Below are positions 1 to 64,000 of a stretch of DNA of 64,000 bases, piece after piece. The stretch covers positions 4,154,001-4,218,000 of the forward strand of contig NW_024704746.1 of NCBI RefSeq assembly GCF_018977255.1, written 5' to 3'. The notes under the pieces are model-generated. The model ran no database searches. It worked only from the letters and a program-made list of their open reading frames with translations, and was not told the origin of the DNA. Position numbers and translations under genes: made by a program. Numbering within the stretch: position 1 is the first letter of the stretch; each line of letters starts with the position of its first letter. The DNA is from Callorhinchus milii (lineage: Eukaryota).

Positions 1-310
1 CGACACACACACACAGCGAGTCTCACATACAGTGACACACACAGCAAGTCTCACACACAGTGAGTCACACACACAGCGAGTCTCACATACAGTGACACAC
101 ACACAGTGAGTCTCACACACAGTGAGTCTCACACACAGTGAGTCTCACACACAGTGAGTCTCACACACAGCAAGTCTCACACACAGTGACACAGACACAG
201 TGAGTCTCACATACAGTGACACATGCAGATCAAGTCTCGCACAGTGACACACACAAAATGAGTCTCACACAGTGAGTCTCAGACACAATCACACAAACAC
301 AGTCTCACAC
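1..310. repeat. Degenerate ~18-bp minisatellite (cacacagtgagtctcaca)
   Basis: Tandem units directly visible. Confidence 0.85.
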
Positions 311-770
311 ACGCAGCCTCACACACAGGGACTGTTGGGAGTTGGGTGTGAAGTGGAAAGGATGGGAATGAATGGAGGCACAGAGCCAACGTCCCGCCCG
401 CCTCTGGCTGTGGCTGATGAGCAGATTGAGATCAGGTGGTGGAACCATCTGATCACCTGCTCACTGAGCGGTGCCGTGTGCACTTACTGACTCAGCGCTT
501 TCCTTGCTCAGACGCTCATTCTCACCTCTGACTCAGGAGGCTCTGAGCTGACAGTCTGGGCTAAAGCTCCATCCCAGTGCTGGGGGGGTGGGGGGAGAGA
601 GCAGCAGTGCTAAGACCCGTTCTGGCTTCCCCCACCTCCGCAACATAGCCCGTCTCAGCCACTACCTCTCCCATCAGGCTGTCGAGACCCTCATCCACTC
701 ATATGATTCGCTGTATGTGAGACTCAGGTGTGTGTGATACTGTGTGTGTGTCCCACTATGTGTGTATGTG

Positions 771-1120
771 GAGTCCTGTAGCTCAGTGGTTAGAGCACAT
801 GCCTCGCAAGTGAGCGAGCTGGGTTTGATTCCCAGCAGGGCGAAATGTTGGGCGAGTTTCCTTACCCCACACGCCTCTGTTGACCCAGCAGTAAGTGGGA
901 ACCCAGTTGTTAGTCGATTTGCGGGATGCTTTTTAATTCCTTCAAAAAAAAAATTGGTCGCTTCAATTCACGACTGTTTGTGGGACACTGCTGTGCTCAA
1001 TTGGCTGTCATGATTCGCCCACAAAATATACAGTCAAAATATACACTTTACAGTAGATTCTGTGAAGCGCTTTGGGACGCCTCGAAGATGTGATAAGGTG
1101 CTATATCAAATGCACGGATT
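771..1120 (+). mobile_element. tRNA-derived SINE, full-length long form
   Basis: A box TAGCTCAGTGG, B-box-like GTTTGATTCC, core gggacactgctgtgctcaattggctg, LINE-like tail gtgaagcgctttgggacg..tatatcaaatgca. Many related copies in the window. Confidence 0.85.
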
Positions 1121-3934
1121 GTGTGTCTCACCCTTCATTACGTCCAGGCTTGACTAGGCTAACTCTCTGCTTGTTGTTGTTCCTTACTCTTCCCGCCACA
1201 AGCTGCATATTATTCAGAACTCTGCAGCTCGTGTCCTCTCCCGCATAAACTCCGTGACCCAATCATCCCCATCCTCGCCCAGCTTCGCTGGCTCCCCATC
1301 CTTCAGAAGATCAAGTTCAAGATCCTCGTTCTCACCTTTACATCCCTTCAAGGCCTGTCTCAAGACCCTCCTCTTTGACCGTTGCCTTCGGTCATCTTCC
1401 TACCCTCATCCCTCTTGCCCTCCACCTCTCTTGATTCCAACCCACAGCTCAGGTGCAAAACCCTTCACTGTCTAGTGCCTTGGGACATCCTCCCAACATG
1501 AAAGGCTCTGTGTAAATGCAATTTTTTTGTTGGTGTTGTCTGTAGCCCGTGCTGTTGCTGACCTGGTGTTAAAGAGACATGCCATGTCCAGGAGTGGGGT
1601 CCGGTATTACGTCAATCTCTAAAAGGGAATGAATGTGGGTCCCACCAGCATGGGCAGAGTGACCGAACCTGTGTGTGTGTGTCTGAGAGCGGATTAGTTA
1701 CAGAGAGAAAGAAAGAAAGAAAGAAACAAGAGTTGATTTGGGAGATTGATGCTATCGGCAGGTAAACTGATAGGAATGATTTCAAACTGCAAGCTGGTCA
1801 CACGTGAATAAGTGTGTAGAGAGTGTGTTTATCCTTGAAATTAGCCAGGCATTAACACATAGACAGTCTGATTAACAGCAGATTTCAGATTTATCAACAG
1901 CCGGGCAGGTCTGGATGTGAGGAGCCAGTTTCAGTGGGAGCTCTTTCTCTCTCACTTTCTCTGTCACTCTTCATCTCCACCTCTCTCTGTCACTCTCTCA
2001 AACGCTTTCTCTCACCACACACACTCTCTCACACTCTCTCTCTCACTCTGTGACTCACTCACTCTCTGTCGCTCTCAATCTCTGTCTCTCTCTCTCTCTC
2101 ACTTTCATTCTCTCCATCTTTTGGGACCTTCTCAAACACTTTCTCCCAATCCCCCATTTCTTACACACTATCACTCTCTCGCTCTCACACTCCCTCGCCC
2201 TCTCTTTCACACAATCACTCACACAGACATTCTCAATCCTCTGTATCATACGCTCTCACACTCTGCGCCCTTTGTTATGTCTGCCGTCTGATGAGATTCT
2301 CTGTTAGTACTTAGTCAGTAACGGGAGCAGGGAAGTGTGTGTTTGTCTTTCAGATTGACAATTAATCCCGGACGAACTCCTTCCAATTCCCGGCTGGCCG
2401 GCCAGCTGGACCCCTGATCCCCTCCCTTGGGCCGAGCAGTCGTAGCCGCTCAGTGATAGATCAGAGGCTGGAATTCTGGGCAGTCTCAGCCCTGAGACCG
2501 TTTAGATTGTGTTTGGATTATCTTCCTGAACTGCCTCCAAGGTGAAACGCAGTGTTGGAATCGAGCCAGCCCTCGATGGCGGTCTTGGCAGTGCAGTTCC
2601 TGAGCCAGGCAGGTCTACAATACTCCAGCGCAAGGTTGATGACAGCCCAGTCCAGCCTGGTTTCTCGGCAGGACCTGGGAGAGGCAGACAAGTCACTGAA
2701 GGCAGGGAGGGGGAGATCGGCGCTGGGTGTGGGGCAGGCACTGGGCAGTGCGCTGTCTTCACTATAATAATAATCCTTTGCTTTTGATACAGCACTTTAT
2801 CACGTCGTTCAGACGTCCCAAAGCGCTTCACAGAATATACCGTAAAGTGTACTGGCTTGGTATTTTGTGGGCAAAACGCGGCAACCAACTGCGCACAGCA
2901 GCGTCCCACAAACAGTCGAGGTTGTGAGAATGTGGAATGATTTAATCAATCACTCTTTGATTAAACAGGAATCCCCCCCCCCCCCACCCCCCAGGTCAGG
3001 GCAGGCTTATCCCAGTCTCTGATACAAACAGACTCAGAGGAAGTAAAGAGCTTACATCATTACAGCACCATGACCATGTTTTACACTCACAATCACACTG
3101 GCAGGCAATACAGGCAGTCACCTCGTCACACAGCAAGACACCTCACACAGAGACACAGACACAAGAGAAAGACACATACACATACAGATAGAGACACACA
3201 GAGAGATAGACAGACCGACAGTGAGACACACACAAAAAGTAAGATAGAAACAGACATACACAGACAAAGAGAAACACACAGACAGTGAAAGAGAAACACA
3301 AACAGAGAGAACACACACACAGATAAACACACAAGCAGTGAGAGAGACACACACACACCAGACACACACACACAAAGACAGTGAGACACATAGACACACA
3401 CACACACAGTGAGACACACACAAGGGCACACACACAGACAGAGTATGAGAAGGACATATACACAGAGGCTGTAAGAGTCTGTCCTCATTCCCTCATGTTA
3501 TTTCTTTAACTAAATTCAGTGTAAGCTATTATTATTATTATTATTATTATTATTATGCGGTTATCATGGTGGCTGTAATTTCACTAGCTGCCCACTGGGG
3601 GGAGACACGAAACGACGCTGCACGGGCTCATTCCCCTTTTCCTCCTCTCTCTCGTCTCACCTCATTCCGACTCTCTCTCTCTTACCTCACTCTGTCTCCT
3701 TCTGTCTCTCTCTTTCTCTCTCTTCCCTCACCCTCTCTTCCCCTCCTTGTCTCGCTCACTTGCTCTGTAAAGTGCAGAGACCACGTGTTACGTGGGCGAA
3801 GGCAATAGCCAATTTGCACACAGCAACGTCCTGCAAACAGCCATGAAGTCAGCGAGCGATTGTCGGTCAGGACACCAAGACAGAGAAACTCCCTTCTCTT
3901 TCCAAAAAGCGCAGCGGGATCTTTAACTTCCACC

Positions 3935-5010
3935 CAGTGACTGAGCCACAGACTGACACGCAGTGACTGAGCCACAGACTGACACGCAGTGACTGAGCCA
4001 CAGGGAGAGACTGAGCCACAGACTGACACGCAGTGACTGAGCCACAGGGAGAGACTGAGCCACAGGCTGACACACAGTGACTGAGCCACAGGGAGAGACT
4101 GAGCCACAGACTGACACACAGTGACTGAGCCACAGGGAGACTGAGCCACAGACTGACACGCAGTGACTGAGCCACAGGGAGAGCCTGAGCCACAGACTGA
4201 CACGCAGTGACTGAGCCACAGGGAGAGACTGAGCCACAGGCTGACACACAGTGACTGAGCCACAGGGAGAGACTGAGCCACAGGCTGACACACAGTGACT
4301 GAGCCACAGGGAGAGCCTGAGCCACAGACTGACACGCAGTGACTGAGCCACAGGGAGAGACTGAGCCACAGACTGACACACAGTGACTGAGCCACAGGGA
4401 GAGACTGAGCCACAGACTGACACGCAGTGACTGAGCCACAGGGAGAGCCTGAGCCACAGACTGACACACAGTGACTGAGCCACAGGGAGAGCCTGAGCCA
4501 CAGACTGACACGCAGTGACTGAGCCACAGGGAGAGACTGAGCCACAGACTGACACACAGTGACTGAGCCACAGGGAGAGACTGAGCCACAGACTGACACG
4601 CAGTGACTGAGCCACAGGGAGAGACTGAGCCACAGGGAGAGACTGAGCCACAGACTGACACACAGTGACTGAGCCACAGGGAGAGACTGAGCCACAGGCA
4701 GAGACTGAGCCACAGACTGACACGCAGTGACTGAGCCACAGGGAGAGACTGAGCCACAGACTGACACACAGTGACTGAGCCACAGGCTGACACACAGTGA
4801 CTGAGCCACAGGCTGACACACAGTGACTGAGCCACAGGCTGACACACAGTGACTGAGCCACAGGCTGACACACAGTGACTGAGCCACAGGCTGACACACA
4901 GCGACTGAACCACAGGCAGTGACTGAGCCACAGGCTGACACGCAGTGACTGAGCCACAGGCTGACACGCAGTGACTGAGCCACAGGCAGAGACTGAGCCA
5001 CCGACTGACA
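3935..5010. repeat. Minisatellite of interleaved 26-bp (cagtgactgagccacagactgacacr) and 18-bp (gggagagactgagccaca) units
   Basis: Directly visible; explains the three overlapping repetitive ORFs of 368-443 aa. Confidence 0.95.
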
Positions 5011-5069
5011 CAAACATGCTGTTGGTCAAGGCCAGTAATGCAGGTGCTCATGACCCTCGGCTGATGAAC

Positions 5070-5086
5070 TTTAATAATCCTTTAAT
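5070..5086 (-). terminator. Two ATTAAA candidate poly(A) signals for GLIS1
   Basis: tttaat at 5070-5075 and 5081-5086, about 1 kb past the stop codon, in AT-rich context. Confidence 0.45.
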
Positions 5087-5324
5087 TACAGAAAAATAAT
5101 TATATAAAATTACAGGAACGTCATACACAGACCATTCGGCAATCCAAGTCACCGCAAGGTGCGTCAGGCAGTGTCAGTGTCAGTCACTCCCTGACTGAGG
5201 ACCAGCCCTGCAAACATTAGCAAAGGTCAAGACCGGGGGGGGGGGGGGGGGGAGGATGTCGCTGTCGCTTGTGTGATCCAGGAGGCTGCCAGGTGTGTAA
5301 GCCAGATGTGTGAGGCAGTTGTGT

Positions 5325-6120
5325 GAGCCAGTCAGGTGTGTGAGATGGGTGTGCCAGCCAGTCAGGTGTGCCAGCCAGTCAGGTGTGCCAGCCACTTAGG
5401 TGTGCCAGCCTGTCAGGTGTGCCAGCCTGTCAGGTGTGCCAGCCTGTCAGGTGTGCCAGCCTGTCAGGTGTGCCAGCATGTCAGGTGTGCCAGCCACTTA
5501 GGTGTGCCAGCCTGTCAGGTGTGCCAGCCTGTCAGGTATGCCAGCCTGTCAGGTGTGCCAGCCTGTCAGGTGTGTCAGCCTGTCAGGTGTGCCAGCCTGT
5601 CAGGTGTGCCAGCCTGTCAGGTGTGCCAGCCTGTCAGGTGTGCCAGCCTGTCAGGTGTGCCAGCCTGTCAGGTGTGTCAGCCTGTCAGGTGTGTCGGGCA
5701 GTCAGGTGTGCCAGCCAGTCAGGTGTGCCAGCCTGTCAGGTGTGCCAGCCTGTCAGGTGTGTCGGGCAGTCAGGTGTGCCAGCCAGTCAGGTGTGCCAGC
5801 CTGTCAGGTGTGCCGGGCAGTCAGGTGTGTCGGGCAGTCAGGTATGTTGGGCAGTCAGGTCTGTGAGTCAGTCAGGTGTGCCAGCCTGTCAGGTGTGCCG
5901 GGCAGTCAGGTGTGTCGGGCAGTCAGGTATGTTGGGCAGTCAGGTCTGTGAGTCAGTCAGGTGTGCCAGCCTGTCAGGTGTGCCGGGCAGTCAGGTGTGT
6001 CGGGCAGTCAGGTGTGCCGGGCAGTCAGGTGTGTCGGGCAGTCAGGTGTGTCGGGCAGTCAGGTGTGCCAGCCAGTCAGGTGTGCCAGCCAGTCAGGTGT
6101 GCCAGCCAGTCAGGTGTGTG
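5325..6120. repeat. 17-bp minisatellite (gccagcctgtcaggtgt) in the GLIS1 3' UTR
   Basis: Tandem units with blocks of variants; overlaps the GLIS1 stop codon. Confidence 0.95.
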
Positions 6121-9100
6121 AGTACACTGAGGAGAGATGGCTGAAGCAGTGATGGTGGGCACTGATGTGGTAGAGGCTGTTCTCCTCGTGTCCGTTCCAC
6201 AGCCCGTCTCCGAACCCGAGCTGGGATTCCTGAGCAGCTGGAAGCCTGAGGGCAGAATAGCAAACGTGAAGGTCACCAGCCTGGAATTCACCCCGGCCTC
6301 AGCTCTCAGAACGCTGCGTCCTAAGCGAGCGCAGGTTTGTAAAGGTGCTGGGGGTGGGTGGGGGGGGGGTGTTACCTGGGAGGCCAGCCTGTGAGGTGAG
6401 GGGCGGGTAGTCGCGGTGAGGACCGTGGCCGGTGTCCTCGGCTGAGAGATGTGTGACCGACGGCTCCACCACACGGCAGCAATTGGTGAACTGCAGGGTG
6501 TCTGGCTCAGAGTGGAAACTGCCTTGGTAACCTGCCGGCATTGAGACAGTCACTACAACAACAACAGCAACAACTTGCATGTACACAGTGCCCCTCATGC
6601 AGAGTCGCGTGCTAGAGCACTAGATAGTGGTGGAGCATGGCGCCAAGCCGGGGGAGTGGGGGGGGGGAGGTGACTGTAGGCACGATAAGGTTATATTTGT
6701 AATGCTTCCTGTCCTTAAGCTTAGAATCTGTTTAGTACAGCATTCCTTAGATACTGGAGAATGAACTAATTTAGGCCTTCTGAGAGGGCACACGTGCTAA
6801 TTGGCAGTAGCAAAGGTAAAGATATATTGAAGATTGTTGGAGATGTCCTCCATAACAAATTCACGTTCCATAACCATCATGTTTTAATCAAGTATTGTGT
6901 TAATGATGAGGTAGTTGAAGGTGTTCTCTGTAACAGATTCAAGTTTGGGTTGAAGATGTTCTCTATAACAACTCTGCAGATTATATTTCATGATTGCGAC
7001 TAAGATGACAGAATCCTGTAACAAAAAAATCAGCTGTCCATATATATCTCTCGCTCTCTCTCTCTGCAAAGCAGCCTGTTCAAGGTCACTAGCAGCCGGC
7101 GAAGGGTGGGGGCTATCTCTGTGACAATGGGAGATGGAGTTAGAAACCCAGAAAAGAAAGACGTAAGTTTGGAATAGTTGGAATTATCATAGGAGGAACA
7201 GTTTGGAACAGCTGGTGGTCAGCAACTTTCCGCAACGGAATCGGATAATATTGGTTTTGTTGATTCTTACTGCTGTAACTTAACAATATAGTAATTGTAT
7301 GTGTTGAAGCATCAACCTTTGAATTATTTATGATAATAAAGGATCTGTAAACTACACCACCTGTCGAAGAGGAAGGTCTTCAGGCACGGTCTGTAGATGG
7401 GGAAGGAAGGAGCAAGGCGGAGGGAAGAGTGTTCCAGAGTTTCGGGGCTTAGTGGCTGAAAGCACGGCCGCCCATGGTGGAACGGAGGGCACAAGGGTTA
7501 AGCTGGAGGCCGGAGCCAGTCGAGCGGAGGCAACGGCTGGGGGTTGGGGGGGGGTAAGCAGGTTGGAGAGGTGGGGAGGTGTCAGGGCATGAAGGAATTT
7601 GAAATGTGTGTGAGGATCTTGAATTCGATCCTTTTGGCATTAGGGAACCAGTGGAGCCCGGCTAGGACTGGTGTTATGGGGGTACGGAGTTTAGTGTGTA
7701 TGTGGGCGGCAGAGTTTTGAATCAGCTGGATCCTGTGCTTTGGATCAGATGGAGCTGCGGAGAACGGAAAAGAGGACATTTGACAGTCACAACACCTCAT
7801 ACACAGTCACTATGCCTCACACAAAATAGTCACTACACCTCACAAACGATCACTACACACCACACACAAGTCACCACACCTCACACTCAATCAGTCAGTC
7901 AGTAAGGGAGGGAGCGAGGGATCAGTACCTGTGTGGCCTGGTTGTAGTTGGTTGTTGAGGAGAGGGTAGGGTTTGCTCTGTGCGGTGCTGATTGAGGGGG
8001 CAGTGAGCAGCTTCCCCGGCCTCAGTGGGGTTCCCAGCCTGCAAGCAAGGACAATTTAATCAGAATCAGTGTCCGTCCCCAATAACCATTAAACACGGGT
8101 GTGGTGGGTCACTAGGAGCTTGGGGGGGTGCGGGGGAAGAGGCTAAAAGCGAAGTGGAAGAGATCAGGTATCACAGGTGGTGGAGAGTGGACAAGGAGAG
8201 CGATGGTGGTGGTGGGTGGGGTGGAGATGGCTGTGACTGTCTGTTCCCGTAACCGGTGTCAGACGCCGTCACTGTCAAGCGCTCTGGGACGCTACCCCAC
8301 ATGGGCGCTATATTAATGCAAGTTGTTGTTGACTGACTGACCCCTCTGGGGCCATGTGGCTGATTAGATAAACTGGGTTTGTTCACCCCTGGAGAAGAGA
8401 AGGCTGAGGGGCAATATGATTGCAGTCTTTAAGATTGTGAAGGGACTGGATAAGTTGTTTTATCTCGTGCTGAACAGAAGAAACCAGAGAATATAGCTTG
8501 CGATTGAATGGGGTAAATTCAGAACAATTTTTGGAAACACTACCTCAGTGAGCGAGTGGTAAAGTTATGGAATAGGCTCCCGAGGGAGATAGTGGAAGCA
8601 GAAAATGTCATTTGTTTCAAGAACAAATGAGATAGATTTCTGCGAGAAAATAATATCTGGGGTCATTATCTGCTGTCTGTCTGTCCAGCGCCTTAGGACG
8701 TCCTCCCGACGTGAAAAGCGCTATACAAATGTAATTTTGTTGTTGTTGTTGTTGAGACAGTATACAGTTTGAGACATGACCTGTCGAGTGACTGCCAGGA
8801 TGGTGGAAGGCAAACTCGATAGACCTTGGTCTTCTTTCGTCAAGCAAATTCTTGAGTTCTTGTGACCCCCGGGACAATGTTACTTACCCCCGCTGTGACC
8901 CTAGCTGACTCTGGGGTCTGTGACACTCTGTGTCCAGGGCGTGTTGGCCAGCGAGCGGGGCTGGGCCGAGCGAGGAGCAAACGTACATCCCTGAACATGC
9001 AGAAAATACAACAGTTTGTCACAGGCAAACACCCCAACAGGCAGAACCTCCCTTCCTCCCCCATTGACACCTGGCACAAGAGAGAGGCACGAGCTGCATT

Positions 9101-12100
9101 GGGGAGTGACCATAGCCCTCTGGGCAGTGGGAGGGAGGAGGTCTCGCTGGGACAGTGTGGCCCTGGAGGGCGGGGGGGGGGGGGAACCTGGAGACATTGG
9201 TGGTAAATCTAAAGCCTGTTGACGGCTGACTGGCCTGTTGGCTGCACATTATTCTCACGGGCAGTACTCACTGGGTCTGAGCACAATTTTAGAGTAAAAC
9301 CATCTCATGGCTGAGATTGGGTGGCATTCAGTGCCAAATGCCATTTTCCAATCACATGAGGCAATCTTGCCTTTCATGTGTCTCCATGCCCTGCCCTCCT
9401 TACCACCCCCTCCGGTCCATATTCCCCCCATCCCCACCTTCCTGCCCTCCATTAACCCCCCCCACCTCCCTGCCCTCCATACTCTCTCCATCCCTGCTCA
9501 GCAGGGTACGTACCTGTGTAAACGTGGCACTCGCCCAGGCCGGGGGCTGTGGTGGTGGGGTGCCCGGGGCCTGGGCTCATACAGTCGGGGGCAGAGTCTA
9601 CCTCCAGCTCCAAGCCTGATCGCAGCTGTACATGAGACAACGCAAACTGGTGACTTTCCTGACGATAAATCAGCCCATCGCTGTCCCCGTCCCAGCACAA
9701 AGTCAGACGCAACACGGAAAACACACACCCAACACGGAAGCACATACGCAACACGAAAACACACACGCAACATGGAAACACACACACCCAACACGGAAAC
9801 ACACACGCAACAATCCCCACTCGTGACACGGCGCGTTATCACGTTGTCTAGACATGTGTGAGTATGGCCGGTTCCTCACCTTCCTCCGCGCTGGCAGCTG
9901 TTGTGCCGAGTGAGCTTTGACGTGTTTGCGGAGGGAGCTCGGGTCCGTGTAGCGCTTTGTGCAGCCCGAGATCCGACACGCGTACGGCTTCTGTACAGAG
10001 AGGACAAAAGGGGTCACAGCCCAGCCCCCAGGGACCTGTTTATCAGCAGTGGGTCAGGGTTTGCCAGGTTTGGGGTCAGAAGTTGCCAGAGTGGGGCTAG
10101 AGTTTGGGTTGGGTGTCAAGCGCTGGCGGTGTTGTCGGAGGCCAGGGTTTGGGGTCTGGGACTGTTGTCGGGGATCGGGCGCATTGCTGGGGTTCGGGGT
10201 TGTAGGGCGTTGTTGTCGGGGGTCAGGTTGTTGCTGTGGATCAGGGTTGGGGTTGCTAGTGGGCTCGGGGCCACACGCCGCCTTGCCGGACTTGCCGTGT
10301 GGAGGTGAGTGCGCTGGTGTTTGGCTCGGTCGCTGGAGTTGCTGAAGGCCTTCAGGCATCCCGGCTGCTGGCACAGGTACGGCTTCTCCCCAGTGTGGCT
10401 CCGCAGGTGGATCTTCAGGTTCTCGAGCCGGGAGAACGCTTTACTGCAACCTTCAAACTGCAAATAAAAGCCTTTACAACAGCTGGGCACAATAATAATA
10501 ATAATCCTTGCATTTGATATAGCGCCACATCACGTCTTCTAGACGTCGCAAAGCACTTCGCAGAAGTTACTGTAAAGTGAATTGACTGTATATTTTGTGG
10601 GCGAAATGCAGCAGCCAATTGCGCACAACAGTGTCCCACAACAGTCGTGCGACCAAATTATTATTATTTATTTATTCTAATAATAATAATCCTTGCATTT
10701 CGATGTAGTGTTTTTCACGTCTTCTAGACGTCTCAAAGCTCGTCACAGAATATGCTGTAAAGTGAATTGACCATATAATTGTGGGCGAAACTCGGCAGCC
10801 AATTGCGCACAGCAGTGTCCCACAAACAGTCGTGGAGTGAAAATGACCAATTTTTTTTGGTTTTGGAGGGATTATTATTAGGCTCTGCGTGGAGTAAGGA
10901 AACTTGCCCAAGGTTTCGCCCTCTGCCTGGAATTGAACCCAGGTGTCTCGCTGCCAAGCGAGTGCTCTAACCACTGAGCTACAGGACTCTACATTTATTT
11001 TGTAGGAAAAATTATCCCTGGAAAAGCGATCCACCAATCAACTAACAACCGGGTTTCTACTTACTGCTAGGTATACAGGTGTGTGGAGTGAGGAAACTTG
11101 CCCAACGTTTCGCCCTGCCCGAGAATTGAACCCAGGTCATCTCGCTTGCGAGACGAGCGCTCTAACCGCTGAGCTACAGGGCTCCAATCGGGGGTCATGG
11201 AGCAATATAGGGCGCTCCGCATGGACCACAGTCTGCAACAGCTGCCAGTGCTCAGAGTGACTCCAGCATTCAATCCACCCATAGCTACCCGAGAGAGAGA
11301 GGGACAGAGAGAGAGTCTGAGCTCAGACAGGCATATAGAACAGGCTCCGTACATGAGACTTAAGTGAATGATGATACGGCGACAGATGGAAAATCTTAGA
11401 CTCCAGCAAGTGCTATTTTGTTTTTGTTGGTTACTGGTTTGTGAGCCAGCGAGGGGCGTCCCTCGGCTGGACTCCGCTCAACAAACAGCTGGAATGAGAC
11501 AGATCCTTACTCCACTGTCTCAGGACAGCTGGGTGTCTGACACGCGCGGAAACCCATCACCGCAATCAGCCGGCGGTTTGACACACACGGGTACTCCCCA
11601 GGCCAATAGAAAATTGCGGAAATATTTCCCCCCCAAAAATGCGGGGAATTTTGTCACGCTTTGGGGGAAAATTGCGGGGAGTTGATCGGTGCTATTGAGA
11701 GGCACATTTTACTGCGAACCTACATGTTTTCACTTTATTGTTGATTAAAAACTAAACATGAATAAATAACAGATCATAGATTGTTGCAGACAAAAAAAGT
11801 GCTTTTTTTTAAACAAAAACTGTGTGGCCCACTTGGGGGTGGTGGGGTGGGGTGGGGGAACACCAGTGCACGACTGAAGGGTCGAATGGTCCATTTCCAC
11901 CCACACTACACTTGAAGACCTGGAGATGCTCCGAACACTAGCATTGCTCACCCTGCTCGCCAGTGTCCTGACTGCGGGGCTCCAGGAGGTCACCAACTCC
12001 TGCCTCTTGGGACCCATCACCAAACACAAACTCCCAGAGAGACACACACACTCACACAATCACTGACACAGAGAGAGAGAGACACACACACTCACACAAT

Positions 12101-15100
12101 CACTGACACAGAGAGAGAGACACACACACACTCACTGAACAGAGAGAGAGACACACACACTCACACAATCACTGACACAGAGAGAGAGAGAGACACACAC
12201 AACCACTGAAACTCACGGAGAGAGAGACACACACACACTCTCACACAATTACTGACACAGAGCGAGAGAGAGACAGACACACACACACACAGAAACACAC
12301 AAACACAGCGGGGGAGAGAGAAAGAGAGCCACACACAAACACACACACAGGGAGACACACACCCAAACAGACAGTCAGTGACGTGGAGGTGGTCTAGTTT
12401 CTCGTATTGAACACACAGTCACTATACTTCACATTCATTCACTTGAAGACGTTTTTAACTCTTCAAAAACTACGGGAAAAAACTTTCCACAATCCGGGTT
12501 TAAGAATTCTTTAAAATTCTGGACAATCTGAAATTCTGGGAGCGTGAGGACAGGTTGGTTGTTTGTGAGGGGCAGGAATTGCCTGGATGGACAGACAGGA
12601 GGACGTGCAGTGGGGAGCTGGCGAGGGGCACGGTGCCCTTGCAGTGGGGAGCTGGCGAGGGGCACGGTGCCCTTGCAGTGGGGAGCTGGCGAGGGGCACG
12701 GTGCCCTTGCAGTGGGTAGCTGGCGAGGGGCACGGTGCCCTTGCAGTGGGGAGCTGGAGGCTGTCTGGCACAGGTGAGGGGACACTGTGTTTCCAGGGAA
12801 CAGGCGCTGGCGGAGACTGGTTCCATGTCTGGCCGCCACACACTTACTCACTCACTGAGGGCCCCCAACAAGAGGACAATTGAGGAGCCTGGCCAGAAAA
12901 TTCCCCCAAACCAAGAGCCAAGAACGCTGGGAAACGTTAGCCTGGCTCGGGCCCTGAGCCGCAAAACTCTACGAGACTGAATGTTCTCCAGTGCGTCTGG
13001 AGGAGATTCCCTCAGGGATAGGGGAGAATTTTGCTGGCGACCAGCTCCCCTCACAATCTGCCTGACAATCCTCTTATTATTTAGACTCTCTCCACTCCCA
13101 TCGTTCACCTCAACGCTGTATTTTCCCACCCGACTCCCGAGTCTTAAGCGTCCAGCTTCCCGTGTCAGACACCGACACTCAGAATGGGGATATCAGCACA
13201 GACACGATGGGGGGAGAGCAGGGAATGGGATTGGAGTAATAATCCTTTGCATTTGATATAGCGCCTTATTACGTCTTCCAGACGTCTCAAAGCGCTTCAC
13301 AGAATACACTGTAAAATAGATTTTGTATATTTTGTGGGCGAAACACGGCAGCCGATTGCGCACAGCAGTGTCCCACAAACAGTCGTGCACTGAAGTGATC
13401 AATTTATTTCTTTTTGTTTGAAGGAATTATTATTCCTGGAAAAGCAAAAACTGCCAACCGGGTTCCTACTTACTGCTGGGTAAACAGGCGTGTGGAGTAA
13501 GGAAACTTGCCCAACGTTTCACCCTGCCGGGAATCGAACCCAAGTCTCTCATGTGCTCCAACCACTGAGCTACAGGACAGGACTGAGCTCTAACCACTGA
13601 GCTCCAGTTGGGGAGTGAGCACCAGCACAGACATGACGGGGAGTGAGCACGAGCATGGACACCCTTTACTCTGTTACTGAATGAGGTGGAACAGTGAGGG
13701 CAGAGTCACAGCAGCAAGAAACAACCAGTGAAAGTGTCCCGGGTAGGTGCGGAGTGGCGGGAGGGGGTATTGGCTACCCTGTGACTGCGCCCCCCCCCCC
13801 CAGCCCCTCCCCGCCACCCACCCACCAAGCACACAACACACGCCTCTGTGCCGGAGTGGCTCCCACACGTGTAATAATGGCTGTGGTCTCTGAGACGTCT
13901 CTCACCAGACACTCAGTGCAGTTTTATTCAAAAACACCTCATTAGTGTAGAAGAGGGTTTCTCTTTCTCTCTGACAGTCTTTCCTCCCCGAGAGCCCGGA
14001 GGGCACAGCAACTCAGATCAGTTCCTATAACTGATCATCCAAACCTCCACACAATACTCCAACCCTGGCCTGAGGGTCTCCATAACGTCACCGCCATCGA
14101 TCCGTGCCTCACTGACCCATGTAGCCTCACACTGACGTTCCTCTGCTCCTCCACTTCCCAGTTCCTTTCCCCATCGCCATCCTAACAAAATATCTGCTAT
14201 TTTTTTTTGGTGGGGGGAGGAGGGGGTGTTCATTTAGCTGCGTTTGCCACCCATCCACCCAGCCTACCAGTCTCTGTGTCCTCCTGCAGTCGTCACACTC
14301 TTCTGCACAATTTACCACACCCCGTTTTGAGCGTTGTAGACAGTAACTCATTACCACTGTAAGGTACAGAGCCCTGGGACCACCACACACAGCAACTCCC
14401 TGCTCCTAGCGCTCTGCCCTCTCTCTATCCGTACCGCTCAAGTCCCCCTTATCCAACCTGCTGGATACATCCTCAAAAAATTCTAAAAGGTTAGTCAAGC
14501 ATGACTTCCCTTTTGTAAAGCCATGTTGACTCCGCCTAATCTTTTTATGGTCTTCCAGGTATCCCATAACTACGTCTTTTATTAAGGACTCAAGAATTTT
14601 CCCTACAACAGACATCAAACTAACTGGTCTATAGTTTTCCCTATTTTCTCTCCCACCCTTCTTAAATAGTGGAGTTATGTTTGCAATCTTCCAATCAATG
14701 GGAACTTTTCCAGTATCCACAGACTTTTGGAAGATTATAGACATGCCATCCACTATCTCAGTAGCCACCTCCTTTAAAACTCTCGGATGCAGGCCATCCG
14801 GTCCACGGGATTTATCGGTTTTAAGACCCTTAACTCTTCCAATCAGGCATCTCAGTCTCAGTGACCAACACAAAGTCCACAGTGGGAGGACATCTCAAAA
14901 GCGCTGTGAGTAGATTAAACACATTTAATCTAGATCGGGTAAGAGCGGGGGAGTGGGACTATTTGACTATTTGAATAGCTCTTTCAGAGAGCTGGCACAG
15001 GCACGATGAGCCGAATGGCCTCCTCCTGTGATGTAAGCTTTATGATTCTAAGTTCAACCACAGTAACAACAACAACTTATATTTATCCGTCGCCTGTTAC

Positions 15101-18100
15101 ACAGGGCAACTTTTCAAAGCCCTGCACAGGGAGAGCAGCGGGCAGCAAGGAAAGGAGGGAGAGAGGGCGGACGGGTTCAGAGGGTGGAGTGCTGTGTGTT
15201 GTGTGCTGTGTGTTGCGTGCTATGTGTTGTGTGCTGTGTGTTGCGTGCTGTGTGCTGTGCGTTGTGTGCTGTGCTCTGTGTTGTGTGCTGTGTGCTGTGC
15301 TGCGTGCCAGGCTGATGGAGGTGGGAAACGCTCTGATGGGGGGAGGGGGGGCAGCTGCCCTGGTCACTCACCATACACTTGTTGGGCTTCTCACCCGAGT
15401 GCACTCTCATGTGGATGAGCAGTTTGTATCGAGCATTGAAGGGTCGGCAGTGTCGCACACAGCTGGCCCACAAGCAGGTGAAGTCCTCGCCGAGCGCTGG
15501 TCAATGTGGACCTTCTCGATGTGCCTGACAAGCTCCTCCTGGTGCCCATATGTGGCACTGCAGTCCAGCCAGCGGCAGCTCTGCCCGCCGTGGGCGCAGG
15601 GGGCTTTGCCTGTGTCGTCCGGCTGTCGGTGGGTGTTGGGGGAGTGAGCCGGGTTGGCGTGGCTCTGGCAGGGGTACGACAGAGGTGAAGCGAGCCGGCA
15701 CGAGTGCAGGCTGCCATCCGGGGAGTACCCATCCGTCTGCTCGTTCTTTAGGGGGTTGATCCTCACCGGCCCGTGTCTTGACACCAGGCCCGGGCACCGC
15801 TGGTCACTGACACGGGCTCGCTGCCCCTCACCGCGCTCTGGCTCAGCCCCGCACGGCACAAAGTGCGGTACCGATGGTGCCAGGACGGGTACGGTGCCCA
15901 GCGTGAAGCAGGACGGCAGCCCACAAGTCTTCCCGTCGTCGGATGCGAGACGCAGCCCATTGGAGCCAGTGAACGGGGAGACCGGAGCCGATGCCGCCAC
16001 GTCAATCCCCAGCACCGACACCCCCGGGTAGGCGCGAGGCCATTCCGTCTTGATCGGCACAGACGGCAAATTCTTGAGCTCACTCCGAGCCGACGAGTCC
16101 AGAGACACGAAAGATCTAAACACAAGACACACCAACCAGTGAGACGTCTGCGGCACAGAGACCAGCACACGGTGTGGTAAAGCAAGGAGGGTGGATGTAC
16201 AGTATAGAGGGAGCTTTACTGTGTCTCTAACCCGTGCTGCCATTGATCTGGGAGTGTCAGAGGGGGTGGGGCCCAGTCGGGTAGTTTGTGAGTGTGTATG
16301 GGTGGTGGGTATGGCGGTGTGGGCAGGGTGATGGGGACCAGACGGGGAGAGGTTAGTGGGTTATCGGCAGGTGATGGGGGGGGTGGACAGGCGGAGTAGA
16401 ATGACCGACGGTCCCGACCTGGAGTTGGAGAGTGATCTAGCCAGTGAGCTTTCAGTGAGGCCATTCCCAGCATGGCTTCCTGATTGGACGATGGCCTCCA
16501 ATTGGTGCAGTGCTATTGACTGGCTTTCCAAGACATGGCTCTTGTTGGGTGCCAGGTAGCTCGGACTGTAGACATGGTTCCCTGCAGCGTGATAGAGGGA
16601 GAGTCAGAGAATATAGAGACCACACACGCCTCTCCCAACCTCCCAGCAACCTTTTATTCCCTTGTGTGTCAGCCTGCGGTTCAACAACAACAACAACAAG
16701 ATTCCATTTATAAAGCGCCTTTCACGTCAGGAGGACGTCCCAAGGCGCTGCACAGTTGGGTCATGACCCGAGCAGGGGGAAATGGTCAGGGTGAGGGGAG
16801 GGAAGGGAGGGAGCGAGGAGGGGGAAATGGTCAGGGTGAGGGGAGGGAAGGGAGGGAGCGAGGAGGGGGAAGAGAGTCGAGAGGGGAGCTGAAGGCTCGG
16901 TCAAAGAGAAAGGTTTTGAGACCGGCCTTGAAGGAGGAAAGGGAGGAAGCGGCGAAGGCACTGGGGGATGGAGTTCCAGAGCCTGGGGCTGAGAGGCTGA
17001 AGGCCCGACCACCGATGGTAGGGCGGTTGGGGCGGGGGACGTGGAGCAGACCGGAGCCAGAGGAACGGAGGGTACGGGCAGGTAGGTAGGGGGATAGTAG
17101 GTTGGAGAGGTAGGAGGGAGCAAGGCCGTGAATGGCCTTGTAGGTGAGGATGAGGATCTTGAAATCAATCCTCTGGGGGATGGGGAGCCAGTGGAGGCGA
17201 GCGAGGGTGGGAGTGATGTGGTCGCCGAAGCCTGGTGCGGGACAGTACACGAGCTGCAGAGTTCTGAATGACCTGCAGCTTGTGGAGGGAGGTGGCGGGA
17301 AGGCCGGCGAGGAGAGAGTTCCCATAGTCCAGCCTTGAGGTGACAAAGGCGTGAACCAGGGTTTCAGCAGCGTGAGGGGTGAGGTAGTGCCGTAATCTGG
17401 CGATATTCCGGAGGTGATGGAAGGCGGTGCCAGTTGTGGTGCGGATGTGAGGGAGAAAGGACAGCTCAGGGTCGAACAAAACGCCGAGGTTCCTGACTGG
17501 CTTTGAGAGGTGGAGAGTGCAGCCTTGGATGCTGATGGTGTCAGCGCCTGAGGTGCGGAGGCGCTGACGTGAGCCAATCAGGAGGGCCTCGGTTTTTCGC
17601 ACGTTGAGCTGAAGAAAGTTGTCTCTCGTCCAGGACTCGATGTCGGACAGGCAGCTGTCAGGACATCGGTGGTCGTGGAGTTGAGAGTAGAGGAGGAAAG
17701 GTAGAGTTGGGTGTCATCCGCATACATGTGGAAGTTAACTCCATGTCTGCGGATGATGTCACCGAGGGGGAGCATATAGAGGGTGAAGAGGAGGGGACCG
17801 AGGACAGAGCCCTGAGGGACACCACATGAGACAGTACGGGGGGTGGAGGAGAAGCCATTCGTCGAGACAAAGTGAAGACGGTGAGAAAGGTACGACCTAA
17901 ACCATTCAAGGACAGTGCCTTGAAGGTTGAGGTGGGAGGACAAGCGGTGGAGTAGGATAGCGTGGTCGACCGTATCGAATGCTGCCGATAGGTCGAGGAG
18001 GACGAGGAGGCAGAGGGAGCCCTGGTCACAGATGGTCAGGATATCATTGGTGACCTTGACCAGGGCAGTTTCTGTGCTATGGGCAGCACGGAAACCTGAC

Positions 18101-18855
18101 TGAAGGGGTTCGAAAAGTGAATGGGTGGAAAGGAAAGAGCGCAGTTCAGTCACTCGCACTCCGTCTCTGAGTCGGAAGGTTGCGGCTTCAAGCCCCCACG
18201 TTGGGACTTTGAGCTCACGGTCCAGGCTGACACTCTCGCGCAGTGCTTGTCAGATGAGACGTTAAACCGAGCTTCCATTTGTGCCTGTTCAGACATTAAA
18301 GATCCAGCAGCACCGTTGGGAAAGAGAAGGGAGTTTTTCTCTCTCGCTCCCAGTGATCTGACCGATAATCCCCCAGATAAAATCACTCGACTCACTTCAC
18401 AGCGAGAGGTTGCTGTGTGCGTAAGTGGCCTCAGTATTTACCTCCAAAATACACAGTCTCTACACCAGACGTTCTTCATTACAACTTTCCTCCTCTAAGT
18501 CTGAATGGAGAAACTGTTTCCTCTGGTGGGGGAATTCAGAACAAGGAGGCATCATCTTAAAAATAGAGCTAGGCTATTTAGGAGTGAAATCAGGAAGCGT
18601 TTTTTCACCCAAAGGGTAGTGGGAATCTGGAACTTTCTCCCCCAAAAGGCTGGGGATTATGGCTGGATCCATTCACATTGTCAAGACTGCGGTGGATTCA
18701 TATTTGTTAGGTCAGGGTATCAAGAGATATGGGGCAAGGGCGGATGTTGGAGTTGAGGTACAGATCAGCCATTATAGAATGGCAGAACCGGCTTGAGGGG
18801 CTGAATGGCCTCCTCCTGTTCCTCTGTGTCTCATTCTCTCTCTATTAATATCACG

Positions 18856-18893
<38 letters not shown>

Positions 18894-21800
18894 GTCTTTC
18901 TCAGTCTCTCTCTCGCTCTCTCTCTCTCTGCCCATTGCTCTCAGTGCAGAACCCGAGACAGGAGCGTGAGTCTGACACAAGCTGCTGATGGAAACAGGAC
19001 TATTAATAAATTCGAGCAGGAGAGACGATGAGATCGCCCCCAAAACATGCAGAGTCGACGAGCGAGGGAGCGAGAGAGTGAGCGTCTGGCTGGGAGGTGC
19101 CGGCCGGCCGGCGGCTGGGTCTGGCGAGGGATATGAAGGAGAGATGTTGTCACATGGCGCCACGGCCCGGCTGTGCTAACAGAGGAGCGAGTGTGAGTGG
19201 ACGGCTGCACCGCGTAGCACCGAGCTGCCCGAGGGATCTGGCAGCGACTACAGCCATTCCATCATCACCTCGCTCGGCTGCCCTCAGCCCCGCCAGCCAC
19301 GAGAGCCCGTGTCTGAAGCTGCCCTGGGGGCCGGCTCGGGAGCCAGAGTTCCACTCGCTTACCTGAGAGTTAAAGGGCCCGAGAGACCTGACCTCACACA
19401 CAAAACACTCAGCGTGCTGATCCTTCAATACACAGAGAGGCAGCCAGCTCTCAGCAACTCCCATCAACCCATTACACACTGAGCCTCTGTCAGCACCCAG
19501 CAACCACCCACCCCGTGTGAGAGTCACTCAGGACTCTGAACACAAGCTCAGCGCTCCACACACCGACACGGGCACAACTCCCCCCCACCCACCCCATCAC
19601 CATCCCACCCACAGCCCCCCCCCTCGTTTCAAAGACCATAAGATTCGCTGGTAAATCTCACACAGTGACTGTGTATTTTGGAGGTGGACGTGACAGCCAA
19701 TTTGCTCCAGGCAACGTCCCACAAACAGCCATGAAGTTGTTAATGACCAATTTCTCTGGGGATTGTCAACCAGGACACCAGGCGGCAGAGAGAAACTCCC
19801 TTCTCTTTCCCAAAGGTGCTGCGAAGATCTTTAACATCCACCTGAACAAACACAGATAGAGTTTGGTTCAATGTCTCATCCAAAGGATGGTGTCTCCAAC
19901 AATGCAGCACTTCCCCAGCACTGCGCTGGAGTGTAGGCCTGGACTGTCAGCTCAGAGACCTAACAACAACTTGCATTTATATAGCACTCTTCACATGGGG
20001 CAGTGTCTCGGAGCACTTAACAAGAGACTTGAATCAACAACCTAGTGATTCAGAGGCAAGAGTGAGATGGACTGAGGCAGGTTGACACCTATACAGGTGG
20101 ACCTACTAGGTGGATGGCAGGTACCAGGAACTCCCTACAACTTCCTTGTGGGTAACACAGCTCACATTAAACCTATCATCTTCCTGTGCACAGCTTGGAC
20201 ACACGTCCATTCGCATTGAGCAATGGTTCCACCAGTTGGAGGTGTGGAGTTTAAACAGCAGCTGATTGCCTCTCTGCGGCCAATTGAGGTGGATTCCAGG
20301 ATATCGCGTCTTCGAGATGTCCCAAAGAGCTTCACAGAATATACTGTAAAGTGAATTGACTGTAGTTTGTGGGTGAAAATTGTGAGGAACTGGAGTGACC
20401 TAGCCAGGCGACCATCTCCCACCCCTCGCTCCCAGACCCCAACCCTCGGCTCGAGCTCCTAGCCCCCACCCCCGGCCAGCCCGAGCTCCCCTCCCCCACT
20501 CGCACTGTCACGGGGAAGTAACAAAGAGACCATTGGCAAAAGCCAGTGTTAGCGGCGGGCTGACAGATATCTGTGAGAAACACGATTAAAGACAGATGGT
20601 TGGACATTCCTTAGAAATGATAGCGGCCAAACTCCTAACCACAAGACATGAGCAGTCCCCAGACAGGGCCACAGGAGAGAGCTGGGCCTTCCAGCTCCTC
20701 GTGTGAGCAACAATCTGGCAGTGATTACACAGAGACGCTCTACTGTCTAACTCGCTACTCGAGGAGCGACAATCTCATCAACAACAACAACAGCGAAATG
20801 CTCCCAATGCGATGTTGTAGCCTCCAATTCTCACAGACAAAAGTCTCAAAGACAATTACACTCCCACTTTAAACAGGGAGAGGGAGACACACACACGCGC
20901 ACATATAGTATATACAGTGAAAGTTGGTTAAACCGGACACATCACGGCCGGATATTTTGTCCGGCTTAAGCCCTATCCAAGATAAAACAGTGTCCAGTTG
21001 AAGTGGCTTCCACTGACACATACACTGTCTGTAAATGTGATACAGAGACAGAGTGAACAAGACAGTGTATATATACACACATTCTCGTTCACTGTCTGTC
21101 TCTGTATCATATATATGTGTGTGTGCCTCTCTTTGTGACAGGTTATGTGTGGTCAGTCGGGAAACCCATCAACACGCTGAAAACCAAACTTAGATTTCCA
21201 TGCATCCCACCCACACGTGGAAATCCCAGAGGTGTTTACTGGAATAGAATGTGTGCGCTCTCTCTCTCCCAGGAGAGATGCATCCTGCTTACATAATTCT
21301 GGAGAGCAATAGGCGCACGCTGGCAAGAGCCAAGGCTTGGGGGTAGCCCAGGGTGTGCTTAGGGTTAATTGCTGGGGTCTAAACAGCTAAAACTGCATAA
21401 CTTGGCATTGATATTGCTGTCTGTAATGACCACATCAACATCAACAATATCAACATCAACAACATCATCAAGAACCTCAACAACAAAGTCAACAACATCA
21501 TCAACAACAACGTGTGTTTATGTAGCGCCTATCACATGCCTGGGAGCCCCGGGTGTGACTGGGCCATTACCAGGCAGGGGATCAGCTTCAAGAAATTCCC
21601 TCAGCTCATGCTCACCCGGCATTTACTACCGTCCCAATCAGCGCAGCCAGAGAGAGAGAGTGACGAGAACTTCAGACAGATACCGGAGTGACGGTCCCTA
21701 CTGGTGACACCGTCACAGCTCTGCACCTCTCCTCCGCACTTCATTCCTCACTTTCTCCATCCCAGAATCAGTGGCCGAGCATCCAGCCACTGCAACCTCT

Positions 21801-24800
21801 GCAGCAAAACACACAGTCACTACACTTTACAGTAAATCCTGTGAACGCTTTGAGGCACTCTCCAAAGAGGTAAGGCACCGTATCCAATGCAAGGATTGGA
21901 AGCAAAATCTTCTCCACTTGACCTTTGACAATCAGCCCTAAGAGAGAGAGAAAGAGCTGCGTCGCAAGCACCCACCGCCACCCACCCCCACCCGACACGC
22001 AGAGAGAGAGAGAAAGCTCCGTCATCAGTGCCCCCCACAGAGAGAGCTCTGTCACAGGTGCTCCCCCACCCCCCCCACACAGAGAGAGAGAGAGAGAGCT
22101 CAACCATCAGCGCCAGCCCTCACCTCCCACTCCCCCATCACACACGCACAGAGCTGTAAGAGCCATTATGAGCCATTCTGTGCTGTAATATGGGGGGGGG
22201 AGCGGTGCAGTGTAACAACACAGCCTCAACAATACCACACAGTGGGGGGAACGGGGGGAGGTGGTGTCAGGACATTGTACGGGAATCCACAGCCTGTCCC
22301 ATCTGTGTGTGTATATATCGCTCTCCCACTCTCTCTCAATCTCGTTCCCTCTTGCTCTTCCCATCTCTCTCTCACTGCTTCTCTCATTTACCCCCTTCTC
22401 TCTTTCTCTGTCTCTCTCCCCACACTCTCTCTCTCTCTCTCTCCCCCTCACTTTATTTCACTCCTCTATTCTCTCACACTCCCTCTCTCTCTCTCACACA
22501 CACTCTCTCTCTGCTAACCGTGGGAAGATGAAGGTTGGAATCAGCCCCAGTGACTCAGAGGAGAGACTCTCGGCCTGAACCATATCCAGCCGATCAGTCC
22601 CTAGTGTCCATGTTCACCAGCAGCTTCTCACACAGACTCACACAGACGTAGGCACGGCGCTACAATTGGCATCGCCAACTTTCTCCAGTTAAACATCGAC
22701 AAGACCGAGGCCCTCCTGCTTGGCTCCTGTCAGCGCCTCATCAGGCGCTAACAGCATCACTATTCATGGCTGCTCTCTCTACCTCAATGAGCCAGTGTGG
22801 AACCTTGGCTTGGTGTCTTGTTTGATGCTCAACTATCCTTTGAACACCCACCCACATCCGTGCCTTGACCCGTTCTGCCTTCTCTCATCTCTGCAACGCT
22901 GACCACCTCCACCACTACCTCTCCCCTCAGGCTGCCGAGACCCTCATTAATGCCTTCAAGCTTGACGTCCAGGCTTGACTATGCAAACTCCCCGCTTGCT
23001 GGACTTCCCTCCACAAGCTGCAGATTATTCAGTACTATGCAGCTTGTGTTCTTTTTCGTACCAAGCTCTGGGAGCCTGTCACCCCCATTCCTCAGCTTTA
23101 TAGTCCCAAAGGATCAAGTTCAAGACCCTCGTCCTCACTTTTAAAGCCTCTACAGCCTTGCTCCTCCCTACCTCTGACCTATTGACATCATACCAACCTG
23201 CCTGCTCCATGTTCTCACCGTCTTCTCCACCGTCGGCAGCTGGGACTTCAACCTTCCCAGCCCGGAAATCCGTCCCGGAGTCCCTCCACCTCACCCTCTC
23301 CCTTGCCTCTTTCATGGCCCATCTCAAGACCTTCCTCTTTGATCCATTTTGCCCACAAAATATACAATCAATTCACTTTACAACATATTCCGCGAAGCGC
23401 TTTGAGATGTCTCAAAGATGTGATAACGTTCTTTATCGAATGCAAAGATTATTATTATCATGCCTTCGGCCCCTCCTGACCTCCGAGTCCTCCATCCCGC
23501 TTGATTCCAACCCCCAACTTGGGTGCAAACCCCTCACAGTCCAAGGCCTTGGGACGTCCATGATGTGAAAGGCGCTCAGTAAATGTAATGTGTTGTTGTT
23601 GTTGGATGGGATCGGCCTGCCCTGGGCTGCGGTGCTGGGTGGGCAGTAAATCACAGTGGTTGTGACAGGTTGTGAGCAGTGCTGAGCTGTGCCAACCTGG
23701 CTTAGAGCTTGTCTAATGCACTGAATGACTCAACCATCAAGCCTCCTGATTTATATGCAACGGCCCCGTGTGTTATTGTTGGCAAAATCTAACCTGCTTC
23801 ATCGAACAGGAATCTGCTCGTGGCTCTGAACATGCAAGTTCCGAGCTCCATTAATTGGAGGCTGCTCTGCTTATTTATTGTTCTACAAAATAAGCCCTCC
23901 GTTGTATGAGGCCTCGGAATTACAGGCATCACGCCGTGGCCCATCACGTCTGTGCCGATGCTCGCCCTCTCCCCCCCCACCTCCCCACTCGAGCGCCACA
24001 ACACCTCGTTCTTACACAGCACCTGTGACACAGGATAGACGTCTCACAGCGCTTCACAATGACTCACACTGATACAGTGTTTGTTACACCGCAAAGACAT
24101 CTCACAGTCCCTCTCAGACACCCCCTCTCACACACACACGTCAGAACCATTCACACTCACATCACAACCTTCTCTTCACTCCATCCCAAGATTCAAAACA
24201 AATGCTGATGGGATTCGCCACTGGCCCAGCCCCGAGTAAGTGTGCTGAGGGAGAGAGGGCAAGACTGAGAGTGAGAGTGGGAGTAGCTATCTCTAATCCG
24301 TGCTATCACTGACCTGGGAGTGTGGACGGACAATGCAGAGGGAGCTTTACTCTGTCTCTAACCCTGACTTGGGAGTGTGGAAGGACAGTGTAGAGGGAGC
24401 CTCGTGCGAGATGCCCACTTGGTCCAACACTCAAGGAGCTCTGACACATGTGCAGACAGGCTGTGGAGTGGCTCAGTGCCGAGGGAGAGAGAAAGGAAGT
24501 GGGCTGAGCACATGCTTTGCTGATTGAAGTCTCATTTCTGAGACAAAGGGTTTAAGGGAACCATCCCTGGTCTCAATTACTTTGGACTAATTGACATCTT
24601 TGCAAGAACCGCAACATCACTAAAGATAGAGATGAGAAAGAGCATCCATTCATCCCAGATTGTTACAGAAAGTGAAGGGAAAGGGATCGTCCAATCAAAC
24701 CAGCGGGTTGGTGTGTGCGTGGGAGGGAGGCCGCCATTCGCAACAGAGCTGCTGCTGTTCGGGTGGGACATGCATCTGATGGTTGGATATTATTTGGATG

Positions 24801-25525
24801 GAAAGCTCGTCAAACCAACCTGGTAATTGACTCTTGTTTATACCACCCCCACCTTCCCCAAGGGGCTTCACTGTGTGTGTTACAGGCCGGGAGCTCTGCC
24901 TGGTTTCACAAGCAACAGAGCACGGAACCCACCTCCCCCTCGGCATGCCCATTGCCTGGCACACACACAGCCTGGCACCCCATGCACACAGAACCCGGCA
25001 CACAAATCCCAGCAGACACACCGCCTGGCACGCACACCGCCCAGCGCACATTACCTGGCGAGGTTTGAGGAAGCAGGGGATTGTGTCCACGGACTGGTTG
25101 TTACTCAACAAGTTGCCCCACACGCAGGGTAGAGTCCCAGAGCGCTACTCCGCCTCTGGCCCCACCTGTTACTCCGCCCCCGCCCCCTGGTCAGTCAGTG
25201 TTGGTCTGGGTCTCTTACCTTTGTTGTGTTGGTTGCCATGGAAACCCACTTTGGGAATCTTCAGCGGAAAAATGCTGTGGTGAGCGGCAAACCCATCCTT
25301 CGGACTGAGACACGGTAACCGGCTGAGACCGGGGGGTGCCGAGCCAATGCCGCACTTCCTGTCCGGGGGAGGGGGTCGCGAAGCTGGAGCCAGGCTTTTA
25401 CTGGCGGTGGTACCTGGTGAGTAGTTGGCAGGAGCCGATGAGGGGTGTGGACCGATGAGCCTGCAGGTGTGAGCAGCCACACTCAGCCCCCCAGCGAGAT
25501 AGTCCAGGCCCCCCGCACTCTCCAT
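6110..25525 (-). CDS. GLIS1: GLIS family zinc finger 1, 10 coding exons, with two apparent -1 frameshifts
   Basis: Exons (minus): 25525-25219 (MESAGG..HNK, least certain), 16581-16419, 16115-15372, 10457-10296, 9990-9880, 9625-9514, 8990-8888, 8038-7929, 6531-6376, 6245-6110. Five C2H2 fingers (CRWLDC..HIEKVH; [23 protein letters not shown]; [27 protein letters not shown]; [23 protein letters not shown]; [29 protein letters not shown]), GYQGSFHS motif and C-terminus [21 protein letters not shown] and synteny favour GLIS1 over GLIS3. Splice phases are consistent once 1-nt deletions near 15491 and within 6245-6195 are allowed. Confidence 0.92.
6675..7356 (+). mobile_element. Probable solo LTR in a GLIS1 intron
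   Basis: AT-rich ~680-bp block bounded by tgtag...ctaca, TATA-like motif near 7040, AATAAA at 7335; interrupts an L2-like tail. No clean TSD. Confidence 0.45.
8370..8665 (+). mobile_element. CR1-type LINE 3' fragment
   Basis: ttgttcacccctggagaagagaaggctgaggggcaatatgattgcagtctttaagatt (degenerate [15 protein letters not shown]), then gagtggtaaagttatggaata. Confidence 0.7.
10682..10989 (-). mobile_element. tRNA-derived SINE, short young form
   Basis: Reverse complement of the copies at 47289 and 54496; (tat)n tail. Confidence 0.85.
12606..12760. repeat. 34-bp minisatellite, about 4.5 copies
   Basis: gcagtggggagctggcgaggggcacggtgccctt repeated. Confidence 0.95.
13238..13577 (-). mobile_element. 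tRNA-derived SINE, long form
   Basis: Same head, core and tail as the copy at 771, on the reverse strand. Confidence 0.85.
14440..14845 (-). mobile_element. CR1 LINE ORF2 internal fragment (start of reverse transcriptase region)
   Basis: [64 protein letters not shown]. Confidence 0.92.
16683..18150 (-). mobile_element. 5'-truncated L2-clade LINE (RT domain to 3' tail), frameshifted
   Basis: [75 protein letters not shown]; ends in (gtt)n; tandem duplication in the 3' UTR near 16775-16870. Confidence 0.95.
18500..18825 (+). mobile_element. CR1 LINE 3' end
   Basis: [35 protein letters not shown] followed by the 3' UTR motif ggctgaatggcctcctcctgttcct. Confidence 0.85.
20915..21015. mobile_element. 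Possible Tc1/mariner-pogo-type MITE
   Basis: Imperfect 26-bp terminal inverted repeats cagtgaaagttggttaaaccggacac / gtgtccagttgaagtggcttccactg; TA on the left flank only. Confidence 0.45.
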
Positions 25526-27959
25526 CCTCCTGGCGTCAGCCCGTCAGAGCCAGTACCTGGGCAACATCACAGCTTCAGTATAGTGTGAGTAATCTTTATA
25601 TCACTCTCCCTCACTCCCACGTCCTCACTTGTTCACTCACTCACTCACATTCTCACTCTCACACTCATATCCTCGGTCATTTGCTCTCACACATTTTCTC
25701 ACCCTCACATCCACACCCGCGCTCTCCCATTCTTACTCACTCAACTATATCCTCACTCACTCTTTCTCTCATATTCTCACTCGCACTCTCACTCACATTC
25801 TTGCTCGCTCGCTCACTCACTCACTCACTCACCTCCCCCCTCACCTCAGTGAGCAGAAAGTAACTCAGCCCAGAGCAGCCAAAATCAGACACGACCTTTC
25901 ATTTAAAAACTGACAGGACTCGTCCAGTGTGATCGTCACTCTCCTGTTTGTGGGGGGGGGGGGGGGGTGGTGGGGAAGCGGTGGGGTGGAAAGTGGTGGG
26001 GGATTTGGGGCGGTGTTGGCTCAAGCCTGTCAATGTTATCGCAGAATCACATCCATCCTCTGAGATGTGGTCCGTGCTGGACAAACAGCTCTCCAGACAG
26101 CGCTCTCAATGGCAAACAGTGCACTTTTAGTTGGCTAAACTCCAGCAGTTTCCCCCCCCCCTGCAAATAACATTGGGGACACCTCAAAGCTTGGCTCTCG
26201 CCAACCTGCGCCTAATGCTCTCCAGGATTCGGTGAGCAAGGGGCATCCCTCCAGGGCGGGAGACAGAGAGAGAGAGAATGCAATCTATTTCAGACAAATG
26301 TGAACCGTGCATACAGTACGAGGAACTCTCAGCCTGGTTTGGAGACTGTAAGCACGGTGATGGGTTTCCGCGTGTGTCAGTCAGCCACCAAAAACAAAAG
26401 GCAATCAAAATAAATACATGTCACGCGAACCCCGGTTACGATGCACATATGTATGTCGCATGCACACATTGTTCACACATGTTACATACATGCATATTGC
26501 GCACACATGTTGCCCGCTCACAGATATGTCACTCACGAAATGTTGCGGGCGCACACACACACACATACCTGGGCTGAAGAGAGCAGCAGACAGTCAGTGA
26601 AAGGCACTCCATCAACTTCTGTCTCTATCTGTCTGTGTGTGTGTGTGTGTGTATCTTTCCCTCTGTGTCTGTTTCTTTGTCTCTGTTCGTGTCTCTGTGT
26701 CTGTCTCTCTGTCTGTGCCTCTCTGTCTGTCTCTCTGTGTCTGTACAGCGAGGTTGGACCAGTCGCCGCCGCCGCCGCCACCGTCGGGACACAACGCTTC
26801 TGATGCAAAACACTGTAGTAAGTTTTTGATTCACAAAAGTTTTTTAGGGGCGGCGCCACCCAGGCTGTGAGGGGCGGGGCTCCGGGCGGCGCTGAGCGAC
26901 AGGCGGCTCCACCAACCGGGGCCCCAGGGGGCGGGGTCTCTGACCAGCTGGACCACGGTGATGGGCGTGTCCCTGGTGATGGGCGTGTCCCCGATGATGG
27001 GCATGTTCCCAGGGATGGGCAGGTCTCTGGGGATGGACCAGAAGGTGGTGGGCTGAAGCCCCATATTGGGGACTTGGGAGGTCACAGTCCAGGTTGCATC
27101 CAGATGTCTCCTGAGTCCAGCAAGATACAAATCCAACCCTCTCCATTCCTCTTTTCCCCTCAGCCACACATCCCCTGATTTTAATCTACCTGGGAACACT
27201 AGGGATAGCCTCAGCGGCCTTCGGTCACCTAAAGTCTCCCTTAAACGATTGAAGAATCGCGCTTTCAGTCACCTCCCCCTGCCCCACCCTCCCCACACCT
27301 TCCTCAGCTCCCCTCCCAGCCACACCAGCCAGTTGTGTGAAGATCTCTGTGACACCCTCCCATAGCGAAAGGTGTTATATTAACAAGACTTCCTCACCCT
27401 ACCCTCTGGCTGGTGGACATTGTCAATCTGTGCCTCTCCTCTTCAGACCAGTCCTCAATAAATGTACTGTGCATCTTTCCAAACTTCCCGACTACAGACC
27501 GTCTCCAACCTACCATTCCTATCCAAAGTCCTTGGAATACGTTGTTGCCACACAACCTTCACTCCCACACTCTCTGTCTCTTTGAACTCTCTGCTGCTTC
27601 TAACACTATTGACCATTCCATCCTCCTCGATGTCCTCTTCCAGCACTATCCCACCTCCTCTGCACCACCATTTGATTCCCCAAACCTCTGGAACTCCCTC
27701 CATCTCGCCCCCTCCCTATCTGTCTTCAATAAATCCTATAATCAAATTGACCTCCTCGAACACGTCTTCCCTCCTCAGGGTCCGACCCCGTCCCTGGAAT
27801 GCGTTCCCAACACGGGGTGGGGGTGCCGTATAAGTGAAAATTGTTGTTAAATATGAATATATACAGTCAATTCACTTGACAGTGTGTTATGTGAAGCGCT
27901 TTGGGACGTCCTCCCGACGTGAAAAGCGGTATATCAAATGCGAGGATTATTATTATTAT

Positions 27960-28085
27960 TATGGCGGAAGCTGCCAGGATCAAACATGGCGGCGCCCACA
28001 GGGCACACTGCCAGGATCCAAGGCGGCGACAACCATGTGGTCGGAAGTGTCGGGTCGGAAGTGAGGGTGAGCGGGAAGCCCGAAC
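27960..28085 (+). promoter_or_regulatory. CpG-rich NDC1 promoter with YY1- and ETS-like motifs
   Basis: aacatggcggc (27983-27993) and two cggaagtg motifs (28042, 28056); CpG-rich through exon 2. Confidence 0.55.
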
Positions 28086-31000
28086 ATGGAGTCGGCACCG
28101 GGAGGACGGCTGGTCAGCAAGGTCCGGGCCTGGGGGAGCGGGGGGGAGACCGAGCCCGGGGGAGGGGAGGGGAGGGGGGGGGGGAGAGAGAGACCGAGGC
28201 CCCCGGGCCTAGGGTTAGGCCCCGCGGTGAGGCCTCGGGTGCGGGTGACCAGGTGCTGCTGAGCGGCTGAAGCTCTCCCACTGACGCCCTCTCGTCCCTG
28301 TCCGCAGGTGCTGAGCTGGAGGGCAGCGGCTGCCATCGCCTGGTCTGTGCTGCTGCTGCCTCTCTCCACCTTCTCCTTCATCTTCCTGAGCCGCATCAGC
28401 CTCCTGCACCCCGTCCAGTGGGCAACAGGTAATCATAGTGATCATCATACAATAATAATAATAATAATAATCCTTTGAGACGTCTCAAAGCGCTTCGCAG
28501 AATAGACCGCAAAGCGTAGTGACTGTATGGTTTGCGGGCGAAATGCGGCAGCCGATTACATACAGCGGTGTCCCACAAACAGCCGTAGATTGAAGGACCG
28601 ACCACATTTTTAGAGGGATTATTGATTACCCCCCCGGAGAAGTGATCCGCCAATCAACTGACGACTGGGTCCTGTTTACTGCCGGGGTAAACAGCGCCAT
28701 GTGGAGTAAGGGAACTTGCCTAAGGTTTCGCGCTGCCCGGGAATCGAACCCGTGTCTTCTCGCTTGCGGAGCGAGTGCTCCAACCGCTAAGATACAGGAC
28801 TTCACGAAGGGGTAATCATACTTGTATTTGATATGGCGCCGTATAATGTCGAGGTGTCTCAAAACGCTTCACAAAGTAACAGGTGATTGACTTACTTAAT
28901 ACAGACGTGCATGTTTAATATAACACAGCGCCGAAAACCGAAACGTCTCTGAGCGCCTCCCGGCGAATTGCTGGCGGGTTAGTGATCGTATCTGTAGACA
29001 AATGCAGCTGTCAGTTTGTGCACACAAAATATGGCACGAGCGAGGGGTTTAATCTGTGGGATTGTCGGTCAGCACACAACAAGAGAAAAACTTGCTTGTT
29101 CTTTTGTGGAATCTTTTTAACATCTGTCTGAAAAGGCACAGAGGGGACCATGCGAGAGAGCGAGAGACTGAGCCAGGCTGACGTCTGATGGTGATGCGAT
29201 GCTAGGATTAATGTGCTCCTGGCTGTGGTTTCCCCCTTACAGACTCGCTGCAAGAAATGTACAATTCGTACACTGCCTTCTCCCTGCTGGTGCTGGCTGG
29301 CATCGTGGTGACCATCGGCACTTTCAACACCGAGTTTTACACTGGTAACGTTACCGTCAGCGCTCAGGGTTCATCCTGGTCCGGTCAGACCTTCATGGTG
29401 ATTGTGTGTGTGTCTGTGTGAAGGGTGGGGAAGTTGTGAGAGGGATTGTGTGTATGTATGTATGCAATGGGATTCCCCCCCCCCCCCCCACCCCGGGTCA
29501 TGCTGTAATGCTGTCTCTCTCTGTCTCTGCAGTTGAGCCTTCCATCCCGTGCAGTCGGATTGCGCTGCTGGGGAGCGTGTTCCACCCACAGCGGTTACTA
29601 CATTCGGTGGTGCACGCGGCGCTGGGTGTGCTGACTGCGTGGTGCACCACTGTGCTCGTCGGTGGCCGCTACCACCTCATGAGTGCCCCTTCCTCACAGG
29701 ACAGGTGAGGCTAGCACCGTCCCGGCCATGGGGGGAGCCTGACACCCTGGCTGGAGTACAAGCGGTGTGTGTGTGTAATGTGCGCACATGTGTGTGTATA
29801 CATGGTGCTTCTATGTGTGTGTATACACGGTGTGTGTATGTCTGTGATTGTGTGTGTGGATGCGATGTGCTTGTGTATGTGGTTTGCCTCGAGATGTGGG
29901 GGGTGTATGCAGTGTGCCTGTGTGTGTATACACGTGTATATGTGTGTGGTGTGTGTACATAGTGTGTGTGTGGTGTGAGTAAGCGGTGTGCTGATACGTG
30001 CACTGTGGTGGTCGTTCTGTTCCAGTGTTGGAGTGGAGGGCCTGTACTTGAACGAGTTTCACGTTTTCCTGCTGGTGGGGGGTGCGTTCTTCGGCTACAG
30101 TTACAGTCTCCGATACTTCATCAACAACATGAATTACTTGTCATTCCCAGCAATCCAGGTAAGGGTTTGGGGGGAAGCAGTCAGGATTTGTTACCTCCTC
30201 ATAGAGACCCAGTGATCCTACCCATGTGGCTGTATACTCGCTGTCTTGTCACAGTTGGCGTGTCCTGAAGTGAAGGATGTTATACAAATATAATCTATTG
30301 TTGTTGTTGAGTCCTATAGCTCAGTGGTTAGAGCACTTGTCTCACAAGTGAGAGGACCTGGGTTCGATTCCCTGGCAGGGCGAAACATTGTGCAAGTTTC
30401 CTCACTCCACACGCCTCTGTTTACCTAGCAGTAAGTAGAAACCCGGTTATTAGTCGATTGGCAGATCGCTTTTCTGGAGGTAATCCTTCAAAAAAAAAAA
30501 AATTTGGTCACTCAACCCACAACAACAACAAGATTCCATTTATAGAGCGCCTTTCACGTCGGGAGGATGTCCCAAGGCGCTGTACAGTTGGGTCAGGACC
30601 CGAGCAGTGGGGAAATGGTTAGGGTGAGGGGAAGGAAGGGAGGGAGCGAGGAGGGGGTAGAGAGTCGAGAGGGGAGCTGAAGGCACGGTCGAAGAGAAAG
30701 GTCTTGAGACCGGCCTTGAAGGAGGAAAGGGAGGAGGCGGCGAAGGCACTGGGGGATAGAGTTCCAGAGCCTCGGGGCTGAGAGGCTGAAGGCCCGGCCA
30801 CCGATGGTAGGGCGGTTGGGGCGGGGGATGTGGAGCAGACCGGAGCCAGAGGAACGGAGGGTAGGGGGATAGTAGGTCAGAGAGGTAGGAGGGAGCGAGG
30901 ATGTGAATGGCCTTGTAGGTGAGGATGAGGATCTTGATTTCGAATCGGTTGTTTGTGGGACACTGTTGTGCGCAATTGGCTGCTGCGTTTCGCCCACAAA

Positions 31001-34000
31001 ATAAACAGTCAATTCTCTTTACAGTATCTCCTGTGGAGCGCTTTGAGACGTCTCAAAGACATGATAAGGCGCTATATCAGACGCAAGGATTATTATTATT
31101 AATCAGCAGCCACCTGCTTGAGCTCTGGGCTACAGGCTGGTGTCTTCAGAGGTGATTATTATCAAAACCCGTCTCATTCAGCCCATGTTCTGTTTTTCCA
31201 GCAATTCAAGTACCTGCGTTTCAAGGCCAGCCTGTGGCTCGTGGTGAAGTACAGCGCTGTGCAGTCCTTCTACTTCCTTCGCAACTACTGCCTCCTTTAC
31301 TACTTTCTAGGTAACTTGTCACAATCCCAAACCTCTCCTTACCTCAAGGGCGTGACTGCCGTTCAGGCCACTGCAGACTAACACTGACCGAGGCCCCTTC
31401 ACAGCGGCTTAACCTCGCCCGTCTGGGGAAGCTTGTCGGTTTAGAGTTGAGAGAGAGAGAGAGCGCACTGGACACTGTGCAGAGAGATACATACAGTGCA
31501 GGGAGACTGACAGGTGTGTGTGTGTGTGATTCTCACTGTAGAGATTGTAGAAATGGGATTAGAGGACTTCGGAAGGAATATCGTGCGGATTGTGTGTGGT
31601 GGGGAGATGAGGGAGGGTATGTGTGGATTATTGAACATACTGATTCAGACTGCCTGTTTCCCTCAGTCTAACATGGCGGTGGTGGGGGGGGTGTGGTGGG
31701 GCTGGTTCAGTGCTAAACACTGACTGCCTGTGTTCTATTCTGCAGGTTACGTTCCTCGAGCCTGGATAAGCGCCTCAATGTCTCTCCAGAAAGACAGGTG
31801 AGTCAGAGCCGCTGCCCTGGTGTCTGACACCGTGTCTGCGGGACTCGGCCTATGGGTGTGGAGGCCCACTGTGACCTATTCCCTCACGTCTGCACAAACA
31901 TCCCAATTCCCCCCACCTCCCCCCCCATGCCTCGGTCCCCAAATCCCCTGCCCCAATCCCCCTCGCCCCCCCCCCCCCCAAATCCCCTCTACTCTCCAAA
32001 TCCCCCCACACCTCAAATTCTCCTGAACCACTGCTTGGCGGGACTCAGACCAGGAAGTGTTGGGATTGGGGTACGGTGGGGATCTAGCTGGTTCTGGGAT
32101 CGACATGTGGTGGTTTGGGGGGGCTGGAGGTGGGGAGAGGGGTATGTTGTGGCGGGGATTGATGGGGGGACCTTGAGCTGAATGCCGCTGCCATGGGCAG
32201 GTGGCCTGTGTCACTGTTTCAGTGTCTCCCCGCAGTTCGGTACCAGCGCTTGACACACTGAGTGGCCTCTTGGACCCTCCTCTCCTGTACGTGGCCTGGC
32301 TGAGCGGCACCTTCCTCCTCCTCACCTGGTACCTCACCTGGCTGCTCTTCAAGATCTTCATCACTGAGGTCAGACCCCAGGGGTGTGGGTGGGAGCAGGA
32401 GGCTGGGGGAGAGCTGCTGGAGAGGGGGATGCAATGAGAAAGTTAAACCTAGATCTATTCTCCCAGAAAAGCTGAGGCAAGCGGAGCAGAAAGTGAAGGG
32501 TGAGGGTGGCTGGGTTCAGGCCGGACACCAGGAAGTATTTCTGAGGGAACTGATGCCTTTGACGGGGTTCCCAGGGTCGGTGGTTGTGGCTGGACTCTGG
32601 AGTGTGTTGAAGCTGGTGGAGTGGATATTGTGGAGGGGGTGAGCGGCTGTGGCTGAGCCCCTCTGACCTCACTGCTCCCTGCAGGTTTACCAGTTCCCGG
32701 TACAGTTGCCTTTCGGTGAGGACGCCGATCGATGTCTTCCTCGAGTCCTGACGTCCAAAGTGTCACCACTTGTGAAGGTGAGTGACCAAGGGTCAGCTTT
32801 CATCCCAGGCACGTGTGTATGTGTGTGGGCAGCGTGGAGTGTATATGTGGGCGCCGCATGTGAGGCATGTGTGTGTGTGGGCATCGTGGGGGTATGTAAC
32901 GCTTTCTCTTCTCTCCAGTGTCTGGCTCTGCAGGACCTGGCATTACTGTCCCAGTATTCCCCGTGCCGGAGGCAGGAGGTCTTCAGCCTGAGCCAGCCAG
33001 GTACACACAGGGGGCAGGGGGGATGGACTTGGGAGGAGCTTGGCAAGGGAGGGGATTATAGGGTTGTGTGTGCGTGTGTGGGGTGGAGGTTGGTACAGAG
33101 TGTGTGTTTGTGCTGAAGGCTTTGCCAGGCAATGGGGAGCTGCTATGACTGATCCCTGCCTCTCTGGTGCCCGCAGGAGGACACCCTCACCACTGGACGG
33201 CCATCTCTAGCGAGTGCCTGGCGCTGCTCCGGGACCTGACACACACACTAACGGCCTATCAGGAGGTGGCGGCCGGCAATGGCAGAGTGAAGGCTGTACC
33301 ACTCACCGCAGAGAAACGGGCCCTGGGCAGCAGCGCAGGTCAGATTCTGCCCCCCCCCCCCTCCTTCCCCCCACGCGGTAACCTATTCCCAGTACAGGCA
33401 GCACTGCCCACACCTGGCCATGTTACACCCAGATATTGTTTACAGTCATTACATACTGTGAGAAGCGACAGGCAGATTGAGGTACCGTTTGTCTCAGCGG
33501 TCAGACAGGCCTAACCCTGACCTGGGAGTGTGGACGGACAGTGTAGAAGGAGCTTTACTGTGTCTCCCACCCTGACCTGGGAGTGTGGACGGACAGTCAC
33601 TCTGTGCTGCCACTGATCTGGGAGTGTGCAGCTCATGTCCTCTCCCGCACCAGGCTCCTGAGCCTATCACCCCCATCTTGCCTGGTTTCACTTGCTCCCC
33701 ATCCCCCAGAGGATTGAGTTCAACATCTTCTTCCTCCATTTTAATTCCCTCCACAACCTTGCCCTTCCTGTCTGTGATGTTTTGCAACCCTGCCGAAATA
33801 CATTTTACAGTATATTCTGTGAAGCGCTTTAAGACGTCTCAATGATGTACTAAATCCCTTTTTCAAATTCAAGGATTATTATTTAGTATAACCCACACTC
33901 CCTCCACTCAGCAGTCATCGGCCTGCTTCACGTCCCCCACCATTAACAGTCAGGCCCTCAGCCTTCTTGTCCTCATACTCATACTGTCCCTATGTCTTGC

Positions 34001-37000
34001 CCCTTTCCTCACCTTGTTCAAGTTCCATCTCAAGACCTCTTTGTCTTTCCCCCACAACCCCCCACCACTCTTGGAACTCACCCCTCCTGCATCTAACCTC
34101 CAGCTTGGGAGGGAAGTCCAGACTGCCTTGAGATGTCCTCCCGACATGAGCACTATGTGAGTGGAGTTTGTTGTTGGACAGTGAGATCACGTATTGTTTG
34201 TGTCACAGAGGCCTTGGGCTACAATGAGGCAGCCAGTTACCAGCCTGCGCTCCGCACCTCCCACCTTTCTCACACGCCCCGCAGCTCGCCGCTGTTCAAG
34301 TCCTCCAACTCCTCAGTGCGGAGCCTGCTCAGCTTCCCCTTCACCCCCGACTTGAGCAGCCCCTTCGTCTCGCCTATGGCCCCCCAGCAGGGCGAGGCCC
34401 TGGACATGGCCTCCCCATGCTACGGGTCGTTGCAGAGCCCCCACGTCATGAGGAGGGGGCCCAAACTCTGGACATCAGCTTCTCGAGCCTCTGGTAAGTG
34501 GTCTGTATGTGTGTGTGTGGGTGGGGGGAGGGCTCAGAACACCAAACTAACGTTAGTGACTGTGTAGACAACAGTAAGATCCCACATACTCCTCTGAAGT
34601 GAGCAAATTTCTCTGGGATTGTCAGTCAGTTTCCCCCGGTGACACACACTCCCTGCTCTAGCTCCCCCACTGTAACATGGCCTGAAGGACATTGTTGCGC
34701 TAGGGTTACAAAGGGCAATATCATCAGAGGGTGATCAGCGACTGGTGTAGGCTGCCAGGGAGGAGATGGCTGGAAGCTGTGATGGTGGGGGTTGTGGAGG
34801 CTGACGAAGGGATGAGATCAAATGGGCCAATGGGTTCTAACATAGAAACAGGAGTAGGCCATTGAGCCCCTCGAGCCTGTTCCGCCATGCTATAAGATCA
34901 TGGCTGATCTGCACCTCAACTCCAATTACCCGCTTTTGCCCCCTGATACACTTGATACTTGATATCCGGACCTAACAAGTATCTATCCACCTTAGGCTTG
35001 ACAATGTGAATGGATTCAGCATCCACAGTGTTTTGGAGGAGAGAGTTCCAGATTCCCACTCCCCTTTGGGTGAAAAACTGCCCCTGGATTTCACTCCTAA
35101 ATGGCCTGGCTCTAATTTTAAGATGATGCCCCCCCTTGTTCTGGTTGCCTGGCACTGGTCTGTGAACAAGTTGTTGTTGGGTGTCTGGGGGAGTGTGTCC
35201 TGTGTCCCGTTTCCCCCTCTTCCCCCCCACACCGACATAGGCTTGATGTTGTGCTGTCTCTGGCAGGGTGCATTCCCACCGCTGAGGACTATCTGGTTCC
35301 AGTCAGCTGCCCGACCCCCGAGACAGTGCGCCCCAGCGGCCTCTCCCACTGGCTACTTCACCGTCAGGAACAGGTACTGAGGCGCACGAAGCGCGCAACA
35401 CGTGAAGTGGATTAGCCAGGGCTGTGGATTGCGTGGGCAAGAGTGTGCGCGGCGAATTGTAAAGAGGGCAGAGGGTAGCGGGACTAGTTGAGAACGGTGA
35501 ACAGATCACGCTTTCCACTTTTCCCTGCGTTCCCCATCCTCGGGTTTTTCCCATGAAAGTGACTGGATTAAGAGTTGCCTGAAGGGGACTATTGACGGCA
35601 GGGAGTGGGACTGATGGACAGCAGCTCGCCCTGAGAGCTCGAGTGGTCTCCCGCCAGTGCACCCCCAGTCTGCACAATCAACCCTCCCTCCCCGTCCCCC
35701 CATCCTCTATTCACTATCCGTCAGACTCCCGCGATTCCTCACAGTCTCTGTTTGAAAATTTAAACGAAACTGGGATTCCGGATAATTATAATCTGCTCTG
35801 TGTACATCTCTTTCCCCGTTTGCGGAGTCTTGCTTGTCTGTGGCAGTCAGGCTGTAGGCAGGCGGAATCGAGGGGTTTGGGTGGGGGGAGCGACGAGGGC
35901 GGAAGATGTGTCTGAGACGAGTGTGGGGTGGGGGGGTATTGGGGGAGGGATTGGAACAAGCCCCTCTGTCTGAGGCTGTGAGGCTTGGCTGTGATCGTGA
36001 AGCCAGTACTGAGTGTGATTAACCTGGGCCGGATGGTGTTTGCTCATCAGGTGAAAGTTTTCTTGTCGCGCCGAGTGCCGGTGGTGTATTTGTTTCATAA
36101 GGTAAGAGCCAGGCCTCGTGCCAGCCCAGCCCGGCACGCTGCAGCTTCCCCTGCATGCCTGCACGTCTGCAGCTCGCTCTCTGCTCTCTTGTCTGGCCCG
36201 TCTGTCTACCATCTGCAACTCCAGTCAGGGCTCGCAAGTGGCTAATTCTGCTTCTATTAGTGGCTTGGAATAGAATCTAGAGAAAACTCATGGAGTATAT
36301 CTTCATAAACTGCTCTCCATTGTGTCTGTGCTAGTGCTCGCTCCCCGACAGGAGCTCTCTACTTCCCTGCTCTTTCCCTATAATGTTTAATATTCTACCT
36401 GGAGTATTTATCCAATTCCTGTTTAAACACTTTGTGTTGAGGTGAAACATTTCATGTTGTGTTCTTCGTGCTGTCAATCTCTCCGCTGCCCTGATTGTCC
36501 GTGCGTAAAGTAAAAACCCACTCGTTTTATTTCTCTGCAGCTTCCAGAGGCTTCAAGTCAGGCTGTGTTTGCCAACAGCCAGATACACATCTGGGCGCTG
36601 GAAGGTAACGTCTGCTTAATATCTGGGGCTATAAACTGGGGGCGGAGGTTCACACAGAGGGCAACCGCTGCTCCGCACTATTATTGATCTCAGCCAGGGG
36701 ACAGCCTGTCTCAGTGCTGGCAGATTAGGGCACGCTCTTGCTCAGTAACCATGGACTCAGCTCTGGAGTATGTGTGTGTGGGTGGGTGGGCGCGGGGAGC
36801 TTGGAGGGGACAGGCTGGGGGCTGATGGCTTCAGTGCAGGGCAGACAGTGCGCACAGAGACAGATACAGACCGGACGGAGCTCACGTTTAGCTTTTCGAA
36901 TCTTTATTGGATCCAACAAAACAAGATTAAAATCATTTCTTACAACTTCACATTAAGGGGAGGTGTTTACATTTTATCCTGGCTGATTTTATCGGGGTAT

Positions 37001-37977
37001 TTATACCCGCCCGCCCGGGTGTTTTGTGCGGTGTGTGGCTAATACTGGGTATTTATGCCCACCCACCGGCTATTTTTGCTGTGTGTCGCCATCGCTGTGT
37101 GTTTTTGTGCTGTGTGTTTGTAACACTGGGTGTTTATAGCTCCCCGTCTGGGTGTTTTGGGCTGTGTGTGGCTAATGCGGTTGCTTTCCCTGCCCACAGG
37201 CCTGTCCCACCTGACAGCAGCATCCTTCACAGAGGACAGGTATGGAGTGGTGCAGACCACACTGGCCTCCATTCTCAGTGTCCTGCTCTCCCTTCAGGAG
37301 GTGAGTCACAGATGCTGAATTGGACGGCGGCGTGTGCATGGGGCGCAAGGTGTGCTGTGTGTGTGTGCACGGGGGGGGCGGTGTCAGTGAGGTAAGCACA
37401 TGTGGGGGGAGGGGCGTGTATAGTGTGTGTGTGCAGTGGGGGTACACAGTGACGCGTGAGGCAGGGGCCCCTGGTTTTGGGCACCGGTGGTGAGCGAGGC
37501 ACTCGCGGCTGTGATAAGCCCAGTGTTGGGGTGTGGTGCCTCTCACGGGAGCATCTGTGTGCGATTGACAGGCTGTGGACAAACACTTCAAGCTGCCGCA
37601 CGCGTGCAGTCGGCCTGCGAGGGCCAGCGGGAGCCTGGCCGACTCCTCCTACAGGACGCTGCGCTTCGCCCTGCGCTCCGCCCTCAAGACTTCCATCTAC
37701 AGGATCACCAGCACCTTCGGGGAGCACCTCGGGTAAGTGACAGCACACAGACCCACCCATTGGGGTCTCTGTCCCGCTCCCAACCCGGGCTCTGCCTGCC
37801 CCGTCCCCAACCTGGGCTCTCCCTGCTGTTAAATTCCCAGGAGCTGCGTACATTGCCGATGTCCACCCTTCCCACCCCGGTGCTGTGTTGACTCTGTGCT
37901 GTGTCTCCCGCAGGGCGGTCCAGGTCTCAGGGGAGCACAGGAAGCGTCTCCAGCAGTTCCTGACCTACAAGGTGTGA
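28086..37977 (+). CDS. NDC1: Transmembrane nucleoporin NDC1 (TMEM48), 18 coding exons, intact
   Basis: Exons: 28086-28121, 28308-28428, 29243-29344, 29533-29704, 30026-30158, 31202-31310, 31746-31797, 32236-32368, 32685-32777, 32919-33000, 33177-33338, 34209-34493, 35267-35373, 36051-36101, 36541-36604, 37200-37300, 37572-37732, 37914-37977. All GT-AG and in phase. Peptides such as [68 protein letters not shown] and [12 protein letters not shown] match NDC1. Exon 1 is uncertain (alternative 27986-28066). Confidence 0.95.
28453..28802 (-). mobile_element. tRNA-derived SINE in NDC1 intron 2
   Basis: Family head, core and tail on the reverse strand. Confidence 0.8.
30309..31100 (+). mobile_element. 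SINE split by an antisense L2 3' fragment (about 30520-30945)
   Basis: SINE head 30309-30520 and core plus tail 30945-31100 flank sequence closely matching the 16683-17170 L2 end. Confidence 0.85.
34838..35150 (-). mobile_element. CR1 LINE 3' end
   Basis: [27 protein letters not shown] plus the CR1 3' UTR motif. Confidence 0.8.
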
Positions 37978-38183
37978 GCCTTCCGTGAAGTGTTCCTGTG
38001 GTTTGCTCATTCCTGATTCAGCCCCCGAGTTCCGTGGGGTTCGTGCCTTCACTACAGCCCGGTGCTGGGTCGGCAGGCAGTCAAGACAGACGGACACGTG
38101 TTCCCGTGCCGCGCTGCGCTGCTCTGTGTCACCTCTGTCCGGACGGAGCCGGTGGGAGTCAGATGTTTTATCGACTGTTTATA

Positions 38184-38189
38184 AATAAA
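38184..38189 (+). terminator. AATAAA poly(A) signal of NDC1
   Basis: About 210 nt after the stop, followed by a GT-rich tract. Confidence 0.7.
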
Positions 38190-38458
38190 GGTGCTGCTGT
38201 GTGTTTTAACAGCTCCCTCGCTGCCACATCATCATCGTTATTATTAATTTCAGCCTCGGATTTGAGTGCTTCCCCCCCCCCCCTCGGTTATCCCGTCCCA
38301 TAAACGTGGGGAGACGCACGGTGGAAGCAGATTCTTTCCAAGAGCAAACAAGATAAATTTCTGCTGGAAAATAATATCTGGGGATACAGTGGGGATACAC
38401 GACATGTCAAGTGACTGTCAGGACAGTGGTTTTCTTTCACCAGCAAATTCCTCTGCTG

Positions 38459-39184
38459 TCACCGTCTCGTTGTTTCTCCCTGGCGAGACTCTGGCGGTGC
38501 AGCAGTCGCCCCCAGGAGGAGCCTGCGGTGCAGTGGGCGGTTGGTGGGGGCGAGGGGATGGGTCTGCGTGCTCTTGTGTGCCGTGTGGTTGCGCTGGTGG
38601 AAGGCGGCCTGCCGGAGCAGCTGGTTCAGGGTGAGCAGGTGGTCCCGCTGGCTCCGCACCTCCTACCACAGCCTCAGGCAGCGCTCCTGCTCCTCGCTCA
38701 CGCTCTACAGCTCGTCCCTCGCCGCCTGCAGCTGCTCCTGTAATGCCTGCCTGGCGCTGGCCACCTCTGCCAGATCCCGGCTCAGAGCCCTCATCCGCTC
38801 GCTGCACCGGCCGTTCTCCTCCTGCAGGATCCAACACTGCACGGCTCGCTCCTGTAGCTCCTTCAAAGCCTCCCTCGCCGCTCTGTTCCCCAGCCCAGGC
38901 TCTCTGCCCGCCCTCGCCCTCAGGCCGGCCTCAGGCTCCAGCCCAGGTCGCAGTTTGCTCAGCACCAGGTTCAGCTCCTTGTTCTCAGCGTTCACGTACT
39001 TCAGTTTGTCCCTCAGTTCTCGGAGCTGGGTCCTGCTGACCGTCTCCACCACCTTCAGTCTCTCCCTCAGTGCCTCCTCCCTGACGCATGCCTCGTCACG
39101 CTCCTTCCTCACCTTCTGCACCACTTTCTTGGCCTCTGACTTTGTGCCGGTGTTTTTCTGGGCTTGTCTCTTGGGGGTGGACAT
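38459..39184 (-). pseudogene. Intronless uncharacterised coiled-coil protein gene (241 codons) interrupted by two in-frame TAG codons
   Basis: ATG at 39184 (MSTPKRQAQKNTGTKSEAKKVVQKVRKERDEACVREEALRERL...). E/R/K/L/Q-rich heptad-like sequence with GC-ending codons. TAG at 38707-38705 and 38665-38663; the same frame continues (SVSEEQERCLRLW*EVRSQRDHLLTLNQLLRQ..HKSTQT..) to TGA at 38461-38459. The uninterrupted part is 159 aa. Confidence 0.65.
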
Positions 39185-39396
39185 GCTGGGACCTGGCTCC
39201 GGGGGAGAACAGCCAACAATGAGGGCAGATCTCACACCAACTCCTCAATGTCAAACTGTAATCAGAACATTTACAGTGAAGGAGCTCTGTACTGCTCTCT
39301 ACCCCATTCTCTGCTCTCTCCCCATCGTGTATGTGCTGGTGCTCACTCCCCACTGGAGCTCTCTAATCTAACCCCATTCCCTGCTCTCCCCATCAT

Positions 39397-39619
39397 GTCT
39401 ACGTTTCCCAATGGCTGAGTCTCCTGCTGTTATTTATTGGGTGGCTCACACAGGGTCATTTGTGGAACCGCTCCTAGTGACAGCTGGTGTGTGTGTGCGT
39501 ATTAGGACCTCCGAATGGCGGTCGCTGCTGGGGGTGGGATTTGGCTGATGCTCAGCTCCGTGCATTTACACACATTTTGCAGCCAGAATTCAATCCGGAT
39601 CCTCTGAATCTTTCAGTAG
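39397..39619 (-). repeat. Left arm of a ~220-bp inverted duplication
   Basis: Reverse complement aligns by eye to 41788-42010 with scattered substitutions. Confidence 0.9.
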
Positions 39620-39940
39620 CTCCCCCACTGGAGCTCTGTGCTCTAATCCCATTCCCTGCTCTCTCCCAGTTCCCTTAACTATATATACAATCCCCTCCTA
39701 GTCAAACAGTTACAGACTCCAACAACAACAACAACTTGTATTTATTGGGCCCTTCACACAGGGCAGTGACTCAAGAGCGCTGCCTGATGGAATCCTGTGA
39801 TAAAACATTACAGGTTCTGACAGCTGGTTGGTGCAAGGCGAGTGCTGTGTTAGTTTGCGTGGGCGAGTCTCAGGTCTGGGGTTCGCTTGGGATAAAACTT
39901 GGGGTGTATATTATTAGAGAATTGGATACTGGATATTGTG

Positions 39941-40241
39941 GAGTCCTGCAGCTCAGTGGTTAGAGCACTCGCTTTGCAAGCGAGAGACCTGAGTTCAATT
40001 CCCGGCAGAGGGTGAAACCTTGGGCAAGTTTCCTTATTCCGTACGCCTGATAATAATCCCTCAAAAAAAATAATACATTGGTCATTTCAATCCACGACTC
40101 TTTGTGGGACGCTGCTGTGTGCAATTGGCTGCCGCATTTCGCCCACAAATATACAGTCAAATCACTTGACAGTCTATTCTGTGAAGTGCTTTGAGACGTC
40201 GAGAAGACGTGAAAAGCGCTATATCAAATGCAAGGATTATT
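39941..40241 (+). mobile_element. tRNA-derived SINE, short form
   Basis: A and B boxes, core and tail present. Confidence 0.85.
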
Positions 40242-41787
40242 ATATATATTTAAAGGAACTTGGGATGAAATGTGAGAAGAACCCTTAGTGACAAACAGCA
40301 ACCTTTTTACACTATTTAACTGAATAATTGAAAAGAGGGTTAATTTTGGCTGCTTAATATCAGTTTCAGCCTGGCACTCTTGCCTCTGTCAGAAGGTTGT
40401 GGATTCAAGTCTCATTTCCAGTGTGTTCACAGTCTCGGCTGTACTCCAACACAAAGCTGTATTGTCAGATTCACTGCTGGGCAAATTGGCTGCTGCTTTT
40501 GCCTCCAAAACAGTCACTAAAACTCTGTGAAGCACTTTGAGACGCCTTGACCCGATGAGGCATTGCAGTGAAGGATTACTTAGTAAATAAAGGGACAGAC
40601 AGGCACTGGAGGAGGTAATATGGGTATAAATCTTACAGATAATTGTAAAATATTAACGTCAGTGTTGGTTAGAGAGCAGCCGTACTCAGCTCATGCTGTT
40701 AACCCCTCCCACCATTTAGAAGTCATTGTTTTCCACAAGAAAATATTTGGATATATTTTTCTGATTCTCAAGATCCAAATTTAACCCTCGCTTTTGATGC
40801 ATTCCCAACAACGTCAAAACATCTCGGAGCTTTTGAGTTTCCTGCCGAGCAGAAGAAACAAAGCGGCACAAAGTGAGTTTGCCCCCGGCTCCGTCACTCA
40901 ACATTTGCCCAGGCTCTCGTTACTGAGGTACGCTGAGAAAAACAATAATAATCCTTGCGTTTGATATAGCGCATTATTGTGTCATTCAGACGTCTCAAAT
41001 CGCCTCACAGAGTTTTAGTGACTGTTTTGGAGGTAAAAGCAGCAGCCAACTTGCCCAGCAAAGGGAGTTGACTATGTATTTTGTGGGCAAACGTGACAGC
41101 CAACAGCGATGGTCGCAGCAAGTGAGCTTCAATGGACAACAAAAAAACACTGAAGTGCATCAGACACCAGCACGTGAGACACCAGTGTCTGCACAGCAAC
41201 TCCAACCCACTACCTCAACCCCCCCCCCCCACCGCCACCACACACACACACACACACACACAATGTAATTAACATTTCTGTAGTGCTTTCAAGTCGGAGG
41301 CGCGGTGCTCTCCCTTACCCCCACCCTCCTCCAGTATGTCACTCCCACATTCGGACCGTGATCTATCGCTGATCCAGTCCAGCAAACCACCACCGCCTGG
41401 GATCACCAGGCAAATCGAAGGAAACTGGAAACAGGAAAACTGAGAGTATTGGAAGCTACAGATGGCAGCTGTATTAAAGAACCCGGGATTTTCCCAGGAT
41501 TGCGGGACAGGACCACCCTGCCCTATACCCCCTCCTCCTTGGAATAGACTCCCCCACAGTCACACTTAAGGATTGGCAGATTGATGGCTATATGCTATGT
41601 GTCTTGTTCCTGGAGTAATATTCCCAGATTGGGGAGTCTGGGAGTTTGACTGGGTTTGGGGTCTGGGGGGAACGCGGCGATGAGTACCTGGTCAGAGCGG
41701 CCGGTGCAGGTGCGACGCGAGAGCCAGCGAAGCTGTGAGTCAATGGAAACATCGGCACAGATCGGTGTCGCAAAATCAACCAGGAAA

Positions 41788-42010
41788 CTACTGAAAGATT
41801 CAGAGGATCCAGATTGAATTCCGGCTGCAAAATGTGTGTAAATGCACGGAGCTGAGCATCAGCCAAATACCACCCTCAGCAGCGACCGCCATTCAGAGGT
41901 CCTAATACGCGCACACACACCAGCTGTCACTGGGGACGGTTCCACAAATGACCCCGTGTGAGCCACACAATAAACGGCAACAGGAGATTCAGCCATTGGG
42001 AAACGCAGAC
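41788..42010 (+). repeat. Right arm of the ~220-bp inverted duplication
   Basis: ctactgaaagattcagaggatcc...agccattgggaaacgcagac. Confidence 0.9.
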
Positions 42011-43319
42011 CACAACCTCACAAGCAGCCTCCAAAAGCACCCCCCCACCCCACTCTGTCTGTCCGTCTCCCCTCCCCCAGCCACTGAGCCAAACTCTGGG
42101 GGGAGCAGACGCACCTCATCGACTTATAATAATCCATACACAGCGCATTTCACGTTGGGAGAACATCTTAAAGCTCTTTGCAGGATACACTCTAAAGTAT
42201 AGTGACTGTATGTTGTAGTTTGAACCAAACAACAAAAAAATTACATTTGTTAAGTGACTTTCACATTGGGAGGACGTCCCAAGCCACTGGATAGTCATGG
42301 ATTTGGACCCGAGCTAGGGGTTGGGATCAGGACGGGTTAAGGGTAGGGAGGGTGTTGGTCAGATGGTGACCGAAGGCACAGTCGAAGAGGAGGGTCTTGA
42401 GATTTGCCTTGGAGGAGGCAAGGGAACGTAGCAGGCGATTTGCACACAGCTCCATCCCACCAACGGCCTTGAAGTGAAGGAATGATTTTATCCGGGAGAT
42501 TGTTAATCAGGACACCAGGAGAGATTCTTTTTGAATAATGTCATGGGATCTTTAACATGCACCTGAACAGGAGCTTATGGACACACACACACATACACAG
42601 GAGTAAATGTGATCAGTCCTGCAGTAACATTCCACACAAACAACTCACACGTCATAACCCAACTTAATTTAATTTATAATGCTCTAACACAAGGCGAGAA
42701 AAAGCTGTGAAAAATCACTATACAAAGAAAGTTTTGAAATTTTGCTAATGTACAGATTTGAGGAAATCTTTCAAGTAACGTTGGCGATTGGGTTGTCAGG
42801 AGGATCAAGGCTGAAATCAAACAGTGAAGGTAAAAAGTGAAAATATCATCCAGAAGCCGCCCGGGAACTACAGCCCAATCACACCCGATCACTCCCGCTC
42901 ACACCCGATCACTCCCGCTCACACCCGACCATTGCCAGTCACTGCCAGCCCATAGGCCTGAGCTCCATCATCAAACTCTTCCGTCCACACTTCCGTTCCC
43001 CCTCACGGCCTTCACCAGGAACCGAGCCAGCAACGATGGAGCCTGCGGAAACCCACACACAGGTCACAGCCTCGTCAGACAGACAGACGGAATGCTTCAC
43101 ACCGAAACTGAGAGTCAAGGCCGCACTCAGGGATACAGAGCTTTCACATCGGGACGACCGGGACATCTTGAAGCGCTTCAAACTGTAAACCAGAGTGACT
43201 GTTTTGTGAGTAAAGGCGGCAGACTATTTGCCTCCAGCAAAGTGCTGAGGGGGAGGGGACGGTGCCAGAGTTTTCATGGGGATCAGGATCTGGTTGGGAA
43301 TTGCTCGCTCACCTGTAGC

Positions 43320-48668
<5,349 letters not shown>

Positions 48669-48831
48669 ATTGGTCTGGTTGGAGACTCGAACTCGCCACA
48701 GGAAAGATCTGAGGAACAACAAATGGCGTGAATAAATAATAATCCTTGTGTATAAATATAGCGCCTTATCACGTCTTCGATGACGTCTCAAAGCGCTTCA
48801 CAGGATATACTGTAAAGTGAATTGAGTTGTG

Positions 48832-49148
48832 GAGTCCTGTAGCTCAGTGGTTAGAGCACTCGCTTTGCCAGTGAGAGACCTGAGTTCAATTCCAGGCAGG
48901 GCGAAACCTTGGGCAAGTTTCCTTACTCCACACAGAGCCTAATAATAATCCCTCCAAAGCCAAAAACAATAATAAATTGGTCATTTTCAATCTACGACTG
49001 TTTGTGGGACATTGCTGTGCGCAATTGGCTGCCGCGTTCGCCCACAAACATACAGTCAATTCATTTTACAGTGTGTTGTGTGAAGCGCTTCGGGACGTCC
49101 TCCCGACGTGAAAAGCGCTATATCGAATGCGAGGATTGTTATCATTAT
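48832..49148 (+). mobile_element. tRNA-derived SINE, young short form, nested in an older antisense SINE
   Basis: The older copy's tail (48730-48826) and core (from about 49150) flank it. Confidence 0.88.
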
Positions 49149-49674
49149 TGCTGTATATTTTGTGGGCGAAGCGCGGCAGCCAATCGTCCCCGTTTACAAA
49201 CCGTCGTGGATTGAGTGACCGGAAATGTTTGGTTGATGAGGAGATTATTACCCTCGGAAAAGAGGTTCCCCCAATCGACTAACAACCGGGTTTCACCGCT
49301 TACTGCTGTGCAACCAGAGGCGCGGAGTAAGGGAACTTGGGCTAAGAGTTTGTCCGGGAAAAAATAAAGCCCCCTCCGGGTGAGGAGGAGCCCGCGGCTC
49401 TCCGCGCGGTATGTCCTTCACGATTCGTTTCACATCATCGAAACAATGTCCCCTCAGGCGGATGGGCGGCCGCGTTTCGCCCACAAAATACACAGTCACT
49501 ACACTTTACGGTATATCCCGTGAGGCGCTTTGAGGCGTCTCGCAGACGCGACATCAAACGCGCGGTTTATTATTAATATGAGACGTCCCCAAAGCACTTC
49601 ACAGGGATTGCTGCGAAGTGGAGTGACTGTGAGCCTGACGCAGGCGGTTTGGCAGCGCTTCACCCCGGAAACCT

Positions 49675-50140
49675 CGGGGCCGGTACCGGGGGAGGGGGGG
49701 AGGTCGGTACCGGGGGGGGGGGGGTCGGTACCGGGGGGGTGGGGGAGGTCGGTACCGGGGGGGGGGGGGGAGGTCGGTACCGGGGGGGGGGGGAGGTCGG
49801 TACCGGGGGGGGGGGAGGTCGGTACCGGGGGGGGGGCGGTACCGGGGGGGGGGGGGGGTCGGTACGGGGGGTGGGGGGGGGGGGCCGGTACCGGGGGTGG
49901 GGGCCGGTACCGGGGGTGGGGGCCGGTACCGGGGGGTGGGGGCCGGTACCGGGGGGGGGGGGTGTGGGGGCCGGTACCGGGGGGGGGGGGTGTGGGGGCC
50001 GGTACGGGGGGGGGGGGTGTGGGGGCCGGTACCGGGGGGTGGGGCCGGTACCGGGGGGTGGGGGATGTGGGGGCCGGTACCGGGGGGGCCGGTACCGGGG
50101 TGGGGGGCCGGTACCGGGGGTGGGGGTCGGTACCGGGGAG
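49675..50140. repeat. G-tract minisatellite built around cggtaccg
   Basis: About 21 ggtac cores separated by long G runs. Confidence 0.95.
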
Positions 50141-50157
50141 GAGGATGAACTGCTCAC

Positions 50158-50410
50158 CCGTCGCCTCCGCCGCCACTCGGAAGCCTGGGCCTAGTCAGGT
50201 GACATTAAAGGGGCGGGTGCCGATGCTGCGCTTTTATATCCGCCGACAGAAACTCCCGAGCGCCGGGACCTGACTGGGTACCGGCCCCGCCCCCCGCCCC
50301 CCGAGCCCCGCCCCCTGAACCCCGCGCCCCTCCCCCTGAACCCCGCGCCCCGCCCCCGAGCCCCGCCCCCGAGCCCCGCCCCCCCTAGCCCCGCCCCCGA
50401 GCCCCGCCGC
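50158..50410 (-). promoter_or_regulatory. YIPF1 non-coding first exon and GC-box array (divergent from DIO1)
   Basis: Donor cgg|gtgagc at 50158; repeated ccccgcccc Sp/KLF boxes at 50285-50410; CpG-rich. Confidence 0.65.
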
Positions 50411-51323
50411 CGCTGTGTTTCTGATCACTGCTGAAGTCGCTCCCGTTTGAGTGATTTGCTCCCACTGCGCGGAACCGGTCTCATGTGGTCTAAAGGCTTC
50501 ACTGTACAGTGCGGCACTGACTGTATTTTGTGGGCGAAATGTGGCAGTCAATTGCGCCCCACAAACAGTGATGGCCCGAAGTGACCGAACTTATCATTGA
50601 TTGGAAGGATTATTAACCACAGAAAACAACAACAAATGACATTTCTGTAACGCCTTTCGGGCGATCGGTCAATCGACTAACGACCGGGTTCCGACTCGCT
50701 GCCCGGTGACCGGGCGCGTGGAGTCAGGGAACGTGGTTAACGTTTGGCCCGGCCCGGGCATCGAACCCAGGTCCTCTCTCGCTTGGGACGTCCTCCTGAC
50801 GTGAAAGGCGCTCTATAAATGGAATCTTGTTGTTGTTGTTGTTGTTGTGAGGCGAGTGCTCTAACCACTCGACGACAGGACTCCCACTGTTCCGCGTGTG
50901 TGCTTCAGGGGTCAAACGCTTTGAGACGCCCTCCCGCCCTGAAAGGGGTTGTATACCTGTATCTTACCTGTGTGTGTGTGTGTGTGTGTGTGTGTTTATC
51001 AGTGTGTATGTATGTATCGTAGTGTGAGTGCGTTTATCAGTGTGTGTGTATCATAGTATGTGTGTGTTTATCACAGTATTTGTTTATCAGTGTGTGTTTA
51101 TGAATGTGTTTTTATCATAGTGTGTGTGTATCATAGTTTGTGTTTTATCACTGTGTGTGTGTGTGTGTGTGTACCAGTGCGTGCGTGCGAGTCTCTGACT
51201 GTTCAGTTGCAGGCTTCATCCGGTTAAACTTTGAGCTGTGGAAATGATGTTAATGTGTTTAGTTAGTGATAAGCACTAAGAGATAAACAGTTGCTGGTGG
51301 CTGAAGGCAGACAGAGGGGAGAG

Positions 51324-53346
51324 ATGTGGCGACGAGTGGTAGTTTACATGCAGACGGTGCTGCTGTTGGTGTGTATTTGTGTGAGGGTGGCTGTGGGCCG
51401 GGTAATGCTCACCCTGTTCCCGGCTACCACGAGGAGGCTGGAGCTGAGAAACGGCCTGAAGACCACCATGACCCTGAACCCGCGGTTCCGCTTTGAGGAC
51501 TGGGGCCCCAGTATGTTCAGTCTGAGCTCCCTGCGGGCAGTAACCACCAGCATCATCGCCAACAGCGGGGATCGAGCCTTCCCCGGCCAGCCAGCCCCCG
51601 ACACTACCCTCATTGACCTGGACAACACAGCTCACACTATCCGCAGCTTCATCAGGGGTGAGTGCGGGGCAGCCCTCGGGCCTCAGGGTGATGATGGTGG
51701 TCAGCCCGCCAGTCTGTCTGTTTTCTGTGTGTCTGTCTATCTCTCTCTCTCTCTTGCGCCCACACAGCCTCTGTCTGTGTGTCTGTGTCTGTCTGTCTCT
51801 CTCTCACACACACACAGCCTCTACCTGTCTGTCTCCCATACACATACACAACCTGGAGGCGGTGGGTCCCAGGAGCAAGGCCCCATCTGTGCTCAACTTT
51901 GCTGGAGCTTCAGCCTGGACTGGAGACCTGAGAATACTCAACAAGTTTCGCCCACGATATCTAGAGTCGGTTCACTTTATAGTATATTCTGTAAAGCTCT
52001 TTGAGACGTCTCGAAGACGTGATAAGGCGTTATATTAAATGCAAGGATTATTATTATTAAGGGGCTGACGAGGTTACCGCTGTTGGTTTGCAGGGAGCCG
52101 GCCGCTGGTACTGAGTTTTGGCAGCTGTACCTGACCCCCGTTCCTCTTCAAGCTGGGCGACTTCAAGAAGCTGGCCGAGGACTTTGCCCAGGTCGCTGAC
52201 TTCCTCATCATCTACATTGAGGAGGCGCATGCCACAGGTCAGCTATTACCTTCACCATGTTAACGGGGTGGCATTGGGCACGTAGCCAAGATCATCAGGC
52301 TCCAGGCCGGCTGGTGTCAGGAAGTACATTAGCCAGGAATCCTCCCCCACCCACCAGTCACTGTCCAGAGACCATTTACTGGCCATTGGGGTGGAGACAG
52401 GATCAGACAGAATATGATGGCCCAGTCACACAGCCTGAGACATGGCTGCTGGGTTCACACATATGGTAAGCGGGCAGTCACTCGAGCCTGGGGGGAATGT
52501 CCCGAATGGGGTGGTGGGGGGGTGGGATGCTGATCAGTAAACTGGCAGGGGTTTAAATTAGCAAAGGCTCAGTGCTGGAATCCTGTCTCTCACCCCGTGA
52601 CTTTCCTGCAGATGGCTGGGCTTTCAAGAACAACGTGGAGATCAGACACCACCAGAGCCTGAGTGACCGCCTGAGCGCAGCCCGGCAGCTGCTGAGTGAG
52701 GGGCTGCCCTGCCCCTTGCTGGTGGACAACATGGACAATCAGGCCAGCGCTCTGTATGCAGCTCAGCCCGAGAGACTGTACATCATCCATAACGGTACCA
52801 TCATCTACAAGGTACTGCCTGCACCCCCCCCCACCCCCAAATACCCTGCTATTCACCCCGCATCTGTGCACAACCCATATATCCCACACACCCTGCTATA
52901 CTCCCTGCATCCGTGCACGCCCCATATATCCTGTATACCTCCCCGCATGCGCACGCTGTACTCCCCCCGCACACCCGTGCGCCCCATATCCCCCCCACCT
53001 CCCTGCACTCTGAATGCCCTCTGCGCCCACAAGTTAGCCAGTTGTCTGAGTGAGACCGGGTGACCTGCTGTTATACATGGTTAACATTACAACAACAAGA
53101 TTACATTTGTATAGCACCTTTCACGTCGGGAGGACGTCCCAAGGCGCTGGACAGTGTACAGCGTTTCAGATCTAGCTTGGAGGATTGCCATTGCCAGCCA
53201 CACTATGTAACTGTGTATATATCCCGCTATACGCGGAACACAATGTGCTGTGATCCCTGATGTGTGGTCATGTTTTGCAGAGTGGATTGGGTCCCTGGGG
53301 GTACAAGCCAGAGGAAGTACGTGGGGTTCTACACACACTAGAGTAA
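51324..53346 (+). CDS. DIO1: Type I iodothyronine deiodinase (selenoprotein; TGA at 52132-52134 = Sec)
   Basis: Exons 51324-51657, 52094-52237, 52612-52811, 53281-53346, all GT-AG and in phase. Active site [56 protein letters not shown]. The four-exon layout and synteny are DIO1-specific. Confidence 0.97.
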
Positions 53347-53433
53347 ATCACTGAACTGTTGCCAGCGAGAGACAGAGACACAGACCAGCCTCGTTAACAG
53401 CAGCAAACCTGAAAACCTTTACCAAAGGAACTC

Positions 53434-53504
53434 TCTCCCTTATTCAGAATGATTTTCTCAGCCTTAAACGCTGTGGCTGGGAGCTGATGTGTTGAATACG
53501 GAGA
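53434..53504 (+). promoter_or_regulatory. SECIS element (type I-like) in the DIO1 3' UTR
   Basis: Helix I UAUUCAG/UUGAAUA; core AUGAU (53449) with UGAU (53485); helix II UUCUCAGCC/GGCUGGGAG; apical AAA at 53466-53468; about 100 nt after the stop codon. Confidence 0.92.
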
Positions 53505-53723
53505 AACAGCTCTTTTGTTCTTGGTTAGTTTCTGGATCAGGAGTGATCGAACACTCAACATCCTTTATCTGATTTCTTACTTCACATTATGTATTCTCTG
53601 CCATTGTATCTGCTGTTCTGTTTATGGTGACCCTTTCCTGGGAAATGCTGTGTAACGTGTGGAGGGATGGCCTGGGAATCACACATGCATTATCTTAGTC
53701 ACTCCCTGGGGTGTCAGTGTCTG

Positions 53724-54403
53724 TGTAAGATTATGTTTGTGATGCATTTTTTTTTAAAAAAGGCTTTTAATTAATTTCTGTATACTTTTAGAATGTAACC
53801 TGCCCATAATCCTTTAATAAAGTGGATTTGATGTGGTGTGGCAGGGTGTGTGGATTTGATTTAATGACTAGTTTAGCAGGGCTTAAAAATAGCTTTGCTG
53901 GACCAGTCGAGGTTAGCTTCTGATTATATTTCATATTTTCCTGGGAAGATGTTCACTCCTCTGAGATAATTAGCAATCAGATCCTTAAGCGCAGAACAAT
54001 GGACCTCAGAAAGAAAAGGCTACAACCTCAGAAACCTGCCTAACCCAAGGCTGAAAAACACACAGGCTGGAGAAGGCTGCCAACACAACATTACTCAGCT
54101 CTCTTTCTCCCTATCAGTTTTTTTCCCATAGGAAAAGAGCCCTCACAAGGTTGCTAGAAGCTTGTAAAAGGGTGGGGGCTTCATTCACTGTGACAAAGGG
54201 AGGCAGGGTTAGAAACTCATAAAAGAAAGATGTAACTATGGAATAGGTGAAGTCAAACTAGAGGGTCAGCACTTCTTCCCAGTGGGACCGGAAAATATCG
54301 ATTTTAGTGTATCTATTGCTTTAGTTTGAGTTTGTGTGATTTACTTAATAAACTTTGGATTATTACACAACCATATTTGTCATCTCCAACTGAATCTCTT
54401 ACA
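53724..54403 (+). mobile_element. Solo LTR (680 bp) in the DIO1 3' region
   Basis: Termini tgtaaga...tcttaca, perfect 4-bp TSD tctg (53720-53723 and 54404-54407), AATAAA at 53816 and 54347. Confidence 0.85.
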
Positions 54404-54495
54404 TCTGTTCTTGCACTGGATGGGGTGTAATAAACATTTTTATATATATATACAATATACATTTATACAGTGCTTCTTTCCTCTGCATGCCTATG

Positions 54496-54817
54496 GAGTC
54501 CTGTAGCTCAGTGGTTAGAGCACTCGCTTTGCAAGTGAGAGACCTGAGTTCAATTCCAGGCAGAGGGCGAAACCTTGGGCAAGTTTCCTTACTCCACACA
54601 GAGCCTAATAATAATCCCTCCAAAACCCCAAACAATAATAAATTGGTCATTTTCAATCTACGACTGTTTGTGGGACATTGCTGTGCGCAATTGGCTGCCG
54701 CGTTCGCCCACAAATATACAGTCAATTCACTTTACAGTGTGTTCTGTGAAGCGCTTTGGGACGTCCTTCTGACGTGAAAAGCGCTATATCAAATGCAAGG
54801 ATTATTATTATTATTAT
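54496..54817 (+). mobile_element. tRNA-derived SINE, young short form
   Basis: gagtcctgtagctcagtggttagagc...gttcaattcc...ggattattattatt. Confidence 0.9.
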
Positions 54818-55639
54818 TTACCTAGCAGTAAGTAGAAACCCGGTTGTTAAGTCGATTCACGGATCGCTTTCTGGGGTAATAATCCATCCCCCCAATAAAT
54901 AATAACAACTTGGGTCACTCAATCCACAACTGTGTGTGGGACACTGCTGTGTGCAATTGGCTGTCGTGTTTTGCCCACAAAATACACGGTCGATCCACTT
55001 TACAGTATATCCTGTGAAGTGCTTTGAAACATCTCGAAGACGAGGGTTTGGGGTTGAGCGTATGGGTCCGCACTGCAACGATTATATCAAATATCAAATG
55101 CAATGATTATTACAATCACAAAGGGCAACTCCTGCTTCACGTCAACCACATGTACTGCACTCCAGGAGCATGCCACGTTGGTGTTCCCGTGTGGTTAACG
55201 TGACACACCACCAGCAACAGCTATATGTGGCTCTGGTGTGAACGTTTAGACCCCAGGGCAGCTAACTTGGTTATGACGGTTCCATGTGAAACCTACAGAG
55301 GATGTGATATAGTCAGGAAAGGATTAAGCATTGGCTTTGATCGGCTGATAATGTAAACCATGCATTCCATTTGCTATGTATACAAAGACTGCATCACCCA
55401 CCCAATCCCTGAATGGTATAGTTTATTTTAAAGTGGCTGTTTGAAGCCCTTTGTGCCTTCAAAACACTATAGTGGCTGTTTGCAATGGAGGTATTTGCAC
55501 ACTGCTAAATTTCTTGCTCTTATGAATGAAGAACATCATGTGTTAGCGAAAGCTGATTTATTCACACACTGAACAATATTTGTACACATTGCTGTAAACT
55601 ATTTACACTCACAGCCTCGCCCAGCCCATGTGGTATGGT

Positions 55640-58377
55640 TTAATCATTGGCTGCCTCGCCCTCCACAGACACCTTGTGCACAGATACAAAGTGGTCGAAT
55701 CCCGAGTGGATGACGAAGCGCAGGTGCCTGGCGCTGGCCTCCCTCTGCTGTGGAACCAAACGCCAAAGTTTAAAAACTGACCTGCAGCAAAACCCACAGA
55801 CACAGTGCAGACCCCCATGCTCAACCCCAACCCCCAGCATCAGGATTTGTGGGTTTGAGTCCCGCACCAGGACTAGACCTCCCAGCCTGTCCCACGCCCC
55901 AGGGCAGGCCAGCACTGGGCCTTGTCCTGATGTTTGGTTCAGTGGCTTTGCCCTGAGGGCAGCGACAAACCATTCAAGCCCATCACAGCTTAACGTAGTA
56001 ACAATAAATCACTTACTTCAAACTCCTGGACTTGAAGTTGATCTTCACTCCGCAAAAGCTCTGCAAAGGGAGGAGAGCAGAACCTGGTCACCCAATCCAC
56101 AACTGTTTGTGGGACACTGCTATGTGCAATTGGCTGCCACGTTTTGTCCACAAAATACAGTCATTTTACAGTATATTCTGTGAAGTGCTTTGAGACTTCT
56201 CAGCAATAATATTATGTGATAAGGCACTATATCAAATGCAAGGATTATTGTTATAATGTGAGCCAGGACAAAGCGAGTCTCCCCACAGTAACCCTCACCT
56301 TCTCAACACACTCACCCTTCTCACACAGCAGCTCAAAGTCAACGGGGTCCTTGGCCAGGCTTGTCTCTATGCTGAGTCCGCACACTGTAAAAGAGGAGGC
56401 ATGAAGGCTCTGGTGTCAGTGCAGGCCATAGCAACTTACACCAATATCACATCGTACCCGCGAGCATGAAAGCTGATCTGCCAAAAATTCTAATGACATC
56501 TCCCTAGAATATTGTCTTTGAGTCAGGACTATCCTGTAATAATCCTCACTCTCTGATATATCTGAAGGAAATTTCTTGGGTGAGGGAGTAACACAGAAAA
56601 ACAGTGTGGGTTCCAATTGTCCTGATCACACAATGCATTTCCTGCCTGGTTTTCACCTTCCTTCAACAACAACTTGCATCTATATAGCGCCCCTCGCGCA
56701 GGGTATCGTTCCAGAATGCTTGACAGTGCTGGAGCCCCCAATGTGTGAGGCCAGACAGACAGCGTATCTAACCGCTGGACCAATGGATACTGATCCCACC
56801 CCATGTTACGTACCTTCCAGCAGGAGTTTTCTGACCTGAGAGCACGAGTTGGATCCTGACTGATATTATCTGTCCCTATTCCCAGGCACCAAGGCCAATC
56901 AATATAGCACTGACTCCTCCTCCCGACTGAGATGAACTCAGGACAAAGAGGGAATGAAATCTACCACTTTCTTATGCTACTTGGCTCAACTGGTCACTGA
57001 ATAATCTCTTCTCTCTTGCGCCTTGTTTAATTACCTTAGAACACGTTTAATAGAGTTTTCGAGTTAGATGTTTCAAAGCGCTTCACAGGATTCTGTAAAC
57101 TGTAGTGACTGTGTGTTTTGAAGGCACAAATGGATTCAAATGGCCCCAGTGTCTGATTTGCAATGGAGGGATTTGCACTCTGCTAAATCTCTCAGCTCGA
57201 TTGCCAAGCCAACATTATTCAGCACTTTGAGACATCCACGACACATGAAAGATGCTGAATGAATATAAATCATATTGTAACTGTAAGTATAACTCCAAGC
57301 ATAACTATAATTACTCAGATGGTACCCACTGAGTGAGATCAACAAGAAGTAAATTACATTTGTATAGGGCCTTTCACGTTCGGGAGGACATCCCAAGGTG
57401 CTGGATAATTAGTGTTTCTGACCCGAGCCGGGGTTTGAGATCGGGGAGTTTGGAGGGGAAGGAGGGTGATCGGAGGCATGGCCGAAGAGGAGGGTCTTGA
57501 GATAGCTCTTGAAGGAGGCAAGGGAGGGGGCAAGGCGGGGGGATCTGTGGGATGGAGTTCCAGAGGGTGGGGGCAGAGTGTCTGAAGACCCAGTGTTAAA
57601 CACAGGAAAGGCCCAGCAATTACCGTTGAAACAGTGGATTTTCACGTTGTTAATCTGTACGAGATCGGGAAAACTGATGACAAACTCCTGGGGGAACATT
57701 CCTGTCGTCATCCAGAAGGTTTCGGTGTTTCTGCAAACAGGAAACGTGGAACATGAGAAACTCCAGAGTCTCTCCTCTCCGTCCTCCACATAATCCCAGC
57801 ATTTGATGCAGCGGCTAAAAAAATAAACCCAACATTCCAAAGCGAATTTGCACACTCAATCCACGACTGTTTGTGGGACACCGCTGTGCGCAATTGCTTG
57901 TTGCGTTTCGCCCCCAAAATACACAGTCAAATTCACTTTAAAGCGCTTTGCGACGCCTCAAAGACATGATCAGGCGCGATATCAAATGCAAGGATTATTA
58001 TTATTATCATTATAAGCACTTCCCAGGATGCACTGTAAAGTGTGGTGACTGTGTGTTTTGTGGACGAACCCGTCAGGCGATTTGGGGCCTCAGCCCCGAC
58101 TGTGAACTCGCAGCTCTCCCCCCCCTCCCCCCCCCCCGGCCCGGGGGAGTGGTGGGGGTATGAGGCCGAGTTCGAGGCTGAGGCCCGGGAGGAGGGAATG
58201 ATAAGCTGTGTCGCTGCTCCTGTGGTCGGCGTTCGGGGTTCGGCGATCCCGGGGCTGCGAGGAGGTGAGGCCGGGGCTCGGGGCCTACCCGTCCAGGATG
58301 CCCTCGGGCGGAAATCGCTCGTCCCCGGAGGCCGCGAGCAGCAGCTGAGCCCCAGCGCCGACATCCCGCCGCCCCAT
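55640..58377 (-). CDS. IFT25: Intraflagellar transport protein 25 (HSPB11), 5 coding exons, intact
   Basis: Exons (minus): 58377-58289, 57730-57624, 56384-56316, 56060-56017, 55747-55640. Peptides DERFPPEGILDGNTETFWMTTGMFPQEFVI, KDPVDFE and ARHLRFVIHSGFDHFVSVHKVSVEG. Phases consistent. Confidence 0.93.
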
Positions 58378-58397
58378 GGCCGCCCGTCCGCCCGCCC

Positions 58398-58541
58398 GTC
58401 GCCCGGGCAACCAGCGGGGCGCCGGAACCGGAAACGGCGCGTCACCCTGGCAACCGACGCCGGAAACTGGGCCTGAGCTCCGCCTTGAAGCCTCCACGGC
58501 CTCTTCTGGCGCCGCCGCGGGGCCCGTGAGGTACTGACGCG
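58398..58541. promoter_or_regulatory. IFT25/LRRC42 bidirectional CpG promoter with two RFX X-boxes
   Basis: gtcgcccgggcaac (58398-58411) and gtcaccctggcaac (58441-58454), several ccggaa ETS cores, and a plus-strand donor gcg|gtgagt at 58541 for a non-coding LRRC42 exon. Confidence 0.8.
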
Positions 58542-59342
58542 GTGAGTGTGTGCGGCAGCGGCGAGTTTAACGACGGCCCTCTCACACGTTGGCGAAAGAG
58601 CCCGAGGCGCTTCCCAGCATTCCCCTGCACGGTGTAGTGACTGTACGTTTTGCGGGCGAAACGCGGCAGCCAATTGCGCTCGGCAGCGTCCCCGCAAACA
58701 GCCGTGGATTGAGTGACCCCCCCCCCCCATTAGTATTTTTGGAGGGATTATTATTAATAACGCTCAGCCTTCCAATTCGTGAGGGCGCCTTTCGCCCTGC
58801 GAGGGCGTTCCAAAGCATTTCCCAGGATTTTCTGTTAAAAGTGTAGTGACTGTGTTTTGTAGTCGCAAAGCGAGCGAGGGATTGTATGTGGGGATTGTCG
58901 GCCAGGACCCGGGAAAGAGAGAGAGAGAGAGAGAGAGAAACTGGCTTCTCTTTTCCCCGCTGTTGGTGCCGCTCGCAGGAGCTTTACCGTCCGCCTGAAC
59001 AGGGCACGGACTCCCCGGGGAGTGAAGTTTAACGGCTCATCTGAAGGACGGCGTCTCTGGCACTTCCGTGACTCAAATAATAATAATAATAATAATCCTT
59101 GCATTTGATATAGCGCTTTTCCCGTCGGGAGGACGTCCCAAAGCGCTTCGCAGAACACACTGTAAAGTGAATCGACTGTATATTTGTGGGTGAACGCGGC
59201 AGCCAATTGCGCACAGCAATGTCCCACAAATTTGAATGTTTATTCAAAGCGCTTGAATAAACATCTGATCCCTGACGCTCTGCACATATCTCAGCTCACT
59301 TCATTTTCCTTTCCTGCAGGTAGATTCGGAGGCTGTTTTCCT

Positions 59343-62300
59343 ATGGCTGCCGCAGGCCATGTGGACCCTGCCCTCGAGTTGGGACCTGTGTACGTGAGGG
59401 AATCGGGCCGGTTGTACTTGGCTAACGGTGCCGGGGACCGGAGACCGAGCTCAGGGCGGCCCCGGTCAATGCGGCTGGTTCCCCGGGGAAGTGGCTCAGT
59501 GAGGCTGTGCCTCGAGGACGGAGAGAAGCCAGAGGGTTCTTGCCGGACGGACCACTTGGTGTTTACCTACACAGAGGCTGGGAGCCTTCGCTATTCCCCT
59601 CGGCCACTCTTTCAGCTGCTGCTGCGGTTCATTGCCGCTCACGTGCAACATGTGGAGTCCCTGGTGGGGTTCCCGGAGCAGATCGCAGAGAGGCTCTTCA
59701 TTCAGTTAGAGGCCTCAAAGACCTTCTTGGCTCCTGGGGTCAGTGTCCAAGCTCTGAGGATATTCAGCGAGGCCTACGGCAGCCTGGTGCTGCGCTCTTT
59801 GTGCCTGAGAGACAGGTGAGGGCTCTGCTCCCTGCAGCTCCCCCAGGCTGGGGTCATCTCCTGCAAGATACAGCCCTGTATCATACTAATCACATACCTA
59901 CCTACCTCTGTGGCCTGTTAACTCCATACTGACTTGTCCACACTCTCCACTCAACAGGCTCTGGCCCCGCTCTTTGGAACTCCATCCCACAGTCCGTTCA
60001 CCTCTCTCCCTCCCTTGCCTCCTTCAAGACCCTGCTCTTCGACTGCACTTTCGGCCACTCTCCCCGATCCCGACCCCAAGATTAGGTGCAAATCCGTAAC
60101 TGTCCAGCGTTTTGGGACATCTTCCCGACAAGAAAGCCACTGGGTAAAATGTAATTTGTTGTTGTGTGAGTGACTGAGCCTCTGTATGTGTGTATGGATG
60201 ACTGGGCCTGCGTCTGTTGATCTCCACAGGCCTCAGGTTGTGTGCGGAAGGCTGGAGGAGTTGAAGGTTCTCCGGGGTCTGACCCACCTGGACGTGTCGG
60301 GGTGTGGGCTGGGGGACGGACATGAGCTGCTCAAGCTCCTGACCAGCGAAGCGCTGTCCAGGTGAAACTCCTAATCAGCTTCACCCAAACAACTTGTTCA
60401 CTTCTGCACCTCTCCCTGTCCATTCCTCCCCACTTTCCCTGCCCAATCTCCCCCCTCCCTCCCTGTCCATTTCCCCCACCTCCCTTCCTGTGCATTCCCC
60501 TCTCTCTCTCCCAATCCATTCTGATTCCCGTCTGTGTCCTGGGATCTCCTGGGTGTTGGGTTCGGAGATGAAGTGGTTACAGGTGTGATCTCACACAGTG
60601 CCTCCTCTTCCCCCCCACACAGCCTGACCTGCCTTCACCTGCGAGGTAACGGGCTGTCTGACCGGGGGCTGCGGGCGATGACGGCACCAGCCAGAGTGCT
60701 GCGGAGAGGCCTAAGGCAGCTGGCAGTGCTGGGCCTGGCCGGTGGGTTTGATCTCGGCAGCGCCTGTAGTGACACTAATACTGCATATTGTCACACCAAA
60801 CACCGCCTGTCGTCACACCAGACGCCACCTGTAGCCACACCGACACTGCCTGTAGCCACACCGACTAGTCACATCTACACCACCTGTAGTCACACCAACT
60901 GTAGCCACACCGACTGTAGTCACACTGATATCGCCTGTAGTTGCACCGCCTGTAGTCACACCGACACCGTCTGTGGTCACACCACCTGTGGTCGCACCGA
61001 GCACTGGCCAGCGTTGTGTCCTTATCTTTCACTCTGGTTTCCTATATGTTGTTTGCTGCCACCAGGAAACCCCGATATCAGTGAACGAGGGGTCTGCTTC
61101 CTGCGCTGCCTCCCCAGCCTCCGCGCCCTGGACATGTCGGGTTGCGGTGTGACGGTGAGGACGGACTCGGGGGAACAGGTCACAGTGCTGCACACTAACA
61201 GGGTCCAATGTCAAGCTGGGGCAAGGAGAGGGGCAAGAGGGGCTGATGGAGCAAGAGAGCTGTTCGGGGGTGGAAGTAGGGGCGGGGTGCTGCTGTCACA
61301 TTGATGGTGTAATCTCTGCCCTGTTGAGGGGTACTGAGCTGGTATGTTGACGTGTTTTGCTGCTCTGCTCCAGGATGTGAGGTCGCTGACCAGGACGGTT
61401 TGGAAGAAGCTATGGCTGCAACCGGTGGTGGAGGCTCTGGGGGAGTTTGAGCACGAGCTGTGTAGCACGCAGGGCTGGGCAGAGCAGGTAACCCTACAGG
61501 GAATCTCTCCTCCACTAGACTCTCCTATGCGCTGTGAGCCCAGCAGGAATTCACCTGCCCCAATCCCACCCTCCCCAACCCCCACACACAAACCTGGGGG
61601 AAAACGTGTCACTGAACAGTGATCAGCCATGGGAACTCTGGCTAATGACAGAGGTCACACTGACCGCTTTGTGGCTGAGATCAGTTATTCAGAACACAGC
61701 CTGTCAGACTGACTCATTGCTGCATTTACACTCTCAGCTACTGAGAAGGCAGCCGATCCTTAATATTCTCCATATCATATGCAATGGAAACTCTCTCTCG
61801 CTCACACTTGCTCTCACTCTCTCGTTCTCAGTCATTCTTTCTCTCTCTCACTCACTCTCCATCACACTCGCGCTCTCACATTTTCTCACTGTTACAGGTG
61901 GTGCTGCAGTGGGAACATAACGCCTCCATGTCTCAGCCTCACACTGAGCCCAGCGCAGCAGCTCGCAGGTTCTGTAAGTAGCTGTGTGAGAGTGCTTTAC
62001 TGCGTGTCTGTGTGAGGGCTTTATTGTGTTTCCTGCGTGATCGATTGTGAGATCTCGACATCTACGACCTCCAGCCACAGTCACACAGGCTGCCCACGGA
62101 ACTGATCTGCTCTCGGCTCCCTCGCTGCGGCCCCACATTAACCGTCACTTCACACACAGCTCTCAGTAGCTGCTGCTCTGGGTCCGACATTATGGGCATG
62201 ACCTGACCTGTGGTACTGTTGTCCACAGACGGAGCTCGGGCAGTGACCGAGGCTGAGAGGCCGGAGACGGGCCAGGTGCCGGCTAGACTGCAGTTTCAGC

Positions 62301-62466
62301 GGCCGACACGGGGCAGCAAGCACACGGGACTGAGCACAGCACGGCTGGGTTAACGCCAGGGGTCCAGTCGGTACCGGGGACTGTGCGCGCCCCTCCTCCC
62401 AAACGCAGAGTAACGGAGCTCAGTGAGCTCTCCCCCCAGGACAGGGAGCTGCTCAATAGTTACTGA
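59343..62466 (+). CDS. LRRC42: Leucine-rich repeat-containing protein 42, 7 coding exons, apparent -1 frameshift in the last exon
   Basis: Exons 59343-59815, 60230-60361, 60623-60741, 61066-61154, 61374-61487, 61898-61973, 62229-62466. Peptides GPVYVRESG, TDHLVFTYTEAGSLRYS, SLVGFPEQIAERLF, EAYGSLVLRSLCLR, QGWAEQVVLQWE and C-terminus ELLNSY*. The entry frame of the last exon stops at 62351, while the conserved end lies in the -1 frame. Confidence 0.93.
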
Positions 62467-62974
62467 GTGAATGTGACACCCTTCCTCTCCCACAGATACT
62501 ACTACGGGACATGACTACACACTCCTACCCCACAATGGGGGAGGAGATAGTTTGTGTAAAGGTCCACACTCTGGTTAATATGGAACCCAGTTGTTAGTCG
62601 ATTGGCAGATCGCTTTTCCGGAGGTAATAAACCCTCCAAAAAAAATGAATAATAATAATTTGGTCACTCGCTCCAGGACTGTTTGGGGGACACTGTGGGC
62701 GCAATTGGCTGCTGGTTTTCGCCCACAAATGTAAAGTCAATTCACTTTACAGTATATTCTGTGAAGCACTTTAAGACATTTTGAAGTTGTGATAAGGTGC
62801 TGTATCAAATGTAAGGATTATTCTTCTTAATATCTTCAAACCATCTTCACCCTTCGAGTGGGATGAAGTCGGGCCGGCCTGAGGCCTGGCAGTAGTTTGA
62901 GGGATTTTATTCCTCTTTCCTGAAGGAATGTTGTGGCTAGCTTCTGTCTGTATCGACTTACAGATTTTACAGTT

Positions 62975-62990
62975 TTTATTTCTGAATAAA
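62975..62990. terminator. Back-to-back poly(A) signals for LDLRAD1 (-) and LRRC42 (+)
   Basis: tttatt-tctg-aataaa, about 500 nt past each stop codon. Confidence 0.65.
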
Positions 62991-63505
62991 TTGATTGACA
63001 ATGAACAAAAAAAAAAGCTGTGGACGGTTCTTGGGCTAAGAGTAAGGGCATCCCCGATCCTAGCACAGTTTCCAATATTTTTCTGATGTAATTGTGACAC
63101 TCACCAAATACACACTCAGCAACACACACACACTCAGCAACGTATGCGCATTCCTAAACCGCCCAACTTCACCATGAACTGACACCGTGGGATCCGGTTT
63201 AACCTTGAACACAGACGGGTTCCAAGCAGCATTTCCAAACCTTCAGTGTTTGAAGTCGACTAATTTTATCCAGGGGATTGTCGGCCATGAGACGGAGAGA
63301 GAGAGAGAGAGAGAAACTCCCTTCTCTTTTCCAATTGCACCGCAGGATCTTTAATGTTCGATGTGGGATTGAGCACAGAGGTTCCAAGCTTCAAACTCCA
63401 CACAATACACAGTCTGTGAAGCCATTTTACTGTAAGGTTTCAGGTCTGTGATGTGTCACGATGTCTCTTGACTGTCTTCCTGCAGTGGACAGTTCCTGGC
63501 GTGGC

Positions 63506-64000
63506 CTATGCCTGGCAGATGTACTCATCTGACCAGTCGGTACAGTGTTGTATGCCATCCTGGCACAGCGCCCTGGGCACACAGCCACAGAATTGATAGA
63601 ACACAGACTGACAGCTCCACTGCTGGGGCCCACAGCCACCACACTCTGACACTGAGAATATTAAACAAATACTAATCAAAATGAACCATTGTTCTGCGCA
63701 ATCGGTGGCCATGTTTCGCCAATAAAATACAGGTTATTACACTTTACAGTATATTCTGTGAAGTGCTTTGAGAAGTCCCGAAGACGTGATAAGGTGCCAT
63801 GTACTATCAAATGTAAGGATTATTATTACAATTCAACCGTGAATATTTATCTTTTTTAATCCGGTTATGGACCAGAGCAATTTGATACTCACAGGGGAAA
63901 CTTTCGTCCGAGCAGTCTCCGCAGTTGTTGAAGCCGTCGCACACTTTGTCGGCGTAAATCCAGGAGACGGCATCTCCGCACAAGAACAGCAGGTGGACTG
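63506..64000 (-). CDS. LDLRAD1: LDL receptor class A domain containing 1, last two coding exons (gene continues beyond the window)
   Basis: Exons 64000-63893 (LFLCGDAVSWIYADKVCDGFNNCGDCSDE) and 63651-63506 (CGGCGPQQWSCQSVFYQFCGCVPRALCQDGIQHCTDWSDEYICQA*). LDLa cysteine pattern, phase-1 junction and synteny. Confidence 0.9.

Follow-up and report, generated by a model that had tools for sequence, protein, structure and literature searches.

A segregating stop codon in the single zgc:113691 orthologue of Callorhinchus milii, between NDC1 and YIPF1

Between NDC1 and YIPF1 of Callorhinchus milii lies a minus-strand frame that is interrupted by two in-frame TAG codons. This raises the question of whether the locus is a gene in the course of being lost, a gene that makes a shorter protein, a gene whose stops are recoded, or an intact gene with errors in its assembly. 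We analysed it within a window, by which we mean the whole stretch of 64,000 nucleotides (contig NW_024704746.1, forward-strand positions 4,154,001 to 4,218,000), and all coordinates are positions in this window. The frame (hereafter the ORF) runs from the ATG at 39184 to a TGA at 38461-38459; the TAGs, codon 160 (38707-38705) and codon 174 (38665-38663), are its sole interruptions, as the first-pass annotation had described. The coding-like composition reported there also holds, since GC3 is 0.81 upstream of the first TAG and 0.85 downstream, both values lying between the extremes (0.66 and 0.91) of eight exon pieces nearby.

38459..39184, minus strand: coding frame of the zgc:113691 orthologue, single exon, 241 codons in the open allele
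38708..39184, minus strand: protein of 159 aa encoded by the stop allele, present in public sets as P0002

The 992-Mb genome holds one copy of the ORF, whether DNA, its own protein or a shark orthologue is the query; the sole match of the horn shark orthologue is this locus (42% identity over residues 3-222, E = 8.9e-40), and the match contains the two TAGs. A phmmer search over 1.84 billion representative proteins with the 241-aa read-through, put forward as a query in the first-pass annotation, returned 10 matches, namely the ORF itself and nine others (E <= 2e-5, 30-38% identity). Eight of the nine extend past both stops and the ninth is a 129-aa fragment; judged from these alignments, the similarity exceeds chance. 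The matches are labelled zgc:113691 or uncharacterised and come from coelacanth, axolotl, zebra shark, bichir, sturgeon and teleosts. A first profile search gave 189 matches, the best 120 of them teleost or unnamed, and a second gave 15, comprising 12 sharks and rays, sturgeon, lungfish and Xenopus. By its sequence, the ORF is orthologous to zgc:113691, a coiled-coil gene that is still uncharacterised, and the family, as traced by these homologues, ranges over sharks, rays, ray-finned fish, coelacanth, lungfish and amphibians. The name is that of the zebrafish gene and is carried by orthologues in teleosts, bichir, coelacanth, sawfish, catshark and stingray. Thus the "extra" gene of the earlier description is indeed a distinct gene between NDC1 and YIPF1, but not a new one. 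No amniote, lamprey or invertebrate homologue stood among the matches listed (the best 120 of 189, the 15 of the second profile and those of phmmer), in searches of limited sensitivity, phmmer having overlooked the frog and lungfish orthologues; a loss in amniotes is only suggested.

Other searches were less productive. A word-based protein search returned the ORF alone, its relatives coming with the HMMER search; Pfam gave no family above the cut-off for the ORF or for the first zgc:113691 member shown, with scattered weak coiled-coil matches, and a PDB sequence search gave weak coiled-coil matches only. With the lungfish orthologue as query, the ESM Atlas returned generic coiled coils, and the kinship of the top match, a Spindly-like protein with 141 of 256 shared features, was not accepted. 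Many orthologue records carry unrelated automatic names, such as CwlO-like, CENP-E, INCENP, paramyosin, cingulin-like, Rad50, BRE1A and CCDC68 (P0004, P0042, P0065, P0085, P0143, P0144, P0146, P0151, P0152, P0154, P0155 and P0162), so that the family is hidden in databases. By gene name, no relevant paper on zgc:113691 was found in main texts; supplements, including gene lists, lie outside that search and may mention it.

In a 23-row tree the ORF groups with 12 elasmobranchs (support 100/99) and stands outside them, as expected of a cartilaginous fish outside sharks and rays; its branch is long, and the tool cautions on its placement. The gene tree agrees with the species tree, along with the single copy in the genome. 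The ORF shares with the family the two-helix layout, the ERDxA and K-x-[TVI]-QT motifs and the YIPF1/NDC1 neighbourhood. It differs from the family in its long branch, an 8-residue insertion near 88-96, its nonsense alleles and a shorter, divergent tail, with 20% identity to elasmobranchs beyond residue 205. We also considered a third, old stop, as the frame past the TGA (KEN...CRVSP) looks like shark tails by eye; this was rejected, the frame not being in the top 12 of 3,549 targets of an 18-tail profile.

The position beside YIPF1 and NDC1 is conserved, to judge indirectly from two outside species. A mis-fused bichir gene model (P0013) gives the order HSPB11-YIPF1-zgc:113691-NDC1 in one direction, and a mis-fused goodeid model (P0010) joins zgc:113691 to NDC1. 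Their pieces map to the window as follows:

57-58 kb, minus strand: HSPB11 (bichir model)
43-48 kb, minus strand: YIPF1 (bichir model)
29-38 kb (29500-38237), plus strand: NDC1 (bichir and goodeid models)
37570..38237, plus strand: last two exons and 3' UTR of NDC1, with AATAAA at 38184, convergent with the ORF

The order is kept, whereas NDC1 is opposed to the ORF and YIPF1 here and runs in the same direction as they do in the two models. This layout points to a local inversion of NDC1 in this lineage, with a breakpoint within about 220 nt of the ORF stop; the inversion is probably real, because two contigs of the public run X1 (37782-38380 and 38362-38859) overlap across the gap between NDC1 and the ORF. 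Between the ORF and the 3' end of YIPF1 lie an inverted duplication of 223 nt, 92% identical (39397-39619 and 41788-42010), which could pair within a transcript spanning YIPF1 to the ORF, and a high-copy repeat of about 300 nt (39936-40243), of which the window contains over 20 copies, 69-88% identical.

Alleles were read from the assembly and from seven of the 24 listed runs (X1-X7), all under a single species label. Six runs (X1-X6), from two studies, cover the stop codons; X7 spans neither, and X4 and X6 may be one animal. Contig depth is 3-7 and contigs drop or mix alleles, so the readings are alleles, not genotypes or frequencies.

38705..38707, minus strand: codon 160, segregating nonsense allele; TAG in the assembly, X4, X6 and (inferred) X2, CAG in X1, X3 and X5
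38663..38665, minus strand: codon 174, private allele or assembly error; TAG in the assembly only, CAG in six of six covering runs
38489..38490, no strand assigned: deletion of 2 nt in codon 232, carried by X2 and X4, which both have TAG at codon 160 (inferred for X2)

At codon 160, TAG is thus read in four of seven sequences and CAG (38707 A>G) in three, while at codon 174 CAG (38665 A>G) is read in each of X1, X2, X3, X4, X5 and X6. X3 carries the whole frame in one contig, with six substitutions, CAG at both codons, no gap and no stop. X4 and X6 retain the codon 160 TAG in contigs that extend at least 69 letters across it, and all of their differences (5/5 and 1/1) lie elsewhere. X2 is taken to carry this TAG as well, since 38707 was not listed among its differences though weaker rows were, 7 of the 9 being visible; if so, both codon 160 alleles occur within one study. 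Open and loss-of-function alleles therefore both exist in the species, as far as the shared label of the runs defines it, and CAG is the open codon. The earlier proposal of CAG>TAG twice, in a null allele or recently inactivated gene, is borne out in that other runs read CAG at both codons. As for its two stops, the first recurs beyond the assembly and the second is private to it, either as a real allele or as an assembly error, the latter being in our judgement the less probable of the two. The codon 174 TAG and the codon 232 deletion occur only alongside the first stop. The 159-aa public annotation is one allele, not the full protein.

The 14 substitutions comprise 4 synonymous changes, 8 missense changes and 2 stops, and the 4 synonymous compare with 3.4 expected under neutrality (P = 0.46), a sample of little power with which purifying selection remains compatible. 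Mean pairwise difference is about 1% among five DNA-like sequences. This variation fits relaxed selection, with the little power noted. On the longer time scale, the end branch of the ORF measures 1.4 against 0.36-0.6 from the same fork to the elasmobranch tips (with no neighbour gene as rate control). Of 32 columns conserved at 90% among 22 orthologues, the ORF retains 22, and elasmobranchs retain 27/35 to 33/33 near-invariant columns, partly by construction. The composition of the ORF is the most GC-shifted of the 23 rows (GARP 0.30, FYMINK 0.12), and the long branch, judging by these residues, owes partly to a GC-driven shift.

Two of the runs, X4 and X6, are RNA because their contigs connect 37731 to 37913 across an NDC1 intron, a classification taken from these spliced contigs and not from the run records. 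Over the ORF, at low depth, X4 has contigs at 38438-38885 and 38906-39260, and X6 at 38638-38832 and 38958-39244; both runs read TAG at codon 160. The X7 contig covers 39006-39230 only, with 15 letters past its end. NDC1 RNA contigs terminate at 38237 and 38227, beyond the AATAAA. The RNA gaps (38238-38309 and the NDC1 introns) are stretches where contigs give no cover and are uninformative by themselves.

The intact protein may be considered from its predicted structure. An AlphaFold model built from the 23-row alignment has a mean pLDDT of 80 and a pTM of 0.39, and its main elements map as follows:

38939..39148, minus strand: first long helix, residues 13-82, with the ERDxA signature of the family (AlphaFold and alignment)
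38573..38887, minus strand: second long helix (approximately residues 100-204), which the codon 160 stop truncates (AlphaFold)
38561..38575, minus strand: K204-S-T-Q207-T208, predicted LC8/DYNLL-binding motif at the boundary of helix and disorder

The pLDDT is 88-98 for residues 101-200, 52 at 201-210 and below 50 beyond, with the helix drawn to residue 204; breaks at residues 160 and 174 coincide with the X placeholders. The model agrees with the earlier remark that the helical pattern continues across both stops. Q207 and T208 are invariant in 23/23 rows and are the only invariant residues after L172. The core [KR]x[TVI]Q[TV] is present in 147 of 157 homologue records compared with 5.4% of shuffles, in a set dominated by related teleosts, and short motifs can arise by chance in single proteins; the 10 records missing it still carry QT at the same place. 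Six records (the ORF twice, two fusions, a fragment and an unrelated 43-mer) are excluded from this count. The motif is also present in sharks, coelacanth, lungfish and amphibians.

According to the relevant passages of PMC3078936, the LC8/DYNLL motif is [D/S]-K-X-[T/V/I]-Q-[T/V]-[D/E], with the natural consensus DKSTQTD, and such motifs sit in disordered segments beside coiled coils. The ORF matches the core from -3 to +1, whereas its positions -4 and +2 are H and not D/S and D/E. Its K-x-T-Q-T directly follows a long coiled coil, in a segment of low confidence that is likely disordered, a setting shared with LC8/DYNLL clients such as lebercilin (LCA5; PMC9481538). Unlike such clients, the ORF has a single motif and its binding is predicted only; no sequence homology between it and LCA5 emerged, the Pfam search placing it in no family. 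The genome encodes its own DYNLL genes. When the motif region was modelled in complex with a stand-in for LC8, which matches the genome's own LC8 at 83 of 85 compared residues, the score was 0.02; with alignments unused and controls not folded, this is no evidence either way. Considering the motif and the model together, it is somewhat likely that the intact protein is a two-helix coiled coil whose K-x-T-Q-T binds the LC8/DYNLL dimer; two chains would in this way be held to each other by the dimer, as happens with other LC8 clients. The block around the ORF belongs to a cluster of glis1/3, rfx3, ndc1, hspb11 and lrrc42 that has been described as ciliogenic (PMC6984359), and zgc:113691 is absent from that description in the passages concerned. 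By analogy with lebercilin and from this cluster, a ciliary or centrosomal role might be guessed at, doubtful as such a guess is.

It is also possible that the ORF is reached by splicing from YIPF1, as two features on the minus strand would allow:

39185..39257, minus strand: acceptor-like TTACAG/TTTGA, exon start at 39255, 71-nt leader without ATG, start context AGCATGT
43308..43421, minus strand: YIPF1 stop-codon exon with the donor GCTACAG/GTGAG (43312), a putative upstream exon of the ORF transcript

In an X4 contig of 369 letters, numbered in its own direction as other records bear out, letters 15-369 align to 38906-39260 and the 14 letters beyond 39260 are unaligned, while the DNA-like contigs of X1 and X2 cross 39260 without a gap. 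The YIPF1 stop exon and the intron end at the ORF acceptor share exactly five letters, where the X4 fit stops; the five-letter match is found at 1 of 54 GTRAG donors and 4 of 1,569 GT sites upstream. The chances appear evenly balanced that YIPF1 is spliced to the ORF on the sense strand, which would put the ATG 78 nt after the YIPF1 stop; the hint is a single X4 contig of depth 5, whose overhang falls short of that expected from a clean branch. Tandem genes are commonly joined by splicing at trace level. A conserved bicistronic role for YIPF1 and the ORF seems improbable. We give as little credence to a joint reading, in which zgc:113691 would be the second cistron of YIPF1 through an alternative last exon, its intact ORF 78 nt behind the YIPF1 stop; the product would be an LC8-clamped coiled coil of the GLIS1-NDC1-HSPB11 ciliary cluster, lost in amniotes, with a second independent loss segregating here. 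If true, it would offer natural knock-outs of an unstudied gene. No relevant paper on YIPF1 with a bicistronic or readthrough transcript was found in main texts, supplements being outside that search.

Some further observations concern the same interval. The YIPF1 stop codon lies 7 nt ahead of the splice donor (exon 43313-43421, minus strand), so the last exon of YIPF1 is non-coding. Within the window the 11-mer TTACAGTTTGA has just two occurrences (39251-39261 and 43178-43188, minus strand), at the ORF acceptor and at the likely acceptor of the YIPF1 last exon; there is no wider similarity, and it is possibly a duplicated acceptor. RNA-like contigs of X6 and X7, from two studies, end within 1 nt of each other at 39244-39245, where DNA-like contigs continue; this is the second AG, 60 nt before the ATG, and may be a start site or a second acceptor.

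How, then, should the stops be read? The first-pass annotation had raised ADAR recoding of UAG to Trp, with convergent NDC1 read-through as a dsRNA partner. Such A-to-I change, or read-through, would restore the full protein, and the convergent NDC1 layout and the helix continuing past the stops would suit it; both are explained by orthology. A recoded stop would be fixed in DNA, altered in RNA, and set in a conserved Trp or read-through context, none of which is seen here. The alleles are DNA polymorphisms, with CAG in DNA-like runs; the RNA contigs of X4 and X6, which would mask low-level editing, contain no T>C at 38706 or 38664; and Trp occurs at codon 160 or 174 in 0 of 22 aligned orthologues, codon 160 being K/R in 18 of them and Q in 4, and codon 174 being E in 20 and Q in 2. 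The proposed dsRNA partner fares no better, as the main NDC1 contig terminates some 220 nt before reaching the ORF stop. Recoding is thus extremely unlikely. That both stops are assembly errors in an intact gene is very unlikely too: the absence of the codon 174 TAG from all six covering runs (0/6) would fit, but the codon 160 TAG is bridged by the contigs of X4 and X6, and by inference in X2.

Alternatively, the gene may have kept its function, in which case the 159-aa form would be an allele that is tolerated or balanced, acting for instance as a coiled coil that is dominant-negative or independent of LC8. The truncated product proposed earlier is indeed in public protein sets as P0002; as a tolerated functional form it is the lesser reading, and we hold it to be rather unlikely. 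In its favour, stop-allele RNA is present, conservation is highest in the N-terminal helix (residues 14-80, with a mean identity of 0.44 to orthologues), and the first stop occurs on two or more clearly distinct backgrounds, the assembly and X2/X4 being 7 listed sites and a deletion apart, so that this stop is old or recurrent; contig mosaics, however, can mimic diverse backgrounds. Against it, 6 of the 8 SNPs upstream of the stop are missense, no aligned orthologue is shorter than 215 aa, and the stop deletes the sole invariant QT, within the K204-STQT motif, together with the conserved L172 and R180. We consider it quite probable instead that the species' only zgc:113691 copy is a polymorphic pseudogene on its way to loss. 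The codon 160 stop would remove the last 45 helix residues and the motif, likely leaving a null or hypomorph, and weak selection in the lineage would let later lesions (TAG 174 and the 2-nt deletion at 232) accumulate behind it. With its coding part in a single exon, the mRNA of the stop allele would largely escape junction-dependent decay, and the presence of this allele in RNA runs fits this. In the open allele KSTQT is still perfect and the homology stays in frame, which speaks for selection until recently, or still. As described in parts of PMC11576641, polymorphic pseudogenes likewise have coding and loss-of-function alleles together in one species; many human ones belong to redundant multigene families, whereas the ORF has no paralogue in its genome.

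As a type of finding this is nothing unusual, namely a fast-evolving gene with a nonsense polymorphism, and it cautions against taking the 159-aa reference annotation for the protein. The polymorphic pseudogene as a kind was already known, as was zgc:113691 as a named, unstudied gene; what is new is the series of alleles, the prediction that the family binds LC8, and the hint of a splice from YIPF1. If conserved, the YIPF1 splice would be an unrecognised bicistronic or conjoined mRNA and would carry greater weight. LC8 binding through the invariant QT offers a first testable function for the zgc:113691 family. This family has been kept for roughly the whole of jawed-vertebrate history, and a single-copy member with a common stop allele may provide natural knock-outs and allow the loss of a gene to be observed as it happens.
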